Source: Pocillopora damicornis (Eukaryota). From it: a DNA stretch of 64,000 nt. Under the pieces are notes generated by a model that made no database searches, was not told the DNA's origin, and saw only the letters and a program-made list of their open reading frames with translations. Position 1 is the stretch's first letter. Every line of letters starts with the position of its first letter. The stretch spans positions 124,001 through 188,000 of the forward strand of contig NW_020846063.1 in NCBI RefSeq assembly GCF_003704095.1. The letters are read 5' to 3'. Below are positions 1 to 64,000 of the stretch, in pieces. Made by a program: the position numbers and the translations under genes.

Positions 1-13927: not shown

Positions 13928-14040
13928 ACGTCGGTGGGAGAGTATAGCAGGTAATTTTGTGTTAACAAAAAATTGGCCACCGTAAAGAGTAAAAAGCCTA
14001 ATTTACGTTTTCAACTCAGTTGTTGACACTAAATTACCTA
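13890..14040. mobile_element. Internally deleted copy of the palindromic Penelope-type repeat (family of 44012-44305)
   Basis: Shares AATAAAGGGG..AAGTTTC.AAAG, CGTCGGTGG, GGCCACCGTAAAGAGT and TCAACTCAGTTG blocks with 37655-37835 and 44012-44305. A further fragment lies at ~16730-16825. Confidence 0.65.
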
Positions 14041-17000
14041 TTGTTTGCCTATGATAAGTTACGTTCACAAGTTACCCGATGTTACTGACTCTACAGGAAC
14101 ACCAATAATTTTAATAATATATATTGAGAAGTGTCGTTAATTAGCTCCTGTAATTAGGACATTTGAGCACTCGCTTTGCTCCTAATATCTGCCAAACTCT
14201 TCTGTACGTACATTAGTGTGTGCTTTAGCACGTTTGCCCTTCTTCTTTTCACAAAGATGAGAATCGTTCCAGGATATAGCAATTTTTTTTAATAAAAACC
14301 AGTCCCTGAGATCACCCTCTCGATAGTAAAAGTGTGTAACAAGAACTTTTAGTCTACCTCTAAGCATAAGTTTTTAGCAACCCTGTTTGCAGTTTTTATC
14401 CACCCTGAGCAATCTTGTTGCTCTGAACAAATGAGTTCAAGCAAGAACCTAGGAGATTATAAAACATATTATTTTGTTTTGTGTCTAATTTAGTTTTAGT
14501 ATTCAATGCCCTTCGCTATTCAAAATATTCGCTCCGCGTGCTCGATGTAAATTTCGGTATTAGACAGGCCTCCGGCTGAACAGAACCGTGGCTGAGAAGG
14601 TATCCCTCGAAGAAAACTTAACAAAACTTTGTAAAATAGTTCTTATGGATGGTAAAATTTACTTTCAATTTTCATGATTTTAAATATTTTCAATATTTTT
14701 ACGTGGTTAAATAACCACCGCAAGGACCAACAACAAGCGTTCGTTGAAAATTTACGATAATGAGTAGTTAAAGCAGCCACGTTTTCAGTTTACAAATCTT
14801 TTGTTTTCCACTGTCCGTAAAACAAAAGAAGAGTCGATAACATTTATGATAATAATAGAGAGCGGAAGCTAGATTGCTCAAAGAAACTCTTGTTCTTTGT
14901 TTGCATGATCCTATAAAGTAAACAAGTGCGTGTCACTGCTTTAAATTTAATCAAAGCATGTGGTATTCACTAAGTCGGAAGGATCGCTCGCTAAACATTG
15001 TTTAATGCTGGAGAATTTTGCTTCATCGATGTAGCAGTTGATTAGTTGGTGAGTATACACTGCCACTTACATGCATATCTCTTATTTTGTCTATTACACC
15101 ATATGAAGTTCTTGATCTGTCCTGAAATCCAGATCAAAGTCAACAAATCTGGCCGCCTAACACGCCTCACCATTCAAGAAATCGGTGATCTTGAAACATC
15201 AGGTAATCAGGAACCAGTTTCGTGCCATTGCCTCGACGCAGCCTCCCATTTGTAAGTACAGTAGTTGTATTTACCCCTTAAATATGGCTCACATAAAAAC
15301 AAAAATCTATGCCGTTGACCTGTTAAGACGCTTTGATAGATTCTATGGTTGCTGGTTAAACATAAACATTTATTCTGAAAGGACTGAAAGAGGTGCGCAT
15401 GCAAGTGTTTCAGAATATTATTCCAATGGCATCGTACCTCAATCGCATCTCAGATGAAACTGTCTCTCAAATTATTGTTTGCTCGGTAACAAAAAATGAA
15501 ACGTTTCTTTAATAGTAGTTTTAACAGTGCTTATTTCTTCACAAGATAAAAATTGCATATTGTATTTCACAAAGTAAGACGTTAATAGTAGTAAAAAGGT
15601 CGGAAATGATAAAAATATGGAAAATATTCTTAACTCTCAACGCTATCTTGCATTAAAAAAAATTCAACGATTTAAAAAAGAAGTTTTTTTTTTCGCTTGG
15701 GGGAAATGACAGGAGTTGTTTCCAAAGTATATTTCATCTTCTTTTTCCTCTGCAGTCTCTCAACCTCTTCTGCAGGTTGCCACGAACGAGATCTCGTGCT
15801 GGCCAGTCTTGCTGACCGAGATGAAATATTAGGGTGGTGTTCCAAACTTAGAATAAGCCATAAGTTATGATTTATGATTATTACACTGTAGGGCTTGAAA
15901 CTGTGCAGCTTTGATTGAGTGTGCTTTTGGTTTAAGGAGATTTGCCTACATCGAAAAATTTCTAGAATTTTAAATGAGACTTTTGAGCAATGACTTGACA
16001 TATCGAAGTATTCTAGTCAATAAGACTTAAGATAAAGCTAAATTCGGAGGTAATCTGGGTAATCAGGAACCTTCAACCTTTTCTGTCATGAAGAGTCAGT
16101 TTTGTACGTTCTTGTTGTACATTTTTATATCACGGTGTAAAAGTATGTGTGTAAAAAGTTGAAATCTTACTACATAAATTAAAAGACCTTAAGAAAAAAC
16201 TAGTAACGGCAAGAGGTCATGTGCCTCCTGCTATGGAGGGATAAGGTGTTGCAATAAATTTTGGGCTATGTACACGGGTTTGTTTTTGGAGTAAAAAGTG
16301 TATCCTTCTGAAGGTAAAATTTCCAATTTGTTCCTACCCCGGAACAGACAAATTAGATCAAAATATCAAACAAAATGACGGTATTCTGAAAGTAATTTGA
16401 GTAGGTGACACTCACTTAGAAGGTTTCGCAGGAATCTGTGAAAATAACCAAAGTTGAATTTGAGGTTTAAAAAGACAGCTTCTTAATGAACTTATTGCTT
16501 ACGACGCCGACAGAAACTTAACCCGAAATCATCATTGCTTAACTAAAGGTTACCAGACCCACACACTAATCTCCTGTCTCACCTTCGTTAGCACCTCTGT
16601 TTCCTTTCACTCCTTTTATATGCTTTGTTTTGTTGACTGCGCAAGTAGTGAATAACTGTTGTCTATTTTTTCTGACCGTATTTTCCTGGACGTTAAAAAT
16701 GAAAAAAAGCATACCAAGTTGGATTAAGGTTTAATTCTATTTGATCATCTGAGTTGATAATGTAAATTGGCCACTGTAAAAAGTTCTAAAGCGGACGCTT
16801 CGAAGGTCAGACCTTTGTCAGAGGTTTACACTCGTACTTAAGCGTATTTTTGAAGACTAAAGAACCTATCTCGTTCCAACCTCAACAGAATACGTTTTGA
16901 GATTTAATCTCTACAAGTTTCATCGAACTTCGAGGAGTCTTGGGGATCCTGCCTAGGATTTGACGTAAGTTACACAGACAAAACTAATTAGTTATTTGTT

Positions 17001-20000
17001 TTCTAAGCAATTTGTCAAATTTGTATCTTTGGTTTTCTTTGGCATACGATAATCACATATTCTTTTAGATTTCACCGCAAGTGTAACAGTGCATATCCTC
17101 TCCGCTGTCTCATCCACGAAAATTTGTATAGACTGGCTGATCTTTTTTCTTGTTTTGACGAAGCCTCGTTTGAAAAAACGATGAAAACTTATCGAAAAAA
17201 CGAACATGCAGTCAGAACGTTGGTGCGAAGAAAAATGCAACCAGAGGTCGTAGTTGCTCCAGATAAATTGATTTCAATCGTACAAATGAGGAAAAAATAT
17301 TCTACTTTAGTGGCAAATACGTAAGCTTTTTGTGATCTACAGATAATGATCTCTGAGTACACTTAGGGAGGGTAAAACTTTGATTATTAAAACCACCCCA
17401 CATCTCCAGCTGATGGCTGGCTTACAACTATTTCCTGAAAACCAGTAATAAACTGAATTATTTTTAAAAAAATTTTCAAAACATCTGCCCGAAGAAATGT
17501 TTATGGACTTAGGGGAATTGTGATCTGATAGGCCCTAATTTGTGTAAATTTCAAGAGAGAACTAAATTAAGAAACTTGCTGCTCCGCGGATTAAACCTCT
17601 CTTTGTTTTTCAGCATCATTTCGTGTTTTTTGTTCAGTTTCGTACACGTGAAAAAAATGTTTCCGTTCTTATCCTATATTAACATATTGCGTTTTCCAAT
17701 TTTGAGCTTGCTGTGAATTGTGAGTCGCTCGAAAAATATTTCATAATTTACTTTCCGTTTTCATTACTTTGAGACTGTTTAGGGATTGAGACTCCTCTAG
17801 ATAAAACACCTTCAAGAACTCACCGAGATAAGGGAGGAACATATACAGTCATCTGGTTAATTATACGTGGATAAATAGAAAATACACGGTAATGACAAAG
17901 GACGTCAGAAAAGATATAAATAAAGAAATGGAAAAACGGGCCGCAAAGTTAATTAGTACTCGACGGGTAGTCCGAAGTTTTGTGTCGTTTCCGTAAATAG
18001 AGTAAATCGTGGCACGAAATACTGACCAGAACATCCATCAAGTCAAGAATATTCGTTCGATTTGGCAAGGTAATCGTAAATTTTGTTTCTTTTTAAGGAT
18101 ATGTACGTAACAATTGAAACCAACCAATTTTTAAACCATGGAGCTTGTGGGAGATTGCTTGTTTACCCGGACGTAGATCGTAGAGAAATTTGCCGCTTTA
18201 GACAATACTGAAAAACGAAAAAAATTTGTGTTTTTACAAAATCTGTTAAAATGAACTCAGTAGTTTTGGTTACTCTGGACTCATCAACACAGCCATCTCA
18301 AAATTAAATTTTCTTGAGTTGTCGGGCATTTTAAGAGGGGAAATTTAATCGGCCAGCATCGAAGTACTGAGATAAGTGTGATGAAGCACTAAAAGAAAGT
18401 AACCGTTTCGTTCCTTTCTTCTTTGAATTTTTATCTGCGTTATTCCAATGGTTTCAGTATCGTGAAACTCTTCATTTTATTTCCACCTTGCTTCGTCTCT
18501 TCACGGGAGGCATTTTGGAAAATAGCAAACCAAAATTATTTATAGATCTTTTTCATCCGGTAATTCGACTTGATTGTCAAAAATTTAATCAGCCACAAAG
18601 CTTGTTTAGAGTTTAAACCTTTACTTCGCCAAACAAAATCAAGCAGGCTTTTGGTGGTCGATGGAAAACGAGGTGAAAATGTTGACCGAACCGAGAGGGA
18701 AATATGGTAATTTGACTAATACAACGTTTGAGAGGCCGAAGCGATGCTGAGATAAGATTTATTGTTGACAAAAGTAAAGTACGATAGGGTGACTGGCACG
18801 CTTACAACATCTCGAGAAAGAGATTGTGTTCGCGAAATATTTCTGTCGGTAGCTTTGTTGACATTGTTTCTGTGAACCCCGCGAACCATGTTATCGAATG
18901 GTACTACAGCTGAAAGAAACTTGGATTTCGGTGTAACAAATCAAAATAGTATTTGCCGGAACCAAAAAGCTTGTTTTGCAAAATCGCAATAGAGTTAGAA
19001 CAAAGAAATTCCATCCAAATCAGGGTCATATGTTTCCGCGCGGTCAAGCAGCACACGCCAAGCCAAAATAATTCACTGTAGAAGGATCGAACATGAGAAA
19101 TTTCTGAGCGATGGCTGATTTTATATTAGGAACAATATAGTTGTTAGACATAACTCTTGTATGAGAACAATAGTTGGGTAAGATGCTCTTTGACAAGCCG
19201 CGTATAATTGTTTTTCTTGACATGTTTTTTTTTCTTTGGTAAAAAACTGAGACATTTGTCTTTCAAATTATTCATTCAACCGCCAATGAAAAAAATTGGG
19301 CAAATAGCTCATGTTAATTTCTTAGACGTTAGACGAAATAAAAAAAAATATTAAAAACGTCTCAAATAAGCGCTTCTACTCTGTTTTTTTCCTTCAAGCT
19401 TGTCTCGAGTTCTGACTTTCACGTGTAAGGAGGCTTTGGCGTGTCACTCGAGGTGTAAAAGGATTCCAAATGTCCTTTTAATGAGATAAAAATTTTTTCA
19501 ACCAATTCAAAATAATGTCTTTTTGTACAACATTTTCCACCTGCAATAGCTAACAATGTATCATTATGATCCCACCCGGAAAGTTGGTCCTGCAGTTAAT
19601 TTATCAACTACCTTCAAAAACGATTCATCTATTATTCTAAACAGTGGGGTTTATAAATTTCGAAGTTGTATGGGCGAAAATCAGGAAAGTTAATTCATCC
19701 TAAATCAATTTATGTTCGACAGAAGGTTAAAGCGAATAGCATTCGTCTTGCAATCATTCGGTTTTCCTCTTAAATTTGGCTTACTTATACAATCGGGACA
19801 TACCAGATTATGTATAGTTGCGAGAAAAAAAGTTGAACTAAAGGAATAGTCAAGGAGTTAAGGTATTTGTTTTTTCATTTCCTATCAATTCATGAATTTT
19901 TAAAAATTTTAAACTTTGGGCGATACAATGGCAGTTGCGTTTTCAAAAACAGTCCATGGATCACGCTCCTATCCTATCTAATTCTTATTAAATTAAATCA

Positions 20001-20783
20001 TCATGGTCTACATCTCTGCTTACGTACAGTCGTGAGTACAAAATGTGGCGCACGCAATTGAATTTTTTTCCGTAAAGTTCCCGTCCACGTTAACGGCGAG
20101 ATCCTACACCTGCATGCTTTGTCTTCTACTGATGTTAGTGTTCGTCAAAATAACATTAAAGTAGTCGCGCAGGATGAAACTGCAAGTTTCTTAAGGTCCG
20201 TCTTCATAAAAAGTGAACGGAAATGCCAAATCGAAAACTTTCTTCAGGTTATTCAAATCGGCAAATTTTCCATCGACAACTTGTTCGAAGAAACCATTTT
20301 TAAAGGCAAATTTGAACACGAACCACAGAGACCTTTGTATCCACTGGATCGAAAAATTAATTTGTTCATGCTCAGTTGTAGTTTTGCTAGGAAAATTTGA
20401 TGAGCACTCACGAAACTTTAGTCGGTCCGGGCTGTACCTCGAGCAGCTCTTATTCGTTCCCTCCAAACTCTCCCGTCCGTATACATACCTCGATGTACGA
20501 ATACCAAACATGAACCAATTTTTATGTAACTTACCTCTGATATTTCTGAACCATCTCTAACTCCCATCTTGCAAAAAGATCAATTTATATTCAGCATCAA
20601 AGCGAATCGTGATGGCTATCGGAGGGTAATCGAATTTCTTTGTATCTAAGTAATTGAACGATACGTGTTTCAAGCTGTCAAAGTCGAGGCAATAATATTT
20701 CTCAAAGTCGGAAGATTTGACAGGTTTTTTTTATGTTTTATTTCGATTTCATTTCAGGAGCAGCGAACAAACAACACGTCATT

Positions 20784-21905
20784 ATGTCCAACATTAATTG
20801 CTCAACCAACACGCAGATGACCTCAAACTGTACAGATCTGGGAACAAAGCGAAGCAATTACAGCACTCCTTATGTAAACGGGATGACATTTTTCTATATT
20901 TTAATCATCGCCACTTCTCTAACAGCATACGGAATCGTCATCGCAACTGTTTGCGTCAATCGGCGTTTGAGAACGACGTGCAATTATTTCATCGTCAGTC
21001 TTGGAATAGCGGATTTAATGATCGTTTCCATGGTTATTCCAATAGGCATTGGCTTGATTCAGGGAACATTCCGCTTCAAGTCAGCCGAACAATGCGTATT
21101 TTTGTCTACAGTGAACTTAGTCAGCCTCTCAGCCGTGTCTTTGAATCTTTGCACTGTAAGTATGGAGAGGTACTTCGCTATTGCCTTTCCCTTCAAATAC
21201 GAGGCATTCACGACGACCAAAACCACCGCGGGAGTAATAGGCGCTGTTTGGGCGTATTCATTGGTTGCCGCTCTGTTACCGATGATGGGTTGGAGAGCTC
21301 GGCCTGCAGCGCTTCGAAACAATGTCTGCCTCAATGACAACGTTGAAAGCTACACTCTCTTCATGGCCATAGGAAGTTTCTTCATTCCTGCGTTCATTAT
21401 GTTAAGTACAAACACAATTGTTTATCGCATCGCCACGAGCCAGGCGAAGCGGGTTTTTCGCATCGTTCCAGTAATGGGTCCAAGCGCTGAAAAACTCCGT
21501 AAAAATTTCCGAGCAGCGAAGCGCATTTCTCTCATTGTGGGTGCGTATCTCCTTTGCTGGGTCCCTCATATGGTGGTGCTGGTAATGGGGCTTATTATAG
21601 GGGCACGCAACATACCACTTTTTGTGTACCCAATCACTTTGTCCCTACAATACAGTTGCTCGGCTGTGAACCCATGTCTATTCTGTTTTACCAACCGAGA
21701 GATGAGAGGCACATTGAAAAGACTTGCATGGAGAGTCTTACGAAGGACACCCAACATAACACATTCAAGTAATGGAGGCTTGGCGCTAGAAAGGAGGCGA
21801 TCCACTGCTCACAGAATGAGCCAAGCTACAGATATTTCTACTTTGGGAAGTAAAGGCGACTCAAAGACAACCGTAGGGGTATGCCCTACAGATTTTTCAG
21901 CTTAA
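20784..21905 (+). CDS. Class A GPCR, biogenic-amine/adenosine-receptor-like orphan, 373 aa
   Basis: Seven TMs, with NYFIVSLGIADL, C3.25, ERY, W4.50, FFIP, CWVP and NPCLF. N-terminal glycosylation sequons are present. A splice acceptor (TTTCAG, ends 20757) just upstream favours ATG 20784 over the track's 20733. Confidence 0.93.
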   Translation: MSNINCSTNTQMTSNCTDLGTKRSNYSTPYVNGMTFFYILIIATSLTAYGIVIATVCVNRRLRTTCNYFIVSLGIADLMIVSMVIPIGIGLIQGTFRFKSAEQCVFLSTVNLVSLSAVSLNLCTVSMERYFAIAFPFKYEAFTTTKTTAGVIGAVWAYSLVAALLPMMGWRARPAALRNNVCLNDNVESYTLFMAIGSFFIPAFIMLSTNTIVYRIATSQAKRVFRIVPVMGPSAEKLRKNFRAAKRISLIVGAYLLCWVPHMVVLVMGLIIGARNIPLFVYPITLSLQYSCSAVNPCLFCFTNREMRGTLKRLAWRVLRRTPNITHSSNGGLALERRRSTAHRMSQATDISTLGSKGDSKTTVGVCPTDFSA

Positions 21906-22031
21906 AAAGAAAATGATGGAAGCCACTTCCAAATTTGAACCTTCTTCTTGACCAGCATGAAAATGGATCAAGTAATACAACATTTACATGGACCGAAAAT
22001 ACGGCTTTTGCGACAAAAGTTGCCTCATCAG

Positions 22032-22082
<51 letters not shown>
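22032..22082. repeat. (CAT)17 microsatellite
   Basis: Read directly from the sequence. Confidence 0.95.
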
Positions 22083-22083
<1 letters not shown>

Positions 22084-22370
22084 TTTATTTCCTTTATTTT
22101 AACAATACAAAAATTTATTCACAGCATTAACAACTAGAAGGCGAGGAGACCCAGGAAGCCACCAGGCTTATGGGAGAGCCACCTCACTTACAATAATAAA
22201 TCAAGTAAAGGAAAATTGCTGCGAATGTGCGGCTCGGCCAATTCACTGATTATTTAAGTAAAAACTCTTACATTTTCGTCTTCAAGCTTAGAAGGTTTGA
22301 CGAACGAGTGAGTGAAACAGGAAGAGAATTCCAAATTTTAGGACCTTGGTAGAGAATTGTAAATTTCTTG
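22032..22370 (-). mobile_element. 5'-truncated CR1/L2-group LINE 3' end with a (GAT)n tail
   Basis: Minus-strand KFTILYQGPKIWNSLPVSLTRSSNLLSLKTKM, a 3' hairpin AAGCC-TGGT-GGCTT, AATAAA, then the (GAT)n run. Confidence 0.75.
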
Positions 22371-24790
22371 GAGAAGGGTATGAGCACCATGAAGATCAGT
22401 TTTACTGGTGGTCATTGTTCACTGTTGCTCCAAAGGCGAAATCTCGGAATAACATTTTTCATAAGCTCGGCAATCGTGCTGGGACAATTGCAACTTGAGA
22501 AATAAAAAACTGATGAGCGGCGGGCCAAACGACTCTACTTAAATGGAACCTATTCCGCTGCAATTTATGCAGGTACACATCTTAATGTCAACTTGCTGTG
22601 CTAAAGACTCGAACTGGTCACCAAATGTCGCCATGAAAGCAAATATTTCGAAACCGATAGCAGAAAACACGATTCCACCGTTCTCACATTGTAAATTTGA
22701 AACTTAAACGTTAACTTCTGCTTGCCAGAAATAAATTTCGTTTGATGATTGCTTAGTGCGTAAATTCGAGTTACAACTCTCCGTTTTTGAAATCTATATT
22801 TTGCTATGCATAGAAATCATAGCGCACGGGAAAACAACCTATGTACATTCATTGTTCGAGGAAAAATAATAGAATTTATATATGTGTATGTGGGTGTGTG
22901 TTTGAAATGTTATATGTACTCGTCTTAGAAAACTTCCGAATGAAGCTTTACAAGTTTCGCAAATAAAAGTTGCTTACCTAGGCATCATATCTAGCGAGAT
23001 ATTTCATTCGTTTAGTCTAGATGTATAAATGCGCATAAAATTTCAAAAGAACCGAAATTCGCCCTCTTTACGTGGGTGGACGAAGAATTAAAAACAGGTG
23101 TTAAAGGTCTACAGGAACCTTTTTGTAAAGATTAAAAAAAAGGAAAATACACGATACCGAAAGATTTCTATGTTTGACATTTCTCCATTTGAGGACAGAA
23201 TTAGATTTACAGGACCTTCTTTTGCACTTTCCTGCCTCTATGCTTGTACACGTTAGCATCAACTGTGGTTTTATTTCTTCTTGAGATTAGTCATGGAATT
23301 AGCCATGAATAGTAATTTATGAAAAGGCGGGAGGCTTGATTTGTTACCACTAGTAACTTTTATTTGCTTTATGATAACTGCCTAAACGTATTGTTATGAA
23401 CAAATAAAGGTAATGTTAAAACTAGGTTCAATCTGGCTGTAAATGTAATTTGAAGGAAAACACAGCTGTTCTTTAGTATAATACTCTCAAGGAGATGTAC
23501 CTTTGAGCTTCTGGGCGGCGAAGTCGTAACGTTTTGATTCAATTCTTTTACTCTAGTAGAAGCGTTAATTGAAAAACTTTTTTACCGTCCGCCTTTATCT
23601 AACCGGGCTGAAAATTTGCAATCAAAGTTACCAGGAACAAAGCACTGACGAAACCTTAAATGTTAAAATTGGTGTGTGAAGAAAAATTTGTCTTTTTAAA
23701 ATTGAATTGTTTTATAGACATAGATATGAAAATAAATGCTGAAAGAGGGTACAAAATTATGTAATTATAATCTTTGCATATCTATAAATTTGAGGGTAGA
23801 TATGTAGGGAGAGATGCGTATGCATAACACTGTAAAAAAGGTGATAGACCAACTGTAGATATAAACAGATTTAAAAAGTATTCATCCCTTCTTTCCTAGG
23901 TAATCAGGGTTAAATGTTTCTCTAAAAACCAACTTGAGCTTGTAAACAAATAGTAGAATTATCAGAATTATATTATGCGAAAAACTGCAAAATTATACGC
24001 CAATTTTTTTAGACATATCAGAATAGTCTAATAATCTGATTCAAGAGCAATAAACAATGTAATTATGAATGAGACATTCTACAAGTGTTTAGCTGACAGA
24101 TGTCACTCGTGATAAGACTTTAATGTACAGGGAAGTTCTTGGTAACCAGAGGGGAGAAATATGAATCGGAACAGTGAAGGATTTAAGATGCAGAAGACCT
24201 GTACTGACTTTTGAACCAAGAATCAATGACGTGCAGAATATGTAGGCCATATTCCTTAACATGCACAAACAATGATTTGATCGGCACTGTATGATATATT
24301 TTAAAAATCAATTCGATGATGGGTCAATGCTTTCAATTATCAGGCATTTAGCAAAAATATTAAATAAAGGGTGTTTGAAAATACCATAGAATTGCCGTGG
24401 AGGCCTCCTACAGAAAAACCACCTTAATTTGTCTAATGATGATTTCTTGCCTAAACAAACATTTTGCACGAACATTAATCTTGTTATGTTGAATGCAATG
24501 AAATAAGAAGGGCGGGATTACGAATTTTGGGTTTTGAGCTTCATACAAACACAAAAAGTTACTATTAAGATTTTTTTTAAAAGACATCGTAGTTTTGCTA
24601 TTATGACTTTTGTACCAGAAAACTTCTTTTATTTATTTAGTACCGACTGAAACTTCTATGATGTTGTTATCGATACACCGAATAAAACAGGATGTTGTTC
24701 TATCTATACACCCGTTTTCAAGAACGTTGCAATTTGAAAATACATATATAATATATACATCGTTTCTTGTCTCATTAAAAGAGACATGTA

Positions 24791-24798
<8 letters not shown>

Positions 24799-24830
<32 letters not shown>
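24799..24830. repeat. (TA)n microsatellite
   Basis: Read directly from the sequence. Confidence 0.95.
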
Positions 24831-24832
<2 letters not shown>

Positions 24833-24833
<1 letters not shown>

Positions 24834-24915
24834 GAAAAAACAGAGACTATACTTTCATCCCTACAAGCATATTTCGTGATTACTCACTCATAAGGGGATT
24901 TTAAAATCCCCTGAT
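24833..24915 (-). mobile_element. Penelope-type relic with a degenerate type I hammerhead ribozyme motif
   Basis: Minus strand: TCCC-CTTATGA-GTGA GTAA TCAC-GAAA-TATGCTT-GTA-GGGA, adjoining the palindrome AGGGGATTTTAAAATCCCCT. Confidence 0.55.
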
Positions 24916-25044
24916 ATGTATATATCATATCAAAAGCTCCCTAAGGCTTCCTCATAGCATGTCTACTAGATTACTTGGTGGGAGCTTTAACTGTTTGCTA
25001 TCTCTTCCCAAGGCAACGTGATGTACGCGCGAATGACCAGTTGA

Positions 25045-25520
25045 TTGATAACGGTAATAGGATCGAGTGGAGTCCGATTCGGTCTGTAATCATACGTGTG
25101 ATTAACAAAATTGGATGACAGCGAGGCGGGAGTCCTATTTGTCGATGACGAGTGTGATTACAGACAGAATTGGGCGACACGAATTCCTGTTACCAATTAA
25201 AAATAACCGCTTCAATTTCCGGAAAAAAAAGGCTTACATTAAGGACAAACATCTCCGGTAGAGACAATGTCCGAAGTAAAAAAAATTTATCTGTTTTGGA
25301 AATTCCTCAGTTTTTCGATGGTTGTTGCTATGGTTATTGTGATCAATTCTGCGATTGGTGGATTTGGCTGAGTGGACTTACTATGATTGGCTGCTTCAAC
25401 TGTCCGATTACAGGTGTCCGATTACAGCCAACTTCCCGATTACAACTGTTCAAAATGATAAGTGAGAAATAAAGCAGCTAATGCAGCAATCACATTTGAG
25501 GAAATTGTAATGGTTATGGT
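25045..25520. repeat. Interspersed repeat with an imperfect long hairpin, probably a non-autonomous DNA element
   Basis: GGTAATAGGA...TCTGTAATCATAC...ACAAAATTGGA is mirrored by TCCTATTTGT...GTGTGATTACAGA...TCCTGTTACC. Confidence 0.55.
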
Positions 25521-26014
25521 TTTGATTATCATCTTTGCAAGCGTTAACCGGATCATTTAAAGTAACCATATGTTTGACAATATCCTATATCGTTTAGTCA
25601 ACAATTATGTTACTCAAGGTAGCTATAATCCAACCCGCCTTTAGGAGTCTGTTCACTTTTGATTTCAATAGAGTTGAATCAACTCACGTTCTGCTAGGCG
25701 TTCATTATTGCCCCCTTATTCTATCTGTCTTCCTTAAGACTAAGCCCTGAGGAACGTTACAATATGCACAATAACAACAGACACAAGATGAGGTTTCAAG
25801 ACAACGTTTATTTAAAACTCAGATAGACTGACGGCCAGACAGTTAAAAAAATTTCGGAGAATGATGGCTATTTTGATGTTGAGAATTCTCTTTGTACCCA
25901 AGCAAGTAATTGCTTGCTTCTAATAAAATTCTCACGGCCGAATCAGTAGCGAAATAGCTCACAAAGTATAATGACGACCACGACATACCAAGAGGTAAAC
26001 ATGTACATATCGTT

Positions 26015-26950
26015 TTAGGCTTGCTTCCTATAATTACAACGATTCCGATCAATTATGTCCTTGACTGCTTGTCTCATTTCTGTCATCTTCCAGCAGTAGA
26101 GAAACGGGTTTAAACTTGAATTCAAGAGCGCAAGAGATCCTGTGTATCTTATGACAATAACATAAGATACGGCACTATATGGAAAAAGAGTTTCAAAAGA
26201 TAACATTGCATATGGAAGATAGCATGTAAGTAATGTTATTTGGACCCACATTGCAGCTGAAACAGTTTTTTGGTATTTTTCAATGTTCCATGTTGGGATT
26301 CCTTCCCTGTTCCGTTGTCCGATTTCATTATCATTATGTTCTATTTGGGTTCGAAGGCGAAGATAAATTCTCATGTAGCAGTAAACTGAGATCATTAAAC
26401 ATAACAAGATTATTGCTGATGTTACATTTGAAAAAAATAGAAGGCCAGTAAGTTGCTTCATCAGAGGGACGCTTATACAGAAGAACCAAAAAAAAGCCAA
26501 GATTCCACCAACTCGCCTCAGTTTAACAACCTGTCTATATCGCATGCTTAGAGACAGAGCAAGAAGTCTGTCTACACTTATTGCTGTCAATGTCATCAAC
26601 GAAACTCCACTGAAAACAATGCCTGAAATGCCTACTACTGTTCCAATGTGGTTGCAAATTTGTCGCAATTCGTTTACTTCGGTAATCAATTCAGCGGCAA
26701 ACATTGGCTGAGTGATGACACCAACGCAAAGATCAGTGAGGGCAAGACAGCGAAACATCAGCTTTGATGGCGGATGAAGGGAAGACTTTTTCTGAAGGGC
26801 AATGAGTATCAAGACATTTCCCAGGCATGCAGTAATAGAAAAAATGAAGTTTAATATAGCAAGAAATATGCTATGATGTAATCCAAGCACATTTTCGCAA
26901 TAAAGGGCACCAGCTGCCATTTTGGGTCCATTTTCAGTGATGTTGGACAT
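26015..26950 (-). CDS. Class A orphan GPCR (melanocortin/adenosine-receptor-like anthozoan expanded family), 311 aa
   Basis: Intact ORF with GN in TM1, LHPPSK, LALTD, SVDRLLAL, CYLP and NSSLNPFLYCWK; paralogue of 34029-34964. Confidence 0.93.
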   Translation of the reverse strand: MSNITENGPKMAAGALYCENVLGLHHSIFLAILNFIFSITACLGNVLILIALQKKSSLHPPSKLMFRCLALTDLCVGVITQPMFAAELITEVNELRQICNHIGTVVGISGIVFSGVSLMTLTAISVDRLLALSLSMRYRQVVKLRRVGGILAFFWFFCISVPLMKQLTGLLFFSNVTSAIILLCLMISVYCYMRIYLRLRTQIEHNDNEIGQRNREGIPTWNIEKYQKTVSAAMWVQITLLTCYLPYAMLSFETLFPYSAVSYVIVIRYTGSLALLNSSLNPFLYCWKMTEMRQAVKDIIDRNRCNYRKQA

Positions 26951-28789
26951 TCTCCTCCTGCAAGGTAATGTTGTTCATTCGCTCATCAAAATTACGTAAC
27001 GTTCTGATGTAGATTTCGCCCACCTTCCTTCAATTTTCCATGTAATACTGCCAAACATTATCCTGGGAAAGGTATGAAATTCTTATTCATTTAACATCTA
27101 TGTGTGACATTACGATTTTTCAGACAATTACCCTCCAACGCGTTATTTGCTAATGTTTATCTTTGTAAAGGGCTAACTTCTTCGAAACGGCAGATGTTTA
27201 AAATCCCCTTCGGCCACTTTGAAAATTGGCATATTTTTAATTTTTGTTCGCTCAAAAACTTCTAAAGATGTATAACCTTCGTTTTGAATAATATCATGTT
27301 CCTAAACGTTGCGCTGATGATAATTGCGTTTTTAGTAAGAAGACGACAATGTTAATGTGTTCCTAGATCCGGTGTGAGATGTATGCCAATAATGTATGAA
27401 AGATATTGCTTGAGCAAGAATGAAATTAAAAAGTTCGTTTCTGGGACCGATTATACCTTCCTAGCAAAGAAAATTATTTAATGTTAATAATAAAGCAGCC
27501 GCTGAAACATTTAGTGGGTGGCAGTACCGATGCTATTTGGTAAACATCTTCTAGCAACAGCAAGCAACAGCCTAGCAAACCCTTCCCTTCCGTTCCTCAT
27601 TTTTCCCGCTTTAAGTGGACAGTTTTAGATAAGAAATCTTGCGTGAGAGATGTACAAAGACATGCAAAATTTCACATTCAAAGTTCTCATGTTGTGTTTC
27701 AGTCCTGCATTTTAAAGCAATACTCCTAAACATTTGCATCGCATAAGTTACTGAATCATTCAATTCTGTGATAGATTACCTCACTCGCGTCGTCAACAAC
27801 CTAGTAGCTTCCACATGATTACTGAAAATTTCTGTCTCCGAGTGAAACTACAAGCTGACTTACCTTATAAATCCTGACTTAATGCTCCTTGTAAACCAGG
27901 CGGTGTATCGCTTATCAAAATATTCTGGAGTGCATTAAAAAGCTCTGTATCTTGGTCACTATCGACCTAGCTTCGCCTTTCTAGCTATTACAATTAACCC
28001 GCATTAAAGCACCCGTATTGGCACGACCTCGAACCTATTAGCAGCGATCGGTTTTGAATGGAATTAGTATCGATGAATCTTTTGACAACCTATAGCTAGC
28101 ATTCTGACATCTGTACGGTTTTGTGTGATGTAGATAGTTAGTCAGCAGGTGCGTTTTATTCATGCCTAAATTTTTTTAGCAATCTTTAACTCATAGTGCA
28201 TTTGGGGATGGGTTTATCTGTGTTTTGCGATGTTCTTTTGATGTGCAACCGGTTACACTGCAGCAGGTTGATTTTCGTCGATTTTACTACAGTGATAAAC
28301 TTCTGGGTGTTCAGTTTTAATTATCCTCGTAATTTCGGTGGGTGGAATACAGCATTGGTAGCAAATTTTGACCGGAATCGATCATTTCAAAGTACCTTCT
28401 AAATTTATTTGTTTTTTATTGTTTGGATTTGACCGTGTGAAATGACAAGTTAAACTGAAAAGCTTCAAACTATGCAATATCCAAAATCTCTTTGCTTTTT
28501 TGTTTGATCAGTATAATAACCTTTTACAGCCATCGAGATAAACAAGTTAAATATATCAATGTTGGCAGAGAGCCCGACTTTTTCAATTCTGCCTCCGTAC
28601 TTAAGCTACGAAAGGCTGTCTTCCAGCCTTGACCGCCGAAGGAGCGCAAAAATAAGAAATAAAAAGTATTGGCAGCGTGAAGAAAACTGAGACCGGAGAG
28701 AGAGACCATGTGTCTCTTCTTTGGTTTCATCCTGTTTTGCTGAAGGTCATAAGAAGGCTTTAGTTTGTAATTAAAACGTACAATGTTTG

Positions 28790-30394
28790 TTAGGGGTAAA
28801 TGTGAATATTCCCAATCCAGTGTTGTGTTGTGGAACTTTGACTAGAAGTACATCGGAAGTTTGGACTGACGGCGTTGTAAAGGCCAAAGTTTTGTTCATG
28901 GGGACTTGCACCTGCTTCACCGTTGAATTGGCATCCAGCACTTTTGGCGCTAACTGCACTGTTAATGTGCCATATCTCGTTCGGTGCTTGCCAAGTACCT
29001 ACTGTGCATCCCTGACAAGTAATGTTCCGTATGTTGATAAGTTCATATGTGCGACACTTGGCTATCCATACACCAAACAGATCATGTCCTTCCAGTTTTG
29101 CGCGTGCGTAGTCAGTATGAACGAGACCATCGGCTGGAAAGTTGCAAGTGGCTCTGAGATGGGTTGAAACATCAGCGATTGACTTCATATGAGCCAAAGA
29201 TAAGCGATAGGCATTCCAGTTTATGGTGCTCCCCTCTTCGTTTACAGGGCGGTCCACACTAAAGCCGCTTCTCTTAAACTGGTGGTTGTTTGCGAGCGAA
29301 TAGGACTGTATCAGCGTCCAAACATACCCAACCTCAGAGTTCAAGTCGCAGTAGACTCTAAAAATATTTTTCTGGGCATCGTACACATCAAACATTCCAG
29401 ACACGTTATGGCCATTTTTTGCAACTTCCATGCAATTGCGAGGATGCTTTATTTTCTCGCACCGCTGACCAGTGTAATTGGCAGGACAAGTGCAGTTGTA
29501 CCTCACTGTGGCAGGGTCACAAATCTCCTGACAGGTCCCTCCCTGGAGACAAGGATTGTCCTTGCAACATCTGTTAACACACTGGCCAGTTTTACTGGAC
29601 AAAGGTCTTCCTTTCTGATGAAAACAAATGAGAAAGTAGATATCAATGATAAGGTTCGCACGAGTATTGTACCGTGTTCGTTGAAAAATTAAATTTTTTT
29701 TTTATTCAGAATCCCTATTAAATACTGATAGATCACGACGATTAAGAACAGAACTTCTAGGTTTAATTAAGAGTCGCACGAGATCAACGCATAGCCTGTC
29801 TTTCTGTACAATAGTTAGTTAGTTACCTTTACTATGAAATTTTTTTGTCTATTTTCATGGAGCTAAAACCCACTCTAAGGAGAAGGCCCTTTAACAGTGA
29901 CAATAGGTTGAGAATGAGGTTTTTGGAACTCCGATGTGGCCCATTAAAACTTACGCGAAAATACAATAAATAATAATGAAAGAGGTTTTAAAAAATAAAT
30001 CCGCAAGGAGTAAGGGAGGTTCTTTTAGTTAGCTTGCACTTACATCAGACACGGAGTACTCCCTCACAAGATCGTAATACAATGCTCCATATTTGTATCT
30101 CAGTGCAGCTGGTTTCATGTACCTGTTCGCATCATTCATTTGACAGTTTTCTTGTGCAGTTTTATGTTCGTAGTTCATGGAGACACAACGACAGTCATTT
30201 ATGCACAGGATGTGACATTCAGGAATCGTGGTAACTGTTGCAACTTTAAACACGTGACCCTCTAGGGCGTGGTCGGCGACGAGGTTCTGTCTTATATGGA
30301 AACTGAATGTTCGGCAAATGTTATCAGCAGAAACGAACTCTTGTCTTAATATTGAGAGTAGTAAAATAAACTTAAACCATCGAGGAATCTCCAT
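28790..30394 (-). CDS. Secreted PAN/apple + EGF + fibrinogen/intelectin-like protein, ~391 aa; coding exons 30394-30044 and 29614-28790
   Basis: Signal peptide MEIPRWFKFILLLSILRQEFVSA; PAN pattern (ALEGHV...C...C...C.C.SMNY...C.MN); EGF CKDNPCLQGGTC...YNCTCPANYTGQRCE; FReD-like PRNC...SG...VYCDL...WTLIQ. Phase-0 GT-AG intron. The track's in-frame ATG at 30445 is an alternative start. Confidence 0.88.
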
Positions 30395-31255
30395 TCTACT
30401 TCTGTGAATTAAGCTTGAAATACTGAAAAAGATAAGTATAAACATTTTTCACATGGTCGCAAAGCCTCGCTTGAAGATGGTCAGAAAGATAAGTTCTCTT
30501 TTTCCAGGAGATTGTTGAATGAATGATATTCAATGAATGATATTCAATGCATTAAAATCAATTTAAGTTGTAAATAATCATTTCTTGAGTAAACTGTAAT
30601 CACCTTGTTTTCATGTTATCTTCAACCTCATTTACCGTAGGTTACTACTGGAGTCTGTTCTGATTTCTGAAATTTTAGTATCATACTGCCTTCTCGGAGT
30701 TCCACCCCGGTGAAAACCAATGAATTTACATCGACCATGTCCCGACTTCTTATTTATTTCACAATTATCATAAAGAATGTTTTATTTATTTCCGGCAATC
30801 AATCCAAGGCAGGTGGTGACATTCTGCGGCGATTAGAAGAATTCTGAGTGTTCAATGTAATACGCCACAACTCAAAACGTGTATTTAGATTGACTTATTA
30901 GGTTAGCGAAGATAACTTAGATATTGGCAACTGTCTGTTTTAATAAAAGAGAAATGTATGTTTTATTCAAAAAAAAAATATCTTGTTCAATAGCTAAAAA
31001 GTGAGTGTTCTAAAATATACGCAGTGAAAAATTCTAGTCATGAGAGAATTGACAGTCCGTATAATCTTAATTAAGGACAGTAGCCAGACTAAGGGTTGAC
31101 ACATTTATAATTACCGATTCAACTGTATGTAAAATTTTCAAATTTGTAATTGCATTTTCTCGGTTAAAGCAAAACGTGGGCCTGTGAAAATAAACTGTGT
31201 GATCTTGTAATTAGTGGCTATAATTTTCAGTAATTCCACACAGATAAATAAAGAC

Positions 31256-31561
31256 GAGGGTTTCAATGGGGTTAACCGTAAAACGGCCAAAAAATTAGCA
31301 GTTAAGCCTTAAAATTAACAAAATTTAACCGCAAGTCGTTAAAAAAGCAAACCGTAAAAAAATTTCTTCTAATCGTAACGGAAAAAAAGTTACGGTCAGA
31401 AATAAAATGGCCATAATTAGCCATAAACTGTAGTTGGTCGCGAGTCGTTAAAAAAACGTAAACCGCAAAAATCTTTCTTTTTTAAAATCGGGAATAAACT
31501 GACCGTTCGCAATAAAATTCTAATCGTTAGCCGTAAAGGTCATCACCTCATTGAGACCCTT
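31256..31561. mobile_element. MITE with ~15-bp TIRs and internal A(A/G)CCGTAA repeats
   Basis: AGGGTTTCAATGGGG ... CCTCATTGAGACCCT; many AACCGTAAAA/AGTCGTTAAAA units inside. Superfamily not assigned. Confidence 0.7.
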
Positions 31562-31909
31562 TAAGAGGAGTTTGTTGATTCGAGTGACATGTTGCAAACT
31601 CAAGTCTCATTAACAATGAAAAGCGGCCCAATGTGAAGAAAATAGATTGAGGCCTTGAGCATTGAAAGACTCGGAATAAAGAAGAAATACATTCGCTCTA
31701 GCCCTAAATTTTGCAATGTAATTATCCATTAACGTTCCACTGAGGGACAACTTCGAACGTTTACCTAATAACATTGCCTCTACTTACTTTTGTTCTTCTA
31801 AGAATGTATTCAGCTCCTGGAAAAGATTTGGAAAAGATCAAAAAGGGAAAAGAAAGAAGTATGGGCCCGGGCGCTCTAGAAAATTTTTTCATTATCGAGA
31901 AAGGTGTTT

Positions 31910-32045
31910 TTTTTTTTGGGTCTTGTCACGAACGTGGGACAAAGAAAAAAGCCTGAGTCCCCATGGAGTCGAAACTTAGACCTTCGGATTCCGCGCTCCG
32001 ATGCTCTAACCACTGAGCCATGGAGACTTTACGGTGAGCGAAGTT
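31910..32045 (-). mobile_element. tRNA-derived SINE-like repeat (more decayed copy at ~2035-2150)
   Basis: Minus strand TGGCTCAGTGGTTAGAGCATCGGAGCGCGGAATCCGAAGGTCTAAGTTTCGACTCC carries A and B boxes but no proper acceptor stem. Confidence 0.65.
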
Positions 32046-33214
32046 GCGAAAAAACTTTCCATTATTTCCGTGAGACAAACGCAACCGGTTATTTTTTTCC
32101 CGGCTAATTTTTATTTTCAAAGGCGCCGTCTTCTTGCCTCGAAGCAGGTCATAAATTACTGAAAACAGATTTTGCAATTTACAAGCCACGATTTGAATAA
32201 AAACGTCAATCATGAAATTCGATCTCGCTATTAAAATGTGAATCTTCTAGGAAGAGGCCCGCCAAAATGTTTCATTTTACGCGGGAATCAAACGATGAAG
32301 GTAAAAGATTCCTACCTCAGGATGCTACACGCACGATAATCAGTAATGAGGTTAGCCAGAATACAGCTCCCAAGTGTTCGTTCGGCTGCATCTCCGGATC
32401 TTAGTACTTTTAAATTTGCGCATCCATGTGATTGACACTTTGTGGTTAACAACTATTTTCCCGTCTTTCAATACACCTAAAAATGACAATTTGAAAATTT
32501 GGCGTAAACAAATTTTATCGAAATTGTTGGAAGAACCTAACAAATTTTGTCAGCACGGTGCCCCCGCGCTTTGTGTCTATGCCCTTTATAATTAGGATCG
32601 TGCTGATGAAAATGAAACAGCTGTCATTTAGCACTGCTAATACTGAATTATGTTACGGAGAATTGTTGAAACGTTTAGAAAATCCGAAGTTTCATTTTCG
32701 GGTACTTTTATAGCGTAAATCTTCACATTCTTTTGGTAAGAATACCGTGAATTCAGCGCGCAATTATTCTCCACTAGAATCTGCTTTCAACTCAAATTGA
32801 GTAACTTTTAACTTACTCACCTGCTGCTGATGAATTGAGAGCAGATTAGACGTGAATTAGTCGGAGCTTATCTGCAACTCCAGTGCGGCTGCCACCTGTC
32901 AGTCTTCCCTTAGAATTACCAACCCAGTTTTGAAATTAAGCTAAACAATATACATCACAACGAACTTTAATTACATTGAAAATACTGCATGCAAGCATCT
33001 TTCTTTTCATCTAGGCGATTCGAAACTAGATACTGTTTTCAGAAAACTTTGTCTTTGAACTCACTCAAAAGTCTTTGAGTGCGTTCTGAAATACTTTTCA
33101 AATCTTTACTTTTTAAGATGATTTCGGGCATGTTGCCAAATGAATTAGCATTTTTCCTTTCTACTCTTCTCCTCTCTAATCTTTCAGTATTCACTAAGTT
33201 ACAATATTGTTAGT

Positions 33215-33410
33215 TATCTTGCTTTACTTCGCTCTGTGATTGGTCGAAAAAACTCGTGCCACCAACACAACCAATCAAATGCAAAACTAAAACCATTTCC
33301 AACCTGCTCACTCGCGTTTTCCCGCGCTTCAAGCCGGTTTCCTGTTTTTACTTCGATTCCTTATTAATTAGTAATGGTGCAAACCTTTTTTATGATTGGT
33401 AGTTGAGTCA
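33215..33410. repeat. Interspersed repeat (related fragment at ~7880-7990)
   Basis: Shared TTGCTTTACTTCGCT start and a shared CCGC..TTCAAG...TT block. Confidence 0.5.
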
Positions 33411-34028
33411 ACTTCATGCGACAGCCAAAACAGGGTGCACCAAGGAAGTGTGCTGAGTGACGACCTGGGGTAGCACAAATTACTCAAAAAGTACATCACA
33501 TTCTCAGGGAACGTTTTATTTTATTTATAATCAATACTAACCGGCACACTACTCGCTTAGTAATTTGTAGACTGAATACAGACTATTGCATCCATCACTA
33601 GTGTCCTGCATATATGATTCTACAACTGGTTTAAACTAAACAAATAATATTAATATTCTCTATTCAGTTTTAAGTCTTATCCTCTTTTCAAGTAAAGCTT
33701 GAATTATATGATGATATAATTTTTTTTTCATCACCTAACAATACACCATGTAAGTCGACACACTATCCACTTCTTTTCTCTGTGCTCTAACTCAGAACTT
33801 TAATTTCTGTTACAAAGCTCTTTATTTAAAATTCATCAATGTATCTGCTCTGAATTGGATGGGTGCATTTAAGAGACGTAAGGTCTGTCAAGTGAAGGCT
33901 ATTGTTTGACTACTGTGTACCATTATTTTCTGTTGACGAACGAGCCAGTGTCGACTGGCTTATAACGCTGAAAACTGAATTCCCATTTATGACAGCAAAC
34001 TGTAACTTCACCTTTGTGGCTTCGCCAA

Positions 34029-34964
34029 TTAATCTGACTTACAACAATACTGTTTCATTAAATCCTTCACTGCTTGCCTTATTCCGTTCATCTTCCAGCA
34101 ATATAGGAACGGGTTCAGACTCGAATTTAAGAACACAAGAGATGTCGTACATCTTATACCAAGTGTTATAGACACTGCACTGAGAGAGAAAAGAGCCCCA
34201 AAAAGACCCACTAATGATCGGGGAAGATAACAAGCGACTAACGTTATCTGGACCCAGGCCCCTGCAGAAACAGTCCTACGATATCTGGCTACATTCAGTG
34301 GAATTCCGGGTCCAGCTGGCTGCTCTACGTGGCCTTGTATTTGAGCTTGATTATGGCGGAGACGAAGTAAGATCCTCGTGTAACAATAAGCTGAAATTAT
34401 CAAGCAAGTCAGAGTGACCATAGTAATGACATATCCAGTAATTATGAAACCCAAAATAGGCCAGAAGGCATCAATAAATGCACAAATTACACCTAATAGC
34501 CAAATAAAGCTTACAGCTACACCAACTCGCATCAGTGTTACAACATGTCTGTACCGCAGGCCCAGCAACAGAGCGAGAAGTCTGTCCACACTTATGGCGG
34601 TTACTATCACGCCAGAAACTAAGCTAAAAACCAAACTTATCTCATCCACCCACTTGCCAAGGAGGGTGCACAGATGTGGCCGTTCGTTTATATCCAAAAG
34701 CAACTGGGTGGCAAACAGAGGCTGAGAAACGAAGCCAACAATGAGATCAGTGATGGCAAGGCAACGATACAACAGTTTTGATGGCGGATGAAGGGAAGAA
34801 TTTTTGTGGAGGGCAACGAGGATAACGAAGTTTCCCAGTGATGCAACGACGGACAGAATGATGTTGAATGCTACGAGAAATACAACATTGTACGTCCCAT
34901 GTACATTGGAGCAATAAAGTGTCGTAGTTGGCTGGCGGTGTTCACTTTCAGTCATGTTCACCAT
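34029..34964 (-). CDS. Class A orphan GPCR (melanocortin/adenosine-receptor-like family), 311 aa
   Basis: Intact ORF with GN, LHPPSK, LAITD, SVDRLLAL, CYLP and NSSLNPFLYCWK; same length as its paralogue 26015-26950. Confidence 0.93.
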   Translation of the reverse strand: MVNMTESEHRQPTTTLYCSNVHGTYNVVFLVAFNIILSVVASLGNFVILVALHKNSSLHPPSKLLYRCLAITDLIVGFVSQPLFATQLLLDINERPHLCTLLGKWVDEISLVFSLVSGVIVTAISVDRLLALLLGLRYRHVVTLMRVGVAVSFIWLLGVICAFIDAFWPILGFIITGYVITMVTLTCLIISAYCYTRILLRLRHNQAQIQGHVEQPAGPGIPLNVARYRRTVSAGAWVQITLVACYLPRSLVGLFGALFSLSAVSITLGIRCTTSLVFLNSSLNPFLYCWKMNGIRQAVKDLMKQYCCKSD

Positions 34965-35174
34965 TTTTCTTGTTTCCTTAAAATTGTTTCAATAAAAATT
35001 TGGTGAGTGTGGTTTATCAGAAAGTCTCTCAAATCTGATAAATCTTATGAAGGAGAGTGATTGCTACTGAAATGGACTCTAGATCCAAGATCCTGGATGA
35101 TAAAATTGGGCAAGTGTGGCTCATTAGAAAGTCTAACAAATCTGATGTATTATGTATCTTACATATAGGAATGG

Positions 35175-35390
35175 TTGCTTCTGGAATGGACTCTAGATCA
35201 CAAGGTCCCAGATGAAGCCCTGGACGGGTCATTGAGATTTTTTCGGAAAAGACTCAACTCTGGTAGTACTTCTCACTATCCAGAATTATAAATGGATTCC
35301 CGTGAACTTCAGATAAACCTGACAAAATGCTGATTGGTAACCTTGCAATGGATTAACTTCCCATCCCGGGAAAAGGGGAAAATACGATTT
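35175..35390 (+). mobile_element. Decayed tRNA-headed SINE (CORE-SINE-like)
   Basis: GGACTCTAGATC...GAAGCCCTGGACGGGTCATTG...AAGACTCAACTCT...TATAAATGG...AAAATGCTG...GGTAACCTTGCAATGGATTAACTTCCCATCC resembles the common cnidarian SINE body (recognised by eye). Confidence 0.55.
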
Positions 35391-37654
35391 CTACGTTATT
35401 AACGTCACAAAAAAACCCCATAAAGTAGGGATAACGAGTACGTGCTCACCGCTTCATAATGGTTCGTAGTTTATTGACATTAAATTCGCTACTGTCTTGT
35501 CATTAATATTCTCCAGTTTCTTTTTGCTGAATAAATTACATAAATCAATATATTATAACTTGAATCCTTGATGAATTTCCTTACCTTCACTGGATATCTT
35601 TGAGACCACCGTAAGTGATAATTTCGAAGCAACTTAAAAGGGTCGATTTTACATGATACAAAGTGACCGGTGGAAACATAATTTTGAAGCCAATACAACC
35701 AATTGAAATTAGGAAACTAAGTTAATCATCGAAAACAATTTTTTCGATAACACTTCATGCTATTTTTGTTTATCACTTTTTGAAAATATCAGCCAGCTGC
35801 AGCCATTAATTAGGACAAAAAAGGTTTTATACAATCCGTTTTGGAAACATGTTTTGTTCTGGTCCAATTCGGTCTGCTTGAAACATTTCTGATCACTTTT
35901 AGTTGTGGTCATTTTTATCATTTCCCTCTCTGACACTTGCTTTACTAGATTAAGGTGTTAAAACTTTCCTCGTCACGAAAGTTCTTTTTTTCGTAACAAA
36001 TTCACAGAAGACGAAAATTTCAAGAATCGAATCAAAGAACTCGTTGATCTTACTTTTCTTAATAGCATGCATTTTACTAGATTCAAACAGCGATTGATTG
36101 TTTTGACTCTTTTTTTCTCGCCAGTTTAGCCAACCACACACATCTAATGAAGAGGATCTAGAGCACCTAACAGGATTTACCTCTTTTTTCAACTCATGGT
36201 GTTTCTAAACAGTCATTCTTAGCCATAAAGAAGACAACACTGAAGCAATGCGCTTATACTCGAATCTAGGATCCACTTCCTTCGAGATTTGACTGACTGC
36301 ATTTGACAATGAAATTTTAACTGTCTACCATTGTGTACGTTCAATATTATTTCAGATACACACTGGTTTAAAAATATCTATCGTTGTATAAATTCGTTAA
36401 TCAAGTCTTAAAAAAGGGGAAAAACACGCACACATCTTTTACCNNNNNNNNNNNNNNNNNNNNNNNNNNNNNNNNNNNNNNNNNNNNNNNNNNNNNNNNN
36501 NNNNNNNNNNNNNNNNNNNNNNNNNNNNNNNNNNNNNNNNNNNNNNNNNNNNNNNNNNNNNNNNNNNNNNNNGATCATTCCAATCCTATATTAAATAAAC
36601 CCCATCGATTAATCTCAATGTAACTGATCTAATTGGAAGAATAGTACCTGATCTGTGCTTGTCTGTTCCAGTATTTGACATAAACGTTTCTTTTCTTCGT
36701 GTTGCGATCAAGAGCTGACCTAATAAAGAGGTGAATAAACTTCTGCTGATCATATTTACTTGGAGCAACATTATAATTTATAGTATTTAGCGGAACAAAA
36801 CTGGAACAAATAAGGTCAAATATCAATACCCTTTTACCACTTTTATGTTTGTAACAGATTATAAAACCAGAACCTGGTTTCCTGTTATATTTTTAATTTC
36901 TGTAAAAAGAACAGAGTTGTCATTCAGAGGATAACTTTTTTACTCCTCTAAAAAAAATTACTGAGAGCGCTGAATGCCAACAAACTTCGGTTTTAGTTAA
37001 GAGAGGCATAGAAAAATTTCCTTTTCTAGCAGCCAATGTTTGATGAAACAATACAACAATGGAATTACCGCGTCTTGCTTTGATAATAGCCTAGCACAAA
37101 TTTCCTTTCATCTTCAGTTACAGAGATGCCTTTTCCTTAATGCGATGAGTTACCATAGCGACACTACAGTCTCTTAGAAACGCACTTAAATCATTTTTGG
37201 CTTTTCAAGTCCATACCTCCAAATAAAATTCTGTTTCCCCGAAAAAAATCTATTTTGCTCCAGCAAAACATAAAAAGTCATACTTCTATAATTCTTTTTT
37301 CCTTGAAAATATGTGTCGTAGGTTCTGAGCAATATTCAAGTTTGAAATTATGGATTTGTCCTGTTTTTTCAGGAAACAAATAAAAAAGGGTAATCAAATA
37401 ATCTTAGAGTGCCTGCAAAGATGAAAACAACTATAAAACTCATTTGGGCCACCTAGATACGTTTAGGCCTTCCTTCCTTCCTCATCTCCAAACAATAATT
37501 TTATCAATAATTGACTGATATTTCTATTACCGGCTTTTCCTTTGTAACCTTTACACTCAGTCGATCGCCGCCACGCGGGAAAAATTTACATCGGCCATCT
37601 GTTCACATCGGCCAGTTCTCTAAAACCACTGAATTACCAGCTTAACATCATATG

Positions 37655-37835
37655 AATAAAGAGGGTAGCTTTCTGAAAAAAGTTGTGTTGCTGCATAGAA
37701 GGAGGGCATAACGAGATAATTTAATTAGTTTTATGAACTGAGTTGATAATGTTAATTCAGTAAGCCACCGCAGAGAGCTTCTAGAAATCCTCTTCGGTGG
37801 CGAATTGACATTATTAACTCAGTTGATAACGTCAA
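37655..37835. mobile_element. Internally deleted palindromic Penelope-type repeat
   Basis: AACTGAGTTGATAATGTTAATTC...GCCACCG is mirrored by CGGTGGCGAATTGACATTATTAACTCAGTT; same family as 44012-44305. Confidence 0.7.
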
Positions 37836-38312
37836 ATCAACATCATAGGTTTCATCAATAAGTAAGAGATCGGTTTAGAGGAGCTGAAATAATTGGCAGA
37901 TGTATGCAATGGAAACATTCTTCGTGAAGCTTTTCTTTCTGCTCCGGCAATCAACTCCATGAAAAGACGTGTCTATTCTGAATATATACAGAAAACAGAG
38001 AATTTAAGAAACAGTCAAAGATTTGTCAAATTATCGTCATAGCGCTCAGTCAAAATTTTCAGAACACTCATTACTATGCATATCGCGTATTTCATTATTA
38101 ATTTTTACTCGTATGAAATCTTAGATGCCGCATATGAACATTTTAAAATAGCGTGCTGAACACGTCGTACAGAACGAAAATCATTTTGTACATCCATCTC
38201 TTAACCATTTATATTTCTCGGTAGAAAATACACTTGTTCCTTTAGGTATTGCTTACAAACTATAATCCGTCTTAGTACCACTTTAGATAATAATAATTTT
38301 AACTTCAAGTTT

Positions 38313-41300
38313 CTATTCTTCTGAGATTTCCTTAGATCCTTTTAGAAACTCGGTGGCGCGGGCCTCCATACAGGCGCGATAGCCCTCCCGATGATACGCT
38401 GAAAATTGGGCAGGCGTGAAGAACTGATTGACTGTAGAATGATACGGGAATTTACCACAAAGAGAACTTGATAAACATTTCAAAATAGAGCAATGACAGC
38501 ATTCAAAGAGGCAAAACGTCAGGCGCTCCACCTCTTCTGGTTCCAAATCAGGTCCAGTCCCCCATAGGCCAGACTCGATATCGGTTTTAAAGTGATCATT
38601 CAACTCGTCCCAGCTCTTTCGCCCTCCCGGGAGGCCATCATTTGGGTGACGTGGAAGAATATAAAGCACTTTTCCGTCACCAACTTTCTGTTCTTCCCCA
38701 TCTTCGTTCAAATCGTAATACTCCACTTTAAATTGATAACTCCTCGGTCTCTTTCCCATTGGCTTATCGATTACCTTTGCTCTGATGTCTTCGATTACAT
38801 CTCTTCCATCCATTCCTAAGAATGAACATCGTAGTTTTTGTCGAGCCTGTTCCAGGGAAATGAGCAGATCGCTTGCTACTCCCGAATCCTTTTCTACAAT
38901 TCCCCCATCGACCACCAGGATCTTCTTTAACCTCCGTTTCAGTAAAGATAAAAGGGCCAGGTTTTCAATATGGCCTCCGTCACTCAGGTAAAGAATTGAA
39001 GGGGGAGTGGGACCGACATTGTCTACCCTCAAAAGTTCCCGGATGACCCTGACATGATACACGTTGACGATACACCACCTACAGAAAAAGAAGTGTACAA
39101 CTTAAGTGTTGGCTTCTCAAAGGTTGTCCTGTTTGATAAGCATTGTACCGTAATATATAATTGTAAGTTACAATGTGAAGCGTTTAATGGGCGACTCAAA
39201 AAATAAGTTCAAGATTTTTCGCTTATTCTAGTCGATTAACATTCCTTTATGTCACCATACGAACAGTTTGCTATTAAGCTCAAGATCTATATATCAACTC
39301 AAACCTGTCGCTAATCCGAACTTAAGACAATTTCTCTCCTCCTATTCCTTATTATTCCGAGCCTGTTAATTAAAATGCGATTCCCTTGAACAGACATCTG
39401 AAGAACATAACATTTCGATTGATCAGTCCGTGTTCGAAAGGATTTGAATGTTTGCAGGATGATCTCGAAAAGCTTGAAACAACTCAGGTTTTTTTTTTTG
39501 GTCAGGTTAACAATACCTTACAAAATGTTCCCAGCATCTGGGATTTTCAGCGCCCGTGGGCATGACGGCAATCAGCGTCGACACGCAGAAGAACACGAGA
39601 AAGAAGATGACGGCTCTCTCGTTCCAGACCTCACTTCCGCCCAGGATTGGTATCAAAGGTAGCAACAATATGGGAAGTGCCAGAACAAGATGAGTGAGAA
39701 CAGCGAGAAACTGGGAACAATTGGAAGGAAAGAGAGTGCTGGTCAATCATTTGCTGCTTAAGGATCATTCTTCCAAAGTCAAATAAAATTGTAAGGCTTG
39801 TTTAAAAATATATCCTTTTCTAAGGGTAAAACTCTCTTTACCCGACAGTCTCTAAATCACTACATATCCTTTTTTCTTAATTTGTTGAGGGGAAGAAATC
39901 GCTGGACGTTCACCTTCTTCCTTGACCATGATCATTAATGTCCAACGACCGCTTCATTTACTTATTTGTTTCACTGACTTACTATGGATATCACGTTTAG
40001 TGAATTATGTTTATCAGTATAAACTGTAACATACCCTTGAAAAGCATCCCCGACATCTGGATTCAGCTTTAATAGCTGCCCCCATCCCTATTCCAAGCAT
40101 AATCTGTAAGTTCTGTAATTGTTTAAGGGTGTACTCCCCCATTCGGTACGACACTACAGCTGCTGAAGTTGCCATGGCATCTACTAACTTAATATCTGCA
40201 GGATGGAGCCTGCTTTCGAACTGTTTTGCTCCCCGTGTATTGTCAATTCTTTCAATTCTGGAGGGCGCCATAGTAAATAGCTCGTACGAAGATCCTCTAG
40301 TGGAGAAACAAAACATAATTTCCATAAGACGTGGGCCGTTTTCTTGGAGGGAGAGTTCAGGAAAAGGGAATCAGTTTTATCGAATTCTGAGAAGTGAACA
40401 CCGGCCAGCACATCTCGAACAGGTCCTCTACAAGTCGCTTTGAGTGTCTACTGCGTAAAACTAGCTTGAATTCTTGCGACTGATCACAGCGACAATATTG
40501 TTCCGCGAAGACAATGATTTCACGGTTAAGATTATGCAAGATAATACAAGACCACACCCGATCTTGAGTTCAGACCGCGTTTGAAACCTGAGGAAATGTT
40601 AAAGCGGTAACTTTCATCCTAACATTCAAAGCATCAAGGAATCAGTGAGCCCAAGTCAAATCCTTTTTCAAGTGAAAATTTTGACATTTAGTCACTAACA
40701 CTCCTGTTTTAATCTTTCATGTATTATTTATTAAGATAAACTGGTTGAATTCCTGTTACCTATGTGAAGAGGGAACTCTCCATTCATGGACAGTCGTATT
40801 GCAGATGTATTCAGGTGAAATGCCAGCCAGATCGTCAAGGGTCAAAGGTCGATTCAATCTCTCAGCAAGTGAACAGCACGTAAACAAAGGAATGAAGTCT
40901 TGACACGTGAATCCGGAACAAAACGTGGACGAAGTAGTCTCGGGAGAGTAAAACGCTCTCTGGAGTCGCCACCTTGAAAAGGACAAGTATCATTTCAATA
41001 ATTGACTTAAGATGACCTCTCTTTTAAAGGATACTTGTACGAACGCAAAAAAAAGAGAAGAACAAGAAGAGAGCTAGTCTAGATGGTCAACAGTTTTGAA
41101 ATCAAAAGAAAGTCGATGCAATAAAGTAGTGAACCAAAATGGTGTATCACTCTGAAATAGGCTGAAGAAGCGGTGAAATCTCTTCAAATTGTCTAGCTTG
41201 TTCTAGTTTAACACTTTTTTAGTCTATGACGTATTTTGACAACAAGAAATACATAAAAATATTTGAGCCCTTGTGGTCTTCTCTTGCATGGGATGATCTA

Positions 41301-42812
41301 AACGAAAGATACCTTATGAACGAAAATGACATTTTGGTTGGTACATTGCTCTTGTTTTACTATTTTTCCATGGCGTTTCATCGTATCTCAGAGGTTTTAC
41401 TTTTGAATTGACGAAAGAAGTGTAGTGTTTCTTCATATATTTGGATATAAATACCTTTACTTAGCTATTAAATAATCTTCATTTTATTGATTAGCACACA
41501 CTTGACCGCAGTCACGTGATTTTCCTTATATACCATTGCTTATAAATAAGTTCATGGCATTCTAATAAAGTAGTTGTGTAGAGCACTTGGTCTGATTCAC
41601 GGGTTACTCTATAGTGGTATATCAAACTCTAATACACAACAAAAATGCACCATCAAGACAATTTGATAAACTAAAATTCATCCTTAAATTATCAGTTTCA
41701 CCACAAGTATCATTATTATCATCATCATCGTTATTGCCATCGTCATCATCATCGTCTTTGTTGTTATTGTCATCGTGACAGTCATTGTCAACGTCATTTC
41801 ATCGTCACTATCGTCGTTAACGTTACTATAATCACTATCGTCAATACCTGTTGTAAGCATGGAGAGCACTTCTTTGAAACACACCCAGTAAAGGATGGAT
41901 CCAGATTAATACTCCAGAGATCCATACTAGGATATAAAATGTAACTTCGTCGTATTTTACAGAAAGGACTTCTGTTTTATAGACTCTCCACTTAACAGCG
42001 TATGCATAACAATAGACAGCCACTGCTAAAGAAGCTTTGTTTCTGAGCGGTGGTATACCAAGCCATAAAAAAATGCTCAGAACTAAAATCATAGCATTCA
42101 GCCAATAGGGAGTCACAACCACAAACTCTTCTATGAACCACGGGAAAAAAACCATCGCAAACACGAACCCTGAGAAGTTTGACAGGAAGCTGGCAAACGG
42201 TTTTAAAGATGGACCCACCACTTTTTTGATGACAAGGAAGAAAAGAAACAACAAAAAAAGGAGAGCAAACGTAATGATCGTAGAATACATTTCAGGGCCG
42301 AATTTGGGGACGCATTCGACTGTTTCTGTCATATTGAAAAGCACGGAGGCTGCGGGATTTTCCACAAGTTCAGCTTTGGTGAAATTGTGTTTTTCTTCAT
42401 CGGGGCAGGTAAAAGGAATTCTCATCAAATAACCGAAGAAGCAATCAATGATTAAAGCAACAGGAAAAGCAAAACCAGACCAGTTGGAGACTGGAAGAAT
42501 GATTACCACTAATATGAGAAGAAAGAGAAGTGTAAAGGTATCTAAGATCCCCTGCAGAGGTTTCTGCCAGTCACAAATAATTCCGACTCTTCTGCGCATG
42601 TTTGCGAAGAATTCCCGATGCCATTTTGGATCGTCTTTCTGCTCATTCCGGTATTTCCAGTCCAGATAAGCTGTGCCTGTATAACCGCCCCCTGAAGTAC
42701 AGCTGAGGAAGTCTGGAATAGTCTCTTTTTGAAGTAGTCTGCGCAGCACACCGGAGCATAGTGCCGCTGACCGAATACCACCACCTGAGAACGCCACACC
42801 AGAGGTAGTCAT
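38313..42812 (-). CDS. Multi-pass membrane patatin/cPLA2-like phospholipase, 799 aa; exons 42812-41848, 40972-40760, 40296-40035, 39710-39517, 39078-38313
   Basis: Five GT-AG exons (965+213+262+194+766 = 2400 nt) join in frame, and an in-frame stop precedes ATG 42812. Oxyanion loop SGGGIRSA, nucleophile SCTS40GGGY, YICNTT, AMATSAA, catalytic YLSD578GGHIEN, ILVVDG. About nine hydrophobic segments lie between the Ser and the Asp. Confidence 0.88.
41700..41843. repeat. Degenerate (ATC/GTC/ATT)n triplet microsatellite at the start of patatin-gene intron 1
   Basis: Read directly; it begins just after the donor at 41847. Confidence 0.85.
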
Positions 42813-43779
42813 TCTACAATGGCTCTATCTGCGTATGACACATACTGGAACGAAAAGATACAATTAATTTATGAACGTATTTTTTTAAGAGTTTTTTAAT
42901 CCCTGAAATCCTTTTACGGCGAAAACAGGGTTTGTTTAATGACAACTGAGAAACCTTAAATACCCCATAAATCTTCAAACTAAGTATCGCTTCACCATAC
43001 GTGCAATATCTCCTCTAATGGCAGGAAAATAAAATAATTGGTTACGGGAAATTAATCAGTCTTAACGAACTGAAGCAAGGATATTTTAACTCTATAATTA
43101 CGCTGAAAGGTTGTAAAAGTATTTGGAGAAAGATGTCTAGATTGTACAGTAACGTGCTCAATAATCACTACTTTAATTTTTCGTAACTTCTTTTTGCTTC
43201 CTTTCAACAAAGCTATCATTGTCTCTAATCAAATAAGTCCAATTCTCGCTCATAGTGAACTTCACTGAATAATAAGAATTATTTCTCTATTTACTCACTG
43301 CTATTACATTCTTAAACCAAATTTTTGAAATAATTTGGAGGATTGGTAGAACAGAAAATTAGTAGGAGGAGGACACTCATGATTTGCAGTAAGAGTTCAA
43401 CATCACTCCTTCAATAATCTCAAAGAAAATATGTGGATAATAAAACGTTTCATTGTTGCTAAAGGGTGATAAACATGAATGAAAGGTTTCGTGTCAAATT
43501 TAGAGTAGAATTTATAAATATGAACAGGCTTTGCCTGAAATAAGTTACTGCTAATTTGCACGGTTTTATCGATGTAGGAAACGTTTCTGTTTGATATGGA
43601 GGGGCAATCTGCAAAAACTGTTGTTAAAAAGTCTGTCAGATGTGTTCCTAAACGGTACCAGCACTTAACACCAGGGTACCAGTGATCCCTTAAAACTCAC
43701 AGCATAAATGTATCTTTCTACTAGTAAATACCTCGTTACATGGGGACTTTTATTTTCTTCCTTGTGGGATTTTAATCAA

Positions 43780-43935
43780 TCCTTAAGAGCAGACTGAGCT
43801 CTCTGTCAATCAAAAGGATCTAATCTGCGAAGGATTCCTAACTTGATTCTCAATTGTTGACTGAGGAAGTCACACCGGTACGATTACGTCCACATCTGCG
43901 TATGACTCAAATCAGAACAAAAGGTATAAAACAAT
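43780..43935 (-). pseudogene. Decayed duplicate of the start of the first coding exon of the patatin-like gene
   Basis: ATCTGCGTATGAC occurs at both ~42827 and ~43894. CTGAGGAAGTCACACC matches CTGAGAACGCCACACC, and GILRRL matches GVLRRL. Stops and frameshifts are present. Confidence 0.45.
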
Positions 43936-44011
43936 TATCAACTTCTTTTTGACATCTTTCGAATCGTCTGGTCCCTCTTTAGCTTAAACAGGGTTTGATC
44001 ATCGACAACTG

Positions 44012-44305
44012 AATAAAGGGGACAAGTTTCCAAAGTTGTAACTCTGCCGCTGCGTCGGTGGAGGGTAGAACAGGACAACTTGGTCTCATCAGCTGAGTTG
44101 ATAATGTAAATTTGCCGCCGTAAAGAGTTCATAAAGCTCACGTTTCGAGTGAAAGTCCTTCGTCGGAGTCCGCCTTTATTAGACCTTCGTCATTCGCGCG
44201 CTCCGACGAAGGGCTAACGCCCGAAACGTCAGCTTTAGAATATGTTTATGGTGGACAACTCTCGCACATTATCAACTCAGTTGATGAAACCAAATTATCT
44301 TGTAG
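44012..44305. mobile_element. Palindromic Penelope-type element with two back-to-back minimal hammerhead motifs
   Basis: Plus strand 44200-44233: GCT-CCGACGA-A-GGGC TAAC GCCC-GAAA-C-GTC-AGC. Inverted copy at 44135-44170. Arms CTGAGTTGATAATGT / ACATTATCAACTCAG. Confidence 0.7.
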
Positions 44306-46702
44306 TAACACATGAGCAGCCACAATTTCTTATCTTCCTCATCCTTTTTCTGGTCCACATGCCACAGTTCCCCACAGCGGTGAAAATAAAACAATTTTTC
44401 AAGAGAAAATAATGGATCATACCCCACTGAATCAAAGATATTTAAGCGCACTTGCTTTAAATTTTGTGATCCTGTAGAACGAGGCAGGCTGTAAAATTTA
44501 TGAAAAGAACGATATGTACATTATCACATAGCGTTCGACTATTTGAATCAAGTGAAGTGAAATTAAATTTTCTCCTATTTCAAAATCGGACCGGCTAAAT
44601 ATGAATTTTTATAGAATTAGGTATTTTATACTTTTTAACCAAAACACTTAAAGCACCGTAGGGATTCATAGACACGCCAGATAGAAATGAGTGCACTTAT
44701 GACCAACAATAACAACTTTATATCCATGTATGATTGTTTCAAAGCGTATTACAAGTAAAAAAAAGTTCAGGTAGTCATGGTAAAGAAAAGCTTTCGTGTC
44801 AAGGTTAGGGTAGTATATGTAAATATTGACGGGTTTTGTGTCAAATATAACGCAACTGACTGGTAAAACTGCCTCGATCTTGGCAGCATTTTCTGTTTGA
44901 TATGCCTTGAAGCAACGTCAAAAAACCAAACACCAGAAATACTTCACCGATTTACTATGTATCTGAAGATACCCTTTCAAACAGAACAAAACATCGATTT
45001 ATCAACAGACTTAACACAGGTAGAGCTCCTAATTATCAAAATGTTGTGTAAAAAAAATGGATACTCAAACTCTCAAAAATTCATAGTAGAAAAGTGTGCG
45101 ACTATCTGTAAATACCTGGTTGCCTTTGAACATTTTTTTGTCGTTCTTGTGTGATTTTGGGATAAATTAGGCAGACAAAGCCTCATTCCTTAGATAAAAA
45201 TGAGCTTTTGAATCAATCATAAGGTCTTATTTGAATAAGATTCGTAACCCGTGACCTGTTAGCCACCCGCTAAAAAACATTAGCCTGTAAGCCGATCAAA
45301 AAAGTTAAAAAAATCCTCTGAACAGATTGTACTCCATAAATTCCAACAAATCTCATGGCCTGAGAATTTAAGGAAGAAGTTAGCTTAAAATTAAATCTGT
45401 TTATTTAAATATGTGTATATTAAATATGTTTGTCTCCCTCAATTTAATGGAGACAAACATGTCATTCTTTAGAATCGAAAAGAACGATCTTGAAAGTGCA
45501 GTAGATTTATTGAAAAGTTGACAAATTTCTCGTGAACTAATTAATCACTGATGAACTAATCTCGATGGAGAGCAACGGTCAAAAGGATCCATTGAATCAG
45601 TAGGGCATTCTTGCGCTCACAACAAATTTTGAAACAGTCTTTTATTAACAGCAAAAAACTAGAGAGAAAGAAGATGAAAGGAATTGTAAAGAAACGAGAA
45701 CAAAAAAATGCAAGAGGTTTATCTATTAGCAGGAAACAAACAAAATTCAATACTGAAACTCCCCAACTTCTTCATATTTATCCACACAATCTTAACATAA
45801 CACCGCGTTCCCAGCCTGAGCCCTAGGCTGAGAAATTGGGTTGTAATAATCTTGAAAATAAGTCAATTTATTAGAAAAGTTCCCACACCTGGCCTCAATC
45901 TGAAGTTGAAGGCTTTTTAGACTCGGAAATGACCGATTAAAGCAATTAATCGTAGCGCCATGAAATCCATTTCTTTTTCTTTATTATTCCTTTCAAAAAA
46001 CGCGCAACGGAGTTGCGAATTTCCTTTTTTACTGACGGATATCCCGGATGTAAACCTTCTCAGAGTTTTCTTTCGTGGCTACGATTGACGAGAAATCCCT
46101 CCAACTGTGATATTATTAGAATCGAGAGGAGACTAACAAAAATTCATGGATTAATTACATTCAAGCGCTGAGACATTCTACAATCACTTGGGCAAATTGC
46201 TTTCGATAACAGCAGGCTGACCCTATTTCAGCTGCTAATGCAGGTTGAACAATTTAATAAAAACTTGTTATTTTCATTTTCATTTCAGTTTCAATCTAGT
46301 TATATTTTTACCTAAAAAAACAACTTCAACTGTTGTTATCAAGCAAAAAATTGAGGTTGAACGGTGTTTGTCCATCCAGTTCTCTGGTAAAAACGGGAAG
46401 ACGGAAAGTTTCTGATACTAAAACGGTGACTGTAACTAATGACTCTCATAAAACTCGTACAATTTATCCATAAGAACGCTTTATTGCTTTACAGCTCCGC
46501 CCGTGAAAAATCCCTAGCAACAATTACAATTGTTAAGCTGATCTTTTATGCAAAGTATATAGCAGCACGATCGCTAATGAATGAAAAACAAACAAAAAGA
46601 AACTCGCATGAACTTAAAACAACACAGAAGGTTCGAGAGCATAACTGAAGGTTTGAAAAAGCTGCGTTTCTGTAAAAGTTGTACTTTGGCATCTTTGCAA
46701 GA

Positions 46703-49700
46703 ATGTTTTCATCGATTCTTTTTGTCGGCCTGACCCTAGCTAAAGAGTTCCTAATTTCACACGCAGTTTATAACGCAGACAGGTAAGTTTTATTTAAGTG
46801 TCAGTGAATGAAATTTAGCTTCTCTTGAGGTTGTAGTTGTCTCTTCCTCGGGTCTTGTTCTGAATGAGTTTGGGCAAAAAAAGGTTGGTCGAGCTATTAT
46901 CAAAATCACTTGAAGTAGTTCTAAACGACATTTGGTTTTAAGTTAGTGACGAGGAGTCTTTTTGAAAGCTAGATGTGTAAGTTCTTCTGTGACCATTGCA
47001 AATTGAGAACGCTCACTGCTCTAAAACTCAAACCGTAGTTTAACTTTTACCAAAACTTGACACGAAAATCCACGTTGAGGAGTTATTTTATTTCAAAATC
47101 TCAAGTTTTCCTATTGTGTACTTAAAAAAGAAGTTGAATACAAGATATTCAAAATGTTTATCAACTTTACGATCATATTTCTCTCTAAAACCTTCATCTA
47201 TTATCATCTGCGGCTGAGGGTCAGTCTCAAATTATTTATGCTAATCAAAAGAACCGCTAAAACATTTATTATCTCAGGATAAAATTATTGGGCTGCGTGA
47301 TAATTCGTGTGGGTTTGCTCCTGTAGCTCTAATGCGGCTAAATTGTGGACCATCTTTAAAGCATTTAATATCTAACAACACAAGTATCTGTTTTGTATGA
47401 TGTAAACTTTTCTGGCCTGCGTTTTCATGCTCTTCTATCCCCTATCTTCAACTGAAATTGAGAAAAACAGATAAAACCAGAGCAGGTGATTAAGACAATA
47501 GCGCTTAATTGTTAGCCTTGCTGGTCGCTTGAGATCTCGTTCAATGATAAAAACCTCTGTTTAATGGTGAAATACACAGCCCACAGAATAAAGAGAACGT
47601 CAGTGATGAATCAAATACACTACTTTTCGTGAAAACCGAGTAATTTCATTTCAGCAATAACACTCGCACGACATTGGTTTTGAAAACGTTGTTTGAGGGA
47701 TACGACAAACGGCTGCGACCCAATTTTGGAGGTAAAAGGTTATGTAGTTATACTGAGAAAGTAGTCATAAACTGTGAATATCATTCATGCGGTCAGAGGA
47801 CAACCAGGTTTAAATCAGCCACTTTTTGTTTCAATTAACCATGAAAATGTCTCACTATTAAAAGCCTCCCTATTAAGAAAATAAAATAAAATTGGCCCGC
47901 GTAATGATTTTGTAAAAGTTCACGTTTTGCTGTGCATGTTTCGTCCTGTTATAGGCTGGGAAAGATTTGAATCAAATTTTAAACTCTAAGCAAGAAAATT
48001 AGGACATTTTCATTTGCGTAGTTTTTTTTTCAGGTCAGGCTCAGATTCAAACTAGTTCACGGATTATCTCAAATTACGTTTTAATGAATTATCACAAAAT
48101 GGAATTAATATCTACATAAATCACTTCATCTTTATTCAAGATAAAATATGTCTTTAACCGCATCCTTTTTAAAACATACCACTTAAAACAGCAATTAGCT
48201 CGGAACGTGAATGAATCCACATTATTGTGCTTCATAATGCAACCAGCTGCTTGCAGTTTTCATGATTATGAATCAGCGAAGCCAAGAAAATAGTTGATAG
48301 ATGAGGTTAAAAATTTAGAAAGGTTCAATCAAGTGTTTGCAGTATCCATTAACTCTTTGATCGCTAAGAGTGGTAGGCATCCATTTTCTCCCGACAATTT
48401 CATCGCTGAATCAAAATCGAGGTTATAAGATTAAAGAAAATTATCAAGAAGGAAAAAATGTCTTGGTTTTGAAACATCTTGTCTCCTTTTCAGTATCACA
48501 GGAAATTAATTTGGAACAATTTGGAGATTAAGCACACTGATTTTAGGGTGTAAATAAAATACGATGATTATCACAACTCCTAACACTTTCTTTCGAAGGT
48601 CCTCCATGCAAAGTCAACATTTCTATGCATGTTTTGTCAATGGTGCCAATCAAAGAGATTGATATGGTAAGTTCTATGTGGCGAACGTGGCTTGGTTTAC
48701 AAAAAAAGCTCATAACTCTTTTTCTCTCCCAGCAGACTGATGAGAGTCACCGGAGAATACTGGACTTTTATATTCAACGGTCAAAATATCTTTATCGAAA
48801 CCCTGCGTACGACTATTATCTACTCAAATAAGTCATAGAGGATTCCAAATAATTAATAAGCGGATCGGTCATTACTTATCACCAGAGGGCCGGGAGGGTC
48901 TGGGGGTGGGAGGTTGATCACATGGTTTTTAGTGAGGGACGGAGGGGGGAATCAATCGTCGCTAACAAAGTATAAAAGGGGGGGGAGGGGGAGCGATAGA
49001 TAACTGCCAATGAGCGGGGAGCATTAGAATAGTACAGAGCCTTAGGAAGAACAGATAACCTTTATTGTGACACAACCAATAATCCCCCGTCCCACTTTGG
49101 CGATAAATAATGAAGGTTCCTGGATAGATCAGAGAAATCAGTTTTTGTCGCATGCAAAGCCTGGCTTTAGTTGAACTGGGGTAAGAACAAATCTTGTGAA
49201 TATTCTAATATTCAGGAGGAAGGGGGCACAAATTGGAACCAAAAAACACAAGAACAGGGATTATCTTGAGAGGAACTGTATTCGTTCGACTAGGGAATAT
49301 TTCACCTCATAAAAACCTCTCACAGGGGAGGGGTGGAGAGTGTTTAGCTATCGGATGAATATGAAGTAAAGTTATACAAACTTGTCGTTTAACTTTAGTT
49401 GCCTCGTATTAATAGATTCTGAAATGTTTCATGTATAGATCATGTGGCTGTTTGTTATTTTTATATGAACGAAGGAGGCGACATTCGTGATGTTTTTTCG
49501 TCAGCATTGGTTCGACCCTCGTTTGGCTTATGGCCCCACCCTTGGAATGCCTAAAATGAAGCTGAGTGGGAACATTGTGGACCAGGTTTGGATTCCAGAC
49601 ACGTATTTTGTCAACGATTTGACCCAAAAAACATCCTGCGCAGATTTTATGTTCGAACTCTCACAAGAAGGTGTCATCACGCATAGTTGCAGGTTAGTTT

Positions 49701-51991
49701 AAGTTATCTTATTCTTTGCACTTTTTTAATACCTAAATTGGCTCCCTAGTTCGGGTACAGCCAGTTTGTGGAGTTAAAAGTTCGGATGTCCTTAAGTCCT
49801 CTACAGACCAAAATAGTATGGTTCATATAGAACAACACCCCTACGTTGATATTTAAGCTGTTTGACTGTAATATATTACAGGATTACGAAAAGCATTTTA
49901 CCTCAATAAAAAACACAGTAGAGTCGAACGTATATGTAGGGCTCATTCTCACGTTTTCTATACTTTTGATTTTCTTTAGACTGAAACTAAGTTTATACTG
50001 TCCGATGAATTTGCGAAAATTTCCAATGGATGAACAAGTCTGTGAAATGATCTTTGAAAGTTGTGAGTATGGACTTGAGAGATAACCAAAATTGCATGCA
50101 GCTATGTGACTCACGATCAGAAAGATGTCGAGTGGCGTAGCCAATCACATTGCAGCTTTTGCAATAAACCACTACTTGGTCACTTAATACGAAAGGGTAA
50201 AATTAATACTAGTTCCAGTCACCCTCAATGTTTTGAAGGCGGGAGTAATATTTGATGGCGTAGTCTGATTGTCCAGGTAAGAGTAGTCTTGAGGAGGACT
50301 GCTGTCGGTAAAAGTGGCTGACGTTTCAAAACCCCTGTGCAGAAGTCAGCTCAAATTGCCAGCTTTTCACTTTGGGTACTTTGGAGGGAAAAAGATGATT
50401 TAGATTAAGAGAGATGAAACTAGGAGGTAAGTCTCTATAATATTTCTTGTGATTTCAGATTCTTACTCCACAGAAGATATGATCTTATCTTGGCTAACTG
50501 GTGGTAAAGATTCGATCGGTGTGTCAGGGGAACTACAGATTCCTCAATACACTCTAAAGAAAATAGAAATCTCCATGAAAAGTCATGAGTATAGCACAGG
50601 TAAAATGCAACAGCTGGATGGCTGGGATTGTGCTGTTTTTCAATCCATTTCATGGGTAAACAGAGGGGATGTGGGAAGAATTCATGACGGAGATCTGAAT
50701 ATTTTATCACATTTTCACACATGCGCAAACCTATGGAATTCCTTCAAGAAAGCAAAACCCAAAAAATGAGTCGAGCAACCCTTAAGGTTAATCATCCTAA
50801 GACAGTGATTCTAGGGGAGGTAAGAGGAGGAGCCAAATTAAATTTTATGATGATTCTTCATTGTATGCATTGTGAGAAGCTGAAAATAAAAAAAAATAAG
50901 ATAAAAACTGAAATTTGTTTATGATTAACACTTTTCGATTTTTTCAAAACCGTTTTTTTTTTCAGGTAATTTTTCGACCTTGTTAGCTAGATTCCACCTT
51001 CAGAGACAAATTGGCTATTACATTCTTCAACAATTCATCCCCACAGTACTTATTGTAGCTCTAAGCTGGGTTGGTTTCTGGATCGATGAACGTTCGGTTC
51101 CGGCACGGGTATCGCTCGGAATCACAACAGTCCTCTCCATAACTACGCTAATGTTCGGTATTCAGTCGAGCCTGCCGAGAGTCGGTTACGTGAAAGCAAT
51201 CGATGTGTTCATCTTGGGCAGTTTCCTTTTTGTGTTCGCTGCTTTATTGGAGTTTGCAGTGATCTGCTCATTTGCGAATGCATCTTCGTCGAAAAGAGAG
51301 AGAAGGCCAAAGGAAAAACAGGTTGCATCATATGAGAAACCATCTGTGATTTTTGAGGAAATGAATGACGTGGAAAAAAATTATCAAGAAAGTGGCACGT
51401 TTCGACAAGTTTTTGACACCAAAAGAGACGGGATTACGGTGAGTACAGGTCAGAAAAAAATAGGATAAATCAAATCAAGTTGTAATATATAGTTCTCAGT
51501 TCACACAATCTACTTCTCAAGTCCTGGCTTTTTGAGTAATATCAGAAAAAAATCTTTACTTGCGTGCAAATTAATTCATTTATCTACGCGAAGGCTCAGC
51601 AAAAAAAACTTTAAGCATGTAACAATTATTTAAAAAGCTATTTTTTTATGGCGGATGCGGGGGGGGGGGGCTTTTCTAGAACAGCGTGCAAATATTTTTT
51701 TAATATTCAGACCTGATTTTCATGTGCGGTCTCTTTCTTTTATAGGAAAAACATTATCGCGACGAAAATTCTAACTACTCAACGAGCTTCATCCCAACAT
51801 TGGCAATGTCTACAACACCGTGGTTTTCAATTAAGAGGCGAACAGGCAATGCAAGGTTTTCAAACAATCCAGTCTTTTTTCCTAAACTAAAGCCGTGTAA
51901 GATCGATAGACACTGCAGGAAACTCTTTCCTTTGGCATATGCGCTGTATCTTTCAATTTACTTCGCCATTTACTTTTTCATGCCAGTTTGA
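46703..51991 (+). CDS. Cys-loop ligand-gated anion channel subunit (GABA-A/glycine-receptor-like), 461 aa; exons 46703-46782, 47655-47731, 48599-48666, 49475-49692, 49980-50062, 50459-50599, 50966-51438, 51746-51991
   Basis: All eight exons join in phase with GT-AG sites (1386 nt). Signal peptide, GYDKRLRP, FFRQHW.DPRL, WIPDTYFVN, Cys-loop CPMNLRKFPMDEQVC, ESYSY, M2 SVPARVSLGITTVL, YVKAID, M4 IDR.CR.LFP. Confidence 0.93.
48349..48555. mobile_element. Decayed TTAA-type MITE in intron 2 of the channel gene
   Basis: TTAACTCTTT...CTAAGAGTG...TTTCTCC...ACACTGATTTTAGGGTGTAAA, similar to 55575-55781. Confidence 0.55.
48858..49122. mobile_element. MITE, probably PIF/Harbinger-type; same family as 63591-63799
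   Basis: GGATCGGTCATTACTTATC ... GCGATAAATAATGAAGGTTCC TIRs; internal GATCACATG and ACTGCCA blocks shared with 63591-63799. Confidence 0.65.
50260..50350 (-). mobile_element. Truncated Penelope-type terminal-repeat fragment with a partial hammerhead
   Basis: Minus strand TGACTTCTGCACAGGGGTTTTGAAACGTCAGCCAC...CAGTCCTCCTCAAGACTACTCT retains the GAAACGTCAG half only. Confidence 0.4.
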
Positions 51992-52190
51992 GGTTTGGCT
52001 ATACTGTATATTAATCAACTCAACCAAAAACCTGTTGTTTGTTTTCTCCGTGCTATTTGGACCGGGTTGAACCAATACAAATGATACTTTATCATCAGTA
52101 TTCATCGGAGTGTACTTAGATACCCCGCTGACCAAGCGGATAGCCTGCGGTAGGCACAAATTAATCTTATTACTCCTGTCAGCGGTCAGT

Positions 52191-53273
52191 TTATACCGCA
52201 GGCTCATTGTTTTTACAACCCTCACTTTTATCGTCAACTTTTCTTCGAATCAAGATTGAAACAAAGGTAACCAAGATGGCTGATAGGCAAGTCGTGCCTC
52301 CGAGGATGTAAAAAGCAATTGCATAGCTCTGCAGTCCATCATAAATTATCCCAGCAATCAGTGGTCCAAGTGTGCGAGGTACAGACAACAACAAGAAGGA
52401 CATTCCTAAGCCGTACGACACTTTGTCCGGACCAAGAATGTCGCATACGATCACAGGATTGAGGATCAGATAAGCTCCGGCAAATAATCCAAATATGAAC
52501 GCATTTATAGCTAAAATGGGGTAAGATTCAGTGACTGGTACCATAAAGTTGCTGAATCCCATGACTAGGAACGCTAACTGAACGATGTACACGCGATTGA
52601 AACGTCGGATATCCGATAAGCGCCCGACGATAACACGACCGAATGCCGATCCAACTGTCACGAACGTTAGAAGAAGAGAGGCTCGTGTCTTGTCGATTCC
52701 GATGTCTTCAGCAAGGCGCACCTTTGAAAAGGAAAATAAAGATTGAATTTAAGTAACTCCTGTAAAATTCTCAAGTAGTTCATAATTGGTGTGAAGATAC
52801 AAAGGACGAAGAGTGGTTTTCTTAAATGGGAGCGATTGCAATTCAACGAACTGCAAGTCGAACACCGCTTATAAAAATTTATGTTGTGTAACAAAACCAA
52901 ATGGTTATAACTACAGACAAATACAAATAAGGTTTAAAATCTCACCAAGTGTACAAAGGGGACCATGTATCCAAGCATGAAGATGGAAACAACCACGATC
53001 CACATTAAGAATGCTTTGTTTTTTAAAATTCCCCAGTCAAAAAGACGCCTCTTCTTAACAAACGTAGTTATGACATCATTCTGATGAGGCAAAACTCTAC
53101 GCTTCGGGCGATAGACAAGTGAAAATACTGAGAGGAGAAGATACGCGCCCGCAAGCACGCGAAACATATTTGCCAATCCAATGTAAATAAGCATCTGTTG
53201 CATGCTGGGACTCACTACGCTTCCGCCGATAGCACCACCAAGGGCTATGAGTCCATTAGCAAATGCAAGCCTC
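52191..53273 (-). CDS. SLC16/monocarboxylate-transporter-family MFS protein, copy 1, 3' exons (>53273-52946 and 52721-52191)
   Basis: LAFANGLIALGGAIGG, FDWGILKNKAF, GYMVPFVHL|VRLAEDIGI, GRVIVGRLSD, GPLIAG.IYD...SY.IAFY. Phase-0 GT-AG intron; truncated by the N-gap. Confidence 0.9.
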
Positions 53274-53562
53274 NNNNNNNNNNNNNNNNNNNNNNNNNNN
53301 NNNNNNNNNNNNNNNNNNNNNNNNNNNNNNNNNNNNNNNNNNNNNNNNNNNNNNNNNNNNNNNNNNNNNNNNNTTATAACCATTTGGTTTTGTTATAAAA
53401 CATAAATTTGTATTAGCGGAGTCCGACTTGCCGTTCGTTCAATTGCAATCGCTCCTCTTTAAGGAAACCACCTTTCGTCCTTTGTAGCTTCACACCGATT
53501 ATGAACGACTTGAAAATTTTACAGGAGTTATTTACTTTCAATCTTCACTTTCCTTTTTATAG

Positions 53563-54093
53563 GTGCGCCTTGCCGAGGACATTGGAATCGACAAGACACG
53601 AGCCTCTCTTCTTCTAACGTTCGTGACAGTTGGATCGGCATTCGGTCGTGTCATCGTCGGGCGCTTATCGGATATCCAACGTTTCAATCGCGTGTACATC
53701 GTTCAGTTAGCGTTCCTAGTCATAGGATTGAGCAACTTTGTGGTACCAGTTACTGAATCTTACCCCATTTTAGCTATAAATGCGTTCATATTTGGATTAT
53801 TTGCCGGAGCTTATCTAATCCTCAATCCTGTGATCGTATGCGACATTCTTGGTCCGGACAAAGTGTCGTACGGCTTAGGAATGTCCTACTTGTTGTTGTC
53901 TGTACCTCGCACGCTTGGACCACTGATTGCCGGAAGAATTTATGATGGACTGCAGAGCTATGCAATTGCTTTTTACATCCTCGGAGGCACGACTTGTCTA
54001 TCAGCCTTCTTGGCAACTTTTGTTTCAATCTTGATTCGAAGAAAAGTTGACGATAAAAGTGAGAGTTGTAAAAACAATGAGCCTTCGGTATAA
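53563..54093 (+). CDS. SLC16/MCT-family protein, copy 2, last exon
   Basis: Acceptor TTTATAG at 53562. 166 of 176 aa are identical to 52721-52191, and the preceding intron also mirrors 52722-52910. Confidence 0.88.
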   Translation: MRLAEDIGIDKTRASLLLTFVTVGSAFGRVIVGRLSDIQRFNRVYIVQLAFLVIGLSNFVVPVTESYPILAINAFIFGLFAGAYLILNPVIVCDILGPDKVSYGLGMSYLLLSVPRTLGPLIAGRIYDGLQSYAIAFYILGGTTCLSAFLATFVSILIRRKVDDKSESCKNNEPSV

Positions 54094-54611
54094 ACTGACT
54101 GCTCACAAAAATAGTAAGACTACCGAACGACTTCTGTCCACAAAAAAACTGTATTCAGGTGATCGTTATTATTATAATGGAGGAATATGGAAGTTGCTCA
54201 GTTTTCTTTAACCGTATCAAATCTCTTCTTGAAAGAACAGTTTGTGGCTTTATCTTTCATGGTCCGTGGTTATGTCAAATCCCATGCTAAAAAACACATT
54301 TATAAAAGCGACAAAGATATGCTATCGCGACGTGCATTACTATTTATAAGACGTCGTGATATTTTAATAATTAAGATCTACACGCTGCTTCCCCGACTAA
54401 TGATATGTGAATTTAAAAGCAATGTAGACGATAAAAAAAAAAAAATTCTTCACCTTCACTTCTTTTATCGCAAAGAAATGAAAGATGTCTGTAAAAAGAA
54501 ATTGCACTTTATTTGACTTAAAATATGAAACTATGAATAGCATTTTGATGCTGTTTATGACCTCCTTCAAGAAAATAACATGTCATTACACCATTAGCAG
54601 GTAATATTCAG

Positions 54612-55240
54612 GATAATAATAATAATTTATTGAATTTTTAGGCGCAAATTCTATGTATATATATTCAAATGCCCCGTAGCATAATAATTACAATAAACTA
54701 AAGATAAAATAAAAATAACAATAATAATGATAATTGGAATACAAATAACAATTAAATACGATTCATAATAAATAAAATCATATATAACATATAAATAATA
54801 ACTTATTATTACTTGAAATGTTCTATTTAAACTTTATCAATGAATAAATAACTATAAAAACTTTATCAATTATAAAATGCTTTCTTAAAAAGAAACGTCT
54901 TAAGCTTTGATTTAAAACTATTAATAGAACTAGATTCTCGTATATCCCTTGGTAAATTATTCCATAGCTTAGGTGCCGCAAACATAAATGCTCGGTCACC
55001 AAGTGTTGCCTTAGACTTAAAACTAGGATAACTGAGTAAGGTCTTATCCCTAGAATTCCTTAAATTATATCTTGACTCGGGCTTGCGTGTAATTAGAGAA
55101 CTTAAATAAGACGGTGCAAAACCCTTAAAAATCTTGAAAACAATTAATACAATCTTAAATTGAATTCATAACTTAATAGGTAACCAGTGCAACTCCATCA
55201 ATAAAGTAGTAATATGACAATAATTTACTGGGATGTACCA
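54612..55240 (-). mobile_element. L2-group LINE 3' fragment with an AT-rich 3' UTR/tail
   Basis: Minus strand ELHWLP...FKIVLIVFKIFKGFAPSYLSSLI...RYNLRNS...TLGDRAFMFAAPKLWNNLP.DIRES.SINSFKSKLKTFLFKKAF. Confidence 0.85.
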
Positions 55241-55272
55241 ATGATCAGAAACTCAGTCTTGTCGTCGTTCAG

Positions 55273-57180
55273 TTTCAATTTTTATTTTGTATTAACTCCA
55301 GAGATGCGTATTTACTAACTTCATTCACTCCTATGAGAGATCATTGTGTAATTTCTCCTCTTAATGCCAATTCGTTGTTAAGCATAAAAGAGATGAGCAA
55401 AAGGAAAATATCAATGAGGGGTTTAACTGCAAATTCTCAGAGACAAAATGATAGGAAATATACATTTCAACAATACTATGGAGTGTTTTTATTCATAACT
55501 TGAGAATAAGGGGAACTGTTTAACGTCTACTGAAGAATATGTCGTCGTCAATACTTGATGATGCTTGGTCTGGGTTAAACATTCAACCCCTAAGAGTGAT
55601 CAGCATCTAAATTCTCCTTTCATTGTTGCTCGTGAACTAAACATTAAGGTCACGAAAATAGAAGAAATGATCACCAACAGGCTCTTGGTCGTTAAACAAG
55701 TTCTCCTTGTCAGCGCCTTGGAAAATGTATAGAAAACAGTATAGAGAATACGCATACTGATGTTAAGGTGTAGAGGGTTAATTTTGCGTCGATGAGGACA
55801 CGGTCAAGAAGATTGTTATCGGCATTGGTAGTATGGACTTATTAGAGATCATTCTTTTGTTCGGAAGCTAAAGTTTTCCTCCCCCAAAAAGCCTCTGTTC
55901 TTTCACATTAGACATAGAGTACAATCTGGTGGATAGCTTATCGATTTTTTTATCTTTCTGTTATCAAACACTTCTTCATATGTCAACAATACGGCATAAA
56001 GAGCAAACGTAAGGACGTTAAACACGGCTCATCACGTTATGGTAAATAGTTGCTAATTTTATACAAGTTATCATTTACACGATTCACTTCGTTTCGACGT
56101 CAAACAGGGAAAAATGAAACATAGGGAAAGAATGGTACCTCGTCAAACTTCTCTCTTTTTTCTGCACCAAACCAACAATTTCATTTGAGTTGTTCTATAA
56201 CTTCCTCGGCGAACAACAATGCTAAGATCTCAAGAAAACGTATCAGTATGAGTTTTATTACCCTTCAATAGAAACTAAATATCCGTGGGTCTGTCTTTAT
56301 ATTTCAAAGTCATGGGAGTTTATAAGAATGGTCGTGAATAAATTATGCATGAAATACCACTTTGGCACCATAAAAGATTTACTCTTACTCAGAAACCGGC
56401 ACCGCAGAGGTATTTTACGGAGAGAAAACACTCACAAATCGAAATACTATCAGTGTTATCTCATGATGGTTAATGAGGAGGATAGGTATCAAAGTCATTT
56501 TACTTACATCAGAGTAAAAGCAGTCGGTGAAATTGGACCGTGTGTGACTTGATTGGGGGCGAAACTTTTTGCGTCCGTCAAAGAATCATTTCAAACCGGC
56601 ATCTTTTCTTAAAGGTGCAGTTTTTAGTTTTGGTATGTTTGTTTCTTATCCATGCTGAGCTATTATTTCGTTACTTCCTTTAATTTTACGGTATTTTAGC
56701 AATGGTATAAAAAAGTGACTCGTGAATTAGGTACTTAAATTTCCAGCAATAAAAAGGTTTTCACCTTAAGATTTCGACGTATTTCATCGCCAAACCATTA
56801 TTTTAAGTACAAGTCCTTTTTTCGTGGGTTTTTTCATGTCATCCCCTGCTAGTGGCCACTATGTCATGTGTCTTGCTTGCCACGATCGAGGTGGAATCGT
56901 ATGTAATCTGTAGTAAGGTAATCTGTTAAGGTAATGGCATTGAAAAAGAGGCAAGAATAAATTCAAGAAGGAACATGGATGTCTTGGACCGGGAAAAATT
57001 TGAAACGAATTTAAGAAAGAAAACATTGAAAATTTTATGCTAAGTCTACGTAGCTTCATTCAGTGGTCACACTTGGCCTCTCACGTGGGGATAAAACACG
57101 TGTTCGGTTTAGAAACGAGTGCTGGAAGACTGGAAGGTCACGTTTTTCCATATACATTAAGAAAATGTTTAATCTGAAAA
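55273..57180 (+). repeat. Segmental duplicate arm A; inverted copy at ~61270-63480
   Basis: Long near-identical reverse-complement blocks with indels, e.g. 55575-55870 vs 62895-63187 and 56550-56650 vs 61770-61868. Confidence 0.9.
55575..55781. mobile_element. TTAA-flanked MITE, duplicated with the segment (mirror at 62981-63187)
   Basis: TTAAACATTCAACCCCTAAG...TAAGGTGTAGAGGGTTAA. An older related MITE lies at ~55318-55522 (mirror ~63245-63435). Confidence 0.75.
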
Positions 57181-57880
57181 ATGAATGTATTGCAGTGTTA
57201 ATGAAAACAATAAAATTTTATATCTGTGGTAGGCAGAGGCCTGTCACTTTTGTTTGTTCTAGTAGTTTGTTTAATAAGGAGTGTATTACATGAGTTGACT
57301 GCTTGCTAAGATGGCATTATATGGGTTGGCCAGCGTGACTCATGCAATCAGCCCCTAGGTGGATGAACCCAGACAATCGGCTACCCTCAGGGAATTGGCA
57401 AATGGCCACTCAATAGGGTTTTTTTTTTGTTTGACGTCAATGCAAATTTATAGCAAATGAACAGCTTTGCTCAATTAGAAAATTAGAGTACATTAAGTGC
57501 AAAGGTACTTATTTCCATGGTAAGTAAATGAGTGGGTAGAAAAATATCGCAAACAAACTGTTTTGCACCATGTTTACTTGTAGTTGCATCAATAGTAAAA
57601 ATTTCACTTTTGCGCAGAAAGCAAATGCTTAAAAAATATGTTTAAGCTCAAGTTTACCTTGGCAGCAAATGTAAGGTAACTGTTAAGCAAATGTCATATC
57701 TACATCACATTTGCATGTAATTTTGTCAGGTTGAGTTTACCTTCAGTTTACAGCTAGTGCAAATTTAGTTCAAATTTAGAGCCTCAAATTTGCACCACAT
57801 TTGCACACCTTGACAAACACTAGTAAATCCGAAAAAGACAAGACAAGAAATAATACTAATCTACAATCGTGTTTTGGTAG

Positions 57881-58151
57881 ATGGAACAGAGCAGGACAAT
57901 CAGTTGTGAGGCTAACGAGACTGAATTGGGTGTGAAAGTGCTTGCTGAGGCTTCAGAGGGAGGAGATCCAAGGGATGTTCAAAGTTCTGACAACAACATC
58001 GAGAAAAACCAGCGTAAAAATGAACATCAATTTTGTCTTGATGTAGGGACTAAAACAGAAGGATGTAAGGGAGAATCGAGAGCCCCTGAGTGCAATAAGC
58101 CTCATTCTGATGAAGAGGCTGCCACAACGCCTCATTCTGATGATGAGGCTC
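57881..58151 (+). CDS. Probable first coding exon (acidic, disordered N-tail) of an SLC16/MCT copy, cut by the gap
   Basis: The acceptor TTTTGGTAG directly precedes the ATG, and the frame stays open into the gap. An in-frame paralogous exon lies at 58410-58252. Assignment to the MCT is inferred from the duplication geometry. Confidence 0.6.
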
Positions 58152-58251
58152 NNNNNNNNNNNNNNNNNNNNNNNNNNNNNNNNNNNNNNNNNNNNNNNNN
58201 NNNNNNNNNNNNNNNNNNNNNNNNNNNNNNNNNNNNNNNNNNNNNNNNNNN

Positions 58252-58410
58252 ATCAAGACAAAATTGATGTTCGTTTTCAAGATATTTCTCAGTGTTGTCG
58301 TTAGAACTTTGAGCATCCCTCGGTTCTCCTCCCTCTGAAGCCTCAGCAAGGACTTTTACACCCAATTCAGTCTCGTTAGCCTCACAATTGATTTTCCTGT
58401 TCTGTTCCAT
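58252..58410 (-). CDS. Probable first coding exon of the other SLC16/MCT copy, cut by the gap
   Basis: TTTTGGCAG|ATG; MEQNRKINCEANETELGVKVLAEASEGGEPRDAQSS... is colinear with MEQSRTISCEANETELGVKVLAEASEGGDPRDVQSS... Confidence 0.6.
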
Positions 58411-61269
58411 CTGCCAAAAAACGATGTAGATTAATGTTATTTCTTGTCCTCTCTTTCGCCTCTCTGGAGCGTTTTTTTTGTTTTTTTTTTTAATATCGCG
58501 ATGCAAACCAAATTACATCCAGTGATTTTTTGAGGGTAATTGGTACTGAGGGAAATAGAAAATTTAACCCTCGATCTTTCCACCCCTCTAAACGTTACTA
58601 GAATTGAAATAAATTTTCTAAATAGAGTGGTCTGCAGAAGTAGTTTCGCTTGTAGCATCAACTTTTTTTATTTCCAATGTTTGATAAGTAACTTTGCCTT
58701 CTACTTGTTACACATCCCCTTTAGAATTTGTGAGGAGAATTTGGCGTTACATCAGTATAACACCCTCTAAGGACTCTTTATAGGAAGTCTATTCATTCTC
58801 TTCCCCTGTTGGTAATGATAAAAGTTTTGTATGAACAGGAGAAGTTACACGTTGACAAGATCTTGTTTAGCTCATAGTGGACAGTTTCGCAATCGAATTG
58901 ACTTGTTACGCGTTAGGCGGTCTCATGAGCGCAGAGGTGTGTCGTTCTGAAAGAATTTTACGTTGAATGTCGCTGTTCCACCCCACTCTTAAGGATAAGA
59001 AACTATACGGGATCAGTGATATTTTGATTTTTTTTTTTTTTTTTGATGACAAAAATCCAAGGGATGGCGTTTACACTCGAATTAGCATTCACCAAGAGAT
59101 TGTGAATATTCTCCTGCCTTCACTGAGACAGTAGTCCTCTCGCGGTATGTATAAAACGAGCTGCAAATGCAGTATTTGCAAGTTGAAAGATGGTTCACCT
59201 ACTCTCATAATCGAGCAGATATTTAACCAGAGTCTAGGTAGAGTTTTGGCAGTTAAATTCAGTCGAACTTTGCTCTCAAAACATAAACAAAAACAATCGT
59301 ATGGAAGTGTGAGCAACGAGAAATGATGCAAAGGGAATTTATGGCATGCAAAGTATTCATATTGATATGAACTACTAAAATTAATAGCACTCTGGAAAAG
59401 CGTTCAGGAATTGTTTGGGCTTGTACGATAATCTTGAATTCCTTGTGAGTCATGTTTTATCATGTGATGCAAGACCACAAGTATGGTTTTTGCTTTTGAG
59501 TGATGTGCCCTTGATCATTATAATAGGGCTTAACTTTTAGACGGTAATCACCATTGCTAATCGTGTTTGGGTTTGTCCACTGACCTTGCTCAGAGTCCTC
59601 AACAGGAGGTCATGTTTGGGTTTTAGCTTTCTAAGAGCGATTGTCTTTCAGGTAGCTTTTGTTCATTTCGACAGTCTCGTGAAATTTGATGGGTTGGTGT
59701 TCTAAAGAATACATTTAATCTGCCAAGGTCAGTTGTCCAGTAAGCCCACACACGCCCACCGATGGGTTTTTAAGAACGTGTACCTGGGGCTAAGAGGATA
59801 GGTCAGAAAAGAGCAGCAGTAACCCCGAATAAACAGTCAAACCATATTCATAAGAGGTCAATCGAGCAAAAAACCCACTTTCGAGCGGTTTACCGGCGTA
59901 ATTACGCACGTGGATGTTGAGATAACATGTGAAAAGTCGCTTTCTTTTATCATTACACAAAGTGGACGTTTCCGAATAAACAAACACATCCACAAAATAT
60001 GTAGGATCGTGATTTCTATAAATGTTGTAAACTTATAACAGAGGTATCGAGTTACTGTCGAATTGTCGAATTACGTTTAATCATAAACGTACTTGCACAA
60101 TCGTTTAAAATGGTATTATAGCAACTGAATGTTTTTTGGAACAATTGGTTTTTTCCTTCTTTTAGTATTATACAAAATGGACGTTTAGCGAATAAACAAA
60201 CACATTCACAATACATGTTTGAACGTGATTTCTATCAATGTTTAACTCATAGTTAAGGTGTCGAGTCACTATCTAAGACAAATAATCTGATGCCGGAAAA
60301 AAGCACAGGCAAACATTTTGTCTGAAATTAGCGCTGCAAGACTGAATGATGTTTAAATTGTAGAGCACGGCAGCCTAAGGAAAAGAGGATTGTAAATTGA
60401 ACACGATTTCAATTTGACAGAAAAAAGGAGTTCTATAAAATGAAATCATTTCATCTTGAGGTCGTTTTCACATTTCTTCCAGATGCATACACAAAAGAAT
60501 AAGGTTTTTCCTAATCCACTACTGGTTGTTTCAAGCAGTTCAAGGCGTATGAAATATCGCAAGTTTGGCCGTTTCCGTCCCTATGGGATGTAAGCATGTT
60601 TAAAAAAAAAGTGTTCGAAATGTGTTAACTAACCTCTTTGCCAAACACTTGCACGAAAAAGTCGAAAACTCCTGATCTCTCTTTTTTTTCCCTCGGAGTG
60701 AGAAAGCAAACACAGCTTAGAGCTACACCTCGGTTCAAACTGAACTTGGATGCGAGCAGAGGGTTTCTTTATGGGCGTCGCTTATGCTGATTTATTGTTG
60801 TTGAGTTGTCTCTAGGGGGTTGTATTGCTGCAATAATTTGTTTATTATTCCGGCCTCTTGACGCAAAAGGCGAAGCAAAATCTGCAGGCGAACTGAAAAG
60901 CTGAAAAAAGGGAGGACTTAATTTGTGGACAAAGTCAATATTCACCAGTAGGCGGGCTTAGCTCTGCACTAAAATAAAAGTTTTACTCCAACTCAGGGGC
61001 TATTCGCATGATCAGCTTAGTGAATGCTTACGCAGGAGTTCAAGAGCGTCCTAAAAATACATTGAAAATTACGTTAACAATGACGTAATTTCCTCGTCAT
61101 CTGCAAAGAACCCACTCCGTTGTCATTTGCTAGATCTATTGCATGACACTCGGTTTGGTTTCTGGGCTCTGTTTATTGTTTTCAAAGGACCATAAGCTCC
61201 TCTTACAGTATTCATTGACCCTTCATTAAGCATGTATTTTTTTAATGGGAACCTTTAGCATTTTTCAGA

Positions 61270-63480
61270 TAAAACATTTTTTTAATGTACACGGAAAAAC
61301 GTGACATTCCAGTCATATTTATACACCTACACCACGTATTTCTAAACCGAGCACGCTTTTTTTATCCTCACGTGAGAGGCCAAGTGTGACCAGTGCACGA
61401 AGTTACATAACGGCTCGCGAGCCTTGAAAAATTAGCATAAATTTTTCAATGTTTTCTTTCTTAAATTCGTTTCAACTTTTTCCCGGTCCAAGCCATCCAT
61501 GTTCCTTCTCAAACTTACTATTTCCTCTTTTTCACTGCCATTACCTTAACAGATTTACTTTACTACAGATTGCATACGATTCCACCTCGTGGCAAGCAAG
61601 ACACATAACTTTGTGGCCACATAGCGGATATGACACGAGAAAACCCACAAAAAAAGGACTTGTACTTAAAAAAATGGTCACAGTTTGGCGAGGAAATTCG
61701 TCGAAATCTTCAGGTGAAAACCTGGTTATTGATGGAAATTTAATTACCTAATTCACGAGTCACTTTTGGATAAGAAACAAACATACCAAAACGAAAAACT
61801 GCACCTTTAAGAAAAGATGCTGGTTTGAAATGAGTCTTTGACGGACGCAAGAAGTTTCGCCCCCAATCATTGTATGTAAGTAAAATGACTTTGATACTTA
61901 TCCTCATTAACCATCATTTTATTACCCAAATATCCATTTAAGGGTAATAAAACTCATATTGATATGTTTTCTTGAGATCTCAGCATTGTTGCTCGCTGAA
62001 ATTTTACAGAAATTAAAATTCATATTTTAGCAAGAAAGGCATGGACCTCATCTCCGGCCTTTTATTTGCTTAGAGGCTTACTTAAAATTTTCATTCAAAT
62101 TTGCATGTTTTTTAGAAGCCGTCGCCTGGAGCTGATGAAAGTAGATGTGGATTCTTTTTCTTAAAACACACACAACACCAAATTGACAATATTTCAGAAC
62201 ATTTATCAAATTTTTGGTCGTAATGAGCAGGAAGTTACAGAACAACTCGAATGAAATTGTAGGTTTGGCGCAGAAAAAAGAGAGAAGTTTTCAGTTGAAT
62301 GTTCAAGCAAATGAGCATTGAAGGATTTTATTGCATCATAATGTTTCAAGTGTTTAAGTTATTTTTCGTTATTTGCAACCTTCAAGAATATCTACAACTT
62401 GGTTAATAAAGGTTACAAATCATAAGTTAACGATGCGAATCAATGTAAAATATACAATGATAAACTACTAAAAAGGCACACTCAGTGCAATGGAGACTAT
62501 AGAAGCAAAGGGAAACCACGTCCTCGGAAACTATTTGCTGACTCCGAGTTGTCAAGACCCAAAAACTGTGACGGGGTACTATTCTTTCCCTGTGTTTCGT
62601 TTTTTCCTGTTTGACTTCGAAACGAAGTGAATCGTGTAAATGATAACTTGTAATAATAAAATTAGCAACTATTTACCTTAACGTGATGGACCGCGGTTGA
62701 TTTCGTATCCTTGCATCGTTCATGGTCAACCAGGCACGTTTAACGTCCTTACGTTTGCTCTTTATGCCGTATTGTTGACACATGAAGAAGTGTTTGATAA
62801 CAGAAAGATAAAAAAAACGGTTAAGCTATCTACCGGATTGTACTCTATGTCTAATTTGCAAGAACAGAGGCTTTTCGGGCGAGGAAAACTATAGTTTTCG
62901 AACAAAAGAATGATCTCTAATAAGTCCATACTACCAATGCCGATAACAATCTTCTTGACCGTGTCCTCATCGACGCAAAATTAACCCTCTACACCTTAAC
63001 ATCAGTATGCGTATTCTCTATACTGTTTTCTATACATTTTCCAAGGCGCTGACAAGGAGAACTTATTTAACGACCAAGAGCCTGTTGGTGATCATTTCCT
63101 GTATTTTCGGGACCTTAATGTTTGATTCAAAGATAACAATGAAAGGAGAATTTAGATGCTGATCACTCTTGGGGGTTTAAAGTTTAACTCAGACCAAGCA
63201 TCATCATGTATTGACGACGGCATATTCTAGACGTTAAATAGTTCATTTATTCCCAAGTTATGAATAAAAACACTCCATAGTATTGTTGAAATGTATATTT
63301 CCTATCATTTTGTCTCTGAGAATTTGCAGTTAAACCCCTCACTGATATTTTCCTTTTGCTCATCTCTTTTATGCTTAACAATGTATTGGCATTATGAAGA
63401 GAAATTACAAAATGATCTCTCCTAGGAGTGAATGAAGTTAGTAAATACGCATCTCTGAAGTTAATAAAAAAATTAAAATT
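61270..63480 (-). repeat. Segmental duplicate arm B (inverted copy of 55273-57180 with extra insertions)
   Basis: Reverse-complement identity with arm A; arm-specific inserts at ~62030-62210 and ~62290-62530. Confidence 0.9.
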
Positions 63481-63590
63481 AAAAAAAACTCCGAGAAACC
63501 TTTTAATTTTATATTTGACGGGAGTTGTTTCTAGGTAGCTCTTGGATGATAAGAAAATTCTAAACAGCGGTAACATTTCCTTTCTTTTTT

Positions 63591-63799
63591 AGGGACCTGT
63601 CATTATTTTTCGCCGAAGGAGAGAGGGGGCTGGGGATTTTTTTCAGGGATCACATGACTTCCAGGGGAATGGAGGGGAGTTCACTCACCGCTAACTGAGT
63701 AAAAGCGGGTACTGGGTACTATAGAAAATTGACTGCCAGGGAGGGGGATGAGGGGAAGAAGGGGGTTAGATTAGGCGCGATAAATAATGACAGTTTCCT
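63591..63799. mobile_element. MITE, probably PIF/Harbinger-type
   Basis: (TT)AGGGACCTGTCATTATTTTTCGC ... GCGATAAATAATGACAGTTTCCT(TA) TIRs in a TTA context. Confidence 0.7.
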
Positions 63800-64000
63800 T
63801 ATTGATGCTTTATCGAAGATCTTTTAAAATTGGTATTTCTTTAGATATCAGTGTTACGTTCAGATCATGCTGATGGTCTTCAGAACCATTGATAAAAATG
63901 TACCCCATCTCTTTCATCAATGGTGCACAGGCCTCCTCGACCAGAGAAACGAGTGAGGGATCTCGGACGAGCCTCCAGTAACTTATACGGTTTTCGTTAT

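Follow-up and report, generated by a model that had tools for sequence, protein, structure and literature searches.

A spliced gene in the coral Pocillopora damicornis for a predicted membrane-split enzyme of the cPLA2/patatin type, likely from an old eukaryotic family

The window analyzed in our study, a stretch of 64,000 nucleotides from Pocillopora damicornis (contig NW_020846063.1, positions 124,001 to 188,000), carries on its minus strand a gene with five coding exons and an intact frame, whose CDS of 2400 nt corresponds to 799 amino acids and a stop codon. This structure agrees with the original prediction, which had been made from the sequence alone, and we add to it a sixth exon, untranslated and located at the 5' end (Table 1). 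The introns between the coding exons measure 875, 463, 324, and 438 nt, and all four are of the GT-AG type; in RNA contigs X1 and X2, the untranslated exon (position 43732) is joined to position 42844 over another GT-AG intron of 887 nt. Confirmation of the junctions by RNA had been proposed, and the four coding junctions are present in RNA contigs of all three RNA runs, each from a different study; none was found in the run that covers the introns as DNA. The gene is transcribed and spliced. A coding extension upstream was ruled out, since the upstream exon contains stops and short uORFs and the start methionine is found at the same position in the orthologues. The genome contains at least 14 copies of the gene, some of them tandem, partial, or broken.

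Table 1. Coordinates of the exons and predicted protein features, numbered along the window
Feature	Positions	Strand	Content and basis
5' untranslated exon	43732..44093	-	RNA contigs X1, X2; upstream end approximate (contig ends)
Coding exon 1	41848..42844	-	ATG at 42812; residues 1-322: oxyanion loop, catalytic Ser, membrane helices 1-6
Oxyanion loop SGGGIRSA	42765..42788	-	Residues 9-16, Arg14; motif in translation
Ser40, predicted nucleophile	42693..42695	-	In S-C-T-S-G-G-G, without GxSxG
Insert 1, six predicted membrane helices	41848..42560	-	Last helix continues into exon 2; models and sidedness
Predicted lumenal/extracellular loop, residues 132-174	42291..42419	-	Cys136, Cys167; sequons Asn144, Asn161
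Coding exon 2	40760..40972	-	Residues 322-393, re-enters catalytic domain
Coding exon 3	40035..40296	-	Residues 393-480: AMATSAA and G-x-G-x-G stretch
Coding exon 4	39517..39710	-	Residues 481-545: insert 2, two-helix membrane hairpin of the eukaryotic branch
Coding exon 5	38313..39078	-	Residues 545-799: C-terminal catalytic part; stop 38315-38313
Asp578, predicted general base	38979..38981	-	In YLSDGGHIEN; motif in translation

The catalytic set of the cPLA2/patatin type that had been claimed for the product, namely the Arg14 loop, Ser40, and Asp578, is both present and conserved. Arg14 is kept in 19 of 19 cnidarian-group rows and in 70 of 70 bacterial rows, the latter having been pre-filtered for the motif; Ser40 is conserved in every one of the 119 rows counted, and Asp578 in the 19 cnidarian-group rows and in 29 of the 30 other eukaryote-side rows. 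Further motifs are AMATSAA (residues 433-439) and ILVVDGG (598-604), together with the His-Glu-Asn that follows the Asp and a C-terminal F-P-x-x-x-T, both conserved and family-specific. The GxSxG of Patatin/PNPLA is absent, position -2 from Ser40 being Cys38; the first Gly of this motif is replaced by Cys or Thr in all 19 cnidarian-group rows and by Thr, Ser, or Cys in 69 of 70 bacterial ones.

The orthologue from Stylophora, which is 86% identical, was modelled from 82 sequences (pLDDT 91.6, pTM 0.91). In its model the separated halves fold into one cPLA2/patatin domain, and it is predicted that stretches 1-84, about 330-475, and about 560-799 form one catalytic domain. Searched with this model, Foldseek at E<=0.001 returned human cPLA2-alpha as its sole match (E 6.3e-4), and the best VIA-align result was 1CJY (Z 19.9, rmsd 4.4, 377 aligned, model range 1-801), followed by PlpD (Z 19.4, rmsd 3.1, 232/255 residues), cPLA2-delta (19.1), CapE (17.0), patatin (16.2), CapV (16.1), and VipD (14.6). 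The 18 cPLA2/patatin entries score between Z 14 and 20, and the next unrelated fold scores 4.7. The modelled fold is therefore that of the Patatin/cPLA2 (FabD/lysophospholipase-like) type, and the sequence also contains the Ser-Asp pair and the Gly-rich Arg loop of these enzymes. Pfam Patatin (PF01734) matches residues 7-57 (E 1.2e-4) with 22.8 bits, under the gathering cut-off of 27.7; the Stylophora orthologue reaches 18.4 bits against the same cut-off, so neither passes it over a contiguous domain, and some relatives pass through their N-terminal 50 residues alone. No match to PF01735 (PLA2_B) was obtained at E<=0.1 for the orthologue, nor at this locus in the PF01735 search of the genome. 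A PDB sequence search with the cnidarian profile gave 0 matches at E<=1, NCBIfam gave no family match among 19 proteins (two weak rows for a single protein were off target), and the ESM Atlas matches were solely patatin-labelled clusters.

It had also been claimed that about seven membrane helices follow the Ser and two precede the Asp, splitting the catalytic domain. The inserts and the split domain hold in our analysis, with a count of six rather than seven in the first insert; a layout of 6+2 membrane helices is the most likely one from sequence and models. The modelled helices of insert 1 span about 85-131, 175-198, 204-231, 236-252, 260-278, and 289-329. Hydropathy gives six peaks at >=1.4 in this insert, where 88-106 and 114-132 share one long helix and the helix at 260-278 falls under the cut-off. 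In 54 cnidarian-like rows, residues K+R and D+E were counted per 100 residues (K+R/D+E), and the loops placed inside (29/3, 18/1, 17/3, 13/6) alternate with those placed outside (9/14, 6/13, 15/12, 7/15), loop 5 (15/12) not being clearly outside-like in charge. Cys136 and Cys167 of the first outside loop are both kept in 53 of these 54 rows, and sequons occur there in 39 of the 54, at a density of 3.4 per 100 aa versus 0.3-0.5 in the catalytic parts. Because of the loop charges, the glycosylation sequons, and the conserved Cys pair, we infer the 6+2 layout and the placement of Ser40 and Asp578 together on the cytosolic side, which agrees with the expectation that both residues lie on one membrane face. 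Seven passes in insert 1 were discarded in view of parity, loop charges, and sequons. Modelled alone (pLDDT 93), the membrane insert had no Foldseek match at E<=0.001, and its best VIA score was a Z of 7.8 on a 52-residue hairpin; a known fold was not recognized in this model, an absence that does not prove the fold to be new.

The motif string and the multi-helix insert between the Ser and the middle strand place the protein in a membrane-split cPLA2-like family of 12,964 sequence clusters. The suspected kinship to a large uncharacterized bacterial membrane-lipase family was confirmed by the common motif string and first insert. Of the 70 near-complete GTDB rows, which come from the best 80 of 508 obtained with one peptide pattern and represent a minor share of all clusters, 69 have at least three hydrophobic helices between the loop and the Asp. 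The second hairpin, located before the Asp strand, belongs to the eukaryotic branch and is present in the coral protein; at least one hydrophobic helix of this insert was identified in 19 of 19 cnidarian-group rows, 8 of 8 named other eukaryotes, and 22 of 22 further top matches, and in 0 of 70 GTDB rows. The eukaryotic members include cnidarians (Nematostella, Desmophyllum, Dendronephthya (several copies), and stony corals), a sponge, a malawimonad, a glaucophyte, and amoebozoans, that is, four supergroups counting animals. Sycon, Gefionella, Cyanophora, Protostelium, Planoprotostelium, and Sanderia are among the named relatives, an organism name being attached to 8 of the 20 non-cnidarian top matches that were looked up. 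The patchy distribution in animals that had been anticipated was also found, with cnidarians and a sponge represented and no bilaterian among the named matches of the protein searches; a further protein search yielded bacterial-type proteins for the most part and added nothing to the range of named eukaryotes.

Several known systems were compared with this protein. Group IV cPLA2 (1CJY; 5IZ5; PF01735) is the best structural match, with the same Gly-Gly-Gly-x-Arg loop and a Ser and an Asp that are widely separated by extra structure; the coral protein, in contrast, has two membrane inserts, is 14% identical, gives no match to PF01735, and lacks the C2 domain that is N-terminal in all Group IV cPLA2 except cPLA2-gamma. 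It begins at the oxyanion strand, the orthologues agree, and the upstream exon is untranslated. Patatin/PNPLA (potato patatin, PlpD, iPLA2-beta) shares the core fold (Z 15-19), the DGG, and the Pfam match in the first 57 residues, but the coral protein is below the cut-off, lacks GxSxG, and has eight predicted helices that split the domain. The bacterial membrane cPLA2-like lipases (NCBI 'patatin-like phospholipase family protein') have the motif string and the first insert but not the second hairpin, and no curated NCBIfam model matches them. By description, the apicomplexan PfPNPLA2/TgPL2 are likewise eukaryotic and patatin-like and carry a membrane segment; this transmembrane segment belongs to the N-terminal region, the GXSXG spans 1166-1171, and the Asp is residue 1201 (PMC10711835). 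Identity with them was dropped, because no split of the dyad is described there. Where the lipocone paper deals with patatins, other systems are meant, and the BcTir/Tpr preprint deals with patatin-TPR. Full-text searches of the openly accessible literature brought up no study of the membrane-split lipase family.

Taking these results together, we favor, with somewhat better than even confidence, an explanation in which the product would be an integral-membrane lipid acyl hydrolase, likely a phospholipase A/B, from an ancient and vertically inherited eukaryotic family. Since no signal peptide is present, helix 1 would serve as the signal anchor for the secretory pathway; the six helices and then the two-helix hairpin would cross the membrane in pairs, so that the catalytic domain would lie on the cytosolic face, and the first outside loop would be glycosylated and disulfide-bonded. 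By the chemistry of cPLA2 and patatin, Asp578 would activate Ser40, which would attack an acyl ester bond of a cytosolic-leaflet lipid while the Gly-Gly-Gly-x-Arg loop holds the oxyanion and the phosphate, with a fatty acid and a lysolipid as the expected products. The helical bundle would replace the calcium-binding C2 domain of cPLA2, holding the site permanently on the bilayer, and would probably select the substrate. The most likely use would be the remodelling of membrane lipids and the supply of free fatty acids, which might feed the oxylipin pathways of the coral, this being the weakest step. Because ordinary cPLA2-type genes (PF01735) are found on four other contigs of the same genome, fatty-acid release would not depend on this family. 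A bolder version seems doubtful to us, in which this is a LECA-old integral-membrane cPLA2-like class whose membrane domain lacks a solved counterpart, and which was lost in bilaterians and grew in corals to at least a dozen enzymes; these would release PUFA with no calcium-driven translocation to the membrane and so provide a second route into cnidarian oxylipin and stress or immune signalling.

It is improbable, in our judgment, that the enzyme is mainly a transacylase that moves acyl chains between membrane lipids via an acyl-serine intermediate. A buried site beside the helical bundle would favor a lipid acceptor over water, the family-specific His-Glu-Asn and F-P-x-x-x-T also speak for it, and transacylase activity is shown by cPLA2-gamma and fungal phospholipase B; nevertheless, the default of the fold is hydrolysis.

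A cell-death role had also been suggested, and our results did not bear it out. The protein would then be an effector of immunity or cell death that destroys membranes once triggered, like CapV or CapE of CBASS, with the bundle detecting a signal or damage and setting off the lipase. The patatin-type fold is common to CapV, CapE, ExoU, and VipD, which are soluble and are switched on by cyclic nucleotides or host proteins. The bacterial hint is a weak one: of the 80 bacterial loci, 3 (L014, L017, and L026) have neighboring TIR and SLOG genes, and one of these adjoins an RT-TIR retron-type gene and another a TIR-CTD2 gene. One relative (P0046) is fused to SLOG, another has LRRs, and the tandem, partial, and broken duplicates of the coral are often seen in immune families. 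Against this, none of the 12 family proteins scanned has a PADLOC match, most bacterial neighborhoods are unrelated housekeeping genes, the proteins linked to TIR/SLOG fall in a bacterial subclade distant from the eukaryotic members, no sensor domain is present in the coral protein, and this copy is an ordinary spliced mRNA in several studies; we consider such a role unlikely. As a separate observation, RoxA-like haem proteins are encoded in the flanks of 8 of the 80 bacterial loci, which hints at lipid oxidation within one section of the bacterial branch.

The ancestry of the family was analyzed with a careful, unrooted IQ-TREE of 80 rows and 284 soluble columns, from which the helices of insert 2 are excluded. 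All named eukaryotes are on one side of this tree (100/99), the 37 GTDB bacteria are all on the opposite side (100/99), and the cnidarians group with Sycon (99/88); branching within the eukaryotes is weak, and the animals are not one group in a quick tree of 34 rows. AU tests, in which the groups were picked after viewing a tree and two bacterial groups were tried, rejected a grouping of the deepest bacterial row with the animals (p 0.017) and one of a bacterial subclade of 7 rows with the animals (p 2e-8), and did not reject the animals and bacteria on one side with four protists on the other (p 0.76). Nesting inside a bacterial clade was not found with the sampled bacteria in unrooted trees; in the sampled tree the bacterial branch would be a sister group and not the parent. 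It is likely from these sequences that the family is an old eukaryotic one, vertically inherited with many losses, but it may instead have arisen twice, from donors outside the sample, or have passed from one eukaryote to another. A single entry into eukaryotes followed by sideways spread among them, such as from protists taken as prey or hosted as symbionts into early animals, would suit the very patchy named range, the weak deep branching, and the amoebozoans not being reliably next to the animals; we give it little credence, given that the cnidarians and the sponge form one group, which fits an early animal ancestor, and that the named members fall in four supergroups with no particular donor lineage adjoining the animals.

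The acquisition by animals of a bacterial gene, raised in the original prediction, is not sustained, and its alternative of a patchily retained gene fits better. Transfer into early animals or cnidarians followed by intron gain is compatible with the large bacterial family that shares the motifs and the first insert, with the lack of bilaterians among the named matches, and with the unrejected tree that places animals beside bacteria. Two factors make it very unlikely. First, the closest non-cnidarian relatives are the sponge and protists, of which the named ones score 448-180 bits with the same profile that gives 114 bits for the best bacterial-type match. Second, the animals group with the protists on the single eukaryotic side and share with them the hairpin missing in the 70 bacteria, and nesting in the two bacterial groups tested was rejected.

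Of all the readings, the least probable is that of a symbiosome-remodelling enzyme specific to the coral-alga symbiosis, as had been suggested: many copies exist in symbiotic stony corals and a membrane lipase would suit the task, but members are also found in Sycon, in protists, and in Nematostella, Desmophyllum, and Dendronephthya, cnidarians without algal symbionts, which makes it unlikely as a family function, although a single paralog could have been recruited to symbiosis.

To our knowledge, membrane contact in the characterized cPLA2/patatin lipases is made by a separate domain or a single anchor, whereas in the coral protein membrane helices are predicted to break into the catalytic domain itself at two places. 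The protein is likely a real, uncharacterized variant of the cPLA2/patatin-type enzymes, from a family already sizeable in sequence databases and unstudied, and our analysis does not support the view that animals acquired a toxin-like gene from bacteria. With a confident model, expression in an animal, and orthologues in Nematostella and Exaiptasia, the family can be put to the test in a laboratory species. To the known lipid enzymes it would add an old eukaryotic one that human-centred catalogues overlook and that has expanded in reef corals, animals for which lipid signalling is important under heat stress and in symbiosis.

The minus-strand lipase gene very probably encodes an active Ser-Asp lipid enzyme with a topology of six plus two membrane passes and a cytosol-facing catalytic part. 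A search for GT-AG borders around the expected positions left six open combinations of exons, among which only the model of 799 aa has clean splice sites at 4/4 introns. The motif positions agree with those first proposed (SGGGIRSA at 9-16, Ser40, AMATSAA at 433, Asp578, and ILVVDGG at 598), and the splicing of the five exons is confirmed by RNA: contigs from sequencing runs of three studies (X1, X5, and X13) each carry 4/4 joints with intron lengths as predicted, and one 2686-nt contig of X5 contains the complete coding region. Run X18, which covers the introns, has none of the four joints. Along its whole length the protein shares 86% identity with the product of Stylophora pistillata LOC111330315, so the window belongs to a related stony coral.

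RNA contigs also place an untranslated exon ahead of the coding region. In two runs of one study (X5 and X7), 42844 is joined to 43758, not 43732; this may reflect a difference between alleles or species, since the skipped stretch has no GT at its start in this assembly. The spliced leader, of about 394 nt, contains six upstream ATGs, all of short uORFs, the final one of which stops two bases ahead of the main ATG, and they may damp or regulate translation. On the opposite strand, a spliced transcript begins about 2.5 kb upstream of the lipase gene, head to head with it; it appears to encode a signal peptide and N-terminus, likely those of a Cys-loop channel. A high-copy repeat, with very high contig depth and many loose ends, lies on either side of the lipase gene. 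Elsewhere in the window, N gaps are flanked by MFS exons that are nearly identical and by a low-complexity stretch that recurs, possibly as a recent duplication or an assembly artefact, and further genes encode three rhodopsin-type receptors, an EGF-fibrinogen protein with a PAN exon nearby, and a DOMON protein.

Positions of the lipase gene features, their surroundings, and related loci
Feature	Sequence	Positions	Strand	Basis or detail
Coding exons of the lipase	window	42812-41848, 40972-40760, 40296-40035, 39710-39517, 39078-38313	minus	GT-AG border search
Untranslated 5' exon	window	~44093-43732	minus	RNA contigs; spliced to 42844
Spliced 5' leader	window	44093-42813	minus	
Spliced transcript	window	46595-46782, 47655-47733	plus	872-nt GT-AG intron
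Membrane part of Cys-loop channel	window	50929-51465		
High-copy repeat	window	44100-44305, 37780-37880		
MFS exon repeat	window	52191-54093, 57881-58512		
Paralog with altered motifs	coral genome G000, C1554	57014-57769		
Paralog stretch	coral genome G000, C1379	21828-32925		
Paralog stretch	coral genome G000, C2150	293791-312545		
Paralog stretch	coral genome G000, C1129	739119-740817		
Bacterial lipase with TIR and SLOG genes	L014	7975-10089		
Bacterial lipase with TIR and SLOG genes	L017	3256-10483		
Bacterial lipase with TIR and SLOG genes	L026	3451-10945		
Pirellulaceae ORF	L056	1273-5124		

Folding the Stylophora orthologue with 81 relatives as input gave a model with pLDDT 91.6 and pTM 0.91. 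Foldseek returned human cPLA2-alpha as its sole match at E<=0.001, and VIA-align ranked cPLA2-alpha first (Z 19.9, rmsd 4.4, 377 residues), followed by PlpD (Z 19.4, rmsd 3.1, 232/255 residues), cPLA2-delta (Z 19.1), and then CapE, patatin, CapV, and iPLA2-beta; these alignments all cover the model from 1 to about 800, and the next fold falls to Z 4.7. Because a compact 255-residue patatin chain was aligned to both ends of the model, the separated stretches of the lipase are predicted to form one domain, in which Ser40 and Asp578 would lie close together. By its fold and dyad the coral lipase would act as cPLA2/patatin proteins do, but it failed the motif and score tests for PNPLA and the domain tests for group IV cPLA2. 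The membrane insert modelled alone also folded confidently, and neither Foldseek nor VIA-align found a solved structure matching it beyond a helical hairpin.

The predicted models give six long helices in the first insert, not the seven or so originally counted, and two in the second, as originally read. In 54 cnidarian-like rows, which are kin to one another so that the counts are not independent, the loops after helices 1, 3, 5, and 7 have 9/14, 6/13, 15/12, and 7/15 K+R / D+E per 100 residues, vs 29/3, 18/1, 17/3, and 13/6 for those after helices 2, 4, 6, and 8. Sequons are found in 39/54 rows within the loop that follows helix 1 (3.4 per 100 residues, vs 0.3-0.5 for the catalytic parts), and that loop also has two Cys, each kept in 53/54. 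This sequence pattern fits a protein with both termini inside, 6+2 passes, and a cytosolic catalytic domain, and therefore argues against Ser and Asp on opposite faces, an arrangement that the original prediction had named as counting against it.

The family is expanded in the coral genome, where exon 1, from its start onward, is matched by 14 stretches on 9 contigs (38-56% identity to the window copy) and exon 5 has 27 matches. Copies stand in tandem on four contigs, mostly share the positions of their breaks (near residues 322, 480, and 545), and include partial and stop-containing ones; four further contigs carry ordinary PF01735-type genes. The stretches on C1379, C2150, and C1129 show a middle-exon internal duplication, inverted and partial copies, and a multi-stop copy, with assembly gaps within some of them. 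The paralog on C1554 and the Nematostella protein P0032 keep the Asp, have lost its DGGH context, and carry SGGN at the serine, possibly as a subfamily with altered chemistry.

All named matches of the first two protein searches came from Hexacorallia, Octocorallia, or bacteria; three EukProt matches form one series, and the one looked up is from the jellyfish Sanderia. The full HMMER search returned 12,964 clusters at E<=0.001 (257 at 1e-30), and 106 of the best 150 share 45% identity or more with a named cnidarian protein. Among 20 long, divergent HMMER matches that were looked up, 8 carry organism names: Sycon ciliatum (3), Gefionella okellyi (2), Cyanophora paradoxa, Protostelium nocturnum, and Planoprotostelium fungivorum. 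These sponge and protist members were missed by the word-based searches, which are therefore weak evidence of absence. The named matches include no bilaterian, and 0 of the 22 unnamed long matches in the tree fall inside the animal group; loss of the family in bilaterians is likely. One unnamed fragment, P0278, scores slightly higher against Sycon than against cnidarians.

The bacterial membrane-patatin family that had been proposed does exist: a pattern scan of GTDB gave 508 relatives, and of the 80 examined, 70 have both ends in order, 69 of these with at least three hydrophobic helices in between. Among the bacteria sampled, the animal lipases did not show the nesting in bacterial clades that would have supported transfer. 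FastTree (162 rows) and IQ-TREE with a mixture model (80 rows, with 37/70 bacteria and 10/19 cnidarian rows, one long Gefionella row omitted), both on 284 soluble columns, concur in separating the named eukaryotes, all on one side (100/99), from the bacteria on the other (100/99), with two unnamed rows in between; Sycon groups with the cnidarians (99/88). The second hydrophobic hairpin, which precedes the Asp strand, is an independent character that agrees with this split: it occurs in 27/27 rows of the cnidarian group and named eukaryotes, in 22/22 unnamed top matches, and in 2/43 other unnamed rows, precisely the two placed outside the bacterial group, and in 0/70 GTDB rows, where the segment has about 39 residues vs about 100. 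In AU tests on 34 rows, two groupings were rejected: animals with the bacterial row that branches deepest (p 0.017), and animals with a bacterial subclade of seven rows (p 2e-8). A tree with bacteria attached between animals and protists was not rejected (p 0.76) and outscored the quick free tree, so the data allow more than one branching order among eukaryotes and more than one position of the root. Beside old eukaryotic descent, transfer among eukaryotes is unlikely, and bacterial transfer into animals distinctly more so.

Most genes around the 80 bacterial loci are unrelated (606 neighbouring ORFs were called and 187 of them scanned), with two recurrent contexts: RoxA-like haem proteins (8 loci: L046, L047, L052, L054, L058, L083, L091, and L092), in five of which the RoxA-like gene lies directly upstream of the lipase and tightly coupled to it, and TIR and SLOG genes (3). 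In the latter, the neighbours include an RT-TIR retron-type gene and a TIR-CTD2 gene, and the lipases have an unassigned N-terminal extension of about 200 residues; protein P0046 is a SLOG domain fused to the lipase. A possible reading is that these form an undescribed defence module. In the Pirellulaceae ORF the arrangement is different and unsplit: its hydrophobic helices precede the oxyanion loop, and only about 96 residues separate that loop from the Asp motif. Unnamed eukaryotic-side relatives with C1, EF-hand, or LRR domains suggest regulated use in some lineages; none of these domains occurs in the coral lipase. Such hints come from distant branches and do not fix the role of the coral enzyme, for which a transacylase or a triggered lytic effector each appears improbable and a symbiosome-specific enzyme hardly credible.

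In a literature search whose sources were available in part, among them PMC10711835, bioRxiv 2023.04.28.538693, bioRxiv 2023.05.26.542521, and PMC12419801, we found no published study of this membrane-split family. Our study adds its branch in animals, the evidence from transcripts, the topology signal, and a hairpin specific to eukaryotes. As a whole, we regard it as moderately probable that the coral protein would be a Ser-Asp acyl hydrolase permanently embedded in the membrane and facing the cytosol, which would serve membrane-lipid remodelling and fatty-acid release and belong to a family of old eukaryotic descent.
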